A DNA stretch of 64,000 nucleotides from a virus: the IMG/VR virus record IMGVR_UViG_3300020045_004509, positions 58,707 to 122,706 of that record; one strand, given 5' to 3'. Made by a program: the position numbers and the translations under genes. Under the pieces are notes generated by a model. That model made no database searches. It was not told the origin of the DNA and saw only the letters and a program-made list of their open reading frames with translations. This document shows positions 1-64,000 of the stretch, piece after piece (the stretch's first letter is position 1; each line of letters begins with the position of its first letter).

Positions 1-1053
1 TTTTACCGAAATGAATACCTTTCCATAGATTGGATTTGCTAAAGTTTCCCCCCCAAATACAGCAATAGTATCTAAAGGATAGATAGCAGAAATGATAGAT
101 TCATAATCCTTTTCTGTGACAGCCCGATCTTGCGTCAGAACTTTTGCTTGGGCGTTCAACCGAATCGAATCATTGGATTCAGAAACCATTCCTCCAAATG
201 CTTCTTGAATAAGGGTAGTTGTTACATTAGAATAACCATTTACTGAGTCTGCAAACGTAAATGATTTAGTTCCATTAGCCAAATCCCCATTAGTTACTAC
301 ATAATCAAGAATAACAATATTACCATTAGTCAATTCTGTTCCAATGATACCATCCCCAAAATATACTTCATAGTTCAGGGTTTCGTTGATCTTAACAAAA
401 TATGCATTGGTTGTTGAAGTAACATCGGTGATAGATTCATATCGTTTGAATTCAGTTACTGTTGTGGTTGTACCTGATTCTTGAACAGATACCTTCAACA
501 ATGAAATATCAACATACTTAGATGGAATAACAAAACGTTGAGGGGTTGATGTTTCCACAACATATCTAAAAGTTGTATTAGTTCCTTCATAGATACTGAT
601 CGATGGAAAGATGTATCTTCCCCCGCTTGGAAAAATTGTAATCGCTTCCCTATTGATGAATGTTGTTATATCGTTTGTTGCTAATGTTGCATTGAATCTT
701 GCATTCTTTCCTAATGTCAGAAAATCAGGAAGAGGGGTTGTTGGAAAGACTTCCAATGATACCTTTGCTTGAGGGGCAACATAAGATTTTGGGGTATATC
801 CAAGACGTTTTGCAATTAAGGATAAAGATTCTTTCTTGACAGCAGTATCCAAGAACATTTCTTGAACTAACATATTACCAATGACTGCATTGTAATGGGT
901 GTTGTATGCAAGAAGATCAATTAGAACAGATAGTCCAGAACCTTCAAAGTTGTAATCGGTGAATTCAGGTTTAGATGAAAGAAAGGTCTTTAGATTGGCT
1001 TTGATGGTGTCAAAATCAAGCTCAGTGACCCGAATATTAGATGGGATGCTCAA
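1..1053 (-). CDS. 6: Baseplate wedge subunit gp6 (runs off window start)
   Basis: Translated by hand from TTG at 1053, overlapping the gp25 stop: SIPSNIRVTELDFDTIKANLKTFLSSKPEFTDYNFEGSGLSVLIDLLAYNTHYNA, a typical gp6 N-terminus. Confidence 0.93.
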   Translation of the reverse strand, partial: MSIPSNIRVTELDFDTIKANLKTFLSSKPEFTDYNFEGSGLSVLIDLLAYNTHYNAVIGNMLVQEMFLDTAVKKESLSLIAKRLGYTPKSYVAPQAKVSLEVFPTTPLPDFLTLGKNARFNATLATNDITTFINREAITIFPSGGRYIFPSISIYEGTNTTFRYVVETSTPQRFVIPSKYVDISLLKVSVQESGTTTTVTEFKRYESITDVTSTTNAYFVKINETLNYEVYFGDGIIGTELTNGNIVILDYVVTNGDLANGTKSFTFADSVNGYSNVTTTLIQEAFGGMVSESNDSIRLNAQAKVLTQDRAVTEKDYESIISAIYPLDTIAVFGGETLANPIYGKVFISVK

Positions 1054-1469
1054 AGTGTTCTCTCCAAGAAAAACGTCGTCTTGATCGTTTCAAGGGTTCC
1101 AACAATCCTAAAAACTAACAAGACAGAAATAGCAGAATTATCTTCATCAGGACTTACTTCAACCAAAAGAACTTCTACCCTTGGTTCAAAGTTGTTGATA
1201 CAATATACAATAGTACGTTGAAGAATATCTGCAATAGTTGGGGTTAATGGTTCAAATAGTAAATCATACACTTGGGAACTAAGTTCTGGATGAAATGGTC
1301 TTTCATACATTCCAGTCATAACTAAGTTCTTGATAGACGCTATAATAGCATTCACATTTGTTTTCTTCAGAATATCATCAGAAACTGGATGTTTACCCAT
1401 TGATAAATCTAAATCAATGAATCTATTATTGGTTGTCTTGATGATTACAGAAGACATCTTATCGCTCAA
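1050..1469 (-). CDS. 25: Baseplate wedge subunit gp25
   Basis: DLDL...HPV, SIKNLVMT..YERPFHP and INNFEPRV motifs; directly upstream of gp6. Confidence 0.93.
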   Translation of the reverse strand: MSDKMSSVIIKTTNNRFIDLDLSMGKHPVSDDILKKTNVNAIIASIKNLVMTGMYERPFHPELSSQVYDLLFEPLTPTIADILQRTIVYCINNFEPRVEVLLVEVSPDEDNSAISVLLVFRIVGTLETIKTTFFLERTL

Positions 1470-1917
1470 TCATCTTATCAAAACCCAAATCACCATCTTC
1501 ATATTCATTACCGTTATCAGTTTGTTTACGTTTGATCCTTGGGGTAGATGCATCAATACCAGCGGATACATTAGCTGGGGCTTCCCCTTCTTCAGAAATG
1601 ATTCTAATAGCATGTTCAATCAGACATTCTTCTTCAGGAAGTAAAAGTTTATTTTCGATAATCAATGCTACCACATCATCAAACTTAGATACAATGTGTT
1701 CCAATCTAGCATCTAACACTTCATCATTATGTCGGGAATTCAGAAGCAACAACATAGCAGATAACTTAACAGCATAATCTACCCCATCATCCTTTTCAAG
1801 AATGTTAGATAGTTTGTCGGATACCAATTTCTGATCATCTGATTTAGGATCAAAAAATGACTGAATAAATTCGGTTGCTTGGTTCTTGTTCATGTTAGAT
1901 TTTCTGTAAATTCTCAA
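1459..1917 (-). CDS. Hypothetical protein
   Basis: 152-aa ORF coupled to its neighbours in a late operon. Confidence 0.6.
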   Translation of the reverse strand: MRIYRKSNMNKNQATEFIQSFFDPKSDDQKLVSDKLSNILEKDDGVDYAVKLSAMLLLLNSRHNDEVLDARLEHIVSKFDDVVALIIENKLLLPEEECLIEHAIRIISEEGEAPANVSAGIDASTPRIKRKQTDNGNEYEDGDLGFDKMIER

Positions 1918-2251
1918 TTGTTACTATATTTAATGTAACACAAAGTTGATCAACATTATGATTCGTCATCCCAAGAACCATAATCATTGGTATCAAATGT
2001 TCTAAAACATCAGGTTCATCTATCTTATACAATAACATATCTGTTCCAAATGCCCCAAAGCAGTTATAGAAAATAACAAGATGATTCATTATTCTTCTTA
2101 GATTCAATCCATCAATATTATATCTACGGATAGCCTTTTTGATATACATTGGACTTGCTATATCCCGATTGAACTCTTCAATAGTCAAACAAGATGAATT
2201 GGTATATGCATTCATTGCTTTTTGTAGATATTCAGCTTCGGATTTGATCAT
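1895..2251 (-). CDS. Conserved T4-like hypothetical protein
   Basis: EEF..D....YIKK..RRY and NHLVIFYNCFG resemble a family common in T4-like phages; TAAATA upstream. Confidence 0.7.
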   Translation of the reverse strand: MIKSEAEYLQKAMNAYTNSSCLTIEEFNRDIASPMYIKKAIRRYNIDGLNLRRIMNHLVIFYNCFGAFGTDMLLYKIDEPDVLEHLIPMIMVLGMTNHNVDQLCVTLNIVTIENLQKI

Positions 2252-2297
2252 GGTAAATAGTAAAGTATTTCAATTTATTATTTAAAGGAACTTTATC

Positions 2298-2738
2298 ATG
2301 GATGATCTGAATCTTGATCTATCAAGCATTATCAATAGTAGAACTTCATGGGCTATTAACAAACTCATTGCAACCAAATCATCTATTCAACCATTCTTTT
2401 CATTGGATTCATTCTTTTCTTCTTTGTCTGATGAAGATATTGAATTCCTAACAAAAGAAACAGCAAACACTAACATGGAAGATCATGCTGCATCAGAACT
2501 ATTTTTGATGAGTCTTCTTTTAGCCAAAGCAGAAGGACTTGCTACCCCTAATGATGATATTCTTGTTCAAAGATTTGAATCATTGGTGCTTTTGATTTCA
2601 TTGGAATCAATGTACCGAAAAGGGTTTGTTGATTTGGTTCGGGCGAATATGTCATTGGGGGAAGATGCTGCCCAATTGATGTTAGCAAAGACTACTGATA
2701 AGGGTCTTGCATTTTTTGAACAAGCATTGGGAGAATAA
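2298..2738 (+). CDS. Hypothetical protein
   Basis: 146-aa ORF preceded by an AAGGA RBS. Confidence 0.7.
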   Translation: MDDLNLDLSSIINSRTSWAINKLIATKSSIQPFFSLDSFFSSLSDEDIEFLTKETANTNMEDHAASELFLMSLLLAKAEGLATPNDDILVQRFESLVLLISLESMYRKGFVDLVRANMSLGEDAAQLMLAKTTDKGLAFFEQALGE

Positions 2739-2740
2739 TC

Positions 2741-3208
2741 ATGGTTGATCAAACTAACCGCAAATGTATCACATTCTATGAACTTCTGAAAATCGCTTCC
2801 GAAAAAGAAGACAAAGTTTCTTGGTTCAAGGAAAATATGAAATATGATCCAAGAATTTTTACTGTTCTTGGTTATGCCCTGAATCCAAATTTCAAGATGC
2901 CATTACCAGACGGAATGCCCCCATATATTCCATCCAATCATGTTCTTGGGGTATCCCCATTAGAAATTCTTACTACCCATAATAAGATGTATATTATGTA
3001 CAATCGGGAAACAAAACGACATCAGAAAGAGTCAATTTATGTTCAGTGGCTTGAAGATATGGCCCCTGAAGAGGCTGAACTGATGATTAGAATCAAAGAT
3101 CAGACCCTGCCAGAAGCATTTGATGGTAAGATCACTATCAATGACTATCTTCAGATTATGGGTTGGTCTAAAGAAGTCTACCAAACCCTAATTTCTAAGA
3201 GGAGTTGA
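2741..3208 (+). CDS. Conserved T4-like hypothetical protein
   Basis: YALNP.F..LPDG.PPY.P and LE...PEEAEL..RIKDQ; GGAG RBS. Confidence 0.7.
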   Translation: MVDQTNRKCITFYELLKIASEKEDKVSWFKENMKYDPRIFTVLGYALNPNFKMPLPDGMPPYIPSNHVLGVSPLEILTTHNKMYIMYNRETKRHQKESIYVQWLEDMAPEEAELMIRIKDQTLPEAFDGKITINDYLQIMGWSKEVYQTLISKRS

Positions 3209-3476
3209 TAGAAAGAACTTCTTCGAGTTGTTTTGCAATACTATCGTCTTTGGTGATGATTGTATAATCCCCAATCTTCTTAGCAAGATCATCAACAAGG
3301 GATTTCAAGCAACTATTTTGCATCAGAAAAGTTTCGTCATGATAAGCCATGTAAGACGTGTCATGAAATTCAAGAACCACTTCAAATGGTTCTTTTTCTT
3401 CGACTACTTTGATTTCTTGAGGGGTCAGAAACCAACCAAGAAACATTCCAGCAAGAAAAATTAAAATATATTCCAT
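3195..3476 (-). CDS. Small membrane-anchored hypothetical protein
   Basis: Hydrophobic N-terminus YILIFLAGMFLGWFL; coupled to denV. Confidence 0.65.
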   Translation of the reverse strand: MEYILIFLAGMFLGWFLTPQEIKVVEEKEPFEVVLEFHDTSYMAYHDETFLMQNSCLKSLVDDLAKKIGDYTIITKDDSIAKQLEEVLSINSS

Positions 3477-3925
3477 TATTGTCCTAAAAGTTGAAGAAGG
3501 GATTCGCGGGAAATTGGCTTACTGTAATACTTATACCAAGTAGGTTTCATATCAAATTTTTCGATGATACGCTGAACAATGATTGATTTAGCATCAGAAT
3601 CCATTTCCCAATTTTGATGAAATACTTTGGGGAATTCTGAAACATCAAATGTACGGTTTGGGTCAAGTTTGTAACCCCGAATTGTCAGTTCTTCAATTAG
3701 CCTTTGGTATCGATCTTGAAGAAAGGTCAGTTTGTTGTAGTGAAATTTTACATGCCCAAAATTCAAACAAAACTTAGATGGAATCAACTTAATGACATTC
3801 TGAATCGGTTTTGCATCAAGACTTCGGCGTAAAGCAGCATAGACCATTGGCAGTTCCCGATATTCGCTCATCAGATGGGAATCCAGAAGAACTTTAGGGG
3901 GAAGATTTGCATTGATTCTTGTCAT
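3476..3925 (-). CDS. denV: Pyrimidine-dimer DNA glycosylase (endonuclease V)
   Basis: MTRIN...HLMSEYRELP and F.L..GHVKF.YNKL.FL..RY..L..E...RG motifs. Confidence 0.93.
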   Translation of the reverse strand: MTRINANLPPKVLLDSHLMSEYRELPMVYAALRRSLDAKPIQNVIKLIPSKFCLNFGHVKFHYNKLTFLQDRYQRLIEELTIRGYKLDPNRTFDVSEFPKVFHQNWEMDSDAKSIIVQRIIEKFDMKPTWYKYYSKPISRESLLQLLGQ

Positions 3926-3963
3926 TTTGTTCCTTTGAAGTTTAAGATGACAAGATTATACAT
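3926..3963 (-). promoter_or_regulatory. Host sigma70-type early promoter (-10 TATAAT) with AAAGGA RBS; representative of a recurring module
   Basis: Minus strand reads gatgTATAAT...caaaggaacaaaATG. The same layout recurs near 12160, 14045, 16135, 18965, 20915, 21415, 22855, 27850, 31255 and 33185. Confidence 0.65.
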
Positions 3964-4730
3964 CAATTTCCAGTATAGTTCCCAATCGGTCTTGGAACAT
4001 CAAAAAATTCTTCTGTTGTTGTATAGTTGAACGGAACCCCAACCGCGCTTACATCAACTTCTCTTCCTATTTCCCCATACATTGGATCAATCTTAGTCTT
4101 AACTTTCGTAATAACATTGGTATCTTTATCGATCCATCCAAGATATTCAGTCTTAGCAGTAAAGACCAAAGTAGATACGATTTCCCTTCTGGTTTCCATT
4201 AGACCATCAGAAGAATCATTCAGATTGATGCCAGTCATAGTAATCGGAATATCTTGTTCAATACTAAGTTCGGGAATAGCATTGATTGTGATGTTATATT
4301 GAGGGGTAAAGTAAGGAATAATCTGTTCAATAATCTGAAACATATCATCTTGAGTCTTTGTCATGATAGATACTTCAAACGTAATCAGGTATGGAACCGG
4401 AACATATGCAGAAAGAACATTACCGCTTGTATCAGGAAGACAAGCCCGATATTGAGTAAATTTATTCAATTGTCTACTTGGATCATAATTCATCCCAACA
4501 ATTTCAAATCCAATTCTGGGTAAAGTAATCAGAACCCGCTCATCAATCTTTGCTTCTTCTTTCAACCGAAGATACCACTTTTCCCGATTACCATATGACA
4601 AAGGAACATCAATGATTTGTTCAACAACATTCAGATTATTGTATCGGGAAATCTTGATGTCCGAAAAGATTTTTCCAAATGATACAATGACCTTTTTGGT
4701 AATTGCGTGATAGTAATCGTGAGAAAGCAT
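3963..4730 (-). CDS. 15: Tail sheath stabilizer / tail completion protein gp15
   Basis: FGKIFSDI, VPLSYG, TLPRIGFEI...YDPSR, PVPY and QIIEQIIPYFTP motifs. Confidence 0.92.
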   Translation of the reverse strand: MLSHDYYHAITKKVIVSFGKIFSDIKISRYNNLNVVEQIIDVPLSYGNREKWYLRLKEEAKIDERVLITLPRIGFEIVGMNYDPSRQLNKFTQYRACLPDTSGNVLSAYVPVPYLITFEVSIMTKTQDDMFQIIEQIIPYFTPQYNITINAIPELSIEQDIPITMTGINLNDSSDGLMETRREIVSTLVFTAKTEYLGWIDKDTNVITKVKTKIDPMYGEIGREVDVSAVGVPFNYTTTEEFFDVPRPIGNYTGN

Positions 4731-4756
4731 AATAGATGAAGATAGTTATCTATTAT

Positions 4757-5044
4757 TTAGTTTGTGATAGTATCTTCAGAACCAGTAATAATAGTTGCAT
4801 CATAGACATCTGACCGAACTTTATCCCCAAGTCTTGCAACCCCTTTTCCATTACAATTTGTATCAGGGGAACAAGTAATAATAGTTGCTGTATGACCACA
4901 AGCAGCCTTTACCATATCCCCAAGTCTTGCAACCCCTTTTCCATTACAGAATACATCAGGGGATGCAGAAATGATTGTTCCTTTTTGTTTACCATGAACT
5001 TTACAAACCCCCATTGTCAAATCCCCAAGTCTTGCGGTATTCAT
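4757..5044 (-). CDS. PAAR-repeat spike tip protein (gp5.4-like)
   Basis: Three ARLGD repeats, Cys/His residues and S.DV..NG motifs. Confidence 0.9.
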   Translation of the reverse strand: MNTARLGDLTMGVCKVHGKQKGTIISASPDVFCNGKGVARLGDMVKAACGHTATIITCSPDTNCNGKGVARLGDKVRSDVYDATIITGSEDTITN

Positions 5045-5793
5045 CAGGCGTATGCTTTCAATTGAGCAAGACTTGATTCAACATCAGATGCAGCAGAAGC
5101 AACTGAATTCATTGCTGTAGTCACGGTTCCGGTCAAGGAAGAAACTGTTGATGTCAAGGCAGTTTTTACTTGCCCCATTGCATTTTCTGCCAATTCCGTT
5201 ACATCCCCCTTTACCCCAGCCGAAACAGAATCAACAAAAGAAGAAGTTCCTGATGGTAATTTAGATGCCATAGATTTCACTGACGAACATTTTGTCGCCC
5301 CAAATTTCTTAATTCCTGATACCATACCATCCATAACAGATGCAATACTATTTTTGATTGAATCTACAGATGCTTGAATATTAGTCTTGATAGAATCCAA
5401 TCCAGAAGTAAATTTGTTGATCAGGTCAATAATCTTTGTTTTCGCTGAACCAAAAAGAAGATTTACTTTTGCTAAGATAGAATCGATAAAAGATGAAACC
5501 TTTGCCACTTGTCCTTTAACAGATGCAATGACCAATGATGCCTTTTCTGTGACTGAGGTTACTGCACTCTGAATAGTGGATGTTAAAGATTTCACATTAG
5601 AAGAAAATTCTGGGGATGCATCTTTCACCAATGACCCAATAGTTCCAAATAGATTACAGTTGTCAATTGAAGTTGTCATGACATCATCCACCATAGTTTC
5701 CATTGATGTCAGACTATCGGCAGCATCAACCTTGATTTGTTGCATAGCTGCGGTTAGGGTTGCTTTGTCCATCGAATCGTTTAAAAGGGCCAT
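5044..5793 (-). CDS. Ser/Ala/Thr-rich helical hypothetical protein
   Basis: 249-aa ORF translationally coupled to the PAAR gene. Confidence 0.7.
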   Translation of the reverse strand: MALLNDSMDKATLTAAMQQIKVDAADSLTSMETMVDDVMTTSIDNCNLFGTIGSLVKDASPEFSSNVKSLTSTIQSAVTSVTEKASLVIASVKGQVAKVSSFIDSILAKVNLLFGSAKTKIIDLINKFTSGLDSIKTNIQASVDSIKNSIASVMDGMVSGIKKFGATKCSSVKSMASKLPSGTSSFVDSVSAGVKGDVTELAENAMGQVKTALTSTVSSLTGTVTTAMNSVASAASDVESSLAQLKAYA

Positions 5794-5810
5794 AGGGGTC
5801 TTTAGTTGGT

Positions 5811-7187
5811 TTATAGGGGCTTGGTATAGGTTAGTCTATTTAAACGCAACCAAGACGATTCTGATGCTGTTTGGGGGGCATTTAAAGATGGTTGAAATAG
5901 ATTCTTAAAGATTGCTTCTAAAACATTAACCACAATTGAATTTCCACATTGCATAGCAATAGCTTGATCAGTTATATTAGATGGACATTTCTTTAGATTA
6001 GCATAATCTTCAATTGTAAACCCCATAAGCTTTAATCGTTCAATTGGGGTCAACATACGAATCCGATATTGATCAGTAAAAATTCTCGGAAGATCATACT
6101 TACCTGACATCAAAGTTGGGGCTGGTCTTGCTTCAACATCCAACCTTTGCATTGTCTTATAGACAGAATAACCTTCAAGGGTAATTGGATTTGATACTAA
6201 AACTTTTGGTCGTTCTTTAGAATCCCCAGCAGTAAGAGTAACTAAAAATCCAGATTCTGGACACACAACATTATCTTGTTTATAGATAGTTGCCCCAAGG
6301 ATAAATTTATCTTCAACTAACCCTTTCTGAATGCCCCCATCAGAAATCTTATCAGACAATTCTTTCGGAAGAAATTTCATCAATCTATCCATATAGTATT
6401 TTTCATCCACAATCGGATCAAGAACATCTTTCAGAGTCTTGGATGTACGTTTACCCCTTGGGAAAGCAAATGTGCTAAATGAAATATTCTTATCATGGGT
6501 ATTATCATTCAGAATAGATACAGCGAATACCCTTTGACGAATCTGTGGTATTCCAAAATCAGTTGCAATCAAAGTATCATACTTGGTTTCATACCCCAAT
6601 GTTTCCAAAAAGTTAATCCAGATATTGAAATGGGCCAAATGTTTAGATTGAAGTAGGGCCGCTACATTTTCCATCAGAAGATATGAAGGAAGCCGATTTT
6701 CTTCTTTCAATTCAAGAAGAATCCGTTCAATTTCCCAAAGTAATGATGATGAAGTTTTTGTTCCCTTAGCTAGTCCTTTTTGTTGACCAGCAATAGAAAT
6801 TGCCTGACACGGAAATGAATATGTCAGAAGATCAATATTCGGAAGATTCTTTCCTTGAATTTCTAAAATCGATCCAAAATTATTTGATACCAAATGGCAT
6901 TTGTATAGTTCCCGAAGTTTCACTGGATTCAATTTTGATAGATTCTCATATGGATGTTTACCATCAGAAGAAAATGTAAACTTAGATAGTTCTTCTAAAA
7001 TAGTCTTATCATCAGGAATAACCATCTGTTGAATCAGATCAAGATGATGAATATACCCATACGAAATAATAGAATCAATATTCCATTCAGAAATGGCAAC
7101 TACTTCATGATTGACCCCAATATTTTTCAGGGCTTTTGTTTGGGCACCAATACCAGCAAATGTTTCAAATACTTTCAATGTTTTCAT
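5811..7187 (-). CDS. dcm: C5 cytosine DNA methyltransferase
   Basis: Motif I FAGIGA, motif IV FPCQ, motif VI ENV, motif VIII Q.RQRVF, and motifs IX/X R.LTP.E..KLMGF and GNSI.V.V. Confidence 0.95.
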   Translation of the reverse strand: MKTLKVFETFAGIGAQTKALKNIGVNHEVVAISEWNIDSIISYGYIHHLDLIQQMVIPDDKTILEELSKFTFSSDGKHPYENLSKLNPVKLRELYKCHLVSNNFGSILEIQGKNLPNIDLLTYSFPCQAISIAGQQKGLAKGTKTSSSLLWEIERILLELKEENRLPSYLLMENVAALLQSKHLAHFNIWINFLETLGYETKYDTLIATDFGIPQIRQRVFAVSILNDNTHDKNISFSTFAFPRGKRTSKTLKDVLDPIVDEKYYMDRLMKFLPKELSDKISDGGIQKGLVEDKFILGATIYKQDNVVCPESGFLVTLTAGDSKERPKVLVSNPITLEGYSVYKTMQRLDVEARPAPTLMSGKYDLPRIFTDQYRIRMLTPIERLKLMGFTIEDYANLKKCPSNITDQAIAMQCGNSIVVNVLEAIFKNLFQPSLNAPQTASESSWLRLNRLTYTKPL

Positions 7188-8506
7188 TTCAGGGTAGCCA
7201 GAGCTTTTTCAAAGTTTTGTTTAGGGGTAGTCAGATTCAGATCAACTAACTTGACAGTGTTTTCGTTAATCAAAGAATCTAACTTAGAAATTTCATCGAT
7301 AGTGCATTCATATAAAGGAATCCGAATGAATGTCTTACCATGATCCAATCCAGTCACATGTTCAAAAACAAAATCCAACAGATCACATTTGGTCATCTTC
7401 TTGAAGTTGAATGTTTCCTTGATAACTTCAGAAATAAATTTCTTCTTGTCAATCAGATATTGTAGTTCGGTTTCAATCTTTTTAACGTCATAGTTGATCT
7501 TATCTTGAAATTTAGTCAATCGGTAATCACAGAAATAAGCAATTAGTTCTGCAACAGATTTGAAGATTTTCAGTTTACCATCAATACCTAATGTAGTCAA
7601 GTTTTCTGTATGAAATTTCTGAAGTTTGAAATACTTGATTGGGTCTTTATCAATAGATTCTTTTTGCGCGCCAGTGGTTTTGATTGAGAATGAGAACCCC
7701 TGATCTGAACAAGAGTCTTCGTAGTCCTTAATCAAATCCTTATCAACCATTGTGTTCAAAGCAGTGATATACGATTCCCTTGAATACCCAACAGGTAGTT
7801 CAGAAATCTTATATGTGTACTTTCCAACGTATTCAACTATACCTAATGTTGACCATGAAGTTTCAGATTCCTTTTGGATAATACCATTGAAATGAGGAAA
7901 TGTTGGGGGAATGGGTTCATTTGCATCTAAAAACTTCTTGGGATTCTTTAGATAGTCTTTTGTTGCTTTGGTAATGTCTTTGATTGAGTGGGGCAAAATA
8001 TTGCAAGCAAAACCTACCGCTAGGCCAGATACACCATTGCAAATTACCCATGGAATAATAGGAAGATAATGAATCGGCTCGGGTGATTCTTCATCATTAG
8101 ATGATTGGGTGACTTCATTATCAATGAAAATCTTTTTGAATTCCGGGGATAATGAACAGAAAATATAACGGGCTGCTGCACTTTCTGGAATCAATCTTGA
8201 CCCAAAATTTCCATATCCCTCAAAGACAGGGCAATTATTATTCCAATCTGCGGTTAATGTAACAATAGCCCCTTCAGCAGATGCCTCCCCATGATGAAAT
8301 CCGTACTTAGCAATGCTTGCAGCCAATTCTGCACATTTTACCCGTTTTGTTGGATACTCTGTCAACATAGAATAAACCAATTTCCTAGCAGAATTTTTCA
8401 GTCCATCAATTGCAGACGGAATCGCTCGATTCTGAAGAACATACATTGAGTAATCCAGTAGATCAGTGTCAACGATTTCGGTAATAGTTTTATTAGTAAT
8501 TTTCAT
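7184..8506 (-). CDS. 52: DNA topoisomerase II subunit gp52 (GyrA/ParC-like)
   Basis: RAIP..IDGLK, HHGEAS and AAARY (catalytic Tyr); likely ATG at 8506 overlapping the gene 60 stop. Confidence 0.95.
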   Translation of the reverse strand: MKITNKTITEIVDTDLLDYSMYVLQNRAIPSAIDGLKNSARKLVYSMLTEYPTKRVKCAELAASIAKYGFHHGEASAEGAIVTLTADWNNNCPVFEGYGNFGSRLIPESAAARYIFCSLSPEFKKIFIDNEVTQSSNDEESPEPIHYLPIIPWVICNGVSGLAVGFACNILPHSIKDITKATKDYLKNPKKFLDANEPIPPTFPHFNGIIQKESETSWSTLGIVEYVGKYTYKISELPVGYSRESYITALNTMVDKDLIKDYEDSCSDQGFSFSIKTTGAQKESIDKDPIKYFKLQKFHTENLTTLGIDGKLKIFKSVAELIAYFCDYRLTKFQDKINYDVKKIETELQYLIDKKKFISEVIKETFNFKKMTKCDLLDFVFEHVTGLDHGKTFIRIPLYECTIDEISKLDSLINENTVKLVDLNLTTPKQNFEKALATLK

Positions 8507-9029
8507 TTCAACATCCATTCTTTACGGGCTTGGGCATTATCACCAAAAAACATTTTTAAGTGATCCAAGTCTTGTTTGTTCGCAGACACTTCAATCAGAT
8601 TAGAATTCACTAAACATTCCTTATATACTTCCTTTGGCATGGAACCAAGACCTTTGAAGAATTGTACATCATAACCCTTTGAATTGAACTTATCAAATTC
8701 TTCTTTTGTATAAAAAGTTTTGATGTCTTTACCCTTTTTGCAGTAGTAAAGGGGGGCAAGACAGCGATACACCCGTTTTTCTTCAAATAGCTCAGGCCAA
8801 TTTGATAGAAGATTCAATAACAACCCGAAAATATGTGACCCAATATCTCTTTTGATGTGTATTTTATAGGTAGCCGAAGCTACCCATCTTTATCTAAATC
8901 GGTAAATGCAATAATTTTACCATAGTTAATAGTAGATGTTCTTGCCGTTTTTTTGATTACGTTTTGATTTGCAAAATATGCATCCATGTTAGATTTGGTT
9001 GGTTGAATTTTCTTTATTTCTGGCTTCAT
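8503..9029 (-). CDS. 60: DNA topoisomerase II small subunit gp60, decoded via a 44-nt translational bypass (join 9029..8883 + 8838..8503; 160 aa)
   Basis: The 49-codon 5' ORF ends FTDLDKDG-stop. The 3' ORF continues SHIFGLLLNLLSNWPELF...FKGLGS. Joining them restores the TOPRIM DxDxDGSHI motif. Confidence 0.9.
8839..8887 (-). other. Ribosomal bypass element: take-off GGG 8885-8883, UAG 8882-8880, UUCG hairpin, landing GGG 8841-8839
   Basis: Minus strand reads AT GGG TAG CTTCGG CTACCTAT AAAATACACATCAAAA GAG ATATT GGG TCA. Confidence 0.88.
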
Positions 9030-10275
9030 ATATTCTCTCTAAACAGATTGTTAATTTTTCTTCGGTAGACTGATAATCCCAAATTTCAAATAGATTATAC
9101 CCTCGTTCTATAGCAAAATTATTTTTAAGGCGATCTTTCTGTTCTTTTTGCTCTGCTGTAGTGGTTGGGTGAAATGGCATTCTCCAAGTTTCATATTTTT
9201 CATCAGACAATCGATCTTTTCTTGGATGCCATAAAGCACCATTGTATTCAATGATAATATTTAATGGTAAAAGACAAAAATCATATAGTTCACCATTAAG
9301 AACCGTTTCATCCATTAAACAAAATTCTTTAGACCCATTAACCCCAAACATCATATCACTACGCAGATACCCAAGTCGCCTAAGTTTCCTATACAATTTA
9401 ATGAAAAACTTATTTGCTTCTCTTGATGAAGTACCAAAATATTCTGTTGACGACATCAATCGACGCTTATATATCAATTCGCCTTCAACTGCCCCATATT
9501 TTTCAATCAACCCATCTAAAGAACTAGAGTATACCGAACGGGCAATATTTTCATTATATCTTCTGGTTCCTTCTTCCACCCCATATTTATTAAACCAATA
9601 ATCAAGTTTTGATGGATTTTCAAACATTGATTCTGGATGGGTATCTTTGAATTCTTTACACCAAAAATTTCTTGAATTTACGATAGCCTGCGATTCTTCT
9701 TCAGTATGTCCTTTACCAACCCAATACAATTTTGAAAATGGATTATTTGAAATATCGTCAAACCAACCATTTGCCCGTTGAGTAGCCTTTCCTTTCGTGC
9801 CTTTGTTTGACAAATATTCTTGCACCAATGCTTCATCATTAAACAGTTTAAATAATTCTGCCTTTGACATAGAATTTATACCACGCTTGGCTAATACACC
9901 ACAATGTTTAGTGTTTGGGTCATTGAATGCTGAATTGAATGCTTTTTGTCCTTTATTAGTAAGTTTTAGTTTTGCGTCATCTACACTTAGGCCAGCACAT
10001 GTAGTTAAAAACTCTAATGATACAGGATTCAATGTTCTGCATTTACATCCAGTAGTACCACAAAAATACGGTGAATTTTTATAATCCAAGTATGATATAC
10101 CATCGACAACAACCACTAATTTTACCTTAGAATAATTATCGGAAAAATAACATTTATTTCCTTTGAACATATGTTCATATGAACCATATTTTCCTCTTGT
10201 ATATTTTCCTATTATAATTTTTAATGTTTGTTCGGATTTCCCATCAAATACTTGACTATCAAATATTGTTTTCAT
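8989..10275 (-). CDS. Free-standing putative homing endonuclease (C-terminal Vsr/DUF559-like nuclease)
   Basis: YDF...NIIIEYNG..WH...KD..K...A..RGY.L.EIW; KYG.EEG repeats; CTAAATA upstream; lies between genes 39 and 60. Confidence 0.75.
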   Translation of the reverse strand: MKTIFDSQVFDGKSEQTLKIIIGKYTRGKYGSYEHMFKGNKCYFSDNYSKVKLVVVVDGISYLDYKNSPYFCGTTGCKCRTLNPVSLEFLTTCAGLSVDDAKLKLTNKGQKAFNSAFNDPNTKHCGVLAKRGINSMSKAELFKLFNDEALVQEYLSNKGTKGKATQRANGWFDDISNNPFSKLYWVGKGHTEEESQAIVNSRNFWCKEFKDTHPESMFENPSKLDYWFNKYGVEEGTRRYNENIARSVYSSSLDGLIEKYGAVEGELIYKRRLMSSTEYFGTSSREANKFFIKLYRKLRRLGYLRSDMMFGVNGSKEFCLMDETVLNGELYDFCLLPLNIIIEYNGALWHPRKDRLSDEKYETWRMPFHPTTTAEQKEQKDRLKNNFAIERGYNLFEIWDYQSTEEKLTICLERIYEARNKENSTNQI

Positions 10276-10304
10276 TATATTCCTTGGTTGTCGTAATGGA
10301 TTAT

Positions 10305-11885
10305 TTAGGGTCGCTTTATACCATCAACATCAACATCAGATAACAAAGTTTTTACCAACATTTCTTTACCTTTATGTATGATAATATCATCAATTCCTAC
10401 GATATAAGCGATGCCATCAAGGACAATTTCAAATAATGATTCAACGATAACTGCTGGTTTACCAAATTCTAATCCAAGAATAGAAGTAAGTTCAGCAATT
10501 TCTTTGTTCTTCATGATATCAATTGGTTTCATCCCATCAATATTCATCACCTTGCCCTTCAAAGGGTAGGCTGCATCAGTTTTTGGATTCCGAACTGCGA
10601 TATGTGGCCCTAATGCTGATAATCCTTCTACAATAAAAATTCTACGTTTTTCTGGATCACTATCAGTGGCAGCTATGTGATTAACAATCCGTACCTTAGC
10701 AACTGCTTTCTGCTTCTTAGCAAGTAATGCTGCTTCTTCCCTTTCCTTCTTATAAAGAATAGCTGAAATAATCGGATCAATGATTTCGGGTGTATTCAGA
10801 ATTTGCTTTGAAATTTTATCAAAGTCAATATCTTTCAAGTGGGCAGAAACTTCTGCTACTGTGTTTGTTATCCTCATTTTGGTTTGAGAGTCGAAGCGAC
10901 AGTTAACGACCCCCCGAAGAATAGAAACAAACGTCAAGTGTTGTTTGATATTGTTCGGAAGAACATCAATCTTATGTTTTTTCTTAATATATTCCCGAAG
11001 ATTAGCAATGACTTGATCCATGACAAACGATACATGGGAACCGCCATCTTTAATCCAAAGACCATTCACGTATGAATGTAAGCGAAATTCTTCATCCTTT
11101 CCAGATGGCCCGAAAATCAATACATTTTTTTCATCTTGTCCAATAACAAATGGTGAACAATACTTTGCTGCGTAATCTTTGATAGATTTGATTTTGATTT
11201 TTTCATCGTTGAACGAAAATGTAATATCTGGATAACAAACTGCAAGATTTTCTAATCTATCCCGAATGAAGTCAATGTGATCTTTGGAAATTGTGTTAAT
11301 ACCAAACGATTGAATATCAGGAACAAAACTAACACGGGTAAAATGTTTCGTTGAAGGATTCGTTTCTACAGATTTTATCTTAGCAGATTTTCCAACAGTA
11401 AGTTTCAAGTATGTTTTTCCATCAGACGTTTCCCCAATGAATTCAGATGAAAACACTAAGGTAGCGAAACTTCCAACACCATTCGCCCCAATTGTTTCCC
11501 TATCATCAGAAAAGTTTGACCCTGATCTGGCTTGCGTCCAAGCAATAACTGGTTGGTATGTTTTACCGTGTAGAATAACAGGGATGCCTCGCCCATTGTC
11601 TTCAATGATAACACGCCAAAAATCACCAGAACATATATCACTTTCCTTCTTAATAGACACACTAATCTTATTAGCAAACTTAAATTGTGTTCGGATAGCC
11701 TCATCAATTGAGTTATCGCAGATTTCTGAAATAATTTTCAGAAGGCCGGGAATAACATTCAGGGTACTTTGTGTCCCAAAAAACATACCAGAAACAGGCT
11801 CAACTGATGTTGCTCCTATATACATAGCAGGACGTTTTTTCAAATGTTGAGCATCAGTTAATACTTCAAAATTATCGGTTGCCAT
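10305..11885 (-). CDS. 39: DNA topoisomerase II ATPase subunit gp39 (GyrB-like)
   Basis: RPAMYIG, EICDNSIDE, DNGRGIP, GSNF, G.NGVG, VEGLSA and PLKGK motifs; ends before the DxD motif. Confidence 0.95.
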   Translation of the reverse strand: MATDNFEVLTDAQHLKKRPAMYIGATSVEPVSGMFFGTQSTLNVIPGLLKIISEICDNSIDEAIRTQFKFANKISVSIKKESDICSGDFWRVIIEDNGRGIPVILHGKTYQPVIAWTQARSGSNFSDDRETIGANGVGSFATLVFSSEFIGETSDGKTYLKLTVGKSAKIKSVETNPSTKHFTRVSFVPDIQSFGINTISKDHIDFIRDRLENLAVCYPDITFSFNDEKIKIKSIKDYAAKYCSPFVIGQDEKNVLIFGPSGKDEEFRLHSYVNGLWIKDGGSHVSFVMDQVIANLREYIKKKHKIDVLPNNIKQHLTFVSILRGVVNCRFDSQTKMRITNTVAEVSAHLKDIDFDKISKQILNTPEIIDPIISAILYKKEREEAALLAKKQKAVAKVRIVNHIAATDSDPEKRRIFIVEGLSALGPHIAVRNPKTDAAYPLKGKVMNIDGMKPIDIMKNKEIAELTSILGLEFGKPAVIVESLFEIVLDGIAYIVGIDDIIIHKGKEMLVKTLLSDVDVDGIKRP

Positions 11886-11898
11886 ATTTTCTTTCTTA

Positions 11899-12135
11899 TT
11901 ATAGTTCGTACAAATATTCTTTAGCCTTCTTAACCAACAATTTAGATGGTTTCCCCTGTTTCATTCGTGCATCATAGTATTTGCGCCATTCAGATTTTCG
12001 ATAATCCATGTCGGTACTAATATATACGTTGTTTATTTCGCAATCATATGTAGCAAGGGTAGAAATGTCTTTTGCCCATTCAATGTAGTCAGGGTTGAAT
12101 GCAGGAGGGGGATTTTCATGCCAATAGGTAAACAT
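11899..12135 (-). CDS. Hypothetical protein
   Basis: 78-aa ORF with AAAGGA RBS and TATAAT upstream. Confidence 0.6.
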   Translation of the reverse strand: MFTYWHENPPPAFNPDYIEWAKDISTLATYDCEINNVYISTDMDYRKSEWRKYYDARMKQGKPSKLLVKKAKEYLYEL

Positions 12136-12170
12136 TTTGTTCCTTTGTTTTCAAAACTGAATTATACCAT

Positions 12171-12197
12171 AAAAGAAAACCAGCAATTCGCTGGTTT
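12171..12197 (-). terminator. Rho-independent terminator
   Basis: Minus strand AAACCAGC-GAATT-GCTGGTTT followed by TCTTTT. Confidence 0.65.
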
Positions 12198-12367
12198 AGA
12201 TTTGCTTTGAAGTCATTATCTTCTTCAGCCAAAGCATGGCATTCCAGTTTACGCTGGTTCGGTGAACAGGGGCTAGTCTGGATTAAGCCTTAGAGTGCTC
12301 ATTTATTTAGGAATTTCCTAAATGTAATTTGGCGAATCTTGTCTGACACAGTAAGATTCAAGTTACA

Positions 12368-12449
12368 GTAAATATATGTAGTCAGATAAGAAGTTCCAAG
12401 TTCTTATCAACACAGTACGGATACCTGTGCTGTCCTACTTTATATTTAC
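12368..12449 (+). promoter_or_regulatory. Structured leader (three-way junction) containing late promoter TAAATA, upstream of an endonuclease
   Basis: Outer stem GTAAATATA/TATATTTAC enclosing two hairpins; homologous to 36878-36956. Confidence 0.6.
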
Positions 12450-12462
12450 CGGAGACAATTCA

Positions 12463-13263
12463 ATGTCATATAAAAGATACACCGTATCATGCCTACTTTG
12501 CAAATCAGAAGTTTCTACTGGCAGTTTACATAAGCATTACAACTCAAAACAATGTCAATCTGGTGGTAAAGCTGTATTTGTTAAATCGGATGAATATGAA
12601 TCCAGAAAAAGCAGATCACATTGCATATTTTGTAATAAAGAATGTAAAACATTTCATTCATTAACAGCACATGAAATTTCATGTAGAGATAACCCAAACA
12701 AAAAAATATCAATTACTGAAAATAAACGGAACACTGGTGGAAACGCATGGAATAAAGGTCTAACAAAAGAAACCGATTGTCGTGTTGCTGCTAATGGTAA
12801 AACGTTATCGGAAAACATTGCTTCCGGGAAAACAGTAATGCCACCACCAAGTAAAAAATCTAAAGAGGGGTTACAAAGATTGAGGGAATGTGCCATCAGT
12901 AGAGGGTTAGGTGGGGTCAGACAGTCACGAAAAATTGAGTACAATGGTGTCAAATTAGGGTCATCATATGAAGTTACTTTAGCTATATCTCTTGATAAAA
13001 ATAATATTATATGGGAAATACCTAAACGTATAAAATATACTGATAATTTAGGCAAAGAACGTACATACACCGCAGATTTCTATTTACCTAAATATGATAT
13101 TTACTTAGACCCAAAGAATGATTTTTTAATTAATAATATAAATCCAAAATTAGGATTTAAAGATATCGATAAAATAAAATGGGTTCAACAACAAAATGAT
13201 GTACAGGTACACATTCTAAATAAAACTCAGCTTTCATGGGAATATATAGCTACATTATTATAG
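12463..13263 (+). CDS. Putative homing endonuclease (Zn fingers plus PD-(D/E)xK/TnsA-like domain)
   Basis: CxxC...H fingers, AWNKGLTKETD, SSYE and RTY.ADFYLP.YD.YLDPK; ATG at 12463 after GGAG. Confidence 0.75.
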   Translation: MSYKRYTVSCLLCKSEVSTGSLHKHYNSKQCQSGGKAVFVKSDEYESRKSRSHCIFCNKECKTFHSLTAHEISCRDNPNKKISITENKRNTGGNAWNKGLTKETDCRVAANGKTLSENIASGKTVMPPPSKKSKEGLQRLRECAISRGLGGVRQSRKIEYNGVKLGSSYEVTLAISLDKNNIIWEIPKRIKYTDNLGKERTYTADFYLPKYDIYLDPKNDFLINNINPKLGFKDIDKIKWVQQQNDVQVHILNKTQLSWEYIATLL

Positions 13264-13295
13264 TTGATATCCCAATAATCGAAATCGGCTAATTT

Positions 13296-13373
13296 TGGCT
13301 CCGGTAGTTGAAATCGAATCAACTTAAACAGTGAGTAACAGTCACGCCCTTGTCCATACTTGGGTTTACCGGA
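13296..13373 (-). tRNA. tRNA-Asn(GUU)
   Basis: Acceptor TCCGGTA/TACCGGA, anticodon loop CT-GTT-AC, T loop TTCGATT, G73 and encoded CCA. Confidence 0.8.
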
Positions 13374-13384
13374 TTATATTCTAT

Positions 13385-13813
13385 TTAGATGCCAACTTCT
13401 TCAATGATTTGGGCAACTGCTTGTTTCAATACATCGGAAATTGCAGAATGTTTAAAATCAAACATCGTGAATGCTGCCAAAGTGCTATCGGAAAGTTGAT
13501 CCATACCATCAAGATTCAGGGCAACATATTCAACAGTAAGAGCCCCTGTTCGGGTCAGCATATTACCATAAGCATAGCTACCGCAAGCATCCATTTCATC
13601 AATAATGGTCGTTTCCATCCACGTAAGATTTTTCAAAAGATTATCTTTGGAAATTTCCCGACCAATTTGTTTGTTGTAAGCATCCCCTTTGCGTTTTAGG
13701 GAATACCCAAACAATACATAATCTTCAGTTCGGAAGTAAGCAATTGTTACCCCCCGTTCATTGGTATCAAAATTTACGTGAACGTAACGGATTTGGTTTA
13801 GTTGTTGTGCCAT
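13385..13813 (-). CDS. Hypothetical protein
   Basis: Likely start MAQQL at 13813 after AAAGGA. Confidence 0.65.
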   Translation of the reverse strand: MAQQLNQIRYVHVNFDTNERGVTIAYFRTEDYVLFGYSLKRKGDAYNKQIGREISKDNLLKNLTWMETTIIDEMDACGSYAYGNMLTRTGALTVEYVALNLDGMDQLSDSTLAAFTMFDFKHSAISDVLKQAVAQIIEEVGI

Positions 13814-13826
13814 GATAAAATTTCCT

Positions 13827-13994
13827 TTAAGCAAAAAATGTTGAATACGAGGTTGCCTTTTTTGGGGGCAGTTTCTTGATTGAGTTGACCGGGTGCAGAA
13901 GCCATTTTGTTCCAAGTTTTTCCTTGGCTTCTTTCAATTTTTCTTCATTGCGTTCCTGCAATGTTTTCAAACTTGGGGTAACAATGAGTTGCAT
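13827..13994 (-). CDS. Small hypothetical protein
   Basis: Start MQLIV after AAAGGA; contains LGTKWLLHPVN. Confidence 0.6.
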   Translation of the reverse strand: MQLIVTPSLKTLQERNEEKLKEAKEKLGTKWLLHPVNSIKKLPPKKATSYSTFFA

Positions 13995-14063
13995 AGATTT
14001 CCTTTGATAAAGACAGAACAATTTCTGTCTTGTTTTTGTGAACGAATTATAACCTAATTTTTC

Positions 14064-16106
14064 TTAGATTTCCTTATCAACCAAATTAAATTGACAAGTA
14101 ATTGGTTTGCTCAACCCAACATCAATATCAACAGAATTGTTTTCCATTGTGATACCTGTTGGGAATTTCTTACCCAAAATCACCCCGAACTTAGTCATTG
14201 TGATTTCCCGGCTCAATGCCTTGATGTTATCCTTGACTGCTTTCAGTTTCAGGTCATCAGGAAGGGTAATATTATTCAGGTCATTCAAAGCGTTTGAAAC
14301 AACCTGTTGTGAAACAGTCAAAGACTTCTTAGCAGCAATGTTCTTTTCGACATCTTCAATCTTAGGAATAGACGAAAATCCTGACATTTTCACTTCAAAA
14401 ACTTTTGCCATATAAGGATCAACAGATTCAGATTTTTCTGTCTTAGGACTAAATCCCCCCTCAGTCACCCCATATTGCTTCAGAAACAGAGCCCCATCAA
14501 GACCATACAAAGAAGCAAACTTTTCTGATACTTCTGGTTTATCCAGTTTGCTATTCAGAAATTTTTGTTTTGCTTTCAAAGAATACAATTTGAAGCATTT
14601 AGTTCCAAGTTCAACAGCAGAACCAACTTCAACCATAGACCGATTGATGATTGGCATCTTAGTAGTATCAATCACAAATGTCTTACCAACTTTGAATGGT
14701 TCATCAATAACCCCATTTTGTTTCAGAAGATCATAACTTGCTTTGCTAAGGATGACTGGAATTTTTTTCAAATTCACTATTCCATCCCGAACAATGGTGT
14801 AGTTACGCCAGATGAATGAATCAATCACATCAGAAAAACCATGTTCGTTTTCTGGCAAACTAACTGTACCTTTGCGTTTGACCAAGATAGAAATATTTGG
14901 ACGATCTTCATCAAATTTCAAAGCTGAAATAGCCCCTTTGATTTCTTTAGTTGCATCAGTAAATTTTGGGACAAATCCGTTTGCATCAGGAACTGTTGAA
15001 CGGGAATCACCAATAGCAGAATATACAAAATCTGGATGAGAAATATCCAAATAGTTACCTTCTTCATCAGCCAAATCCATCAACATAGTCAGAACATTGT
15101 ATGCATTTGCATCGGGAATCAAATTTGTGTTCCTTGGTTCAGAAAATAGTTTTTGTTTACCAGAACCAAGTTCAGTTGACAATTCAACCAAACGGGCATA
15201 GTCTTGTTTAGAAAAAGCATTTTCAACTTTCTTGTACAAAGATACATCCCCCAATGAACCAGCAAGGGTCAATGCAAGGTCACCAGAGCCGCGTTGAATC
15301 AACGCAGCCACCATATAGGGGGTAACAGACAGATCATCGATTTGAATCGATTCTGGGACTTCCTGATAGCCTTCAAACAGACTATATGATGATGTATTTG
15401 CAGGAAGCGTAACTGTACCTACTGCATCTGGTTTAGCAACAACAAAACCATCAGGAAGATTACCAACAACAAATTCAACCTTGATATTTTTGATCTTGAT
15501 CTTTTTACCAGATGACATAGTATTCATAGTCTTGTTCAGAACTTCAGTATATGAATTGAAGTCTTCAGCAAGAACAACAGAACCGCCCGCTGCTTCAGCC
15601 ATTTGTTGAAGCATTTTACTATCAGCATAATGGGAATATTCAACAAATGTTGCAGATGCAACTAAGTCAGACAAAGATTCACAGACTTTCAGAATATCTT
15701 TAGTTGGAGTCCCATCGTTGTTTTGACCATCTGAAAAGAAATTCATTGCAATTGGCATTGGATATGCTTTAGCCAAACGAATAACTTCTTCCAATGGTTG
15801 TTTGAATGCAGTCATAGATACTGGTTTTACGAATCGATCAATTGTGGAATTAACATTGGAAAGATCAGTCAGGGAAGAAATTTTGACTGCTTCAAACAAA
15901 GTACCAAATTGATTTTTAGAAGAAAACCAGATGATTGAAAGAACATCATCTGGTTGAACCAAAGTTGGGATTTTATTCTTTAAATGTGTACGAAGTTTTG
16001 GTAGATCATTAGACATTGATCCCGAGCAATCAATCACAATTACGCGATGGGTTGATTCTGCTACGGTTGGTTGATCATTCTGAATTTTGACAGTTGTAAG
16101 TTTCAT
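14064..16106 (-). CDS. vWA-domain protein
   Basis: MIDAS motif VIDCSGSM, followed by FFSDG. Confidence 0.85.
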   Translation of the reverse strand: MKLTTVKIQNDQPTVAESTHRVIVIDCSGSMSNDLPKLRTHLKNKIPTLVQPDDVLSIIWFSSKNQFGTLFEAVKISSLTDLSNVNSTIDRFVKPVSMTAFKQPLEEVIRLAKAYPMPIAMNFFSDGQNNDGTPTKDILKVCESLSDLVASATFVEYSHYADSKMLQQMAEAAGGSVVLAEDFNSYTEVLNKTMNTMSSGKKIKIKNIKVEFVVGNLPDGFVVAKPDAVGTVTLPANTSSYSLFEGYQEVPESIQIDDLSVTPYMVAALIQRGSGDLALTLAGSLGDVSLYKKVENAFSKQDYARLVELSTELGSGKQKLFSEPRNTNLIPDANAYNVLTMLMDLADEEGNYLDISHPDFVYSAIGDSRSTVPDANGFVPKFTDATKEIKGAISALKFDEDRPNISILVKRKGTVSLPENEHGFSDVIDSFIWRNYTIVRDGIVNLKKIPVILSKASYDLLKQNGVIDEPFKVGKTFVIDTTKMPIINRSMVEVGSAVELGTKCFKLYSLKAKQKFLNSKLDKPEVSEKFASLYGLDGALFLKQYGVTEGGFSPKTEKSESVDPYMAKVFEVKMSGFSSIPKIEDVEKNIAAKKSLTVSQQVVSNALNDLNNITLPDDLKLKAVKDNIKALSREITMTKFGVILGKKFPTGITMENNSVDIDVGLSKPITCQFNLVDKEI

Positions 16107-16149
16107 TTAGGGTTCCTTGTTTGTTAAGAACCCAAATTATATCACAACT

Positions 16150-17967
16150 TTATCTTCCCAACAACTTATCTCGTTCTTTTTCTTTTTGAATTCCAGATTT
16201 ACCTTTTTTCATGATGTCTTTATGATCAACCCCAATCACAGATGCAATCCGTTCCCTTGTACTTGGCATCATTCTATGAAAAGAAACTGCTAAGTTATCT
16301 TCATATGTTCCATTGTCCATCCAAGCCCGTTTATTCAATTGGTGAGCCCAATGATCAACAATTGCTGACATTCCCGGAACTGCTTCCCTTTCATGTCTTA
16401 CTGTTGAATCATACAAGTTACCTTTCTTACGATTCAACCCATAAGTCGAATGGTATGCCATTTGATATGATTCAGGATTTAGGGTTCCTTGTTCAGAATG
16501 GGCTTTGATAATAGATTCAAATGGATATCTTCCCAATTTATGATCAGAATGAATCTTTACCCCAGAATATGAATCTCTGATATACATCCCATTTGTTTTT
16601 AGTTTAGCTAAAGACATATATTGATCCATCGTCTTTGCTTCAGGAAGATTACGGGAAATTTTACCAAGAAAATCTGTTCTGAATTGATTCGAGAAAACAT
16701 TTCTTCCAATAGCAACTTCTGATAAACGTCTAACATGATCTGGCCTATCTAAATTGAATTGGCTTGCTGCATGTTCAACTAACGCTTGATAATGGGGATT
16801 ATTCATTGACATCTGTAACTTTGTTGTTGCATCAATACCTCTATCAGCAAGGGTAAGGGATTCAGTAATTTTATCAAAGTCCCCAGTCTTATTAGCTTCT
16901 CGAATTCCTTTCAGATGGTTTGCTGCATCCCGTAATGTTTTTGATTTATACTTATGATCAGGATTGACTAACCCAATAACCTTTGCTTTTTTATGTTCAT
17001 CCTTATCAGTTGCAACAGCTTTCCATGCAAGATCAAGATGTTCCCCCGTTGGATTTTCTGGAAACTGATAATCTTGTCCATTGTCAGAATATACCCCATC
17101 GACCTTCTTGTATACATCATGTTTCTTAGTAAACATTTTTGATACTAATTCATTCGATTTTGGAAGAAACCAATCTGGTACGGTTCCATATACTCTGTTT
17201 TCGGGAAACAAGGTTTCATGTCCTGTACCTAACCCTTTATGCATTTTATATGATGTTCTACCAATCACATCATTTTCAACCGATCCCCCTCTTGGCACCA
17301 AATATACATGATGAGTATGCTGGCTAATTTCTTCTGGCATACATTTTGCTGCTGGGCCTTTTCCTTGAAACTTATCCCTTGAATCTTTTGTCCGAACATT
17401 TGCACATGAAATATAACCTTGCCCAGTTGATCCAGCCAAAACATCTTCAGGATGACCAGTAAGAATAAAATCGAATGCTTTTGTCTTAGCTCCAATGCGG
17501 AATGGATCATTATCATAAGCTTTCTTTAGATCAGGTTCTTTGTGCTTTTCTAAGATACCCCCAATTTTATGTTCAACAATCTTTTCCTGAAGACCATGGA
17601 CAGGATGATTAACTTGGATTGAAGACTTAGTAATACCAGCTTTATAATCTTCAGGGGTTGACGAATATCCTTTACCTTTTAGAAAAGACATTACCCCAAA
17701 ATGAGGTTCTTTAGCAGATTCAACCATATCAATTGGAACACGATGAGTCCATTGTTTAGTATCAGGATGATTCTTGAATGCATCTTCGGCAACTGGATGT
17801 TGTTTTAGAAATGCTTGACGATAGTATGAATGACCTGAACCCATCATTCTTCTTGCCATGTCTTTTTCGGTTTGATTCAATTCTTCATCTAACTGAATGA
17901 CTTCTTCTTGAATTGGTTCTTGTTTGATACCAATTGACAGATATGCTTTTGTGATTGAATCGACCAT
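16150..17967 (-). CDS. Large late protein, paralog family member 1 (putative virion internal protein)
   Basis: Shares DP.R / ST...SC / R..YG core with 22868, 25108 and 58195; CTAAATA upstream. Confidence 0.75.
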   Translation of the reverse strand: MVDSITKAYLSIGIKQEPIQEEVIQLDEELNQTEKDMARRMMGSGHSYYRQAFLKQHPVAEDAFKNHPDTKQWTHRVPIDMVESAKEPHFGVMSFLKGKGYSSTPEDYKAGITKSSIQVNHPVHGLQEKIVEHKIGGILEKHKEPDLKKAYDNDPFRIGAKTKAFDFILTGHPEDVLAGSTGQGYISCANVRTKDSRDKFQGKGPAAKCMPEEISQHTHHVYLVPRGGSVENDVIGRTSYKMHKGLGTGHETLFPENRVYGTVPDWFLPKSNELVSKMFTKKHDVYKKVDGVYSDNGQDYQFPENPTGEHLDLAWKAVATDKDEHKKAKVIGLVNPDHKYKSKTLRDAANHLKGIREANKTGDFDKITESLTLADRGIDATTKLQMSMNNPHYQALVEHAASQFNLDRPDHVRRLSEVAIGRNVFSNQFRTDFLGKISRNLPEAKTMDQYMSLAKLKTNGMYIRDSYSGVKIHSDHKLGRYPFESIIKAHSEQGTLNPESYQMAYHSTYGLNRKKGNLYDSTVRHEREAVPGMSAIVDHWAHQLNKRAWMDNGTYEDNLAVSFHRMMPSTRERIASVIGVDHKDIMKKGKSGIQKEKERDKLLGR

Positions 17968-17991
17968 GAATGTTTCCTGATTGTTATTGTT

Positions 17992-18303
17992 CTATTTAGT
18001 AAAGAAAACATTCTTGATTCCAGATGCTTCAATAGCAGATTGGCATATTAGACATGGTTTAGCCAATAAAGGAAGTCCTTTTTCAGAATATCTATAAACT
18101 GATATCGAATGGGCTTTTGAGAGGTCTTTACATTTGATGATTGCATCAACTTCAGCGTGAATGAATTCTTTATGGAACAACCCAACCTTTTCTGCATGAA
18201 GTTTCTGAAGAGGGTGGGATTTTCGGTAGCTATTCTTCCCAATAGAAAGAACATAGCCCCGTTTGTCCCGAATAATAGCAGTAATGGTTTGTTTCTTAGT
18301 CAT
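17992..18303 (-). CDS. Cytidine/dCMP deaminase-fold protein
   Basis: HAE and PCxxC zinc motifs. Confidence 0.85.
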   Translation of the reverse strand: MTKKQTITAIIRDKRGYVLSIGKNSYRKSHPLQKLHAEKVGLFHKEFIHAEVDAIIKCKDLSKAHSISVYRYSEKGLPLLAKPCLICQSAIEASGIKNVFFTK

Positions 18304-18399
18304 TCCATATTATATCAGTCTTTTCCTGTCATTTCCCTGTAGAGAAAGATTGCATAGATGATGGCAATAACCAAAACAATTTTGTCAAGAATGTCCATA

Positions 18400-18546
18400 T
18401 TACAAAAATTTAATAATTAGATGCTCAACAACGAGATAGTATGACCAAAATGGAAAGAAACAAAATAAAGTTGACCAGAATCCTTTGGCAAGGACAAATC
18501 CCGCTATCCAAGAAATGAATAAAATTAAAGAAACGATAGAGTTCAT
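18400..18546 (-). CDS. Small membrane protein
   Basis: Translated by hand: MNSIVSLILFISWIAGFVLAKGFWSTLFCFFPFWSYYLVVEHLIIKFL. Confidence 0.6.
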   Translation of the reverse strand: MNSIVSLILFISWIAGFVLAKGFWSTLFCFFPFWSYYLVVEHLIIKFL

Positions 18547-18935
18547 TAACAATACCTATTTTCAAATTTTTCTTTAAGACGTAGATAGGTAAGATATTCA
18601 GGATCAGAAGTTCGTTTTAATTCTTCAGAAACTTCATCAACAAGTTGGACAAACATTGTCGAACCAACCCCTTCCTGCACACCAAATGCAGCTAATACTT
18701 CCCGAACAGTATACTTTGGCTCATCAGTTTCTGTAACCATATGTTCGTATTTCTCAAAAATAATATCATTATTATCAGATTGTGCTGTGCAAGAATGCCA
18801 CGTAGATGTATCACAGGTTCGTGTCTGATTAATATAAAATGCACACGAAGTACACATACCCCACGATGGGTTCCTTACTGCTTTCACATTAATATCATTG
18901 ATTGCGTATACTTTACCAATTTCAAAAAAATTCAT
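18546..18935 (-). CDS. Cys-rich hypothetical protein, paralog of 33415..33975
   Basis: KYTVREVL.AF...SDP.Y..YLRLKEKFE shared with the paralog. Confidence 0.7.
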   Translation of the reverse strand: MNFFEIGKVYAINDINVKAVRNPSWGMCTSCAFYINQTRTCDTSTWHSCTAQSDNNDIIFEKYEHMVTETDEPKYTVREVLAAFGVQEGVGSTMFVQLVDEVSEELKRTSDPEYLTYLRLKEKFENRYC

Positions 18936-18975
18936 GGGGTTTCCTTTGTTGTTTAAGATAAGTAATTATAACACA

Positions 18976-19196
18976 AAAATAACTGAATATCAGATTCTCC
19001 TTGATGCATTTCATGACATTTCAAATGATTTTGCCGATAATCACCAATGTCCGTGATTTAATCTTCCCATTGAATCAAAATAAAATAATGATCAGTTACC
19101 AAATTTGATCCCAAAACAGAGGGCTGCTGTTAATACATCTAAACAAAACCATTTGAAATATATTGCTATATGACTAAAATAACTGAATATCAGATT
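18976..19196. repeat. 21-bp direct repeat AAAATAACTGAATATCAGATT at 18976 and 19176
   Basis: Exact copies 200 bp apart; TCAGTTACCA is also repeated at 19092 and 19250. Confidence 0.85.
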
Positions 19197-19254
19197 TGAA
19201 CTGATGTTTCCCTGCACAAGACGGCTCAGGTTCCTACCACTAGAAGAATTCAGT
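19181..19254 (-). ncRNA. tRNA-like RNA or pseudo-tRNA with degenerate anticodon arm
   Basis: Acceptor ACTGAAT/ATTCAGT, D arm TTC-TAGTGGTAG-GAA, T arm ATCAG-TTCAAAT-CTGAT; no canonical anticodon stem-loop and no CCA. Confidence 0.6.
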
Positions 19255-19434
19255 TACCATATTTTAGCACACTCACTATAACATTGACCAAAAGCAGTGC
19301 GAAATGGTTGCTGATCTAATATGCTAAAATATAGTAGCTATTTGTCCATGCCTTCCGATTAGCAAAACGGAATACTTTCAAGACTGGCAGAGGTACTTTC
19401 TTTCAATTGGCAAGCGACATTTCCATTTGACTAA

Positions 19435-19650
19435 TTATAAATTGTAATTATTTAGATTGCATTTTTCTGAATCCGTATCGCTAGGTATGCGAAATACTTT
19501 ACGCTCATATGATAATATATTTTCAATATCATCCATTACTTCAGGGGACATACCACCAACCCATGTATTACATGTTGATTGGAATGTGTAGCCTAGTTTG
19601 ATTTCTTTACCATTTGCCAACGGAAGTGTTAAAATTTTAATGTTGTTCAT
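19435..19650 (-). CDS. Hypothetical protein
   Basis: 71-aa ORF with AAAGGA RBS. Confidence 0.55.
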   Translation of the reverse strand: MNNIKILTLPLANGKEIKLGYTFQSTCNTWVGGMSPEVMDDIENILSYERKVFRIPSDTDSEKCNLNNYNL

Positions 19651-19675
19651 AATATATTTCCTTTATTAAAATTTA

Positions 19676-19843
19676 TTATTTGTCTTTTTTCACAATGTCA
19701 TATTCATCTTTTGGAACAATATAGTAACCATCAATAGTTACTGTTACCACATCATCAATTGAACTTACTAAAGCAGGCAATCCAGCTTGACGATCTTTTT
19801 CTGACATAATAACATCACAATTTTTCACATACGATTCATTCAT
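19676..19843 (-). CDS. Small hypothetical protein (55 aa)
   Basis: Found by hand (MNESYVKNCDV...), with AAGGA RBS. Confidence 0.5.
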   Translation of the reverse strand: MNESYVKNCDVIMSEKDRQAGLPALVSSIDDVVTVTIDGYYIVPKDEYDIVKKDK

Positions 19844-19871
19844 TTTAATTTCCTTGATATATTTGATAACA

Positions 19872-20152
19872 ATAAACCCATCATCATTTCCAGCCAGAGG
19901 TTCAAATAGTGTTAACTAAACAAAACCTAACTCTGGATTTAAAAGAACTTTACAGGCTAATATTTTACACTTGACTGTATGAATTCTAATACCTAAACTC
20001 TGATTTTTAATCGTATGATATTTGACCGTTAAAGGTAAATACGCTTTCGCGTTATCGGTTTGATTATACATCCAAGTATGGTGGGAAACATTTCAGTTCT
20101 CGTTTCCCAAAGAACAGTAATTTCTATTTGATCAGAAATGGAATGGGTATTC
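19872..20152 (-). ncRNA. Putative structured ncRNA with ~7-nt periodic tract
   Basis: Long-range closing helix, three internal hairpins and ~12 imperfect heptamers; no ORF in the supplied track. Confidence 0.6.
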
Positions 20153-20160
20153 TTTACATG

Positions 20161-20234
20161 TCAGTACGGTGGGCCTCGAACCCACATATTCTTGTTTCCA
20201 AAACAAGTCGCCGTCCCCTTGGCACCACATACTG
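20161..20234 (-). tRNA. tRNA-Pro(UGG), no encoded CCA
   Basis: Acceptor CAGTATG/CGTACTG, anticodon arm CTTGT-TT TGG AA-ACAAG, T arm GTGGG-TTCGAGG-CCCAC. Confidence 0.8.
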
Positions 20235-20244
20235 TATTTTTTAT

Positions 20245-20886
20245 TTAATCAGCAATTTCAATCATTGTCTTTGCATTACTTTCCGACAATAACAAATCAA
20301 CTTCACTTGACAAAACAGAAATTTCTTCTGTAAGTTTAGCAATTCTACTTTCAATCTTTGCTGGATCAAGCAAGGCAGCTTCTTTTTGTTCCTTTTGAGG
20401 GGTAGCAACATTCTTGAATGTATCCCCATCAATTTTAGCCTTATCAGCCCCATAGATTGAAGTCAGCAATGTATCAATAGTGTTATCCACAACTTGATTC
20501 AGGTTTTTGACTTCTGTATTTTCCCGTTGCAATTGTACCCGAAGATACTGAAGATACTGTTCTTTGAATGCAACAGTGGACTTCAATTCAATAATTTCAG
20601 CAACAGTCATAGTCTGACCCATGATTGACACAAATGTATTTGCGTTTGATAGAACAATCGCAGACTTGATCTTCTGACGCTTGGCAATAAGACCATCAAC
20701 AGTATCGAAACTGGATTGAATCTTGGCAGTCATTTGTTCAACCGAATCATTGGAACCACCAACCTTTTTGTATTGGTTCTTACCGATTGTTCGGGATACA
20801 TACTTACCCGAAGCAATTGCGGTATTGATTTGATCATTGGTACGCTTCAATGTAACCAATGCCCTTGAAATACTAATTTGACTCAT
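20245..20886 (-). CDS. Coiled-coil hypothetical protein upstream of tRNA-Pro and the putative ncRNA
   Basis: RAL..LK...I, IK.AI..SNA.T.V.I....TVAE.I, LLDP and D..LSESNA.T.I; own TATAAT and RBS. Confidence 0.8.
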   Translation of the reverse strand: MSQISISRALVTLKRTNDQINTAIASGKYVSRTIGKNQYKKVGGSNDSVEQMTAKIQSSFDTVDGLIAKRQKIKSAIVLSNANTFVSIMGQTMTVAEIIELKSTVAFKEQYLQYLRVQLQRENTEVKNLNQVVDNTIDTLLTSIYGADKAKIDGDTFKNVATPQKEQKEAALLDPAKIESRIAKLTEEISVLSSEVDLLLSESNAKTMIEIAD

Positions 20887-20928
20887 TTTAAATTTCCTTT
20901 TGTTTAAGTTGGTTAATTATAACACACT

Positions 20929-21129
20929 TTATTGACTGTTACCAGATTTCAGTAAAAATAATTTACCTTCGTTTCCACATTCAATACAAGAACGCATATC
21001 ATCACAAGTTGCGAATGATCGGTAGCCCCGCACTGGTTCAATTTCATCTTCTGCTTCAGGATGACAACAGATATCAGAAAATCTCGATTCACTTTGACGA
21101 TAGAATTCACAGTCTTTACATAATTTCAT
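20929..21129 (-). CDS. Small Cys-rich hypothetical protein
   Basis: Start MKLCKDC after AAGGA; ends CG.EGKLF. Confidence 0.6.
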   Translation of the reverse strand: MKLCKDCEFYRQSESRFSDICCHPEAEDEIEPVRGYRSFATCDDMRSCIECGNEGKLFLLKSGNSQ

Positions 21130-21145
21130 TTTATATTCCTTTTGT

Positions 21146-21391
21146 TTAATCAACGCGAATAGTCGATCCTTTGAACCAACCAGCACAGACTACTCCAGTT
21201 ACTTGTTGACCATTTGCACCTTTGGCTTCAAATCCAGTATGGAACGCATCTTTTTCGTCACAACCAAAAAATGCATAACCAGTTGTAACAATATTGGTAT
21301 AACCTGATGCTGCTAATGCTGATCGGGCAGCATCAGGTTTAGAACAAGCTGACAGAAGAATGATTGAAGCAATAATAAAAAGTTTTTTCAT
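21146..21391 (-). CDS. Putative lipoprotein
   Basis: Signal peptide with lipobox LSAC; G.VC.GWFKGSTIR. Confidence 0.8.
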   Translation of the reverse strand: MKKLFIIASIILLSACSKPDAARSALAASGYTNIVTTGYAFFGCDEKDAFHTGFEAKGANGQQVTGVVCAGWFKGSTIRVD

Positions 21392-21414
21392 TTTAGATTC
21401 CTTTAGATGATGAA

Positions 21415-22359
21415 TTATACCCTACTTTTGAACACTTCCATGATATTTTTAGAAATGATTTCATCTTTCGTGTTTGCTATCATTTCGGATGAAAATCTTG
21501 GATCATTTTTAAGAGCTTGAATGAACAATCCAAGTTCTTTATCCTGAAGTCCGGTAAGTTCTTTGACTATGTTTCCATTGAACTTTACTGCATTTGAATC
21601 AATCATCAACTTCTTTTTCCACAATGCATCATACTTTTCTTTGGCATCAGGAAACGCATCAAAAATCAAATCAAGATATATAGTTTTATCTTTTACGCGG
21701 GGAAACCATTCCTTTTTTGGTAATGTTGAACAAAGGTGAAGAAATTGATGATATGAAGGACGTTTTCTGTCCCTCACCCGCGAAATTGTATTGTTATTTT
21801 CCAACAAGAATACTTCTGGATTGAAATATTTTGATGCAACAATATTATCAAATACATCTTGAAATTCCGTTGCTGTACTTGGTAATGGTTTGATATCAAG
21901 AAAATCTTCTGCTTTCCTTGGATCAAGTGTCAACAGAACATCTCCTACTTTATGAGAATCGGATAGTCGTACTGGTAGCCATAGTCCATCATGCCCAAAT
22001 TTTAACCCTAACATATGAGCGATTTTCCCAACAAAATTACAACGGTCACTAGAACCTAGGTAATTTCTATGAAAGTCATATTCCTTTTCATTTGAAACTA
22101 TCAGATCAATTTGAAGTTCTTCATATAACAATGACCATGTATTTCCATTGTGATTAACATAATCTGTTCTGAACCAATCTTTAAGTCTATCTACTGACAA
22201 TGGGGATGCTGGAATACAGATCACATCCATATCCCCAAAAGTTTCTTTCGATTTAAGATAAGGACAAACTTCAAATTTATCAAACAACGCAGCAAAAATA
22301 CCATCAGAAAGATGATCTTCTATTGCGATATATTCATCCCTATTATATCGTCTATTCAT
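21415..22359 (-). CDS. Pol-beta-superfamily nucleotidyltransferase-like protein
   Basis: K.TFGDMDV and a third Asp in QIDLI. Confidence 0.65.
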   Translation of the reverse strand: MNRRYNRDEYIAIEDHLSDGIFAALFDKFEVCPYLKSKETFGDMDVICIPASPLSVDRLKDWFRTDYVNHNGNTWSLLYEELQIDLIVSNEKEYDFHRNYLGSSDRCNFVGKIAHMLGLKFGHDGLWLPVRLSDSHKVGDVLLTLDPRKAEDFLDIKPLPSTATEFQDVFDNIVASKYFNPEVFLLENNNTISRVRDRKRPSYHQFLHLCSTLPKKEWFPRVKDKTIYLDLIFDAFPDAKEKYDALWKKKLMIDSNAVKFNGNIVKELTGLQDKELGLFIQALKNDPRFSSEMIANTKDEIISKNIMEVFKSRV

Positions 22360-22415
22360 TCCCGGAAAAACATTACCACCAATTTTGGGTTCCTCAACTT
22401 TCTTTAGTTGATAGA

Positions 22416-22823
22416 TTATACCAGAACAATGCGATTGATGTCAACGGTTGTTGTTGAATAATCATCAAATCTTACCGTTGCTAACGTAACCCGTGTATCA
22501 TAAGGACTTTTCTTGATTTCAAAGACTTTACCTTGTTTTTCTTTGAACTTTTTGGAATTAGAAATTTTGCATTTCTTACCAATACGAATGATGGTAAGTC
22601 CCCGTTTTGCGGATTGTTCATCTAACCAAGCATGATACATATCCATGACTTCTTTAGACGCATTCACGGGATGATGATAGTAACCGCCCCCGAATCGGGT
22701 TGACCCGATCATGATTTCTTCAAATTGGTTCGTTCCTTCGATTTGGAAAACCGCGAAAAAATCTGAGTCATCGTACCCATTCATTTCGCGGTTGGAAACG
22801 CAGATTCTGGATTGGTTTGTCAT
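22416..22823 (-). CDS. Hypothetical protein
   Basis: 135-aa ORF with early promoter and RBS. Confidence 0.65.
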   Translation of the reverse strand: MTNQSRICVSNREMNGYDDSDFFAVFQIEGTNQFEEIMIGSTRFGGGYYHHPVNASKEVMDMYHAWLDEQSAKRGLTIIRIGKKCKISNSKKFKEKQGKVFEIKKSPYDTRVTLATVRFDDYSTTTVDINRIVLV

Positions 22824-22867
22824 GATTACTTCCTTTGTTGATTTGGAAGTCTGAATTATATCACAGT

Positions 22868-25099
22868 TTACCAGTTGTCATCCCCAAATTCATCATGTTC
22901 ATCAGTTCTTTGTTTTGCATCAGAAATCCGTTCATGAACTTCCTTAACATAATCATTGAAGTGTTCTGTATCATCATATCGGGAAGAATTATTTTCTGTC
23001 TTGTAATTTTCTAATACATCAAGATTCCCAAGATGTTTTTCGGCAACTTCCATTTGGGGATAATTGCGAATAAGTTCATTCCTATGAGTCGATCCATCTG
23101 TTGCATGTTTATCAAGATGATTGTCAATATTTGACACATAACTTTCAATTCTACCATGCAACGCATCTTGAAGATTTCCTTTTTCTTCATCTTCGTCTGG
23201 ATCATACAAATCATCTGGATGTTTAGCTTTTTGGGCATCAATATGATCAGTAATCTTTTGGTCAGCATCTTCAACCAATTTTTGATGGGCTTTCAGATGA
23301 TCATTGGATGACTTTGCATCTTCAAAGTAAAACTGCTTTCCTGTCTTTGCTAATTCATCATGATCAGATGATGTCATTACTGACGAAATAGCTTCTGGAA
23401 TCTTGTTTACTTTATCAAATATAGCATTAGCCCGAATCGGAAATGTTTTTTCGTTCACAAATCGATTCTTCAGTTTTACTTTAGTATCTGTTGAAATATT
23501 TGGATTTTCTGCTAAGTCTACCCCATGATTATGGGAATTAGCAAACTGCGACAAATCATCAAATGATGCAAATTTAGAATTGCGCATTAATTGATGGGTA
23601 TTGCTAAATTTATAGGAATTACTTAAATTATTTACAAATGCATCATGATGTTCTTGGGTAAAGTTTTCGTTCTTAGGAAGAATATTAACCAAATCAGAAT
23701 TTCGCATATTGGTAGTCAACTTATCCAAATTTTCCTTGGAAAAATATCCAGCATGTTCCCTAACGGGATATGCAGACCCTGACATATTGTTGACATAGTT
23801 ATCAACAACCTTATCATAATGTTTTGGCTTCAACAAAGATCGACGAACATGAATATAATCATCTGGATTTACTTGATCAACCAAAGACTCATGAAGTTTT
23901 GAGTTCATTAGCATTCTTCTTGGGATGCCTTGATTCGATGCAGCAAATGAATTAATGGCATTCGTCGAAAATTTATCCCCATGAAGCATTGCTAAAGTTC
24001 TAACCGCCGCTTTATTTTCATCAGTAATATTATGCCCATCGATCAGTTTATGAAGGGCTGCTACATGTTGAACACTAAGATTACCAACTTGGGCCATATT
24101 GGAAACAAATGTTGGTTTATCTAAAGAATACTGCTTACCATGTAGTATTGCATGATCAATAATTGGTTTATCTAATCCAGTTCCAGTTTTATCAACTAAT
24201 GGTTTATTTCTATTGATTTTATCTTCTACTTGGTCTTTAGACATAGCAGAATATGTTGACCCCATTGTATCATTGTAGATTTTAGAATTCAAATGATATG
24301 TTGTTCCATCCTTTGCAGGAAAACTATTTGTTAAGAATGTATTGAATACATGGGGGAAAGCGGAGGAACTTGACCCCCATACTTTATCTTCGGCCCGAAC
24401 AATCGTATCCGATTCATGATCATCTGGTTCTTCATGCATTGGTTTAGCGGAAATTCGGGCAAGTGGTTTATCAGGTTCTCCCCACTTCATTGCCCCTTCA
24501 TCGTCATGATGCACTTCGAAAGCAACAACTGAACCATTTTCAGAATCATCCCTAAGATATCTTCTATGAATTCCACTTTCAAGATTCATGCATGATTGGG
24601 TTTCCCATGAACAACCCGGAGAAGTTGATGATGCAATTGCGACTGGACTATGGGCAATAAGGGCATATGTTTGCTTTCCTGATAAAGCTTTTGTTGATGC
24701 CCTTGCTGGATCATTGATGAATGTTTTCTTGATGTCATCAGATGCATTCGTTTCATCTAAAACTTTACCAATAGATTTCGAAACAATCTTTTCTTGGGGG
24801 CCATTTTGAGGATGATTAACAATCACTTTCTTTTGGGCGATTCCTTTTTGATAATCAGACACATCCCAATCATGTTTTGTTAGATGTTCAGCAACGTCTG
24901 AATCCATATCGCCATGACCTTGTTTTGGAATTGGAATAACAGTAAATCCTTTAGCACCGAATGCATGACTGAACTTATCATGGGTTTCTTGGGAAAGATT
25001 AGCATGATGATCCCAATTTTCAGGAATGTGTCTAAGATGATCAGGAATGATTGTTTCTGAAATAGTTTGTTTTAGGCGAAATTCTTTAAAAGTAAGCAT
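22868..25099 (-). CDS. Large late protein, paralog family member 2
   Basis: N-terminus MLTFKEF; core DPAR...SCMNL...RAEDKVWG. Confidence 0.75.
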   Translation of the reverse strand: MLTFKEFRLKQTISETIIPDHLRHIPENWDHHANLSQETHDKFSHAFGAKGFTVIPIPKQGHGDMDSDVAEHLTKHDWDVSDYQKGIAQKKVIVNHPQNGPQEKIVSKSIGKVLDETNASDDIKKTFINDPARASTKALSGKQTYALIAHSPVAIASSTSPGCSWETQSCMNLESGIHRRYLRDDSENGSVVAFEVHHDDEGAMKWGEPDKPLARISAKPMHEEPDDHESDTIVRAEDKVWGSSSSAFPHVFNTFLTNSFPAKDGTTYHLNSKIYNDTMGSTYSAMSKDQVEDKINRNKPLVDKTGTGLDKPIIDHAILHGKQYSLDKPTFVSNMAQVGNLSVQHVAALHKLIDGHNITDENKAAVRTLAMLHGDKFSTNAINSFAASNQGIPRRMLMNSKLHESLVDQVNPDDYIHVRRSLLKPKHYDKVVDNYVNNMSGSAYPVREHAGYFSKENLDKLTTNMRNSDLVNILPKNENFTQEHHDAFVNNLSNSYKFSNTHQLMRNSKFASFDDLSQFANSHNHGVDLAENPNISTDTKVKLKNRFVNEKTFPIRANAIFDKVNKIPEAISSVMTSSDHDELAKTGKQFYFEDAKSSNDHLKAHQKLVEDADQKITDHIDAQKAKHPDDLYDPDEDEEKGNLQDALHGRIESYVSNIDNHLDKHATDGSTHRNELIRNYPQMEVAEKHLGNLDVLENYKTENNSSRYDDTEHFNDYVKEVHERISDAKQRTDEHDEFGDDNW

Positions 25100-25107
25100 G
25101 GAGTTCC

Positions 25108-27513
25108 TTAACCGTTATAATGAGACAATGTGCGTTTGCGAAAGATTGCATTCGATGAAATCTTGGAATTTGGGTGTTTAACAAATGAATCTAACAAATC
25201 TTCATTCTTTGTTGCAGATGCAACCGAAGCAAGCATATCGGGGGTTCCCCTTTGCAACATTTCAGTTTCTAAATTTGGAATACCAGAATGTCTTGAATAT
25301 GCTGCCCCCAATTTATCATCAGGAACCAAGTGAAGTAGATGGGGGGATTTTTCTGCAACATAAGAAATTACCCTTGAATGGAGTATGCCGCTATCATTGG
25401 TAATATTGATTAGTTTCTTTCCAATTTCATGATCCTTATATTTAGATGCAATGAAGTCCATTGTGTCATCATGCCCTCTTAGATCAATCATTCCTGTTGA
25501 TGGATTCTTTTCGTTTAGTTCTTTTGCCTGAAGAATAGATGCTAAATGGGTATCGTCAGAATTTGGATTATGGATAATATTATGAATGATTTCGTGAGAA
25601 TAGTTACCAACCAGTTTTCTTACCCCCGGAATGTTCGTCGCTCCTGCCCCCCATGTATTCAAAACCTGATGTAGTTGTTCAGGGGAAGAATTTACATTTT
25701 TAGAGACACCTTTTGATACAATTGGGGAATCGAATGTTGAATCTAATAATGGTTGAATCTGTTCAGGGGTCTTTGCGTACTGTGCAATTTGGGATTTGAA
25801 ATGGGAAGACTTCATAGGATTGTTATCATCTTTGATGGCAACCTTTCGGAAAATTTCATCCCTTGTATAATCAGACATATTGGGGTTCTTCATTGCTGCA
25901 ACAACCCCATGGGAATATTTTAATTCAAATGCTTTACTGACCAAATGATGTATCACATCAGGATCAGGATGATGTTCTAACGCAAATGTGTCTTGACTTT
26001 GATCTTTCCAATATTCGTCATGTTTAGAATCAAAATTTCGAATTTTTGTTGGGCCTTCTTGATATGCGTCATGGTGAAGGGTGTATTCAGCGTCAGTTGC
26101 TGGATAATTTTCTTCACAATGTTTCTGAAGTGTTTCAGTAAAACCAGCCCATTCATTACCATAAATTTGTCCTGTTGGTCTAATGATAGGTTTACCCCCT
26201 TCATTAGAATAGAACACATTCAATGTCTGTCTTGCAATTTTGTTGTAATGTTCATGAATTTTGTCGGGGTCATTTGTCAGAAATGCGACATGTGCGCCTG
26301 ATGCAACAATATGAGGAACCTTTTCTGCTTGGGCTCCCCGTTTTTGATCATTTATTGATTTATTACCTTGTCTATCAGTATATCGGGCAGGCCCACCTAA
26401 TGTTAAGCATGAATCAGAATTTTCATGGGTAGATAATCCAGCAACAACATGGGGATTTCGGGAAATTACAATCTTTGCGCGTTTACTTTCCCCATCATCT
26501 TTCTGATAAATGCCTTGTCTTGCTGGATCAGTTTCGAATAATGTTTTTACATTAGTAGATGCTTTTGTTAACTCAAGAATCTTACCAATTTTGATTTTTC
26601 TATTCGGGGTTGATTCATGAGCAGCCAAACCATCAGAATAATTTCCAGCAATATTATAGCCATGAGTATTAAGATGATGAACAACTTCTGAATTAGGTTT
26701 AGCGTTCTTTGGTCGTTCAAGATCGATTACGATGGTATCATTAGGCATCTTATCCTTAGAAACCCGTTCAGCAGCAGTTAGCCCCCCATATTTGGTTGAA
26801 TTTGATGCTTTAGTTGCCATTGCTTTGTGAGCAGGGTCTTGAATCGCTTCAATAAGATTATCGGATTTTTTGGAATATCCTGAACCAATTGCAGATTTGA
26901 TTTGGTTAGGATGAAACACATTTGCAATAATATGATCATCGTATTTTACAATCACCCCATCATGACCAGTGATTTTTGTAAAATTTTCTAAAAATTCTTT
27001 ATGATTATCCCCATAGAAATCTCTATGAATTGTTCCCATTGCCTGAAATTTGGAACGATCTTTATATGCATCAACCGCCTGATTCAATACTTTATGATAT
27101 CCCTCATAAGATACATCCCCAAAATTTTCCAAGGATTCTTTATGATTTGGAGCAGACGTAATCAGTTTTTGAATATGAAGTCTTGATAATGGTTTCTCAT
27201 CTTCATTATAGATGATGGGCTTTTCCATTCTAATGTGAACAGGAATTACATTCGATGAGTTTCCCCCATATGCATAACTTGATGCTATTTCTGGTTTATT
27301 GCTAAAATAGAACCCAGCCCCATATGAATCAGCCCCTTTACCAACAAACGCATGATCAAACTTTTCTATATCAGAACTAGTACCATGATAAAACGTATGG
27401 GGAATACCGTTTGTATGAAGAACAGATTTACCAAACCAAGACTTAAAATCATCTTGTTTTGATTCTGGGATACTGATTACATGTCGAATGGCTTCGTATA
27501 AAGATTGTTTCAT
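25108..27513 (-). CDS. Large late protein, paralog family member 3, with N-terminal ADP-ribosyltransferase-like (ART-PolyVal-type) domain
   Basis: FK.WFG.S, YHGT, G.GFYFS...A..YA, HDGVI and VF.PNQIKSA; then the family core and NPN helical repeats. Confidence 0.75.
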   Translation of the reverse strand: MKQSLYEAIRHVISIPESKQDDFKSWFGKSVLHTNGIPHTFYHGTSSDIEKFDHAFVGKGADSYGAGFYFSNKPEIASSYAYGGNSSNVIPVHIRMEKPIIYNEDEKPLSRLHIQKLITSAPNHKESLENFGDVSYEGYHKVLNQAVDAYKDRSKFQAMGTIHRDFYGDNHKEFLENFTKITGHDGVIVKYDDHIIANVFHPNQIKSAIGSGYSKKSDNLIEAIQDPAHKAMATKASNSTKYGGLTAAERVSKDKMPNDTIVIDLERPKNAKPNSEVVHHLNTHGYNIAGNYSDGLAAHESTPNRKIKIGKILELTKASTNVKTLFETDPARQGIYQKDDGESKRAKIVISRNPHVVAGLSTHENSDSCLTLGGPARYTDRQGNKSINDQKRGAQAEKVPHIVASGAHVAFLTNDPDKIHEHYNKIARQTLNVFYSNEGGKPIIRPTGQIYGNEWAGFTETLQKHCEENYPATDAEYTLHHDAYQEGPTKIRNFDSKHDEYWKDQSQDTFALEHHPDPDVIHHLVSKAFELKYSHGVVAAMKNPNMSDYTRDEIFRKVAIKDDNNPMKSSHFKSQIAQYAKTPEQIQPLLDSTFDSPIVSKGVSKNVNSSPEQLHQVLNTWGAGATNIPGVRKLVGNYSHEIIHNIIHNPNSDDTHLASILQAKELNEKNPSTGMIDLRGHDDTMDFIASKYKDHEIGKKLINITNDSGILHSRVISYVAEKSPHLLHLVPDDKLGAAYSRHSGIPNLETEMLQRGTPDMLASVASATKNEDLLDSFVKHPNSKISSNAIFRKRTLSHYNG

Positions 27514-27554
27514 GAAGATAATTTAGAATTAGTTATCCTCTATTTAGAAAGATT

Positions 27555-27824
27555 TCAATTTCGTGCTTTGGCTAACTTATCAATCGTGTCAGAAATTTGA
27601 TCTTGCAAATCTGCTTCAAGTTCATCGAATAGATATTGAACAGTGTCGCCATTTTCATTGACCCCTTCAATAAGATTGAATTCAGTGTCAACATCGAACC
27701 AACCATTGCAATCTTGATCAGAATCAATGCAATCAGGATTTGGTTCTTGACAGTCAACAACAATAGTCGCATCAACGTAAAATTCGGAACCGGATTTGTC
27801 AGTAATAAAGAAATTAATGTTCAT
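27555..27824 (-). CDS. Acidic hypothetical protein
   Basis: 89-aa ORF with early promoter. Confidence 0.6.
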   Translation of the reverse strand: MNINFFITDKSGSEFYVDATIVVDCQEPNPDCIDSDQDCNGWFDVDTEFNLIEGVNENGDTVQYLFDELEADLQDQISDTIDKLAKARN

Positions 27825-27851
27825 TTTTAAGCCTTTGTTTAAGATGATGAA

Positions 27852-28727
27852 TTATAACCCACTTCGTTCGCGTTTCTTTCTTGCATCAGTATATTGTTTG
27901 GCTAAATTGCTACTGTATCCATAATCCAACATAACAAGATGTCGTTTACCAGATACTGGATGGGTATATACCCCACAATTACGTTTTGCAAAATCGCAGG
28001 GATGTAATCCTGAATCGTGCATGAAATTTATTGCATCAGATACCCATGGATGTTTACTAACCTTATCCATGCGTTCATCAGTCGAACCATTATATGGTTG
28101 TCCCATTGAATAAGAATGTTCCCGATTCAGGGTATGAAAAATATCATCAAATGTAATCCCATGGGGAAAATCAGGGGTTCTTGTTAGTTGAATCATATCC
28201 CCCTTACCGATTGGGGCAGCTTTCCCCATTTCGATGTGATGTCCTTCTGGATGAGAACTAAAAACAGGGGGAATGATACCCCCCGATTGGGAATCGTTAG
28301 TTTTGAAAGTTCCATCATCTTTCTTAGCAAGAACCGAATAATTATTTGTTAGATGGGGGTCAGCTTCTAATTGATTCTGTTGAATCCCAAACATAGTATT
28401 CTTGTGATGATGATCAAGGATGCCTTTAAACGCGATTTTAACAGCCGTTTGGGAAGTTGTGGGGTTACCATCAACCACTACTTGTTTTGCTTCCTTGGGG
28501 AAGAATACAGCCCTGCTTGACCCCATTTTAGGGGTACTATTTTCTAATCCGGTATCAACCCCTGCTGAAGCAAGTTCCCTAACCTTTTTTGATACAACAT
28601 CAAGTTTATTTTCTTGTTGAATTGAATCAGAATCAAGAATATTTTGAATTTCTGGATGTAATTCTTCAACCAAAAGTTGCTTGGTTGAATACATTTGGGA
28701 ATAGGCTTCAGTAATGGTGTTTTGCAT
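27852..28727 (-). CDS. Protein-kinase-like fold late protein
   Basis: GSSRAVF, AVKIA, QN.LE, DF...NCG and LVMLDYG; CTAAATA upstream. Confidence 0.65.
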   Translation of the reverse strand: MQNTITEAYSQMYSTKQLLVEELHPEIQNILDSDSIQQENKLDVVSKKVRELASAGVDTGLENSTPKMGSSRAVFFPKEAKQVVVDGNPTTSQTAVKIAFKGILDHHHKNTMFGIQQNQLEADPHLTNNYSVLAKKDDGTFKTNDSQSGGIIPPVFSSHPEGHHIEMGKAAPIGKGDMIQLTRTPDFPHGITFDDIFHTLNREHSYSMGQPYNGSTDERMDKVSKHPWVSDAINFMHDSGLHPCDFAKRNCGVYTHPVSGKRHLVMLDYGYSSNLAKQYTDARKKRERSGL

Positions 28728-28946
28728 AGATTTTCCTTTAGAATATTTAGCATTCCACTTTATCTAAAGGAAATACATACCCACAATGTTCGCAAGTAAC
28801 TTCAAGCCCTTCTAATATATCCCATTGATTGGTGAAAATACAATGTGCTATGTGATCTTCGGGGTTATGAAATGTATCATACAAATCATTATCTTCATTA
28901 CACTTTGGACATTCAATATCCAATGACCATGAAAGGGTTGCTACAT

Positions 28947-29978
28947 TCACAACTGTTCCATCCAGAATTGACGCGCAACAGATGCAATTTTTGAAGAAAC
29001 ATCTTTTGTACAAAGACCAGATTGAACCATCATATTAGATTCTTCTTTTATTGCATCACCAACAATAAATTTGATAAATTCGCCAGTATTCTTTGATTCA
29101 ATTTCCAATCCTCGCTGTTTCAGAACATCAATCCCTTGTTCCAGACGATTCTTAGTACAAACAGCATCAACAAATTCTTGAACTGAATTCATCTTTTCTT
29201 CATCAACAGGAACCAATGTTTTTACTTTGGAAACGGAATGTTTCGCGCCTTTTGACTTATACATCAACCCATCAATATTGATTTCTGGAACATCACAAGA
29301 AACTGCCTTAAAAACGATTCCCTCCCCGATTAGTTCTTTATCAAAATCTTTTCCAAGAATTGTTCGGGCAACTGGACAATCCCGTTCAACTTCATTGGTC
29401 AAGTCAATCAGGATATTCTGAACAGATTCAGGATTAGAAAATGGAATAGAAACAAAGAATGTTGGAAATTCATAAACATGACGAATTTCGTTTGTGGTGA
29501 ATCCAGCCATAACATCAATGATTTGTTCAGTAGTAAACCATTTCTGACTTTCGGCATCTTCGGAAATACGAATAGCAAACACATTGAACATCTTAGGAAG
29601 ATAGTTTAATCCAACCCCCTTCTGGATATTTGAACCCATCCATTCACCGTATACCTGAATACTACCAATAGCATCTGGATATTTTTTAGCGATAGAATCA
29701 AACAAAGCGTTAAAGTGTTCCTTGTTACGCTCTCCAAAAGCACAGAACCCAGCATTGTCTGATAGAAGATCAAGAATTCGTTCACGGGATTGGAAATAGA
29801 TGTCATCGTTTGACCCATTCATGGGTCTAACAGTTGCCCCATTGCTGCCATGACACTTGATCCCGCCTTGAAACAAAATAGTAGGTAAAGCAACTTGATG
29901 ATACTTTGCATTGTCCCGAACTTGTCGAACAACATCTTTGAATTGACCAATAGAAGGGAAGGCAATGTGTTTTTTCAT
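28947..29978 (-). CDS. RNA ligase, Rnl2 family
   Basis: KCHGSN (motif I), VYGEW.G..IQKGV, F.VF.I, EGIV and K.KG.KHS. Confidence 0.8.
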   Translation of the reverse strand: MKKHIAFPSIGQFKDVVRQVRDNAKYHQVALPTILFQGGIKCHGSNGATVRPMNGSNDDIYFQSRERILDLLSDNAGFCAFGERNKEHFNALFDSIAKKYPDAIGSIQVYGEWMGSNIQKGVGLNYLPKMFNVFAIRISEDAESQKWFTTEQIIDVMAGFTTNEIRHVYEFPTFFVSIPFSNPESVQNILIDLTNEVERDCPVARTILGKDFDKELIGEGIVFKAVSCDVPEINIDGLMYKSKGAKHSVSKVKTLVPVDEEKMNSVQEFVDAVCTKNRLEQGIDVLKQRGLEIESKNTGEFIKFIVGDAIKEESNMMVQSGLCTKDVSSKIASVARQFWMEQL

Positions 29979-29984
29979 AATATT

Positions 29985-30641
29985 TTAACAGTCTAAAGAA
30001 GGGGTGATAAATTTTTCAATACGTTCACCTGAATTATACATGACTTTATCGGCTTTTGGATATGGTTCAACAGAATATTTCAACTTAGAAAGCATTTCTT
30101 TCTTTTGATACTTATTACCATTCAGATAGAAGTACCGATGTTTCTGTTGGGGTTTGATCATTTCTATCCCATTTTCCCTTGCCCATTTAACAGGACTTGA
30201 TACTCCCTTATCCCGCAAGGTCATTTGGTGCGTGCGTACCCCATCAACAACATATGTCTTATCATGGGACACGGTTGCCCCCGTATATAACCAATTTGTT
30301 GCTTGATATACAATGCCAACATGACCCATTTCAGTATCAGCATATGAAACTACAGCAGAAGGACTTTCAAGCATCTTCAAAGAATTCGCTATCAAAAACG
30401 AAGCAGCATTCTTTTGTTCAGTCTGAATCACCAATCTTGATAGTTCAAACATTCGGAATTTTCTATCTTCAAATGCATAAGATTGAATAGCGGGGGAAGG
30501 TTGACCATATACAACAATCCCTTCAATCTTAGAATCAATAACTAAAGCAAACCCATTCCAAAATATAGATGGTCTATGGGAATAATGTTTCTTAGTTACG
30601 AACTCATCACAGATTGATTTTTCAATTGGGATAACTTTCAT
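29985..30641 (-). CDS. Mom-like DNA-modification GNAT protein
   Basis: HYS, ELSRL and VVSYAD...GH.G.VYQATNW.YTG. Confidence 0.75.
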   Translation of the reverse strand: MKVIPIEKSICDEFVTKKHYSHRPSIFWNGFALVIDSKIEGIVVYGQPSPAIQSYAFEDRKFRMFELSRLVIQTEQKNAASFLIANSLKMLESPSAVVSYADTEMGHVGIVYQATNWLYTGATVSHDKTYVVDGVRTHQMTLRDKGVSSPVKWARENGIEMIKPQQKHRYFYLNGNKYQKKEMLSKLKYSVEPYPKADKVMYNSGERIEKFITPSLDC

Positions 30642-30952
30642 TTACTAATGATAGTAAAAAATTCTGGAAACGTCAAACCTGAAACGTCATATTTTGTTTC
30701 TTTATCCGTCCAGAATTCCCTTGGTTCTTGCCCAAAGTCGGTTTCCCACATCCACCACTCAACCCATTCAAATGTATCCTTCCCTAAGATATTTTCAACA
30801 AGTTTTGTGTACGAATCTTGAATTGGGGTTGCTAATCCAAAAATCATTGATTCGGAACACAAAGAACGGAATGCATCACTGATATGTTGTTCTTTTTCTT
30901 GCTGAACAAACATAGCGGTTACAAAGGCATGGGCGATGTCAAGGTTAGTCAT
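30638..30952 (-). CDS. Hypothetical protein
   Basis: 104-aa ORF containing WVEWWMWETDFG. Confidence 0.65.
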   Translation of the reverse strand: MTNLDIAHAFVTAMFVQQEKEQHISDAFRSLCSESMIFGLATPIQDSYTKLVENILGKDTFEWVEWWMWETDFGQEPREFWTDKETKYDVSGLTFPEFFTIISK

Positions 30953-31224
30953 TTTTTGGAAGGGTAATAGTGTTCAGAAACAATTGAGATAACATCAGAA
31001 AGGAACATATCAGCCATCAAACCAGAAAATGCAAATGCATAGTTCGACTTAGAAAGATTGATACCTTCAGCAAGCAATTTCTTAGCTTCAACCAAAGCTT
31101 CAGGACGAAGAACATACACACAAGCAGGGCAGTTATATTCATGTTTTGCATCAATGAACTGCTTTGCCAATTTTGCGGATATGTCCCGGCGAATCTTAGC
31201 TTTGTTTACTTTCTTTGTTGTCAT
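30949..31224 (-). CDS. Hypothetical protein
   Basis: 91-aa ORF with RBS. Confidence 0.6.
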   Translation of the reverse strand: MTTKKVNKAKIRRDISAKLAKQFIDAKHEYNCPACVYVLRPEALVEAKKLLAEGINLSKSNYAFAFSGLMADMFLSDVISIVSEHYYPSKK

Positions 31225-31269
31225 GATAAAGTTCCTTTGAAGTTTGGATAGATGTATTATACATCAAAA

Positions 31270-31446
31270 TCAACCATAAAGGATATGTTGCAAGACAAAT
31301 TCTGAAACTTTTTCAGGAGCAGTTTCAATAAGTTTTTCGGGAACTTGAAAGTTCATAGATGCATTTGGCGATTTCCACCAAGCATCTACCATGTTTTGAC
31401 TACCCAAAAGGGATAGCAAAACTTCATTCAGTTTTTGACGGTTCAT
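31270..31446 (-). CDS. Small protein resembling Xre/MbcA/ParS antitoxin C-terminal domain
   Basis: LLGS...V.AWW.SPN......PE.LI; start MNRQK at 31446. Confidence 0.45.
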   Translation of the reverse strand: MNRQKLNEVLLSLLGSQNMVDAWWKSPNASMNFQVPEKLIETAPEKVSEFVLQHILYG

Positions 31447-31877
31447 TTGGGGTTTCATTGGATTCTTCCTTTGTTTCAATAGGTTGTTGGACCAGAACAT
31501 TACCTTCTGATACATCATAGATAGCATCTGAAGTAGGTTGCATCTTAGGATGTTCAATGTATTCATCAAGAACAAATAATTGCTTTGCATGATTGATCGG
31601 AAGTCCATTTTGGGTACAAATCTGTTGGGCCGCTAAACGATTCTTAGTGATATTTGCAATATTACCAGATTTATCGATGATTGCGTAGAATGAAGTTGGT
31701 TGATAAAGCATGTTATTTATTTTTAGTTCCAACTTGGAAAGAGAGCCACATTAGTTCAGTAATCCTATCGAAGTAAACATATACTTTATTGTTTGATAGG
31801 AATTTGTGAATGTTTATGTTATTACTTAAGCAGAAGGATTCGAAATTTTTACGTTCTGGATTCATGAATAGCGAATG

Positions 31878-33047
31878 TTAGTCTTTTAAAAATAACCGAA
31901 GTTTAGAATTGATGTCCATTTCTTCAAACACATGCTTCGGTTCTTGTTTCAATTTCCTTGCAGTAAAGATGATGCCATAACCCGGAAACTGTTTCAGGGA
32001 CATAGCAAATTCTTTCTGAGATTCAATATGGCGCAATTCATTGTACTTAGCAACCATGTTATGAACAAAATCTTCCACTTCAGTTTGAACAGTTTGAACA
32101 AGTTCTTTAAACTCAGAAAAATATACCAAAAATTCATCGGCATCCCCTGAAAGAACAAGTTTCAATAGATTCTTTCTGCTTGGTACTGGATCATTACCCC
32201 GAATAGAATGTGCTATCAAATATGTAGCTGATTTGATCTTCATCCGTTTACCAGAAGTTGGATCAAACACGACAAACCCTTCCTGAAGATCAGTTAGTTC
32301 ATTTGCATCTTTAATCAGTTGATCGAATGTTTCTTTGATTGGAAATGTTTGAACAGGAATCACATTGAATCCATAATCAACCAACAAACCAGTTTCTTCT
32401 TGAATATCCAAACCAAAATCATGTTTAGATGTAACCGCAAGCAGAACAAGACAAGCTGTATCGTATCGAGTGACTATTTTGTTAAACGGTGATATGTACT
32501 CCGCTACCAAAGTAAATACTTTGAACCCATGCCACACTTCGTTAGCATAAGTATTCATCTTGTTCTGAAAGTCTTCTTCAGACGAACAACCAAATGCTTC
32601 ACGAATATGATCCCGAAAAGTCCCCCCCATTTGATGTGGTCCTTCTGCTTTAGCCATACCCCGCGTAGAAATTTCCCAACGATTCGTATGAGGGTTATGG
32701 TATAACCCTACTAAACTTCCATCATACTTCATCATCACAACAGAATCTTTCAGAGAAAAATCTGCATAATATTCAGGAACTTCCCCACAATTAAAAAATC
32801 TCAAAAACTTCTTTGACAACAGATTAAATTTATCCAAGGTAAGAATCAAAGAACGGGATTCAATCACCATTGGATGACTTTTTGGGGAATCAATCATGGA
32901 ATAGTCAAACAAGACCATGTTATCTTCTGGATACACTTTCGAAGTGATACCAAGATCAAGTTCAAGTTTTGCAAGAATTTCTTCCGTAGAAATCCCTTTT
33001 GCTTGTTCTTCTTTAAGATATTTAATAATTTGCATAGTTATTTCCAA
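31878..33047 (-). CDS. rnlA: RNA ligase 1 (Rnl1/gp63-like)
   Basis: E.R.L.L, KF.RFFN.GE, KYDGSL, EGFVV and KIKS..Y motifs. Confidence 0.85.
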   Translation of the reverse strand: MEITMQIIKYLKEEQAKGISTEEILAKLELDLGITSKVYPEDNMVLFDYSMIDSPKSHPMVIESRSLILTLDKFNLLSKKFLRFFNCGEVPEYYADFSLKDSVVMMKYDGSLVGLYHNPHTNRWEISTRGMAKAEGPHQMGGTFRDHIREAFGCSSEEDFQNKMNTYANEVWHGFKVFTLVAEYISPFNKIVTRYDTACLVLLAVTSKHDFGLDIQEETGLLVDYGFNVIPVQTFPIKETFDQLIKDANELTDLQEGFVVFDPTSGKRMKIKSATYLIAHSIRGNDPVPSRKNLLKLVLSGDADEFLVYFSEFKELVQTVQTEVEDFVHNMVAKYNELRHIESQKEFAMSLKQFPGYGIIFTARKLKQEPKHVFEEMDINSKLRLFLKD

Positions 33048-33190
33048 ACAGCGTTGATGAAAAGGACAATCACGGTAACAAGAACAATGTCAGCCGTAAT
33101 AGTCAAAGCTGCCAAGTGGGGATTAGATTTGATTCGGTTGATGATGACGTTCATTTTATATTTCCTTTGAGATTTGGTGAATGAATTATA

Positions 33191-33418
33191 TCAGATTTTT
33201 GGACACCAATCTGGTGTTTCTGATTCTTTTCTTTTGTTATATGGACGACATGAAATAGTTACACATTTGAATTCTTGAGCATCAGAATAATATTTGGGAA
33301 AGTTATCTGGCGTCTGGGTCATTAATGTACAAATAACGGCAACATCATCCGAACAAAAACTATCATATGGATCAGGATCAGCAATTACTTTATGAGATGG
33401 GCAATCAAGACAATTCAT
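33191..33418 (-). CDS. Small Cys-rich hypothetical protein
   Basis: C.DCP.H, DPDP.D.F and PDWCP. Confidence 0.65.
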   Translation of the reverse strand: MNCLDCPSHKVIADPDPYDSFCSDDVAVICTLMTQTPDNFPKYYSDAQEFKCVTISCRPYNKRKESETPDWCPKI

Positions 33419-33975
33419 TTTGTACTTTCAAATTTTTCTTTGAGGCGAAGATATTCAATATAATCAGGATCAGATTCCAACTTCAGCTTTTTGGAAACCT
33501 TTTCAATTAAGATATCAAAATCATCATTATCCCAAAACATACCTTCATCAAATGCAGTCAAAACTTCTCGAACAGTGTATTTTAGTTCTTCTGTTTTTGG
33601 AATCATTAGTGTTTCTTCTTCTTCAATCTTTTTAAACATACAATTGTTCTCTTCGCAATCATGGACACGATTGATTTCATCACAAGTACCAGTAGCATTC
33701 CAATTACAAGCACAAAAAGCGCATGAAACGTCATCAAATACTTCTTGGAATGTTCCAGAATCAATTTTGATAATCTTAGGGATTTTGGGTTCGGTTTTAA
33801 ACATCATATTATGATTGCGAATGCATTGTTCCTGAACATCATCTACACAGCTACGGTTCAAAGTTTTATCATCAAACAAAGAACAACCATCACACCCCCC
33901 ATGTTCTTTTGCAGGAACACATTTCATTGATTCGCCGTTGATTGTATACAGATTACCAATTTCAAATTTTTCCAT
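33415..33975 (-). CDS. Cys-rich hypothetical protein, paralog of 18546..18935
   Basis: Start MEKFEIG after AAAGGA; two Cys modules and the shared C-terminus. Confidence 0.7.
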   Translation of the reverse strand: MEKFEIGNLYTINGESMKCVPAKEHGGCDGCSLFDDKTLNRSCVDDVQEQCIRNHNMMFKTEPKIPKIIKIDSGTFQEVFDDVSCAFCACNWNATGTCDEINRVHDCEENNCMFKKIEEEETLMIPKTEELKYTVREVLTAFDEGMFWDNDDFDILIEKVSKKLKLESDPDYIEYLRLKEKFESTK

Positions 33976-34129
33976 GATATTTCCTTTGAAGTTAAGAATT
34001 GGTCGGGCTTTATTACTGTATTCTAGGTTCAACCAAATGATCCTGAGTCAAGCAACCTTTATTTCTCGCTTCGTTTTTCCCGATATTTTTCCGAAAACAC
34101 GGTAAGGAGCTACCTTACCAACAACTCAA

Positions 34130-34303
34130 TTATACGTCAATATCAACCATCTTTTCAAGGATTTTCAATATTCTTTTCTCAAATCTATTCTGATTGATGA
34201 TTTCTGTTGCTAAATCAATCTTCAAAAACCGAATTTCCTCATGAAGAATTGAAATCTGATCTTCCAAATGGGTAATTCTTGAATGATCTGAGTCTTCTTT
34301 CAT
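34130..34303 (-). CDS. Small coiled-coil protein in the lysis region
   Basis: 57-aa ORF found by hand (MKEDSDHSRITHLEDQI...) with ATGA overlap. Confidence 0.5.
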   Translation of the reverse strand: MKEDSDHSRITHLEDQISILHEEIRFLKIDLATEIINQNRFEKRILKILEKMVDIDV

Positions 34304-34890
34304 TTTCCGTTTCCTATATTCTTAATTGATTCTGCTAAGGCATCAGTTTTCTTAGATGAACCAGACGATGATCCATAAAAGTATCCAATGACTTGTTGGG
34401 AAGCTGATGCAACATAACCAATGATAGACCCAATGAATCCTGATACAGCAGCAACAGTTGCAACATCTTTGATTGTAATACCCCCCGATAAAATCTGGTA
34501 AGCCCCAAACAAAGACATACCCATTGTAACAGCAAACATAGAAAGAATCGCAACCCCTAACCAAAACGTGTTGTTGGTATGATACTTTCTTGCATCTTTT
34601 GTGTCATCAACATAAGCAAGTTCAGTTGTTTGATTTAGTTTAGCATAATCAAACCCGATTTCAGCCATTTTTTCTTCATGTTCTTTATTGAGTTTCTGAA
34701 GTTCAACAATCTTATCGGGAGTCATTCCCGTTAGGACAGCTTGGGCAACTTCATCTTCTGACCCATCATCTTTTCCAAGAAAGATATTTGATAAAGACTT
34801 AACAGCAATTGCTGACATTGGCCCCCCAATGAGCGAAGCAACTGCGGGAGCCACCGTACCAATAATTTTTTTCCAATCAAAATTACTCAT
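34300..34890 (-). CDS. Putative holin-like membrane protein
   Basis: AP..A..IGGP N-terminus, D..DAR, two transmembrane segments and YFYGSS.GS; follows the endolysin. Confidence 0.65.
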   Translation of the reverse strand: MSNFDWKKIIGTVAPAVASLIGGPMSAIAVKSLSNIFLGKDDGSEDEVAQAVLTGMTPDKIVELQKLNKEHEEKMAEIGFDYAKLNQTTELAYVDDTKDARKYHTNNTFWLGVAILSMFAVTMGMSLFGAYQILSGGITIKDVATVAAVSGFIGSIIGYVASASQQVIGYFYGSSSGSSKKTDALAESIKNIGNGK

Positions 34891-34891
34891 A

Positions 34892-35434
34892 TTATTCTAC
34901 CCTATTCAAAACCCAGCCGTACAAAAAATTTTCTTGGGTTTCTTTACCCTCGCAAATTTCTACATAACGAACTGCTTGGAAAGCGTTAAGAAGTCTAAGG
35001 AGAACTTTTACCCCATCAGTTCCCCGTTTATCAATATAGATTTTCAAGGATGATAGGGTCATGTTTCCAATAGACCCATCAACAGTCATGTTTGGAAATA
35101 ATTTAGCTTCTTGGTTAAGAACATTCAATGCCCGTTGAAGAAACTTTGACCCGGTTGCTACACCCATGTTCACGCCCGTATCAAAAAGTTCCCCAGCGAT
35201 TTCAGGGCTAATATCAAATACTTTATCAAACTTTGGTTGAACCCAATACCGTTGACGGTAAATTTCTTTTGCAGTTCCTTTTGGTAAGTCTTTCATATCC
35301 CCGGTATACCCAAAAGAACGGGCGACAAATTCAGTGATACCCCAATTGGTTGCGCCTCCTGAATCTTTTGGATCATTTGAATATGATCCTTCTTTCCCAA
35401 TTAAAACATCTAATTCAGTTTCTAAATTTTTCAT
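34892..35434 (-). CDS. Endolysin, glycoside hydrolase family 108
   Basis: EGSYSNDPKDSGGATNWGIT, FDTGVNMG, LQRALN, DG.IG..T and GW..NRV. Confidence 0.9.
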   Translation of the reverse strand: MKNLETELDVLIGKEGSYSNDPKDSGGATNWGITEFVARSFGYTGDMKDLPKGTAKEIYRQRYWVQPKFDKVFDISPEIAGELFDTGVNMGVATGSKFLQRALNVLNQEAKLFPNMTVDGSIGNMTLSSLKIYIDKRGTDGVKVLLRLLNAFQAVRYVEICEGKETQENFLYGWVLNRVE

Positions 35435-35476
35435 AGTTTCCTAAAATAATCATGATTGACTATTTAGGAAAACAGA

Positions 35477-36775
35477 TTACATAAGTTCAGCTAAGGAATT
35501 CGCAACTGATTTATCATGCCTACGTTGTACATAGACAGGTAAAAAGAGAGAATGGGTAGTTTTGGATTTTGATGTGATCAATTCATTAAACGACACTTCA
35601 ATAATAGAATTCGTATATGGAATACTTGGATCACGATCAGAATCTTTCAAACCAGTTCCAACATTCACATGAAGTAATCCATCAGAAGTTTCACAGATCA
35701 AAGAACCAATCATACCAGAATACTTACCAGTACCTTCTTCGATACCAACACAAAGGAGATCGGCAGTATCTGAATTTTTGACCTTAACGTAGTTCTTACT
35801 ACGCTTATCTTCAAAGACGGAATTCATGACTTTGATGATTATTCCCTCTTCTTTTTGAAGACGCATTTCAGCATAGTATTCCATACATTCTGCTAATGTC
35901 TTAACATTCTTATAATCGACTACAGAAACTTTGTTATCCCATTTCGTTGAAATTTCATTCAAAGTTTCTTGGCGAATGTTATAAGGAACAGTACCCTTTC
36001 CCGCAAGGTATTCATGGATAGGAACAATATCCCAAATCACCAAACCAAGTGTTTTAGATTCTGCTTCTGATAACGTTCCCCTCACACACTTAGTATATCG
36101 ACCATTACTTACAGTTCGTGATTCAAATTTACCATCATTTTTGATAGCAAGCAATTCTCCATCAAATACTGAATTAACATGCCTAGTAAAGTATTTGTCA
36201 AAACAATGATACAGATTCAAAGGCGAACCATTGCGGGAACGATAACTAACAATGCCTACATCGTCAACTTCTACAATTACTCGGCCCCCATCCATTTTCT
36301 TATTGGCAGAAAATCCAACATTGTTTTCAAATTGTTGAAGATACTTTTCTGCTTTAGAATCAAATTTCGAGCACAAAAGAACTGAGAAATCAGGTACTAA
36401 ATTCTTCCATACCTTAGACGCAATTGTATCAGATGCCCCACAACGCAGATCGTGAAGCATAATCCTACGAAGAATTTCTTGATCTTCTGGATGAAGTGTA
36501 CTCATGATACCAACAACAAGATTCCTTGCCCTATCCCCAGTTATTTCCCGATTGATTAGTTTATCAATAGATTCAAATACATATTCATTCAACCCACTAT
36601 CAGCAAATGAATCATATGAATCTTCAGGCTTAATCCAAAAATTTATTCTCGGATTGTATGCGTAATAAAACACTTTCTTCAGAAGTTCATTGTCTTTGTT
36701 TCGTTCAAGAATCGCTTGCTTTTCCTTAGTAGAAGAAGTAGAGGCGATTGATTCGATTATTTCATAGATGGTCAT
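35477..36775 (-). CDS. 30: ATP-dependent DNA ligase gp30
   Basis: KMDG.R, SRNG, FDGEL, EGIIIK, KRS...K.K and SLFLP motifs. Confidence 0.93.
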   Translation of the reverse strand: MTIYEIIESIASTSSTKEKQAILERNKDNELLKKVFYYAYNPRINFWIKPEDSYDSFADSGLNEYVFESIDKLINREITGDRARNLVVGIMSTLHPEDQEILRRIMLHDLRCGASDTIASKVWKNLVPDFSVLLCSKFDSKAEKYLQQFENNVGFSANKKMDGGRVIVEVDDVGIVSYRSRNGSPLNLYHCFDKYFTRHVNSVFDGELLAIKNDGKFESRTVSNGRYTKCVRGTLSEAESKTLGLVIWDIVPIHEYLAGKGTVPYNIRQETLNEISTKWDNKVSVVDYKNVKTLAECMEYYAEMRLQKEEGIIIKVMNSVFEDKRSKNYVKVKNSDTADLLCVGIEEGTGKYSGMIGSLICETSDGLLHVNVGTGLKDSDRDPSIPYTNSIIEVSFNELITSKSKTTHSLFLPVYVQRRHDKSVANSLAELM

Positions 36776-36877
36776 TTTGGTTCCTTTGAAGTTTGGTTGA
36801 TTATATCAGAAAATGCAATGTGCTATTTGCTATTTGTACGCCAGATTGTAACACAAAATTCACAAGAATGAAGTTTG

Positions 36878-36956
36878 GTTAAATAGATGGTTAGGTAAAG
36901 ATTGCTGTCCTTACCAACACAGTAACGGAGAACCGTGCTGTCCCAAACTATTTAAC
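36878..36956 (+). promoter_or_regulatory. Structured leader (three-way junction) containing late promoter TAAATA, upstream of an HNH endonuclease
   Basis: Outer stem GTTAAATAG/CTATTTAAC; inner hairpins homologous to 12368-12449. Confidence 0.6.
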
Positions 36957-36967
36957 GCGAGAACCTC

Positions 36968-37801
36968 ATGATTCAACATCCAAACATTATACAAAATAAA
37001 TATTATAGATTATATCTAAGAATAATAGAATCAAATATTATTAATGAATCTGAATATAATGAAAATCACCATATTCTACCAAGAAGTTTAGGTGGAACTG
37101 ATATAAAATCTAATTTAGTTAGATTGTCATCAAGAAGACATTTTCTATTACATTATCTATTGACTAAATTTACTATCAATCAGGCATTGTATAGCTGTAG
37201 AAAAGCATTTAATATGATGAAGGCTGGTAGGAATTATCAATATAGATACTTTAACTCAAGATTATATGAATCAAATAGAAAACATATGAGTGAAACTATG
37301 TCACTGTCACAAAGCGGTAAAACTAATTCTCAATATGGTAAGATTTGGATGTATAACATAATAACCAACATTCCTTCTAAATTTTATATCAGTGATATAA
37401 ACGAAGCATTAGAACAAGGTTGGATTTTTGGTAGAAATGGAAAATATAAATTTATAAATCCTAACCCAAAAACAATCAATAGAATCATTTCCCCAAAAGA
37501 TTTTAAAACAATGGGGGCACAAATCAAAATTTACTCCCCATATGGTTACGAAATGCAGATAAGAGAAATTTATTTTTGTGATTATGCGATTGATGGATGG
37601 ATAAAAATAAATCCAGAAAAACAGTCAACCAGAAAACGAACTTATCTAACCAACGGAATAGATAATATAATTATACCAATTGACTTTGTTACTTTTTTAA
37701 CTAAATATGGCAAGTGGAAACTTGGATTTTATAATCCAAACCATAAAGGAACTACAGGGAAAACATATCATTATGTTGATAATGAACGTGTGTATGATTA
37801 A
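36968..37801 (+). CDS. HNH homing endonuclease
   Basis: E.HHILPRSLGG.D..SNLV.L..R.HF..H.LL; GW..G repeats. Confidence 0.85.
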   Translation: MIQHPNIIQNKYYRLYLRIIESNIINESEYNENHHILPRSLGGTDIKSNLVRLSSRRHFLLHYLLTKFTINQALYSCRKAFNMMKAGRNYQYRYFNSRLYESNRKHMSETMSLSQSGKTNSQYGKIWMYNIITNIPSKFYISDINEALEQGWIFGRNGKYKFINPNPKTINRIISPKDFKTMGAQIKIYSPYGYEMQIREIYFCDYAIDGWIKINPEKQSTRKRTYLTNGIDNIIIPIDFVTFLTKYGKWKLGFYNPNHKGTTGKTYHYVDNERVYD

Positions 37802-37906
37802 TGGTGCGGGTGGAGGGAGTTGAACCCACGACTTACCCCTTTTTTTATATTCTATTTCGAAAACATAAAAGAAGGGGGTTACTCTAGCCATCTGAGTTAC
37901 ACCCGC
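37802..37906 (-). tRNA. tRNA-like gene with 35-nt expanded anticodon loop (identity unresolved)
   Basis: Acceptor GCGGGTG/CACCCGC plus A-CCA, D arm ACTC/GAGT, anticodon stem ACCCC/GGGGT, T loop TTCAACT. Confidence 0.75.
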
Positions 37907-37916
37907 TTAATCCTAA

Positions 37917-38345
37917 TTATACCTTATAAAACTTTCCATCTACAACTATGATAGAAATAAATTTATCTGAAATCGGCCCCTTAGTATAATCCTTTCCCCC
38001 ATCAATCCAAACAGAACCATCTTTAGAAGTTCTATAATCATACCGGTATCTTGAATAGATGATTTCCCCATCATCAGCTATGATACCAGAAAATGGTTCA
38101 TCTATTGCAGATTGTCCTGAAACAATATACAAACTTCCTTGTTGAATAATCAATCCAAAGTAATGAGAATATCCTTCAATCGGAACAACTTCTTGATAGT
38201 AAACATCAGCAGGATTTTCTGACCAACCCCCATGTTTAGTTTTCAAACAGAATTGACCAACAAAGGATGCTTTATATTTTTCTTCGACCTTTTGGATATT
38301 AGCTAAAGCATCTTCGCGTCCTGAATTAACAATGATTGGTTTCAT
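37917..38345 (-). CDS. Conserved phage hypothetical protein
   Basis: YSRYRYDY...G...IDGG.DY motif. Confidence 0.7.
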   Translation of the reverse strand: MKPIIVNSGREDALANIQKVEEKYKASFVGQFCLKTKHGGWSENPADVYYQEVVPIEGYSHYFGLIIQQGSLYIVSGQSAIDEPFSGIIADDGEIIYSRYRYDYRTSKDGSVWIDGGKDYTKGPISDKFISIIVVDGKFYKV

Positions 38346-38962
38346 TTTGGATATGGGGTTGAAGTTGGTTTGTGTATTCCAACTAATGAATAGGTATAGA
38401 TATGTTTTCCGGGAACTGTAACCAATTCAAGTTTACCAGATTCCATCAATTCAGTCAACCGTTTAGCAAATGGTTTCAGGTTTCCTTTGTATTTAGTTCT
38501 CATAGCCCGTGAATGATAAAGTTTACCCTCAGGGTCTTTCAAAAGAACATCTTTATTTGTTGTTCCTTGATAATTCCAATTTGCTGCTTGGTAGATTGTC
38601 CCAAGATGACTATGGTAAGGATCAGCATAAGACACTATTACTTTATACTTAGTTGTCTTCTTTAGAATTTTGATTGTTTTGGCAATGAACCAAGATTCAG
38701 TATTCCTTGGACATTCATCAAGACAAACCAATCTTCTTAACTCAACAACATCAGATTCTTTGTCGGAATATTTCTTCCATGCTGTTGTTGATAGTTCTCC
38801 AAATAACATAGCCCCAACCAAAGTATCTTTGTAGTACAAAGCAAAGCATTTACTTACCTTTACGCCATTGATATTTTTACTGTAATGGTTAGTTTCAATG
38901 AAGTCCCTAACTTCTGATCTTGGGACTTCATTGATTATTGCAGTCTTGAAGAAATCATCCAC
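38342..38962 (-). CDS. Second Mom-like DNA-modification GNAT protein
   Basis: HYS, ELRRL...D..P.N.ES.FI and VSYADP...H.GTIYQA.NW.Y.G. Confidence 0.75.
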   Translation of the reverse strand: MDDFFKTAIINEVPRSEVRDFIETNHYSKNINGVKVSKCFALYYKDTLVGAMLFGELSTTAWKKYSDKESDVVELRRLVCLDECPRNTESWFIAKTIKILKKTTKYKVIVSYADPYHSHLGTIYQAANWNYQGTTNKDVLLKDPEGKLYHSRAMRTKYKGNLKPFAKRLTELMESGKLELVTVPGKHIYTYSLVGIHKPTSTPYPK

Positions 38963-40327
38963 TTAAAATTCCAGAGAACAAGTTCCCCCGGCACAACCAG
39001 CAGCAGCCATTGTATCAACTTCAACAAATGATTGGGCTTTCAATTCTTCGGCAAATTTGATATGTTTCATAGTACGTTTAATATTAGACCATTTATGAAG
39101 ATTATAACAGTCTTTCAAGCAAGCAAACATTTTTGTTGTGTCTCCCCCAAAATAATTATTTGCAAATTTAGTTGCCCGACGAACCCAGTCCCTTTTCAGC
39201 AAGTCTTCCGATTCATCTGAAAGGGTCAATCCGTTTCCAACCAATGTATCACATGCCAACCATAAATTTTCGTTGAAAGCTTTAAGACCTTCAACAACCA
39301 AACCAGATGCAAAAATTGATGCTTCCCCATATTCTTTAACAATGTCTTCAAATTTAAGAACCGCAGTAAAGGGGGCTTGATTGAATGCCCGATCCCCAGA
39401 TGCAGCCATCAAAGATACCCCTGCAAACCATTGACGATTATCAAAAAGATATTGCTCAACTTCATCCCAATTATCAACGGTAATTGTATTGCTTACATTA
39501 TGACGAAGTTTAGGATGGGAGCATAATTCAACATTAGTGCCATATTCGATCCAATATTGTTGGGCAAGTTTAACATATTCAAGTTGTTTTACTCCAAGAA
39601 GATCAGATTTGTAAATTGAACCAGCTTTTGTCTCAACAGGGAATGCAACAACAATATCAGTACCATTTGATGACCAAACAGATTTTTCGACCATTTTTGG
39701 GTTAACCGCTTGAATCAACTTAGCAACATCGTCATCTTTGTTCATTTGTACATGACGGAAATACATTTCTGAATGTTCCCCATGAATACCGGATGCTGTA
39801 CCAAGTAATACAGATGCGTTACCTGACGGTTTTACTGTTGTTGTTCTTGCAGCTTGGTTAATACCAAGCAATACAGCAACTTCCTTATTAGTTTTCTTGA
39901 TGATTTCTGCCCCATCAATCATGTTCTGTTTATCAAAAAGTACATCTGGATTGTTCATCCAACCAGTAATTGAACAACCAATTAGGGCTTCCCGTTCAGT
40001 AATTTCTTTTGTTGCATGGGATAGATATTTGAAATTTGTATATCCAGCTTGGATAGTTCCAAGAATAGCAGATGCTTTACACGCCCGAATAAATGTATCA
40101 ACATCAGAACATTTTCCCCCATTTATCTCTGTCAAATTACAGAATTGGAACCCGGATTCTCCAGAAAGTGTTTTTGGTAACATAGAAATTTCACAACAAT
40201 TATGCACCAGTACACCATTAGCAAAAAAGTTATGGTTATTCTTTACTGTAATATCATATACGTCTTCATTAGGACATAATTCTATTCTTGTAAGATGAAT
40301 TCTTTTGATTTTCTTATCGTTTTCCAT
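38963..40327 (-). CDS. nrdJ: Class II ribonucleotide reductase C-terminal half preceded by split-intein IntC (43 aa)
   Basis: VYDITV..NHNFFANGVLVHN then CCEI; FCNLTEIN, TTVKPSG, HNVSNT and a C-terminal CAGGTC. Confidence 0.92.
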   Translation of the reverse strand: MENDKKIKRIHLTRIELCPNEDVYDITVKNNHNFFANGVLVHNCCEISMLPKTLSGESGFQFCNLTEINGGKCSDVDTFIRACKASAILGTIQAGYTNFKYLSHATKEITEREALIGCSITGWMNNPDVLFDKQNMIDGAEIIKKTNKEVAVLLGINQAARTTTVKPSGNASVLLGTASGIHGEHSEMYFRHVQMNKDDDVAKLIQAVNPKMVEKSVWSSNGTDIVVAFPVETKAGSIYKSDLLGVKQLEYVKLAQQYWIEYGTNVELCSHPKLRHNVSNTITVDNWDEVEQYLFDNRQWFAGVSLMAASGDRAFNQAPFTAVLKFEDIVKEYGEASIFASGLVVEGLKAFNENLWLACDTLVGNGLTLSDESEDLLKRDWVRRATKFANNYFGGDTTKMFACLKDCYNLHKWSNIKRTMKHIKFAEELKAQSFVEVDTMAAAGCAGGTCSLEF

Positions 40328-41055
40328 GTTTTCAATTCCTTTTCGTATGTTAAATCGTTTTCCAAATATAACTTAATGTCTCTTATTAAGATTATATCTA
40401 TTTTTGAATCCTTGTAGAATTCTTCTCTAAGCAATTCCACCTTATATGCGCGTTTATCAAAATAACCTTTGATTTCTACTATCTTTTGCAATTCCCATGT
40501 GTCATTATATATGTAGAAGTCTGGACTATATTTAGTCCCATCAGACAATCTAAAGTATCGCTGTTCAATTTTCCATTTTATACCAGCTTTGTTTAGAAAC
40601 TTGGCATATATAAATTCCCATGTTGACCTCAACCAAACATAAGATTGCGTTGATGTATTAAAATAGTATCCTTGTACCCCACGATGTGTTGTCTTTGAAT
40701 ATCTTAATAGGTCTGGATGTCGAAATCCAGTTTCTTCCTTGTTCTCTTCAATTGCTTTTTGTTTTCTAAAAGCCCTTAACGTATCATTGCATACATTATA
40801 CCCCTTATTGAAGGTTAATTCTAATAATCTAAATAATGTTCTACAATTAGTATAAGATATACCAAGAACATTCCTGGCTACAAGTTTTAGTCCCCATCCC
40901 CTTTCAAAATAGTATTCTTGTATCTGTGACTTCAAATGTATTTTTATGTCATCAGATAAATTGCGAACGTGATTTGAAAATTTATGATGTCCCTTTTCTA
41001 CCATTAATAATTTGGTGTTTTGTTCTAAGTGTGGTGATGTTTCTGTAAATTTCAT
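40282..41055 (-). CDS. Putative homing endonuclease (PD-(D/E)xK/TnsA-like) between the split nrdJ halves
   Basis: RSTWE...W..E and Y.PDFYI......VEIKG motifs. Confidence 0.8.
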   Translation of the reverse strand: MKFTETSPHLEQNTKLLMVEKGHHKFSNHVRNLSDDIKIHLKSQIQEYYFERGWGLKLVARNVLGISYTNCRTLFRLLELTFNKGYNVCNDTLRAFRKQKAIEENKEETGFRHPDLLRYSKTTHRGVQGYYFNTSTQSYVWLRSTWEFIYAKFLNKAGIKWKIEQRYFRLSDGTKYSPDFYIYNDTWELQKIVEIKGYFDKRAYKVELLREEFYKDSKIDIILIRDIKLYLENDLTYEKELKTWKTIRKSKEFILQE

Positions 41056-41109
41056 AAAATCCCTGTGTTGTTTGTATATTTACGCAAACAACACTTTCAC
41101 AGGGATTTT
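41056..41109 (-). promoter_or_regulatory. RBS-sequestering hairpin with late promoter in the loop
   Basis: Minus strand AAAATCCCTGTG AAA GTGTTGTTTG CGTAAATATA CAAACAACAC AGGGATTTT ATG. Confidence 0.8.
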
Positions 41110-41113
41110 TATC

Positions 41114-42451
41114 CTAAATTGAAATCAGTACATCACTTGTAGTTAAATCTTTAGCATCAACCCAACCACGATTTTCAGTAAAGATTTTGTGGTCTGGGGT
41201 ACACTTAACTATTGACCCATCATCCATTGTTAGCTTGATAACATCAGCATCTTTTCTTGTCATTGCAGCTTTGGTAATATCATCAAATTCCAACTTTCCG
41301 GTGTTTGTGTTATATGTTAATACCATTGGACACAAATCTGATGTTTCATACAATTCAACTAACATCTTCATTGGAATTTGATATGGAATACCTCTACTTG
41401 TAATGTTACCGTTTTCTTGCAATCCATGATCACACACAGTAACTAACGTATCGCCTGTCAAACAGGGGTTCAGCAACACATCTTCAACATCAGAAAAGAT
41501 GAAACCGGGTTCCCCGAAGTCTTTTACTGACTTCATGATATGCGCCCATTCTTCGCGGGTAATGTTATCACGAATAATCAGGGCAGAATTATTTGATCTG
41601 CCCCGTTGAGGATTGGTAGTAAACCAGTTCCCTGTTTTTGCTGTCAGCATATCTTGATCATCTTTATCAAAGATGCAAATAGTTGCTGAACGACGAACGC
41701 CCCCCGATAGAACGGCATCTGACATATGCATCACGAAATCATATGCGGTGATTGAATTGAATTTTGAAATAGGTTTATCAGTCAAAAGACATTCGATCAA
41801 GTCTTCACATTTAATCAATGATTTACGCAACCCATCAGGACCGGGGGCTTTAAACCCTCCAGAAATCTTAGCCCCAGCAGGACGAATTTTGGAAAAATCA
41901 AAGTGAACCTGACATCCTTTATATTCTGGATGGGTTCCGTTTTCTGTAAAATATGAACTTAGAAGAACTGCAAAAGCATCTGACCAACCTTCGATAGAAT
42001 CTGGAACTTGAAAAATCTTAACTTTCTTTTGTGATCTACGGGCAATTTGGGGAAGTTTAGATATATATTTCTTCCCAACAGAAAATCCAACCCCTACCCC
42101 TGATAACATAAGATACATACATTCATTAAAGAATGCTGGACGATCAATATATGAAACGGAACAATTGTAGATTCTGGACTCATGTTTGAAAATTTGTTCT
42201 CCCCCAAATTGCAATGCCCGTTGCGCCCCAAGAACAAGTTTTTCTTTGTATGCTGCTTCGGCAAAATCCATCGCTTCTGAAAGTTCAGGGGACATAATAG
42301 AAACATACTTTTGTCGGTGCATGTTCATAACCCGTTCAACAGATTCTTCCCATGTTTCATACGCATTATTAGAGTCGTTCCAACGGGAATATCCCATGAA
42401 GAATTTAGATTCTGCCAACATTTCATTACCTGATGTATTTTGTTCGTTCAT
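41114..42451 (-). CDS. nrdJ: Class II ribonucleotide reductase N-terminal half fused to split-intein IntN (116 aa, 41464..41117)
   Basis: YNC, G.GVG, DSIEGW, GGVRRSA, SNNS, GEPG and LLNP, then CLTGDT...CTPDH.IFT.NRGWV.A.DL. Confidence 0.92.
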   Translation of the reverse strand: MNEQNTSGNEMLAESKFFMGYSRWNDSNNAYETWEESVERVMNMHRQKYVSIMSPELSEAMDFAEAAYKEKLVLGAQRALQFGGEQIFKHESRIYNCSVSYIDRPAFFNECMYLMLSGVGVGFSVGKKYISKLPQIARRSQKKVKIFQVPDSIEGWSDAFAVLLSSYFTENGTHPEYKGCQVHFDFSKIRPAGAKISGGFKAPGPDGLRKSLIKCEDLIECLLTDKPISKFNSITAYDFVMHMSDAVLSGGVRRSATICIFDKDDQDMLTAKTGNWFTTNPQRGRSNNSALIIRDNITREEWAHIMKSVKDFGEPGFIFSDVEDVLLNPCLTGDTLVTVCDHGLQENGNITSRGIPYQIPMKMLVELYETSDLCPMVLTYNTNTGKLEFDDITKAAMTRKDADVIKLTMDDGSIVKCTPDHKIFTENRGWVDAKDLTTSDVLISI

Positions 42452-42462
42452 TTTTGTTCTTT

Positions 42463-42837
42463 CTATTTTGTGGTTAATTCTTGAATCATCTTTTCAGCAA
42501 GATCAAGTTCTACTTTTGTAGTTTCAATTCTTGCTGATAAAATTTTAAGTTGTCGTTTTTTTCGGAAAATGAATCCTTCTAATGCTTGCTTTTTGGTTTC
42601 ATAAGCAAACCGTTTGATAGAATCATTCTTCACGAAGCGTTCTGTCCCTTCTACCATGATCTTAACCCCCTTTGGGGTGTGCTTGACCACTTTGAATGCA
42701 GTAGCTTCTATTGTTCCATTGCGACTATAGTAACGAAACATAACTTCATCGATTTCTTTACAATCCTGATAGTATGTATCAGGAACGGTAATTTCTAAAG
42801 AATCTAAATTTAAGGATGACCATTCTATTTCATTCAT
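42463..42837 (-). CDS. Hypothetical protein
   Basis: V.K.TPKG and KRFAY.T...AL..F..RK.RQ. Confidence 0.7.
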   Translation of the reverse strand: MNEIEWSSLNLDSLEITVPDTYYQDCKEIDEVMFRYYSRNGTIEATAFKVVKHTPKGVKIMVEGTERFVKNDSIKRFAYETKKQALEGFIFRKKRQLKILSARIETTKVELDLAEKMIQELTTK

Positions 42838-43006
42838 GTTTAAACCAGTTCGATTCGGGGGATTTGTTTTGTTCCATATACAAGTCTTCTAAGTTCATCT
42901 TGAACAATGTCAAGGGGATTTGCATCATGGTTGTAATTATACCACAGAAAATCATGATGATGTCCAAATATTGCATTGTAAAGTTAAAAGAAAAGTCGCT
43001 TGGGAA

Positions 43007-44041
43007 CTATTTAGGTAGGCGAACTTTGATCCACATCTTGAACTTCAGTTGGGCGGCAATTCCTTGATAGGTAGATTTTGCAATCAAGTCTTGGATGGCT
43101 TCAATTGAATGTCCGTTCACAACCATTTCATTGATATCCTTTCCCCAATCTTTTTCCCAAAGGCAAACTTTCATTCCTGAAAGAACCATCTTATGAATAC
43201 TTTTACATACCTCTGGATTTCTTGGTTGATTATCTGGAATCAAAACTACATCTTTATATGAACTTAGTTCAGGAACAATCAGATCAGCGGAGCCAACAGC
43301 AATAGCATTTTCTAAGAACAAAGAATCTAATGGGCCTTCTAATACAAACACTGTCTTTTTTGGATTGACTGTATCTAAACCAAATATTCTACTTGCGTCA
43401 TCCTTGATCTTCATGAAAATATATTTTGGGTCTTGATTACCAAATGCCCTTGCTGACAATCTGATAATATTTCCTTGTTTATCAAAGAATGGGATAATCA
43501 GTCTTGGATGTTCCCCATCAATATTGTCTTTAACTTTGATATTTCGCCATGTGAATTCAAACTTCTTGAATCTAAGCACAAAGAATAGTTTCTTGTATGT
43601 TTCTTTTGGAATCTTTCGATTTTTTAGATATTTGATTGCTGGATGATCATCTGATAATGAATCAATCGGTTCCATACCATCAAAAGATAATTTCTTGGGA
43701 GCTTCTTTTACTTCAACCTTTGGGACTTCGGGGATATATTCAGAATCTTTCTTTAACTGAAATCGTTCTAAACTGTATTCATTGTAAAGGAATGGGTCTT
43801 GAAGTTTCAGAAAGTTTGAAAAGGACATAGAAGCGCCACAGTTATAACAACCGTAGTTATAAGCAGTAGCCCTTGGGGGAAGATAGATGCCCCCTCGTGT
43901 CTTGTACTCGTTCTTCTTGGAGTCTAAGCAGATAGGACAACGGAATCCCCAACAGTTATGCTTCACCCGATGAAAAAGTTTCAATCGGGTTCCTAACTGA
44001 GAGATGTATTTTTCTTGGAGCCAAAGTTCGTTTAATGCCAT
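43007..44041 (-). CDS. 61: DNA primase gp61
   Basis: RCPICLDS...K.RG, C.NCG, RLIIPF, EGPLDSLF, DN.PRN and KDINEM motifs. Confidence 0.95.
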   Translation of the reverse strand: MALNELWLQEKYISQLGTRLKLFHRVKHNCWGFRCPICLDSKKNEYKTRGGIYLPPRATAYNYGCYNCGASMSFSNFLKLQDPFLYNEYSLERFQLKKDSEYIPEVPKVEVKEAPKKLSFDGMEPIDSLSDDHPAIKYLKNRKIPKETYKKLFFVLRFKKFEFTWRNIKVKDNIDGEHPRLIIPFFDKQGNIIRLSARAFGNQDPKYIFMKIKDDASRIFGLDTVNPKKTVFVLEGPLDSLFLENAIAVGSADLIVPELSSYKDVVLIPDNQPRNPEVCKSIHKMVLSGMKVCLWEKDWGKDINEMVVNGHSIEAIQDLIAKSTYQGIAAQLKFKMWIKVRLPK

Positions 44042-44088
44042 ACGTCTATTGTACCACAAAAATATTTCTCAATAAATTTAAAAAAGAC

Positions 44089-44117
44089 TTGACAAGGGAA
44101 GAAATTTGGGATACAAT
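44089..44117 (+). promoter_or_regulatory. Near-consensus sigma70 promoter firing into a non-coding region
   Basis: TTGACA-17 bp-TACAAT. Confidence 0.75.
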
Positions 44118-44385
44118 ATTCTTGGTTTCCAAGAAGTACTAGTAAATTTCATTAAACACTATATAAATTCTATACTAGAATACATACAAATACAAACTTA
44201 GTCTAGCGCGCAGCGCCAACTGTGGACAAAGTTCACAGTTGTATATAAGAAGTTTTCAAAGACTCTCTAGAATACCAATACAATAATTATACATCAAATT
44301 TCTTTAATTTACTTGATGAACTTAAAAATAATTTCAAAATAAATTCTAATCCATCTTCAAGAACATCAAGGCCCATTTTAGTCCC

Positions 44386-44485
44386 TTAGAATAGCCTTAG
44401 AACGCATCAGAACCTTCTACAATCAAGTATAACCATCTAATGTATACCAATGTAGCCTGAAGGCCATATAGACGATTCTAAGCCG
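44386..44485. repeat. Dispersed repeat copy (also at ~5821-5867 and ~57788-57875)
   Basis: 44436-44460 matches the reverse complement of 57802-57826 at 23 of 25 nt. Confidence 0.7.
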
Positions 44486-44487
44486 TT

Positions 44488-44937
44488 TTAACGCTTCTTT
44501 AGACCTATTTCATATTCTGTGATGATCATGAATTCATAACCTCGATCTTTACAATATTTCCTTGCTGCTTCCCATTTGTTCTGATTGACTTCATAAGTTG
44601 CTAACTGTTCCATCAGAATCCGTTTGTTCTTATTGTTCTTGGGGGGAATAGTTTGGGTATAAGGTTTGATTTCAATCAGGAAAGTTTTCAAACTACCATC
44701 TTTCTGTTTGAATGTTGCTTTCATGTCTGGAAAATATCTATGAGACTTTCCATCAACATTTGATATGTATGGAATGATAATTTCTTCTGATGAATATTTT
44801 ACTACTGTTGAAGAAACATCCATCCATTTCAGAACAATAAGTTCCCATGATGATCTATAGACAATATTTGTTGGATCACCTTCATACTTCGCATAATTTA
44901 TTGGTTTGAATATACCTTGTCTAAATTTTGAAGCCAT
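44488..44937 (-). CDS. 4: Head completion nuclease gp4
   Basis: G.FKP.N..KY.GDP.NIVYRSSWE, HRYFPD, EIKP..QT and N..KW.AA. Confidence 0.93.
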   Translation of the reverse strand: MASKFRQGIFKPINYAKYEGDPTNIVYRSSWELIVLKWMDVSSTVVKYSSEEIIIPYISNVDGKSHRYFPDMKATFKQKDGSLKTFLIEIKPYTQTIPPKNNKNKRILMEQLATYEVNQNKWEAARKYCKDRGYEFMIITEYEIGLKKR

Positions 44938-44973
44938 GCTTAAATAATAGTAATTAAACTTATATTTAAAACC

Positions 44974-46119
44974 ATGTCATTAGATTCCCCTTATTCAACA
45001 ATAGAATCAATTCCGAAAGCTGATACAAGTAAGATTAAGTCTGTTAGATATCCATTGCTAAATGATTCTTTAACTGGGGATACCCATTATGTTAGATTCT
45101 ATATCAATTTGAATGAAGAATCATCGTTGATAAAGACAAAGTATATTACAACTGAAGGAGTTAAGGATAATTCTGAACAAATGAGGGTAAATAGAAATTC
45201 AGCAACAAATTCTGGGGTGGCTGCAGCAGCAGGAGTTGCTGGGGTGGTCATTGGGGCACAATACGCAACAAAATCAATTCAGAAAATGTTTTCTGGGAAA
45301 ACTACAACGAAACCCCAACTACCAAACGTGATTGTCGCAGGAACTGGGGCTGCAATTGCTGCAGGGGTAGTTGGTACTACTGTTGGATTAATAGCAGCAA
45401 ATTCATTGAATATCAGTAATAAAATTATGCGCTTAAAAGCATCTATTACGTTATATGCCCCCGACAATATCAAAACAACAACAAATATCGAATATGATAT
45501 GCCAACAGATATTATGTTAGATTTGATGCAGCAAGATCAATTTGGGGCAATTGCTGGATCATTGGATAAGATTGGGGCCGCTCCAGTTTCAGGAAATTCC
45601 CTTGCCGGAAATGTTGCAGGTGCTATATCAGGAACAGCATCAATTGCTGGAAAAGCAGCTCGGATTGCCGCATCTACAAATTCTACAATTTCAATGGCAA
45701 CCAGAACAGCAGTCAATAAAAAACGGGATGTGATGTTCAAGTCTGTTGGAAATAGGGAATTTCAGTTTACTTATGTGTTCGCCCCAAAATCTGCAAAAGA
45801 AGCACAAGAAGTTGCTGATATCATCTATATGTTTAGATATTTTTCCCATCCCGAAATGATGGAAGGATATGGTAACTTTCTGTACATCTATCCAGCAGAA
45901 TTTGATATCGAATATGGCATTAGAAGGGATGGAAAAGAATCCAGAAATGATAAACTAAACAAGATTTCATCATGCGTTCTTCAGAATATTGATATTAACT
46001 ATGCCCCAAATGGATCATATCAATCTTTGGCTAATGGTGAACCAGTAATGACCACAATGACATTAAGCTTTAAAGAAATTGAAACATTGCATCAAGCAAG
46101 AATTGAACAAGGGTATTAA
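44974..46119 (+). CDS. 48: Baseplate tail-tube cap gp48
   Basis: I.LY.P, F.....R.FQF.Y.F.PKS..EA..V..II..F and L.FKE.E motifs. Confidence 0.85.
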   Translation: MSLDSPYSTIESIPKADTSKIKSVRYPLLNDSLTGDTHYVRFYINLNEESSLIKTKYITTEGVKDNSEQMRVNRNSATNSGVAAAAGVAGVVIGAQYATKSIQKMFSGKTTTKPQLPNVIVAGTGAAIAAGVVGTTVGLIAANSLNISNKIMRLKASITLYAPDNIKTTTNIEYDMPTDIMLDLMQQDQFGAIAGSLDKIGAAPVSGNSLAGNVAGAISGTASIAGKAARIAASTNSTISMATRTAVNKKRDVMFKSVGNREFQFTYVFAPKSAKEAQEVADIIYMFRYFSHPEMMEGYGNFLYIYPAEFDIEYGIRRDGKESRNDKLNKISSCVLQNIDINYAPNGSYQSLANGEPVMTTMTLSFKEIETLHQARIEQGY

Positions 46120-46122
46120 CAT

Positions 46123-47379
46123 ATGGCAATGAATCAAAATGAAGGAACGGCAAGATTACCTTCAGACTTTGAAATACGGTATGTTAATATCTATTCATCA
46201 TCTATTGAAGAACCATTAGAAATTAGTAAATTGGTTAACTATGTAGAAGTATATGAATCAGTATATTCTCCATTTTTAACCGTTAATATTAATATTACTG
46301 ATGCCCAATCATTAACTTCATTGCTACCATTGGTTGGGGAAGAATACATTGAAATTGACATCAGAGGTTCAGATGACACAATTGGGTTGATTGGTCAGAC
46401 ATTCTTTATTTATAAAATGTCGGATCGTATTTCTGTTGCTGATCGGGCAGTTTCATATACATTAAATTGTGTATCTGTTGGAGCCATTGCGGATATGAAT
46501 ATAAAGTTATCTCAGTCGTTCTCTGGTTTGTCATCAGACTTAGTAGAAACTATTTTTTGTAAACGATCTTTAGCAATCGCTAAACCAATATATTCTCATC
46601 CATCGAAAAATAATATATCATATATTTCAAACTATTGGTCCCCAATTCAAAACATAAAATTTCTTTGTGATAGAACAGTAAGTTCTGATAATTCTGCCCC
46701 CTCTTATCTTTTCTTTGAAAATAAGAAACAGTTTAACTTTGTTCCATTAGACACAATGGTTGCTCAAGATTCATTATTTGACTTTTTCTATTCGGTCAAT
46801 ACTCATAGTTTATCTGTATCAAAAGAACAAGGAATCATTCATAAACTATATGTAGACGAAGGCTTTAACTATATTGATAGGATTATGAATGGGACATATG
46901 GTAATCGAACATTGGTTATTGATTCGAGTTCCAAGACATATAAATATGAAACATATGATTTTAGTGAAGCGTTTTCGAAATTTAATAGATTGAATCAAGA
47001 CGCTTTGGGGACAGATTCGGCAACAAGAAGTTTGAATCAGATTTTAAGAACCCGAAATATTGATTCAAACACAAGGACCAATATGCCTGATGAATTTACA
47101 TCATCTTGGTTTAAACAGCGTATAACAGAACTTGCAAGCATAACAAGCTCAACTGTTCATATTGATGTTTCTGGAAATATGAATATCAATTCTGGGGATG
47201 TTGTTAATCTTATTATTCCAATGACTCATATAACAGAACAAGATTCTAAAGATATGTCAAAAATAATCGATAAAGGATTATCGGGACGATACTTAGTTAC
47301 ATCAATGAAACATATGTTTGATCGGGAAAGACATAGTATGACATTACAGTTGAATAAAGATTCAAGGGTTAAAATATGA
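46123..47379 (+). CDS. Putative baseplate hub protein (gp27-like)
   Basis: YES..SP, LP.VGEE, YLFFE....FNF and SGRYLVT..KH; precedes gp5. Confidence 0.65.
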   Translation: MAMNQNEGTARLPSDFEIRYVNIYSSSIEEPLEISKLVNYVEVYESVYSPFLTVNINITDAQSLTSLLPLVGEEYIEIDIRGSDDTIGLIGQTFFIYKMSDRISVADRAVSYTLNCVSVGAIADMNIKLSQSFSGLSSDLVETIFCKRSLAIAKPIYSHPSKNNISYISNYWSPIQNIKFLCDRTVSSDNSAPSYLFFENKKQFNFVPLDTMVAQDSLFDFFYSVNTHSLSVSKEQGIIHKLYVDEGFNYIDRIMNGTYGNRTLVIDSSSKTYKYETYDFSEAFSKFNRLNQDALGTDSATRSLNQILRTRNIDSNTRTNMPDEFTSSWFKQRITELASITSSTVHIDVSGNMNINSGDVVNLIIPMTHITEQDSKDMSKIIDKGLSGRYLVTSMKHMFDRERHSMTLQLNKDSRVKI

Positions 47380-49142
47380 AAATTTATGAAGGTGTGGTTG
47401 AAGATATCAACGACCCATTAAAAGTGGGTCGGGTTCGGGTTCGAGTATTTGGTTTACATACCGATGATAAGAACCTAATACCAACAGATGCATTGCCGTG
47501 GGCTAAAGTTCAAATGTCAACAACATTTGCATCTATGTCAGGTATAGGAACCATGCATGGGTTGCTTCAGGGGTCATGGGTTACGCTATATTTCAAAGAT
47601 AAGGATGAACAGTATCCGGTTGTTTTGGGGTCATTGTTGGGAGTTCCTGTCAATACAAATCAGGTAGCAACAGAAGAATTCTTGGAATTTTCAGATTCAG
47701 AAGCTGTTGTTTCTGAAAATGTATTGAAAGATAGTTCAGGACAACCAGTTGTTGATAGTTCCAATAAACCAATCAAAACTGAACCAGTGGTAGTTCCTGA
47801 TACTATTCCAAAAGCCACAAATTCAAAGGTGATTTCATCTGAACTTGGGTCAGTTTCTTCAAAATATGAATCTAATGGAAATCCAGGAACGATTAATAAA
47901 TATGCATCTGGGGTAGACTTAGGGGGGGCTTCTTATGGGGCATATCAATTTGCATCATATTTAAAAGCTGAAAACACCCCAACAAGAACAAGTGTTACCC
48001 AAGCGCAGATCAAAAATTCACCCGTGATGCAATATATTAGGACAAGTCAATATGCAAGTCAATTTTCAGGTTTGACCCCGGCAACAACAGCGTTTGATTC
48101 TGTTTGGAAAGAAATTGCAAAATCTGATCGTTCAGCTTTTTTAGCAGACCAACACAAATATATTGAACGTAACTATTATCAAGTTGCTGCATCAAAATGC
48201 AAAACTTCAGTTACGAATAGGGGCAAAGCTATTCATGAGGCAATTTGGTCTATGTCAGTTCAACTTGGTACGGGGGGCGCTGCATCAAAGATAAATACGG
48301 TAATTGGGAACGTAGCACCTGATGTATGTGATGATAAGACAGTTTCGTTATTATATGATTCAAGGATAGATACTGTTCAATCCGATTTCAAATCAAGTCC
48401 GGGGCTATGGAATGGTCTAATCAAACGGTTTAAGTCGGAAAAATCCGACTTAATGAAACTTGCTGCTACTTATCAAACTGGCACTTGTGCATCAGCAATT
48501 ACTACAGTCGTTGAAGAAAAAACGGTTTACAAAGAAGATCAGAAAAAGGAAATAGTTAAAGAAGAAAAAACTATTGCTGTTCAATCTACTAAAAAAATTG
48601 GAGACCGGGGCTTTGGTGATCCAGATAAAGAATTCCCATTATATTATAATGAAGCAGATACCCATAGATTGATTAGGGGTATTATCACCGGAACTATTGT
48701 TGATGCAAAACGATCCGGAACTATTTCAGGGCAAGAAGCTGGCGATACTACAATTTCTGAACCTGTTACTCAATATAATACTAAGTATCCATACAACAAA
48801 GTATTTGCAACAAGATCAGGGCATATCATTGAATTGGATGATACCCCCGGTTATGAACGGATTCATGTTTATCATAAATCAGGAACCTTTGTTGAATTCT
48901 ATCCTGATGGAAAGTTAGTCACAAAAGTTCGGGATACTAATACCACAGTAGTAAACTTAGATAATAATACTATTACTATGGGGGATTCTAATATTCATAC
49001 CGAAAACAATTCAAATGAAACGGTATATGGAAACAAGAAACTGATCGTATACGGTAACTTAAATATTGAAGTAAATGGGGATTGTAATACTACCGTTACT
49101 GGTTCTGCATCAATAAAAGCTTCAATTATAAATCTAAACTAA
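47376..49142 (+). CDS. 5: Baseplate hub / tail spike gp5 with non-T4L lysozyme-like domain
   Basis: GVVED..DPL..GRVRVR..G.H OB fold and YPYNKV..T.SGH..E.DDTPG.ERI..YH.SGT; central YES...GG.SYG.YQ domain. Confidence 0.9.
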   Translation: MKIYEGVVEDINDPLKVGRVRVRVFGLHTDDKNLIPTDALPWAKVQMSTTFASMSGIGTMHGLLQGSWVTLYFKDKDEQYPVVLGSLLGVPVNTNQVATEEFLEFSDSEAVVSENVLKDSSGQPVVDSSNKPIKTEPVVVPDTIPKATNSKVISSELGSVSSKYESNGNPGTINKYASGVDLGGASYGAYQFASYLKAENTPTRTSVTQAQIKNSPVMQYIRTSQYASQFSGLTPATTAFDSVWKEIAKSDRSAFLADQHKYIERNYYQVAASKCKTSVTNRGKAIHEAIWSMSVQLGTGGAASKINTVIGNVAPDVCDDKTVSLLYDSRIDTVQSDFKSSPGLWNGLIKRFKSEKSDLMKLAATYQTGTCASAITTVVEEKTVYKEDQKKEIVKEEKTIAVQSTKKIGDRGFGDPDKEFPLYYNEADTHRLIRGIITGTIVDAKRSGTISGQEAGDTTISEPVTQYNTKYPYNKVFATRSGHIIELDDTPGYERIHVYHKSGTFVEFYPDGKLVTKVRDTNTTVVNLDNNTITMGDSNIHTENNSNETVYGNKKLIVYGNLNIEVNGDCNTTVTGSASIKASIINLN

Positions 49143-49143
49143 A

Positions 49144-49710
49144 ATGCTTAATACTAATTTTCTGCTAAAATTTGCTGATGCAAACAAAGGTCATTACACG
49201 TTTGAAGATAACAAAGAAGCATTTGTTCGGGATAGAAAAAACAATGTGAACGAAGATCAACTAAGTAAGGTCTTGTTGTCCCCATCAACAGAAATGAATC
49301 TAGCGTATTCTGCATTTGATCATCCAAACATGACTTCTAAAGTTATCGGGGATGTTTTGGAATCCCCAACCTCTCATATGTGGAAAAAGAAAATAGCGGT
49401 TCAGCATGATAAAGCTACGCCTGAACAACTTCAAAAAGTATTAGAACTACCAAATTCTGATCCTGCAAATTATGCTTTAAAAAGCTATGCAATCAATAAC
49501 AACAATATCACATCTGACAACATTACGACCGCTTTAAAAGACCCAGAATCGTCTATCAGGATTTCTGCTATGGAACATCCAAAAGCTGAAGAAAAGCATT
49601 TCAGGGCTGGTTTAACTGATCCTGACTATAGGGTAAACACATCTGCTTCCCGAAGATTGCGAACTTTGCAATCCATCTATGATTTGAATGATCCAATACT
49701 AAAGGATTAA
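49144..49710 (+). CDS. HEAT/LRV-like repeat protein, paralog A
   Basis: A..HP repeats; N-terminus shared with the next gene. Confidence 0.7.
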   Translation: MLNTNFLLKFADANKGHYTFEDNKEAFVRDRKNNVNEDQLSKVLLSPSTEMNLAYSAFDHPNMTSKVIGDVLESPTSHMWKKKIAVQHDKATPEQLQKVLELPNSDPANYALKSYAINNNNITSDNITTALKDPESSIRISAMEHPKAEEKHFRAGLTDPDYRVNTSASRRLRTLQSIYDLNDPILKD

Positions 49711-49712
49711 AA

Positions 49713-50309
49713 ATGATCGATTCAAACTTTCTAAGGCGCTATACAAATCCATCTAAAGGGCATTTCACATATGATGACAACCCATTGGCATATATGCGGC
49801 ATCCTAAGTCTAATCCATCAAAAGAAGAAATGTATAAATCAATGGAATCTGATGATTGGTCTTTAAGACAAGCTACGGTAGTTCATAAAAATGCAGATGA
49901 TATAGTTCTTCGTTCAGGATTTGACGATATGAGTATTGATGTTAGAAATAATGCTATTAAGCACCCCAATTTACCAAATGATCTTTTAGATAAAGCGGTA
50001 AATTCATCAAATTCAACACAAAATTTATATGCATCAATGAACCCAAACGCAACAACTAAACATCTTGATCAATTGGCGCATAGCGATAATGAACGGGTTC
50101 TAAGGACTGTTGCCGAAAATCCAAAATTAAGCCCAGAAAAACATGAAATGCTCCTAAAAGACCCATCAGAACATGTTCAAATTGCTGCTATGCATAATCC
50201 AAATACTACTGATGACCAAATTGATAATATGTATACTACAACCCGTAGTATGCACGTTCAAGATGAAGCGTTAAGAATAAAATATGCAAAAATGGATGGG
50301 GTGATATAA
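49713..50309 (+). CDS. HEAT/LRV-like repeat protein, paralog B
   Basis: A..HPN/NPN repeats. Confidence 0.7.
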   Translation: MIDSNFLRRYTNPSKGHFTYDDNPLAYMRHPKSNPSKEEMYKSMESDDWSLRQATVVHKNADDIVLRSGFDDMSIDVRNNAIKHPNLPNDLLDKAVNSSNSTQNLYASMNPNATTKHLDQLAHSDNERVLRTVAENPKLSPEKHEMLLKDPSEHVQIAAMHNPNTTDDQIDNMYTTTRSMHVQDEALRIKYAKMDGVI

Positions 50310-50795
50310 ATGTTTTTTGATTATTTCCCCAACACATACTTCAATATTGACGATAAGACATTAGTTCTTGTTACCGATTTTATTCGGGCAGTCAAACTTG
50401 ATAAGGTTCTGAAAACCGATCCAACCCTATTCTATGAATACGAATGTTTGGATAATGAAATGCCTGAAATCATTTCCCATAAGTTTTATAAGTCTACTTA
50501 TTACCATTGGGTGATTATGCTTTTGAACGAAAAGTTTGATCCATATCGGGACTTTCCAAAAGATGATGCATCTATCATCAAAATGACTACCGATAAGTAT
50601 ACTGACATCAATGGTATCCATCACTATGAAGATTCATCGGGGGATTATGTTGATGTGTTTTATGTTGGGGGAGCCCCAATCACAAATCTTGAATATGAAC
50701 GTCGTTTGAATCAAGAAAAACGATCAATTAAAATTATGCACCCCGAAGTTCTTTCAGAATTCGTTCAATCCTATAAACAGCTAATTTCCCAATGA
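50310..50795 (+). CDS. 53: Baseplate wedge subunit gp53
   Basis: FF..FP, PEII..K.Y....HWVI.L.N, HHYE and TN.EYE..LN..KR.IK. Confidence 0.9.
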   Translation: MFFDYFPNTYFNIDDKTLVLVTDFIRAVKLDKVLKTDPTLFYEYECLDNEMPEIISHKFYKSTYYHWVIMLLNEKFDPYRDFPKDDASIIKMTTDKYTDINGIHHYEDSSGDYVDVFYVGGAPITNLEYERRLNQEKRSIKIMHPEVLSEFVQSYKQLISQ

Positions 50796-51610
50796 TCAAA
50801 TTTTCAGAATTCAAACCAATCCCAAAAATTCTTTGTGGTATATCATCAACTGAATCAGTAAAGGAAGCAATTTCTGTACCAGATTACACAAATTATATTG
50901 GGGATGAAGCCCATGATCCAGAAAAATTAGGGTATAAGAAATATATTGGAGATGTCTATAAGCATCCAAACCATCCTGATAAAGCATTCATTTTTTCGGG
51001 AAGCCAAAATCCAATAGAGTTTGATTCTGTGAATGATGCAATAGATCATGAATTTGATGTGGGCAATTCAGCCGAAGAAAAGGCATATAAGCTACATCAA
51101 TCCCTTTCAAAACACTATAGTAGCCAAAAGTTTAACAAGAATCATCAACAAGCAATTCGGGATTATTCTGAAACCCATTCTAATATCAATGATCGATTAC
51201 TTCAGGGTAATTTGGAATCCCATCACAATACATATATTGGTCATTTGGATGATGCCCTTTCTAAAGTAAAAACCCCAGATGATATGGTTGTCTATACTGG
51301 AACTAATAAAGAACATGCCGATATTGTAAGGAACAATCCAGTTGTAGCCCATCCAAGTTTTTTGTCGGCATCTTTGATGAAAAAGAAAGCAGTTAATTTT
51401 GCTAGAGAAAAAGATGGGGATGTAATTGCTATACATCTTCCCAAGGAATCTTCAGGGGCATATATTGGTCATATGTCAAGTAATTCTGAAGAATATGAAT
51501 TCATGCTTCCTCGAAATAAAAAATTACAGATTGACCATTCTAAGCGTCAGTTCATTCGAAACAATCAAACCAATAGATTAATTACAATACATCACGCAAC
51601 ATTAATTTGA
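50792..51610 (+). CDS. VIP2/Alt-like ADP-ribosyltransferase
   Basis: Y.....IN..L, VYTG, FLSASL and EYEFMLPRN. Confidence 0.75.
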   Translation: MIKFSEFKPIPKILCGISSTESVKEAISVPDYTNYIGDEAHDPEKLGYKKYIGDVYKHPNHPDKAFIFSGSQNPIEFDSVNDAIDHEFDVGNSAEEKAYKLHQSLSKHYSSQKFNKNHQQAIRDYSETHSNINDRLLQGNLESHHNTYIGHLDDALSKVKTPDDMVVYTGTNKEHADIVRNNPVVAHPSFLSASLMKKKAVNFAREKDGDVIAIHLPKESSGAYIGHMSSNSEEYEFMLPRNKKLQIDHSKRQFIRNNQTNRLITIHHATLI

Positions 51611-51617
51611 ATAGTTG

Positions 51618-51646
51618 TTGTATTTTTGCGACAAAGGTGGTATAAT
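51618..51646 (+). promoter_or_regulatory. sigma70 promoter for the 55-47-46 operon
   Basis: TTGTAT-17 bp-TATAAT with an extended -10 TG. Confidence 0.65.
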
Positions 51647-51675
51647 GTCATTAGGTAAACTAATTAAGGATAATA

Positions 51676-52239
51676 ATGACAGATGACATGCCAATCAAAC
51701 ACTATATTTCAAACAAAGAATTTAGTTTAGCAATTATAGAATACATAGACAAGTGTAAAATTTTAGAAGATGAAGGGAAAGACATTCCCCCTATTCCTGA
51801 TGATATAGCAAAACAGTTTGTTGTTCTTGCAACTAAACTTGGTTCCCGATATAACTTCGCTGGATATTCATATCGGGATGATATGGTATCTGATGCCATA
51901 TTTGCCTGTTGTGCCAAGATTCGAAAATTTGATTATAACATCAGTACAAATGCTTTTGCATACTTTACCAATGTCTGTTGGAGGGCAATGGTTGATGTGA
52001 TCAATTTTGAAGCCAAGATGTCTTATATCAAAGCCAAGATGCACCAATCATTAGACTATGACCAGACTTTAGATGATAATGATATGTCAGATTTTTCTGA
52101 ACAAACAGATTCTATGAACGATACAACCCCGTTTTTTGATATTCAAGAATTCGAAAAGAAAATGTCAGATAGAAAAGAAAAAGCTAAACTTTCCCCAAGA
52201 AAGACAAAACTTACTTCAACAGTTCTTGATTTGGGTTAA
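51676..52239 (+). CDS. 55: Late sigma factor gp55
   Basis: HYI.NKEF, NF.GYSYR.DM..D and NAFAYFT motifs. Confidence 0.93.
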   Translation: MTDDMPIKHYISNKEFSLAIIEYIDKCKILEDEGKDIPPIPDDIAKQFVVLATKLGSRYNFAGYSYRDDMVSDAIFACCAKIRKFDYNISTNAFAYFTNVCWRAMVDVINFEAKMSYIKAKMHQSLDYDQTLDDNDMSDFSEQTDSMNDTTPFFDIQEFEKKMSDRKEKAKLSPRKTKLTSTVLDLG

Positions 52240-52242
52240 ACT

Positions 52243-53283
52243 ATGACAATTGCTATTTTGGGAGATTGTCACTTCAATTGTCACAACGCATCAGTCATTC
52301 ATCATGAATACATGAAGAAGTTCTTTGTTGAATTTTTTGAATACATCGATGAAAAGAAGATCAAAACTGTGTTACAGTTAGGGGATATGTTTGATGTTCG
52401 AAAGCACGTCAACACTTGGGCTTTAAGATTCTTTAGGGAAAACTTTATTCAACCATGTATAGAACGAAACTTAACTGTTTATGTTTTGGTTGGAAACCAT
52501 GATATTTTTCATCGAGAAACAGTTGATGTATCTTCAGTTGAAGAAGTTCTGTTACCATACAAATCTAATTTCATTGTGGTCAACAACCCATTTGATACAT
52601 TCATTGATGGTAAGTCTTTCCTTTTGCTTCCATGGGTATGTAAAGATAATGAACAAGACGTTTCATCTGCTATCAAGAACAGCAAAGCAAAGTATTGTGC
52701 TGGACATTTTGAATTCAATGGGTTTGATTTGTTTCGGGGTCAACCAGCAAAAACAAATTACTTCCATCAAGAATATAAGAAGTTTGATCAAGTATTTTCG
52801 GGCCATTATCATGTCCGTTCCCAAAAAGACAATGTTCTTTATACAGGAACCCCATATCAACTAACTTGGTCTGATTATGGCATTGAAAAGGGATTCTATG
52901 TTCTTGATGATACATTAACATTCATCGATAATCATCATACTATCTATGGGGTAATTCGATTATCAGAAAATATTGATTTTACTATTGTTGATGTTCAGGA
53001 TAAGCATATCAAACTGTATATTGATGTTGAACTTTCCGCAAAAGATCGGGAAAAGTTGATCGATAAAATTTATAGCATGAACCCCCACAGTTTGAAGATC
53101 ATTGACGTAACAGTCTTGACCGAACAGAAAAATGCTGATACAATCGACACATCAGAATTCACTTCCTTGTCAGATATGATTTCGGGATACGTCAATAATA
53201 TTGATGTTGGGGTGAATATTCAAAAGGACAAACTACAGAATGTTCTATTAAAATTATTGTCGGAAGTTGGAAATGCAAGTTAA
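52243..53283 (+). CDS. 47: Recombination endonuclease gp47 (Mre11-like)
   Basis: GD.H, LGD.FD.RK, GNHD, GHFE and SGHYH motifs. Confidence 0.95.
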   Translation: MTIAILGDCHFNCHNASVIHHEYMKKFFVEFFEYIDEKKIKTVLQLGDMFDVRKHVNTWALRFFRENFIQPCIERNLTVYVLVGNHDIFHRETVDVSSVEEVLLPYKSNFIVVNNPFDTFIDGKSFLLLPWVCKDNEQDVSSAIKNSKAKYCAGHFEFNGFDLFRGQPAKTNYFHQEYKKFDQVFSGHYHVRSQKDNVLYTGTPYQLTWSDYGIEKGFYVLDDTLTFIDNHHTIYGVIRLSENIDFTIVDVQDKHIKLYIDVELSAKDREKLIDKIYSMNPHSLKIIDVTVLTEQKNADTIDTSEFTSLSDMISGYVNNIDVGVNIQKDKLQNVLLKLLSEVGNAS

Positions 53284-54994
53284 ATTTCATTGGGTTCAAT
53301 ATAAAAATCTTCTTTCATATGGTAATGTATTCACTAAGGTAGATTTAGAATCATTCCGAACAACTATTCAAAAAGGTTCGGTTGGATCGGGTAAGTCAAC
53401 TTTGTTAGATGCTATTTGCTATGCTTTGTATGGTTCCCCTTATCGAAAGATTAAACTTGGTCAGATGATCAATTCAATCAACAAGAAATCTTTGATGGTC
53501 GAAATCCAGTTCTCAATTGGTCTTGATGTTTATCTGGTTAAGCGGGGAATGAAACCAAATATTTTCGAAATCTATAAGAATCAAGAAATCATCATTGAAG
53601 ATGCTGCCCTGAAGGATTATCAAACTGTTTTAGAATCTATTATTGGGATCAATTTTAAGACATTCAAACAGATTGTTGTGATTGGATCAGCTAACTATGT
53701 TCCGTTCATGTCTTTACCCGCAGCAGAACGAAGATTGATAACAGAACAAGTTTTAGATATTTCAGTCTTTAGTTCTATGTTGGAAATTTGTAAACAAAAA
53801 CATAATGAAACTAAATCTGCGATTGATAATGTCACATATGAACTTGGGACATTGACCAATCAATTAACAAGTCAGAATCATATGTTGACTTCTTTGGAAA
53901 AGGATCAAGCAATTAGACTTCAGGATATTGAATTTAAGAAATCGGAATTGGTAACCGAAATCACAAACATTCAAAGACAACAAAAAGATTTGAATGAAAT
54001 TATTGAAACTACAAAACCAGCAAAAGAATCATTGGATAAGTTGAAAGAAGCCAAAACAAAACTTGAACGAATGATTTTTAAGAATAACATCAAGAAAAAG
54101 GATTTGGAAACATCAACTGGTTTCTATGACCATGATTCCTGCCCAACATGCAATCAGACGATTCCATTAGCCCTAAAGGAACAGAAAAATCAGGAAGTGT
54201 TTGATCAGGTTCACGTTTTAACAGAAGAAATTTCCAAAGCAGAAGGTTATTTAGATGGTTTTGGGTTTAAAATCGCAGCATTGGAAAGTCAGGTTGATCA
54301 GTTTGATGATGCAACCAATAAATTGTATAGTAGTAACCAAATCTTAAAACGGGCTAAACGTGAATATGAAGCGATGGAAAACTTGCGGGACAACAGCGAC
54401 ACCATTGATCTCTGTAAAATTAAAATTTCTGACCTTCTTAGTTTATCTTCCCAAAAGAAAGATGACAAGAACGTCCTTAACGAAGATTTGATCTATTACA
54501 AATCCTCTTTAGAAATTCTAAAGGATACTGGCATCAAAGCTAAGATCATAGCTACATTCATTCCTAAGTTGAATGTCTTGATCAATCAGTATCTTCAGAA
54601 ATTTGATCTGTTCATTCAGTTTGAATTGGATGAACTGTTTCAGGAAACAATCAAAAGTAGAAACCGGGATGTGTTTTCCTACAATTCTTTTTCTGAAGGG
54701 GAAAGAAAGAAGATTGACTTGGCTATTCTATTCAGTTGGAGAAAGATTGCTGAATCAAGAAATTCTATTTCAACCAATCTTCTAATATTTGATGAAACGA
54801 TGGATAGTAGTTTAGATATTGAGTCTGTTGATACGTTCATCGAAATTTTAGAAAGCATTGAAGAAAACGTAAACATCATTGTAATTTCCCATCGGGAAGT
54901 TGTTCCTGAACTTTTTGAACGACATCTGACTGTGAAAAAAGTTAAAGATTTTTCTGTTTTGGAAGAAATTTGTGGTACAATGACAACAACTTAG
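53273..54994 (+). CDS. 46: Recombination ATPase gp46 (Rad50-like)
   Basis: GSGKST, CPTC zinc hook, FSEGE and LIFDE motifs. Confidence 0.95.
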   Translation: MQVKFHWVQYKNLLSYGNVFTKVDLESFRTTIQKGSVGSGKSTLLDAICYALYGSPYRKIKLGQMINSINKKSLMVEIQFSIGLDVYLVKRGMKPNIFEIYKNQEIIIEDAALKDYQTVLESIIGINFKTFKQIVVIGSANYVPFMSLPAAERRLITEQVLDISVFSSMLEICKQKHNETKSAIDNVTYELGTLTNQLTSQNHMLTSLEKDQAIRLQDIEFKKSELVTEITNIQRQQKDLNEIIETTKPAKESLDKLKEAKTKLERMIFKNNIKKKDLETSTGFYDHDSCPTCNQTIPLALKEQKNQEVFDQVHVLTEEISKAEGYLDGFGFKIAALESQVDQFDDATNKLYSSNQILKRAKREYEAMENLRDNSDTIDLCKIKISDLLSLSSQKKDDKNVLNEDLIYYKSSLEILKDTGIKAKIIATFIPKLNVLINQYLQKFDLFIQFELDELFQETIKSRNRDVFSYNSFSEGERKKIDLAILFSWRKIAESRNSISTNLLIFDETMDSSLDIESVDTFIEILESIEENVNIIVISHREVVPELFERHLTVKKVKDFSVLEEICGTMTTT

Positions 54995-55007
54995 AAGAAA
55001 GATAAGA

Positions 55008-55244
55008 ATGATTGAAAAAATGTTTGAGAATCCAGCCCAATTTTCCCTTCATATCGAAGAATTAGCAAGCACTAAAAACCTTTCCTATATGGAAGCCCTG
55101 ATGTATTTTTGTGAATATGAATCAGATGCTGAATATGAAGACATTGCTGAAATGATATCTGCGCCCTTGAAAGAAAAAATTTACATGGAAGCAACCAAAA
55201 ACTACTCCATGCCAAAACGAACGTCTGCCCCATTAGACGAATGA
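55008..55244 (+). CDS. 33: Late transcription co-activator gp33
   Basis: F...IE......SYMEA...C and I...LKEKI..EA; next to gene 59. Confidence 0.85.
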   Translation: MIEKMFENPAQFSLHIEELASTKNLSYMEALMYFCEYESDAEYEDIAEMISAPLKEKIYMEATKNYSMPKRTSAPLDE

Positions 55245-55828
55245 CCGACGAAAAGGCATTTCAGTTGTATTTTGCGATTAGATTGCATTTTACAACAAAA
55301 TATGATGTGTTTGTTCATGGGACAAATTTTAAGAACAAATCAGAAGTTTCTGAACGGAATGACTTTTGGTTGATCAAGTCTTTTTTAAAAATAGCCAACT
55401 CAGAAAGGAAACTAATTGAATTATGCGTAGCTAATCATCTTTATGGGAACCCAGAATTTCTGTATAAACAAGATTATGCAGAAGACAACTATAAACATTG
55501 GAATAAAGTCAAGGAATCCATTGACTATACATTGTTTCGTGACCTAAGCTATATTGAACTGCAAATGTTGCGGAACAAGATTAGTTTAGACCAGTACCTT
55601 AGTACAAAAGTAATATCTGATATTTTATCAGCTAAAGTTGAATACGAATCCATTATTCTTCTTGATAGGTCAATCGAATGTATCCAAAAGATAGCTGGAT
55701 TTGACGCAACTAAATATCAGGTACGCATGTACAAATCAAGTAAATTCGTCAACAAAGGCACATTAAGCGTATCGCAACTAAGCCACATAGACAATTTTTT
55801 AAACAACATAAACTTTAAGGACAATTAA
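55241..55828 (+). CDS. 59: Helicase loader gp59
   Basis: AF.LY.AI.LHFT.KYD motif; lies between genes 33 and 32. Confidence 0.85.
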   Translation: MTDEKAFQLYFAIRLHFTTKYDVFVHGTNFKNKSEVSERNDFWLIKSFLKIANSERKLIELCVANHLYGNPEFLYKQDYAEDNYKHWNKVKESIDYTLFRDLSYIELQMLRNKISLDQYLSTKVISDILSAKVEYESIILLDRSIECIQKIAGFDATKYQVRMYKSSKFVNKGTLSVSQLSHIDNFLNNINFKDN

Positions 55829-55830
55829 AA

Positions 55831-56745
55831 ATGGCAACATCTCTTTCAGAAATGCGCAAAAATCGCGCAAGCATGATGGCAAACGTAATCAAATCAATGG
55901 AAAAAAAAGGATTTGATAAGAAAGAAGCGGATACCCGATTCTGGACTTTGACCCGCGACAAATCTGATGTGGGTTCGGCTATCATTCGGGTACTTCCCCC
56001 TGTTCATGGTAACGAACTCCCATATGTGAATAATTTTACATATGGATTTCAGGGCAGTAATGGTAAATGGTACATCAATAACAGTTTGTGGTCAATTGGG
56101 CAGGTTGACCCAGTAGGGGAAGCGAATGGTCTGTGTTATGCTTCCAAAGAAGCCGATCAGATTGAAATTGCCAAGAAACGCAAACTTCGTAAACAGTTCA
56201 TCGCAAACATCTTTGTCGTAAAAGACCCAGCAAATCCAGAAAATGACGGTAAGGTATTTTTGTGGAAATTCGGATCGAAGATTTTGGATACTATCAAAGG
56301 TAAACTTAGTCCAGAGTTTGATGGTGATGAACCTCAGATGGTATGGGATATTGATACCGGAAGTAATTTCCGTCTTCGGGCAAAGAGAGTTGCGGATTTT
56401 GTAAATTTCGATTCAAGTGAATGGGCAAGCCCAAGTCCTTTGGCGAAAACTGATGAAGAAATGGAAGCAATTATCAATCAGGCATATGATCTTTCTGAAT
56501 TCACAAAACCAGAATTCTTCAAGACGTATGATCAATTGATGACAGAATTCAAACGGGTTAGTGAAGGTGGGTCTAGTCCTAAGACTGCTGAACAACAACA
56601 ACAGCAACAGTTTGAAGATGTTCCAGATTTGGATGCAATGGTTAAGAATGCTGCCCAACCAGCAAAGAAAGTCGCAAAGAAAGTTGAACCAACTGATGAC
56701 GATGATTCAATGGATGAATTTGAAAAGTTGTTGAAAGACATGTAA
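55831..56745 (+). CDS. 32: Single-stranded DNA-binding protein gp32
   Basis: D.RFW, WYI.N, NI.VVKDP.NPENDGKVFL.KFG.KI and an acidic tail. Confidence 0.95.
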   Translation: MATSLSEMRKNRASMMANVIKSMEKKGFDKKEADTRFWTLTRDKSDVGSAIIRVLPPVHGNELPYVNNFTYGFQGSNGKWYINNSLWSIGQVDPVGEANGLCYASKEADQIEIAKKRKLRKQFIANIFVVKDPANPENDGKVFLWKFGSKILDTIKGKLSPEFDGDEPQMVWDIDTGSNFRLRAKRVADFVNFDSSEWASPSPLAKTDEEMEAIINQAYDLSEFTKPEFFKTYDQLMTEFKRVSEGGSSPKTAEQQQQQQFEDVPDLDAMVKNAAQPAKKVAKKVEPTDDDDSMDEFEKLLKDM

Positions 56746-56746
56746 A

Positions 56747-56775
56747 CAAAAGGGACTCAATTGAGTCCCTTTTTT
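56747..56775. terminator. Bidirectional rho-independent terminator
   Basis: AAAAGGGACTCAATTGAGTCCCTTTTTT between convergent genes 32 and 13. Confidence 0.85.
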
Positions 56776-56777
56776 AA

Positions 56778-57527
56778 TTAACCAATGAAAATACAATCAA
56801 TTGGTTCTGACCATTTATCTTCTAATTCCTGTTCAAGTTCCATTACTTCTTGATTTGCTTCATCAAAAATAATTTGTCCATTAAGGGTAGTTCCCCCCAT
56901 CATAACAACATTCGAAAACTTTTTCAGATTAGTTCCCCATTGTCTTTTAACTAAAGCTGTATAGTATCGTTTGAACCACACATCATTGAAGACTTTATCG
57001 TTGGTTTCAGGATTGATGGATAACATACATTCAACAACTACAGTTGATCCAACATTTAGTTTTCTTTCCCAAGAAATATCTATGTATAATTTATCAGTTA
57101 CTTTATTGAACCTGTAGGTAGGTTTCCCAGAAAGTGTCTCCTGTAAGAGGGCTAAATTCGTCATTGTCATTTTGTAGTATGCCAAATCTCCCCCTGACCA
57201 AAGATTATGCATTTCATTTTGAAGAAACTGATATTGAGCTGAAAATAACTGATCAGAAGATGCATACCCAGAATTATATGGTAGAATTCTAATAATACTC
57301 ACTACATTTGTTGGTAAGGAAATATATTTATTATCAAAATCTGTCTGAGTAACAGTATGTTTCAGAAATGTTTTTTCTGTTCCATCGAAGTGATAGTCTT
57401 GGTATTTTCTCAAAGCATCATCATATCTATCGGCCAATTGATCATCAGTGACATCAATAGTCAATATTGGGGCTCCAAGACTTCTTAAGCAGTATTGTTT
57501 GAATGCGATTAAAGTGGTGATAGCCAT
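56778..57527 (-). CDS. 13: Neck protein gp13
   Basis: YCLR.LGAP...I.V.DDQ..DR, YHFDG and KRQWG.NL.KF...M.GG..LNG. Confidence 0.93.
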   Translation of the reverse strand: MAITTLIAFKQYCLRSLGAPILTIDVTDDQLADRYDDALRKYQDYHFDGTEKTFLKHTVTQTDFDNKYISLPTNVVSIIRILPYNSGYASSDQLFSAQYQFLQNEMHNLWSGGDLAYYKMTMTNLALLQETLSGKPTYRFNKVTDKLYIDISWERKLNVGSTVVVECMLSINPETNDKVFNDVWFKRYYTALVKRQWGTNLKKFSNVVMMGGTTLNGQIIFDEANQEVMELEQELEDKWSEPIDCIFIG

Positions 57528-57529
57528 GA

Positions 57530-57748
57530 TTACTTTCTAAGAATCTTACTAATATCTTTTGTTGTCACATTACCAAACTTCGATTGTTTAATCAAAACAG
57601 TTGCAACTTTGTGAAGTTCATCATCAGACTTAATCTGTTCCCTTGAATACTCCATCAATCGAATCAGAAATGGAACGTCCATTGAAACGATATCAACTTG
57701 ATCTTCATTCAACAGCATTTTCTTGTATGCTTCAGTAATTTTCTGCAT
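57530..57748 (-). CDS. Small late protein
   Basis: ITEAY N-terminus; D.V.MDVP..IRL.EY.RE; TTAAATA upstream. Confidence 0.7.
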   Translation of the reverse strand: MQKITEAYKKMLLNEDQVDIVSMDVPFLIRLMEYSREQIKSDDELHKVATVLIKQSKFGNVTTKDISKILRK

Positions 57749-57872
57749 TTTATTTTCCTTTGTTGACCTATTTAAAGCCCCTACAATCGCTTAGAAGACC
57801 ATCAGGCTACATCGGTATACCTTAGACTATCTAAACGCAACCAAGACGATTCTGGTGCGTTGTAGGGCTATT

Positions 57873-58133
57873 CTAAAGGTAGCTACAGTTGTTCATCATC
57901 ACAGAACCCCCCGGTGTCTTCTTTGCGATGTTTCTTAGAACATCCCGAAATCCATCTGATGGTTTTATAAGCCCTAAACGAATAGGATCGCCTAAACTTG
58001 GGCATCCCCGAATAACACGTTCAGATTCGGCATCACATTCAGGGCATGATTGAACGTCATGCATATTTGCAATTTTTACATTGCGTTCAAATTCATGGGA
58101 ACATGTTTTACATTGGTAGTCATAGATCGGCAA
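57873..58133 (-). CDS. FmdB-family zinc-ribbon protein
   Basis: PIYDYQC..C...FE...CPEC and GFRDVL..I; TTG start. Confidence 0.8.
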   Translation of the reverse strand: MPIYDYQCKTCSHEFERNVKIANMHDVQSCPECDAESERVIRGCPSLGDPIRLGLIKPSDGFRDVLRNIAKKTPGGSVMMNNCSYL

Positions 58134-58194
58134 AATATATCCTTAATAATATGTTTATAATTCTTTAACAAGAAACCCTAATGATATTTAGTCG

Positions 58195-60405
58195 TTAGGC
58201 AGTTGACGTAACCCTTGAATATGCTTCAAGAATAGAATCTCTAAATGTTTTTTTAGATTCGGTTACTTGTTTTGGTCGCATTTCCCAATTGTCTTTCAAC
58301 GCCTGAATGATATCAGGATGATTCAAATCAGTTGCCGTTCTATTTTTTATTTTGTCATACACAGATTTAAATGCGGTAGTAGAAGCTAAAGCAACATATT
58401 TCCCCAAATGTGTAGAATCATCAGTCGCATAATCCCTTGATCGATGCCCCCCTTGCATAGCATATGTTAATTCATGAGGCTTTGTAATCGGCAATAGTTC
58501 CCCTTTGCCATGATATTCGCCCCCAGAAAGAAGCATATCATCGGACAGTTGATGGGAAATCTTTTCCCCATTAGTATTTTTATTCAATCCCCGAACAAAA
58601 TCCCTCTGACTATCTTCGGAAGCATCTTCATGATGAATAATATGATCTGCTAATTTATGATCAGCATGTTTCCCCATATGTTCAACTGCCCCTTTAGTAT
58701 CCCAAACATCCCCATGGGGAAACATAGATGTGTCAGAATCAAAAATATGATGAATCGTTCTTGGATTCTTCGTCAATTCTACAGGATGAACTTTATCAAG
58801 ATGGGTTGAATTAGTATCAATAAGATTATCATAATAGTTTTGATTCTTTGGGGCAAACATATGATTCAAAATCTTAGCATGTAGTTCATGACTATCGGGA
58901 TGATCAAGAAATGCAGAATTGATCATGGAAGCGTGAACATCTTTTAGGGCTTCATGATCATTATCCTCCGTATGTTCCATTCCGTTATGAATTTTATCTA
59001 GGTTTACTATTTTTTGATCAACTGGCATTTCTTTGATGCCTTTATCGACATCATAGTTTTGACCTAATCGTTTAATAGCCCAGTGATGAATTGCGTCATC
59101 ACCATCAATATCATCTAATGTATAGTTTTCGCTAAATTTAGTTCTATATTCATTTTGTCGATTTCCATCTTCTTTATATGAATGATCTGCGATATGATGA
59201 ATGACTACATTAGCCAATTCTGGTTTGGATAAATGTTTGTGTAATTTATCTAAAGTATCTAATGTATCATCTTTTACTTGTTCTGCATTATTATCCCCCC
59301 ATTCTGGATCAGAAAGACCTTGTTGAGCATTTCTGCCATTATGAATAATTGCTTCCGCAATTTTTGGGGCATGGGTAATCAATTCATGATGGGTAAGATG
59401 TTCCATTCCTTCCACCTTCATGGATTCCCCATCATCATTATACAATTCAGAAGGTTTTAAATATACGCCGGGTTTAGATGGATATTTTTCTTTGGTGAAA
59501 TCATCAGTCTGACTAATAAAAGATTTTGGGATCATTCCATATTGACGTTTTTCGGCCCGATAAATCACATGATCATCAATGGATTGAAATTTCTTTAGAT
59601 TGATTCGCCCAATTGGATTCTTGACACCATCATCCCCAACTTTTGTTAGATATGCAGTTGCAGTCCCATGATAAATATCTTGGGGAAGATAATGCTTATT
59701 TGAACCGTCTACCATATTCATACATGATGACCAACCCCGATCAGTGGACATTCCACAAACATCGTATTTATTTCGGGTAATAACAATTTGTTTTGGGGTT
59801 TTTGCAGCAGACCGAACTGGATCGGCATCATATACTTGACCAAGGGTTAACGGTTTTGGTTCAACCGATACAATTTTATTACCGTGTTTATCCGTTAAAA
59901 TCTTGCCAGTTTCGGATACTTTGTATTTTGGTTTACTATAAATTCTTGTCATAGTATCAGCAACCCCAATATTCTCTAATGCTTTGCGAATTTTAATTTT
60001 TCGATTTGGGGTATCGATGTGATGGGTTAACCCAGAAAGATAATTATCTACAACATACCCTTTCTTATGCAATTCATCAAATACCATATGATGATGAACG
60101 GCATTTATATTTGCTATTTTTGGGGTTGTTCTAAAATTTGATGATGTGATTAATGGGTCTTTTGAATCGTCATAAGGAAGAACGATTCTATCTACCCCTT
60201 TCCCGAAAACCGCATCATGTTCAGGGTATCCCCTATATGATGTATCCATTTTATCAACTTTTGCTTTCTGTTTATCCGTCAAATCTTCATTCAGCTTATC
60301 GGGCGAATTGATAGCATCAAAAATAATATTGTTATAATGTGCTTTTTCAGCATCAGAATATTTGTGCGTTAAGAAATTTTCAGGAAGTTCGAATAGATTG
60401 TACAT
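58195..60405 (-). CDS. Large late protein, paralog family member 4
   Basis: DPVR...DV.GMSTDRGWSSCM...GRI...RQYG core. Confidence 0.75.
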   Translation of the reverse strand: MYNLFELPENFLTHKYSDAEKAHYNNIIFDAINSPDKLNEDLTDKQKAKVDKMDTSYRGYPEHDAVFGKGVDRIVLPYDDSKDPLITSSNFRTTPKIANINAVHHHMVFDELHKKGYVVDNYLSGLTHHIDTPNRKIKIRKALENIGVADTMTRIYSKPKYKVSETGKILTDKHGNKIVSVEPKPLTLGQVYDADPVRSAAKTPKQIVITRNKYDVCGMSTDRGWSSCMNMVDGSNKHYLPQDIYHGTATAYLTKVGDDGVKNPIGRINLKKFQSIDDHVIYRAEKRQYGMIPKSFISQTDDFTKEKYPSKPGVYLKPSELYNDDGESMKVEGMEHLTHHELITHAPKIAEAIIHNGRNAQQGLSDPEWGDNNAEQVKDDTLDTLDKLHKHLSKPELANVVIHHIADHSYKEDGNRQNEYRTKFSENYTLDDIDGDDAIHHWAIKRLGQNYDVDKGIKEMPVDQKIVNLDKIHNGMEHTEDNDHEALKDVHASMINSAFLDHPDSHELHAKILNHMFAPKNQNYYDNLIDTNSTHLDKVHPVELTKNPRTIHHIFDSDTSMFPHGDVWDTKGAVEHMGKHADHKLADHIIHHEDASEDSQRDFVRGLNKNTNGEKISHQLSDDMLLSGGEYHGKGELLPITKPHELTYAMQGGHRSRDYATDDSTHLGKYVALASTTAFKSVYDKIKNRTATDLNHPDIIQALKDNWEMRPKQVTESKKTFRDSILEAYSRVTSTA

Positions 60406-60406
60406 A

Positions 60407-60577
60407 TTATTTTTGTTTTAGTTGTTCAAGGATGTGATTCTGTTTGGAATGCCATTCATCAGGAATATGTTCTTCATTTTGAACAGCATCAATTGCTTCA
60501 AATAAAGGACATGAAAACTTCTGAATTTTTGATTCGGAATAAATATTTCGGTAAGCAGATTGGATTGGATCAAACAT
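60407..60577 (-). CDS. Small late protein (56 aa)
   Basis: Found by hand (MFDPIQSAYRNIYSESK...); TTAAATA upstream. Confidence 0.55.
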   Translation of the reverse strand: MFDPIQSAYRNIYSESKIQKFSCPLFEAIDAVQNEEHIPDEWHSKQNHILEQLKQK

Positions 60578-60636
60578 AGAATTCTTTTAAAGATGGTTTG
60601 ATATATTTAAGAATGTGGTAGAATTGGGAAAAGGAA

Positions 60637-62085
60637 ATGAAACTTATGGATGAAGAACGTGTACGCGAAAAATTAGTAGCTCACTGCTACACCCCCGAAG
60701 GTAAATCAAGAGGGGCAAGATTGGGGGAACCATATCTAAGAAAAAACGGCTTCAATTCTGAAGTTGATTTTGTGCTTTCTGTGTGTTCTGGTATCGTTCC
60801 GAACGATTATTTATTTTCTCGAAAACTTTCCATCTTTTGTAAAGATAGAGTCTATGTTCCCCACTGTAAAACGTGTGGGGTTGAGTATTTTCAGTGGTCA
60901 TCTAAGAAAAATGATTGGTCAGAATTTTGTTCACAAAAGTGTATTCAGAATGATCCTGAAGTAAAGGCAAGAAATCAATATGGTCAAAGGGATGTCAATT
61001 GGGGAAAGACTATTGACAAACGTAAGATCACCATGCAAGAAAAGTATGGGGTTGAATCTTGGTCACAATTAGATGAATCTAAACAAGATTTTGTTATTAG
61101 GACAAAGGAAGCATCGATTAAGAACAAAGAAAATAAAATAACTAATCAAATAATAGACGAGTCGATATTAAATGGCAATCCGATTGTTATTGTCAAAGAA
61201 CAAAATGTTATTGATGTCGTATCCCCTATTAGTAAGCAGGGGTTTTATGAATTTATTTTTGGTATAAATCCAACAGCAATCCAATCATATAACAAGTTGT
61301 TTGAATTTGATATTGATGTTTTTATGGCAGAAAAGAATCTTGGAATTATGTTCAATGGTACATACTGGAATTCTGAAGCAGAAAAATCTTATTCTTATAA
61401 TCGGGAAAGGGTTGAATATTTCCATTCTAAAGGAATTAGGATTGTTCAGATTTGGGAAGATGATTGGAACAATAAACCAGAAGTGGTTAAGAAATTTATT
61501 AAGAATCTTCTGAATGACAACAAAGACCGTATTGGGGCAAGAAAGACAAAAGTAGTAAATCTTTCCAAGACCGAATATGAATCGTTTATGAATGAAAATC
61601 ATATGCAAGGCAAAACAAGTTCATCTGTGCGACTTGGGTTAGAATACGAAGGGAACATTGTATCAGCAATGGGATTTAAGAATATACCAGTTAACATAAA
61701 ACCTGTTGCTGAAGGTATTGGGTATGAACTGAATCGGTTTGCTAATACTAATGTCACTGGCGCTTTCACAAAACTTCTTTCATATTTTGAAAAGAATCAT
61801 GAAGTAGATTTCATAACAAGCTTTGGGGATATGGAAATCGTTAGTATGGATTCAAATGTTTACACTAAGAATGGATTTTCTGAAATTTATCGGATTAGGG
61901 AAGATTACCGTTATTATGACTACAGGACAGATAAACGGGAACACAAATTTAATTTTAGGAAAAGTCGGTTTTCTGCAATAGGGTATAATATTGAAAATAA
62001 AACGGAAACAGAATTAGCAAAGGAACATAAGTTACTAAGAACATATGATTCTGGAAAAATTCAATATTTGAAGAAACTGAAATGA
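60637..62085 (+). CDS. Hef-like endonuclease-family protein with C-terminal GNAT-like domain
   Basis: CxxC/CxxxC, EKYGV, FNG.YW.S, IWED.W, ARK...NH.QG, ELNRF and YDSG motifs. Confidence 0.7.
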   Translation: MKLMDEERVREKLVAHCYTPEGKSRGARLGEPYLRKNGFNSEVDFVLSVCSGIVPNDYLFSRKLSIFCKDRVYVPHCKTCGVEYFQWSSKKNDWSEFCSQKCIQNDPEVKARNQYGQRDVNWGKTIDKRKITMQEKYGVESWSQLDESKQDFVIRTKEASIKNKENKITNQIIDESILNGNPIVIVKEQNVIDVVSPISKQGFYEFIFGINPTAIQSYNKLFEFDIDVFMAEKNLGIMFNGTYWNSEAEKSYSYNRERVEYFHSKGIRIVQIWEDDWNNKPEVVKKFIKNLLNDNKDRIGARKTKVVNLSKTEYESFMNENHMQGKTSSSVRLGLEYEGNIVSAMGFKNIPVNIKPVAEGIGYELNRFANTNVTGAFTKLLSYFEKNHEVDFITSFGDMEIVSMDSNVYTKNGFSEIYRIREDYRYYDYRTDKREHKFNFRKSRFSAIGYNIENKTETELAKEHKLLRTYDSGKIQYLKKLK

Positions 62086-62882
62086 AACTAGAAGAAATCC
62101 AATCAATAGTCAATGCGCTGTCAGTAAACTATAAAACTTTGTTAACAAAGTATGCATCTGATCCAACTAAATTTTCTGCGTGTTCATCATGGGCAAAACC
62201 TATTGTTGGTGCTATCAAAAATTTATATCTGAACTATCCATTCTATGAAGCAATTCATCTTTTAAAAGAAGGTAGACTTGAAGGAAACAACTGTCCTGTA
62301 TGTGACACAAAATTAGAATTCAGAAAATCTGTATATTCATATAAGAAATTTTGTTCTAATGAATGTAAAGTTAAAGTCATGCCGAATAATGCGGCTGAAT
62401 CGATTGTTATAGATGGAATTGTGTATAAAGATTTTTCAAGTGCAATGAAAGTAGTCAACACAACACGGGCAGCAATTAGACAAAAGATATTCATGCCAGA
62501 ATATCCAAATTATCGTTGGGAAGGTAATCATGATGCAAAATGTATTCAAAAACTAACTGATATCGATTTAAGATTGGCAACCTCAGATTATTTGATTGAT
62601 TGGAAATTATCAGGGAAGTCCCAACAAGTGTTAGTTGATGAAATCAGTAAGGATATGGAAACCATTAGGTTTGCTTTGTGGTATCATCAGATCGATCCCG
62701 ATTTTATTCAGATAGATAAAGGAACTTATGACTTTCTGACAAGCGAAATTGAATTTACTAAGATGTTCAATTCAATGAGTATGGAAAGTATGGCATACAA
62801 ATTGAATGTCCATGTTGGGACAATTACAAATTATGCTAAGAAATATAATCTGAAAGCTAATGTTGGGTTCTTCTGGTGGTAA
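62082..62882 (+). CDS. Truncated endonuclease-associated DNA-binding protein (Zn finger and HTH; no nuclease domain seen)
   Basis: CPVC...FCS.EC and C-terminal HTH-like MA..LNV...TI..YAKKY; the frame runs into gene 23 sequence. Confidence 0.55.
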   Translation: MKLEEIQSIVNALSVNYKTLLTKYASDPTKFSACSSWAKPIVGAIKNLYLNYPFYEAIHLLKEGRLEGNNCPVCDTKLEFRKSVYSYKKFCSNECKVKVMPNNAAESIVIDGIVYKDFSSAMKVVNTTRAAIRQKIFMPEYPNYRWEGNHDAKCIQKLTDIDLRLATSDYLIDWKLSGKSQQVLVDEISKDMETIRFALWYHQIDPDFIQIDKGTYDFLTSEIEFTKMFNSMSMESMAYKLNVHVGTITNYAKKYNLKANVGFFWW

Positions 62883-63672
62883 TGCTTTTGGTTCAATGGC
62901 TTTGACTATTGAAAAGAAAGCTGTTGAAGCTAAGACCCGTGCGTTGAAAGCTGAATACAGCGTTGAATTGGTTCAAGACTTGAAAGCATTGCATGGTCTG
63001 GATGCTGAACAAGAATTGATCAATATTCTTTCTACTGAAATCACTGCTGAAATTAACCGCGAAATTATCCGTACTATTGCAGTATCTGCTAAACCGGGTG
63101 CTCAGGCAACCGTTACCCCAGGTACTTTTGATATGGATCAAGATGCTGGTGGTCGTTGGTCAGTTGAGAAGTTTAAAGGTTTGATGTTCCAAATCGAACG
63201 TGATGCAAACGTTATCGCTCAACAAACCCGTTTGGGTCGGGGTAACTTCGTTATCTGTTCTTCAGACGTAGCTTCTGCTTTGGCAATGGCTGGTGTTCTT
63301 GACTTCAACCCAGCATTGCAAGGTGTTGATGTTGTTGATGAAGCTTCTACTACTTTTGCTGGTATCTTGAATGGTCGTTTTAAGGTGTTTGTTGATCCTT
63401 ACCTCGCTAATGGTGGTTCAAATACCCATTATGCAGTTATTGGTCACAAAGGTCAGAATCCTTACCAAGCTGGTTTGTTCTATGCACCATATCAGCCTTT
63501 GCAACTGTTCCGTGCTGTTGATCCTAACACGTTCCAACCAAAATTGGCTTTCCGTCAAAGATATGGCGTGGTCGCCCATCCTTATGCTGACGCTACCAAT
63601 GTGTCTACTAATGGTTTGACTGCAAATACCAATGTGTTTTTTAGACGTATCAAGGTTACAAATCTTTTGTAA
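62860..63672 (+). CDS. 23: Major capsid protein gp23, C-terminal portion only (270 aa)
   Basis: IEK..V.AKTRALKAEYS.EL.QDLK..HGLDAE.EL.NILSTEI..EINRE, GRW.VEKFKGL and FYAPY motifs; in-frame TGA at 62851. Confidence 0.9.
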   Translation: MLGSSGGNAFGSMALTIEKKAVEAKTRALKAEYSVELVQDLKALHGLDAEQELINILSTEITAEINREIIRTIAVSAKPGAQATVTPGTFDMDQDAGGRWSVEKFKGLMFQIERDANVIAQQTRLGRGNFVICSSDVASALAMAGVLDFNPALQGVDVVDEASTTFAGILNGRFKVFVDPYLANGGSNTHYAVIGHKGQNPYQAGLFYAPYQPLQLFRAVDPNTFQPKLAFRQRYGVVAHPYADATNVSTNGLTANTNVFFRRIKVTNLL

Positions 63673-63710
63673 TCAAATCTATATCAAGTAAAAATCTTGA
63701 TATTATAAAA

Positions 63711-63732
63711 TAGGGGCTTCGGCCCCTTTTTC
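63711..63732 (+). terminator. Rho-independent terminator after gene 23
   Basis: AGGGGC-TTCG-GCCCCT followed by a T run. Confidence 0.9.
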
Positions 63733-63748
63733 TATGGTTATCTCCGTT

Positions 63749-64000
63749 TCATGTTTTCCAACAAAATCTAAGATTTCCCGAATCCCAAATTCTGTCATAC
63801 CCGTTATCAATCATATTTTCAAATGCAGTCTTGTCTTTATCAAACGTAGGTAATAATTTTTCCAATTTGTGTTTCATGAATTGAAATCTTGAATGTAAGT
63901 AATATTCCTTTTTGCTAAACGCCCACCAATTAGGTTCGGTCACACAATCAAACACTAACCCATTATTATAACCACAATTGAATGCTGATGAATATCTTCT
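63749..64000 (-). CDS. C-terminus of another Hef-like protein (partial)
   Basis: RRYS...T.PNWW...R..F.KHKL...TAFENM...GYDRIWDSGN; open to the window end. Confidence 0.7.
   Translation of the reverse strand, partial: RRYSSAFNCGYNNGLVFDCVTEPNWWAFSKKEYYLHSRFQFMKHKLEKLLPTFDKDKTAFENMIDNGYDRIWDSGNLRFCWKT

What the first reader, a model, noticed from the sequence alone, without database searches (positions are those of the whole stretch)
19872..20886. Coiled-coil gene, tRNA-Pro and a ~280-nt RNA carrying a ~7-nt periodic tract: candidate RNA-protein system
Seen on the minus strand: a closing helix CCCATTCCATTTC (20147-20135) with GAAATGATGATGGG (19890-19877). Inside are hairpins GGGAAAC/GTTTCCC, ACGC-GAAA-GCGT and CCAGAG..GGTT/AACCTCTGG. 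Between them (~20032-19947) are about 12 imperfect units: TTAACGG TCAAATA TCATACGA TTAAAAA TCAGAGT TTAGGTA TTAGAAT TCATACAG TCAAGT GTAAAATA TTAGCCT GTAAAGT, consensus (T/G)YA then variable bases. The element follows a 213-aa helical protein gene with its own promoter. I recall similar gene-plus-periodic-RNA pairs in other genomes (possibly DIP1984-like proteins) but cannot verify this. Inference: an oligomeric protein binds one unit per subunit, acting as a scaffold, ruler or antitoxin-like RNA, and tRNA processing may release the RNA's 5' end.
Basis: partly seen in the sequence, partly recalled or inferred. Interest (0 to 1): 0.82.

Follow-up and report, generated by a model that had tools for sequence, protein, structure and literature searches.

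The report
Knotted phage RNA with twelve heptads
Behind a small helical-protein gene and a tRNA gene, this phage encodes a real, knotted non-coding RNA of about 270 bases that carries about twelve evenly spaced 7-base units. The same gene-plus-RNA pair recurs in very different large phages, is in no RNA catalogue I searched, and is probably an undescribed protein-RNA particle.

Summary
On the minus strand, after the 213-aa gene (20886-20245) and tRNA-Pro (20234-20160), lies a ~271-nt RNA (20147-19877). "GGGAAAC/GTTTCCC" is stem 2 of an H-type knot with GTTCT/AGAAC, and TCAAATAG pairs at long range with CTATTTGA.

The element belongs to a large class. In 93 of 102 loci that encode a homologue, the strongest 7-nt periodicity of the locus lies just downstream of the gene. 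A covariance model built without the window hits it once (E 1.5e-8). Helices covary. Unit number peaks at 12.

The protein (phrog_1491, mislabelled "tail fiber") has the fold of 3KDQ (DIP1984-like; Z 12.0). A model supports self-association.

No Rfam family matched and I found no paper. Binding, expression and function were not tested.

Best reading: an early-made RNP in which a closed protein oligomer reads the 12 units, as TRAP and HutP do.

This scan noted the same module at least 14 times on other DNA.

The parts
20916..20924 (-). Candidate extended -10 promoter element (TGnTATAAT), 30 nt before the ATG of the 213-aa gene
   Evidence: Read directly from the sequence. Not listed by the consensus scan, so unverified.
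20245..20886 (-). 213-aa helical protein gene: phrog_1491 family, DIP1984-like fold, annotated 'tail fiber' in some phages
   Evidence: ORF. phrog_1491 E 3.7e-53. AF2 pLDDT 90. 3kdq Z 12.0. Profile search finds 3133 clusters at 50% identity.
20160..20234 (-). tRNA-Pro (anticodon UGG); no encoded CCA; lies between the gene and the RNA
   Evidence: ARAGORN. Rfam RF00005 at 39 bits.
20133..20147 (-). P1, 5' strand of the closing helix (CCCATTCCATTTCTG)
   Evidence: Across the family the closing helix has a median score of 12 against 6 for cross-locus partners.
20124..20131 (-). J1, 5' strand of the long-range pseudoknot PK2 (TCAAATAG)
   Evidence: 8 perfect pairs with 19909-19902. A helix at the same position is seen in 29 of 37 relatives against 14.5% of cross-locus pairs.
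20083..20115 (-). PK1, an H-type pseudoknot. S1 is GTTCT 20115-20111 / AGAAC 20100-20096. S2 is GGGAAAC 20108-20102 / GTTTCCC 20089-20083
   Evidence: The pseudoknot finder scores 13 here. A score of 10 or more is reached in 65 of 83 loci against 9 of 83 shuffles, with different sequences in different clades.
20066..20079 (-). P3 hairpin (ATAC-TTGGAT-GTAT)
   Evidence: Read from the sequence and from the aligned relatives printed. Not counted statistically.
20041..20052 (-). P4 hairpin ACGC-GAAA-GCGT (GNRA loop); this position is variable in relatives
   Evidence: Relatives carry a hairpin of varying sequence here. Not counted statistically.
19947..20032 (-). Phased tract of 12-13 units of about 7 nt, each starting U-Y-A-R
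   Evidence: Period 7.2; 0 of 5000 shuffles reach its power. Unit segmentation.
19894..19940 (-). 3' domain: invariant AAAUCC, helix P5 (CCAGAG 19936-19931 / CTCTGG 19899-19894), and the 3' strand of PK2 (CTATTTGA 19909-19902)
   Evidence: Model R1, built from 37 other loci, matches 19888-19947 at 39.1 bits, E 1.5e-8. P5 covariation: 0 of 500 shuffles.
19877..19895 (-). Invariant GGCUG (19895-19891) running into the 3' strand of P1 (TGGAAATGATGATGGG, 19892-19877)

Best explanation
The 271 nt at 20147-19877 (minus strand) are a member of a widespread, uncatalogued class of phage non-coding RNAs.

The RNA's shape: a closing helix and two pseudoknots form a scaffold. The scaffold holds out a stretch of about 87 nt with about 12 phased units, U-Y-A-R here and U-Y-A-A-A-G-N in the family.

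How it is made (inferred): it is transcribed early together with the upstream DIP1984-fold protein gene and tRNA-Pro, and cut free by tRNA-processing enzymes.

How it works (inferred): it assembles with its neighbour protein into a particle of fixed size. A closed oligomer, for example six symmetric dimers, reads one unit per site. TRAP and HutP read spaced triplets in the same way.

What the particle does is unknown. Its constant place in phage tRNA clusters points to tRNA or translation biology, or to host takeover.

Shown: the RNA structure and its conservation, the gene-RNA linkage, the constancy of unit number, and the protein fold. Inferred: co-transcription, processing, binding, stoichiometry and function.
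For: Linkage of gene and RNA:
- tblastn finds homologues in 692 phage records.
- 4 of 4 annotated records inspected have a 360-440-nt unannotated gap after the gene.
- The strongest 6.6-8.0-nt periodicity of the whole locus lies 100-280 nt after the stop codon in 79 of 85 loci and in 14 of 17 further loci.
- Three of the misses are RNAs pushed downstream by an insertion: L007/L008 and L064.

Membership of the window's RNA:
- Model R1 was built without the window. It hits the window once, at E 1.5e-8.
- It also hits 39 of 64 loci that were not used to build it. Every hit is on the gene's strand and downstream of the gene.
- A strict motif scan of IMG/VR gave 6 hits. All 6 lie on contigs that hold the gene.

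Structure:
- PK1: 65 of 83 loci against 9 of 83 shuffles.
- P1: median score 12 against 6, p 3e-15.
- PK2: 29 of 37 against 193 of 1332 cross-locus pairs.
- P5: 57 cells changed on both sides against 22 expected; 0 of 500 shuffles.
- G-U pairs occur only on this strand.

Fixed size:
- Unit number has its mode at 12 (27 of 80 tracts). 57 of 80 tracts have 11-14 units. Shuffles have a median of 1 and a maximum of 6.
- One '7-unit' case, L018, is 7 + 5 units split by an inserted hairpin.

Protein:
- Constant length of about 205-217 aa, in 3133 clusters.
- A 4-copy ESMFold2 model gives ipSAE 0.48 against a best control of 0.00. That mark was reached by 20 of 30 proteins solved as pairs and by 1 of 23 solved as single chains. 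The three runs agree in at least 85% of contacts, and the partner's pLDDT is at least 80. The interface is symmetric between two copies.

tRNA context:
- 241 tRNAs lie in 49 of 102 loci, all on the gene's strand.
- In 11 of 40 non-redundant loci a tRNA abuts the 3' end of the RNA.
Against: - No expression data: no sequencing run was listed.
- No binding data of any kind.
- The protein is not basic: pI is 7.8 here, and the family median is 6.6. It matches no RNA-binding family.
- The oligomer model shows a dimer, not a ring. Only 4 copies were tried, outside the tool's calibration, and the solved relative 3KDQ could make the pass a memory effect.
- Thermodynamic folding does not predict that the tract is unpaired: mean pairing probability is 0.57 against 0.60 for the rest, and the tract is lower in only 24 of 37 RNAs.
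- Canonical DUF6847 genes in Bacilli lack a heptad tract; it is the top window in 1 of 11. The tract is therefore not a property of the whole superfamily.
- In this window the periodicity is weaker than in most relatives (power 4.4 against a typical 5-9) and the AAAG part of the unit is degenerate.
- A later check noted by the scan on a sister finding (e1-222571) kept the observation but put its bold reading at 1 in 100.
Confidence: 0.55

Rival explanations
1. The RNA is a decoy or sponge for a host factor. Its 12 phased units would titrate a host RNA-binding protein or nuclease, for example a tRNA-directed or single-strand-specific one. The upstream protein would be only a co-expressed helper or chaperone, or unrelated.
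For: - Repeat-bearing sponge RNAs are an established kind (CsrB/RsmZ; my own knowledge).
- The module sits in early tRNA clusters of lytic phages.
- The protein is not basic and has no RNA-binding family match.
Against: - The near-obligate, same-strand, immediately adjacent linkage to one protein family, across T5-like, Vequintavirinae, Otagovirus, Vibrio, Bacillus and T4-like phages, is hard to explain if the protein is irrelevant.
- Hosts differ widely, yet the unit and its number stay the same.
Confidence: 0.17
2. The RNA self-assembles into an RNA-only architecture, like the large ornate ROOL and GOLLD RNAs that are also found near tRNAs in phages and prophages. The tract would mediate RNA-RNA contacts.
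For: - It shares the genomic context of ROOL and GOLLD: near tRNAs, in phages and prophages (passages of PMC5737381).
- It has an elaborate knotted fold.
Against: - At about 270 nt it is much smaller, and it matches no Rfam model, including those two.
- The units are direct repeats of A-rich sequence with little self-complementarity; base composition is A 0.39, U 0.32.
- ROOL and GOLLD are not tied to one protein gene.
Confidence: 0.08
3. The element acts in cis. It could be a 3'-UTR or processing and stability module of the polycistronic tRNA transcript, or an autoregulatory site where the protein binds its own mRNA's 3' end.
For: - It lies directly 3' of the gene on the same strand.
- In this window no terminator-like site was found on the minus strand in 19300-21500, so none separates it from the neighbouring genes.
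- tRNAs abut it.
Against: - A 270-400-nt double-pseudoknotted scaffold with about 12 conserved units is far more than known stabilisers need.
- In this window and in L018 a tRNA lies between the gene and the RNA, or inside the RNA. tRNA processing would then sever the RNA from the mRNA.
- In L007 and L064 an insertion separates the gene and the RNA, and both persist.
Confidence: 0.1
4. It is a type III toxin-antitoxin-like pair: the repeat RNA neutralises a toxic protein.
Against: - The protein has a helical DIP1984-like fold, not a ToxN-type endoribonuclease fold.
- The units are 7 nt, not about 36 nt, and the RNA follows rather than precedes the gene (ToxIN layout from my own knowledge).
- The padloc library was not searched.
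- The module is carried by strictly lytic phages inside tRNA clusters.
Confidence: 0.04
5. It is chance or a coding sequence: the 51-codon ORF at 20071-19916, or an accidental repeat.
For: An ORF of 51 codons overlaps the tract. One coding window elsewhere in the 64 kb has higher 7-nt power.
Against: - A 7.2-nt period is incompatible with codons.
- Structure covaries in dozens of unrelated phages.
- The model hit has E 1.5e-8.
Confidence: 0.01

Closest known systems
TRAP (MtrB) on the Bacillus trp leader, and HutP on hut mRNA (properties recalled from my own knowledge)
   Same: A homo-oligomer of fixed size reads short sequence units spaced at a fixed interval on single-stranded RNA. TRAP reads 11 (G/U)AG triplets. 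HutP reads UAG triplets separated by 4 nt, which is also a 7-nt period. Here about 12 UYA(R) units sit at 7-nt spacing and their number is conserved.
   Different: The protein fold is unrelated: a helical DIP1984-like bundle. The RNA is a free-standing, knotted molecule 3' of the gene, not a 5' leader, so there is no attenuation context. Binding is not shown.
DIP1984 family / Pfam DUF6847 (PF20935); crystal structure 3KDQ, a Corynebacterium diphtheriae protein of unknown function
   Same: Same fold: VIA-align gives Z 12.0 with 151 of 152 residues aligned, and Foldseek probability is 1.00 at E 0.02. There is a faint sequence signal: E 0.18 to 3kdq. The nearest Pfam-bearing cluster in the Atlas is PF20935. 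Canonical members also have a conserved non-coding element downstream.
   Different: The window protein does not reach the Pfam model, and only 2 of 28 relatives match it, at E 0.18 or worse. It is about 60 residues longer. The RNA behind canonical members has no heptad tract. The family has no known function.
ROOL and GOLLD large ornate RNAs
   Same: They are elaborate non-coding RNAs of unknown function, often next to tRNA genes in phages and prophages (passages of PMC5737381).
   Different: There is no Rfam match. This RNA is much shorter, carries a phased repeat tract, and is tied to one protein family.
Type III toxin-antitoxin systems (ToxIN) and CsrB/RsmZ sponge RNAs (recalled)
   Same: These are RNAs built of repeated protein-binding units.
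   Different: Their units are 36-nt pseudoknots (ToxI) or GGA hairpins (CsrB). Their proteins have unrelated folds and their gene order differs.
RAGATH-27 (Rfam RF03100), a lead from earlier notes of this scan
   Same: Earlier notes say it matches the first 86 nt of some sister RNAs.
   Different: Not reproduced here. There is no match at E up to 10 in 19600-20400. There is none at the gathering score in 20 loci and none at E up to 0.05 in 11 loci. The name occurs in no paper of the library.

Membership tests
Phage heptad-repeat RNA class (uncatalogued; defined here from relatives) | Lies on the same strand directly downstream of a phrog_1491-family gene | tested here: met
   Gene at 20886-20245, RNA at 20147-19877, with only tRNA-Pro between them.
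Phage heptad-repeat RNA class (uncatalogued; defined here from relatives) | 3' domain with invariant AAAUCC ... GGCUG enclosing the covarying helix P5 | tested here: met
   Model R1, built without the window, gives 39.1 bits and E 1.5e-8. It is the only significant hit in 64 kb. P5 covariation: 0 of 500 shuffles.
Phage heptad-repeat RNA class (uncatalogued; defined here from relatives) | H-type pseudoknot PK1 in the 5' domain | tested here: met
   GTTCT/AGAAC interleaved with GGGAAAC/GTTTCCC scores 13. Family: 65 of 83 loci against 9 of 83 shuffles.
Phage heptad-repeat RNA class (uncatalogued; defined here from relatives) | Closing helix P1 and long-range pseudoknot PK2 (J1 with the 3' domain) | tested here: met
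   P1 and an 8-bp PK2 are present.
Phage heptad-repeat RNA class (uncatalogued; defined here from relatives) | About 12 phased units of about 7 nt starting U-Y-A | tested here: met
   13 units by segmentation and 12 by eye; period 7.2.
PHROG phrog_1491 | Full-length match to the profile | tested here: met
   E 3.7e-53; residues 1-212 match profile positions 2-210 of 211.
Tail fiber protein (the label phrog_1491 carries) | Structural-module context and a fibre-like fold | tested here: not met
   The gene lies among small early-type ORFs and tRNAs. The model is a compact helical bundle like 3KDQ. I did not trace where the label came from.
Pfam PF20935 (DUF6847) / DIP1984 family | Score over the Pfam gathering cut-off | tested here: not met
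   Not listed at E up to 0.1 for the window protein. 2 of 28 relatives match, at E 0.18 or worse.
Pfam PF20935 (DUF6847) / DIP1984 family | Same fold as the solved member 3KDQ | tested here: met
Z 12.0, rmsd 4.8, 151 of 152 residues aligned; the next hit has Z 7.3. Foldseek's top hit.
TRAP / HutP-type RNA-binding oligomers | The protein fold of TRAP or HutP | tested here: inconclusive
   Neither appears among the listed fold matches. The model is helical, so this is an analogy only.
TRAP / HutP-type RNA-binding oligomers | Protein binds phased triplets, one per subunit | not testable with these tools
   No RNA-protein modelling or binding assay was available. Only self-association was modelled.
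Type III toxin-antitoxin (ToxIN-like) | ToxN-type endoribonuclease, with an array of about 36-nt repeats upstream of it | tested here: not met
   The fold is helical. The units are 7 nt and lie downstream. The ToxIN layout is recalled.
Any Rfam 15 family (including RAGATH-27, ROOL, GOLLD) | Covariance-model match | tested here: not met
   Only tRNA reaches the gathering score in the window. Nothing relevant appears at E up to 10 in 19600-20400.

The most novel reading that the evidence does not exclude
The pair is a phage-wide ribonucleoprotein particle of a kind not yet described. A double-pseudoknotted RNA scaffold closes an ~87-nt loop of twelve phased UYA(R) sites, and a closed assembly of the DIP1984-fold protein (twelve sites, for example six symmetric dimers) locks onto that loop. 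The particle would be made early with the phage's own tRNAs and would act on tRNA or translation, or against a host defence. If so, the whole DIP1984/DUF6847 superfamily (3KDQ, 'septicolysin' annotations) would be RNA-partnered proteins, each clade with its own downstream RNA.
Probability: 0.25. Interest if true: 0.9.

Novelty: categorically new. Interest (0 to 1): 0.8.

Why it matters
The protein family is very large and has no known function. A profile search finds 3133 clusters at 50% identity and tblastn finds homologues in 692 phage records, including relatives of the model phage T5. In public records the gene is labelled 'tail fiber' or 'hypothetical', and the 270-440 nt behind it are left blank.

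If the pair is an RNP, it is a new class of viral RNA-protein machine. It sits in the tRNA clusters whose role in infection and in escape from anticodon nucleases is under active study. It can be tested directly in T5-like phages of E. coli.

It would also give a first functional handle on the DIP1984/DUF6847 fold, which was solved in 2009 (3KDQ) without a function. It would correct a widespread mis-annotation.

The conserved count of about 12 units gives a sharp, falsifiable prediction of stoichiometry.

Tried and rejected
Expression
- The look-up of sequencing runs on window:19600-21000 (kind any): none was listed and no RNA holder was listed. Read laying could therefore not be used.

Closer relatives
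- The metagenome scan with the single protein gave only 9 loci. The genome scan gave 8.
- blastn of the region against the phage records found no match.

Fusions
- The search for longer homologues found none at E up to 1e-5. This is weak evidence.

Rfam and RAGATH-27
- No match in the window or in the 27 distinct loci searched.

Protein family scans
- NCBIfam gave only sub-threshold coiled-coil noise.
- Pfam hits (ZapB, DASH_Duo1, FlaG and others) are all under their cut-offs and are typical of coiled coils.
- The RecA hits in the PDB sequence search cover 40 residues of artificial multi-copy RecA fusion chains. I took them as chance.

Is the tract single-stranded?
- Thermodynamic folding did not separate the tract from the rest. 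I therefore do not claim it.

RNAalifold
- On the MAFFT alignment A2 it found only 4 pairs. I extended the helix by hand and counted it. The inner helix 23-24/63-64 is weak, with 63.5% of cells paired.

Ideas considered and dropped as numerology
- U-YAR read as U33 plus Leu anticodons.
- YAR read as stop or Gln codons.
- UUCAAA read as a T-loop mimic.
- AAAG read as the complement of the tRNA-Lys anticodon loop.
- None fits the unit logo well, and the units have no stems.
- Rho, Hfq, CsrA and cold-shock proteins were considered as readers. None has a matching site spacing or composition (my own knowledge).

Papers
- Searches found nothing on this RNA or on DUF6847/DIP1984 with an RNA.
- The preprint 10.64898/2026.09.22.753630 ('Minerva') was seen only as a search listing with the start of its abstract. 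It could not be opened, so it may or may not describe this class.
- Supplements were closed. The supplementary motif lists of PMC5737381 could bear on this and were not seen.
Full report
WHAT IS THERE. The window is part of a 122.7-kb IMG/VR virus record estimated to be 70% complete. It is AT-rich and packed with small phage-type ORFs. On the minus strand the order is as follows:
- a candidate extended -10 element, TGnTATAAT, at 20924-20916. This is read from the sequence; the consensus scan did not list it;
- a 213-codon gene at 20886-20245;
- tRNA-Pro(UGG) at 20234-20160, with no encoded CCA;
- 12 nt of spacer;
- 271 nt without a credible ORF, at 20147-19877;
- the ribosome-binding site and ATG (19843) of a 55-codon ORF.
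No terminator-like site was found on the minus strand here.

CHECK OF THE OBSERVATION.
- The closing helix (20147-20133 with 19892-19877) gives -13.8 kcal/mol as a duplex. It also appears in the MFE fold, where the region has z -2.27 and 2 of 100 shuffles fold as well.
- The tract 20032-19947 has a sharp spectral peak at period 7.2. No shuffle out of 5000 reaches it.
- Within the 64 kb it ranks second; a coding window at 17341-17424 ranks first. The window alone is therefore suggestive, not conclusive.

THE SAME PAIR ELSEWHERE.
- The protein matches phrog_1491 ('tail fiber protein') over its full length, E 3.7e-53.
- tblastn finds homologues in 692 phage records, all under 60% identical. They include T5-like, Vequintavirinae, Otagovirus, Vibrio, Bacillus and Clostridium phages.
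- In 4 of 4 annotated records inspected, the gene is followed by 360-440 nt with no annotation. Each gap holds a 7-nt phased tract.
- I fetched 80 IMG/VR loci with a profile of 28 homologues, 9 metagenome loci and 8 loci from genome bins and isolates.
- The strongest 6.6-8.0-nt periodicity of the entire ~5.6-kb locus lies 100-280 nt after the stop codon in 79 of 85 loci. The same holds in 14 of 17 further loci.
- Of the 9 misses, L086 ends 88 nt after the gene.
- L007/L008 and L064 have the RNA pushed downstream by an insertion.
- L076 and L082 still carry the 3' domain.
- L035 still shows the pseudoknot and a phased tract by eye.
- L088 and L102 have no tract that I could detect.

STRUCTURE AND COVARIATION. 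Reading the relatives side by side shows a common plan.
- P1, the closing helix. Its ungapped helix score has a median of 12 in 37 non-redundant loci, against 6 when the two flanks come from different loci. 0.8% of cross pairs reach 12; p 3e-15.
- J1. This joiner pairs with a fixed site inside the 3' domain and forms pseudoknot PK2. A helix of 6 or more is seen in 29 of 37 loci against 193 of 1332 cross pairs; p 3e-14. The pairing sequences differ, for example ACAAACC/GGTTTGT, ACGCTTC/GAGGTGT and, in the window, TCAAATAG/CTATTTGA.
- PK1, an H-type pseudoknot. It reaches a score of 10 or more in 65 of 83 loci against 9 of 83 shuffles. Its stems are GTTCT/AGAAC with GGGAAAC/GTTTCCC here, ACCC/GGGT with TTCCTCGG/CCGGGGAG in one other clade, and GCGTCC/GGACGT with CTTCTCGC/GCGAGAG in another.
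- One or two variable hairpins. In this window these are P3 and the GNRA-capped P4.
- The tract.
- The 3' domain. AAAUCC and GGCUG are invariant and flank helix P5. P5 has 57 cells changed on both sides against 22 expected, covariation score 0.476 against 0.152, and 0 of 500 shuffles reach it. Slid registers score 0.08-0.18.
G-U pairs in these helices fit only the gene's strand, so the element works as RNA.

A covariance model of the 3' domain, built from 37 other loci, finds exactly one significant match in the window: 19888-19947(-), 39.1 bits, E 1.5e-8. It matches 39 of 64 loci that were not used to build it. Six of those loci duplicate training sequences. Each matched locus has one match, on the gene's strand and downstream of the gene. 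The other 25 are mostly a clade with a variant 3' motif, such as phiPsa374. A strict motif scan of IMG/VR returned 6 places, all on contigs already known to hold the gene. This is a small reverse test.

THE UNITS.
- An EM segmentation of 81 non-redundant tracts gives the unit U(0.76) Y(0.81) A(0.84) A(0.73) A(0.56) G(0.53) N. Of the units, 948 are 7 nt long and 250 are 8 nt long.
- The window keeps U-Y-A-R and is degenerate after that.
- With a stricter unit penalty, the number of units per RNA has its mode at 12 (27 of 80). 57 of 80 RNAs have 11-14 units. Shuffled tracts give a median of 1 and a maximum of 6.
- One of the five '7-unit' RNAs, L018, is in fact 7 + 5 units split by an inserted hairpin. 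It also has a tRNA-like element embedded before the tract.
- A conserved count across phages whose proteins are only 30-40% identical argues for a particle of fixed size rather than an open filament or a variable ruler. This step is inference.

tRNA LINK.
- ARAGORN finds 241 tRNAs in 49 of the 102 loci, all on the gene's strand.
- In 11 of 40 non-redundant loci a tRNA starts 17-30 nt after GGCUG, directly behind P1. RNase P cleavage there would make the RNA's 3' end.
- In the window and in L018 a tRNA lies between the gene's stop codon and the tract. In the window it sits before P1; in L018 it is embedded in the RNA.

THE PROTEIN.
- No Pfam or NCBIfam family reaches its cut-off.
- The AlphaFold2 model is confident: pLDDT 90. 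It shows five helices plus a small sheet made of the N-terminal strand, a hairpin at 85-94 and the C-terminal strand.
- The motif SNAxT recurs before both sheet segments: VLSNANT at 78-84 and SESNAKT at 201-207. This hints at an internal duplication.
- The only fold match that stands out is 3KDQ, a C. diphtheriae protein of unknown function. Foldseek gives E 0.02 and probability 1.00. VIA-align gives Z 12.0 over 151 of 152 residues, with the next hit at 7.3. The profile-to-sequence E-value is 0.18.
- The Atlas's nearest Pfam-bearing cluster carries PF20935 (DUF6847) on 16% of its members.
- A 4-copy ESMFold2 job passed. ipSAE was 0.48 against a best control of 0.00. That mark was reached by 20 of 30 proteins solved as pairs and by 1 of 23 solved as single chains. 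The runs agree in at least 85% of contacts, and the partner's pLDDT is at least 80. The interface is large and symmetric between two copies.
- Caveats on that job: it used my own alignment, four copies lie outside the tool's calibration, and a solved relative exists.
- The family is large and uniform: 3133 clusters at E up to 0.001, with nearly all of the listed best 150 at 202-234 aa (one of 286 aa). No longer fused form was found (weak evidence).
- The protein is not basic: pI 7.8 here and a family median of 6.6.

CANONICAL DUF6847.
- PF20935 genes were found in 11 of 151 sampled genomes of the class of G001, the Sporosarcina genome that holds L098.
- Their downstream regions lack a heptad tract: it is the top window in 1 of 11.
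- However, all 7 loci with the strongest PF20935 matches (L109-L115) share a different conserved non-coding element of about 200 nt. It ends in GTGAGGGYGGR-NNN-GGGG and has no Rfam match.
- This suggests that partnership with a downstream RNA is a property of the superfamily, and that the RNA differs by clade.

WHAT IS KNOWN.
- Rfam 15 gives only tRNAs in the window. Nothing relevant appears at E up to 10 in the region.
- In 20 + 11 loci (27 distinct) it gives only tRNAs and one 'drum' RNA, about 770 nt past the gene in L065.
- The RAGATH-27 lead from earlier notes was not reproduced.
- Literature searches found nothing on this RNA or on DUF6847/DIP1984 together with an RNA.
- Passages of PMC5737381 describe ROOL and GOLLD as tRNA- and prophage-associated. 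That is the nearest match in genomic context.
- One 2026 preprint on mining non-coding elements could be seen only as a listing.

HOW IT MOST LIKELY WORKS.
- Shown: a conserved, strand-specific, doubly knotted RNA; obligate linkage to one protein family; a phased sequence-conserved tract of about 12 units; a protein of DIP1984-like fold.
- Inferred: the RNA is cut out of an early polycistronic transcript by tRNA-processing enzymes. The scaffold closes the tract into a loop. A closed oligomer of the neighbour protein reads one unit per site, as TRAP and HutP read phased triplets (recalled knowledge).
- Geometry allows this. Seven nt can span a helical bundle about 25-30 A wide, so twelve bundles would need about 4 A per nt. 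This is my own estimate, not a computation.
- Function is open.
- The rivals, in order of weight: a host-factor sponge, a cis-acting element, RNA-only assembly, and a toxin-antitoxin pair.

EARLIER NOTES OF THE SCAN. The same module was noted at least 14 times on other DNA. I re-derived the pseudoknots, the 3KDQ relation, the count of about 12 units and the T5-like occurrence from my own calls. I have therefore kept the probability of the bold reading modest.

LIMITS.
- No expression or binding evidence.
- The statistics for P1, PK1 and PK2 come from my own scripts, which used ungapped helices and mononucleotide or cross-locus controls, not R-scape.
- P3 and P4 were not tested statistically.

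Noticed in passing
window 37805-37906 (-): A second tRNA-like gene. Rfam scores it at 51.6 bits, and it has an encoded CCA. ARAGORN finds it only when introns are allowed: the anticodon loop carries a 28-nt insert, and it is called tRNA-Phe(AAA). It may be an intron-containing or non-canonical phage tRNA.
   Followed up: partly
L109-L115 (Bacilli genomes), about 20-270 nt after the stop of canonical DUF6847 (PF20935) genes: All 7 loci with the strongest PF20935 matches are followed by a conserved non-coding element of about 200 nt. Its motifs include GGTARC, CCGCCRAC..GTYGGA, GCCCAGTAC and a terminal GTGAGGGYGGR-NNN-GGGG. It has no heptad tract and no Rfam match. It is probably a second, undescribed RNA partner of this protein superfamily.
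   Followed up: partly
L018:3238-3314: In this IMG/VR relative a tRNA-Thr-like element sits inside the RNA, between the pseudoknot and the tract. The tract is split 7 + 5 by an inserted hairpin.
   Followed up: partly
L065:3907-4014: A 'drum' RNA (RF02958, 47.7 bits) lies about 770 nt downstream of the homologous gene on the Clostridium phage contig, next to the module and to tRNAs.
   Followed up: no
window 16150-17967, 22868-25099 and 25108-27513 (-): Three large ORFs of 605, 743 and 801 aa flank the module. The two I scanned (605 and 743 aa) have no Pfam or PHROG match. I did not examine this.
   Followed up: no
window 17341-17424: This is the only 84-nt window of the 64 kb with stronger ~7-nt periodicity (power 5.24) than the RNA tract. 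It lies inside the 605-aa ORF.
   Followed up: no
L001:3430-3455 and L002:3440-3470: In phiPsa374 and Vibrio phage Pylo the RNA is followed by a clear GC-rich hairpin and a U-run, which looks like an intrinsic terminator. The window has none, so the way the 3' end is made seems to differ between phages.
   Followed up: no
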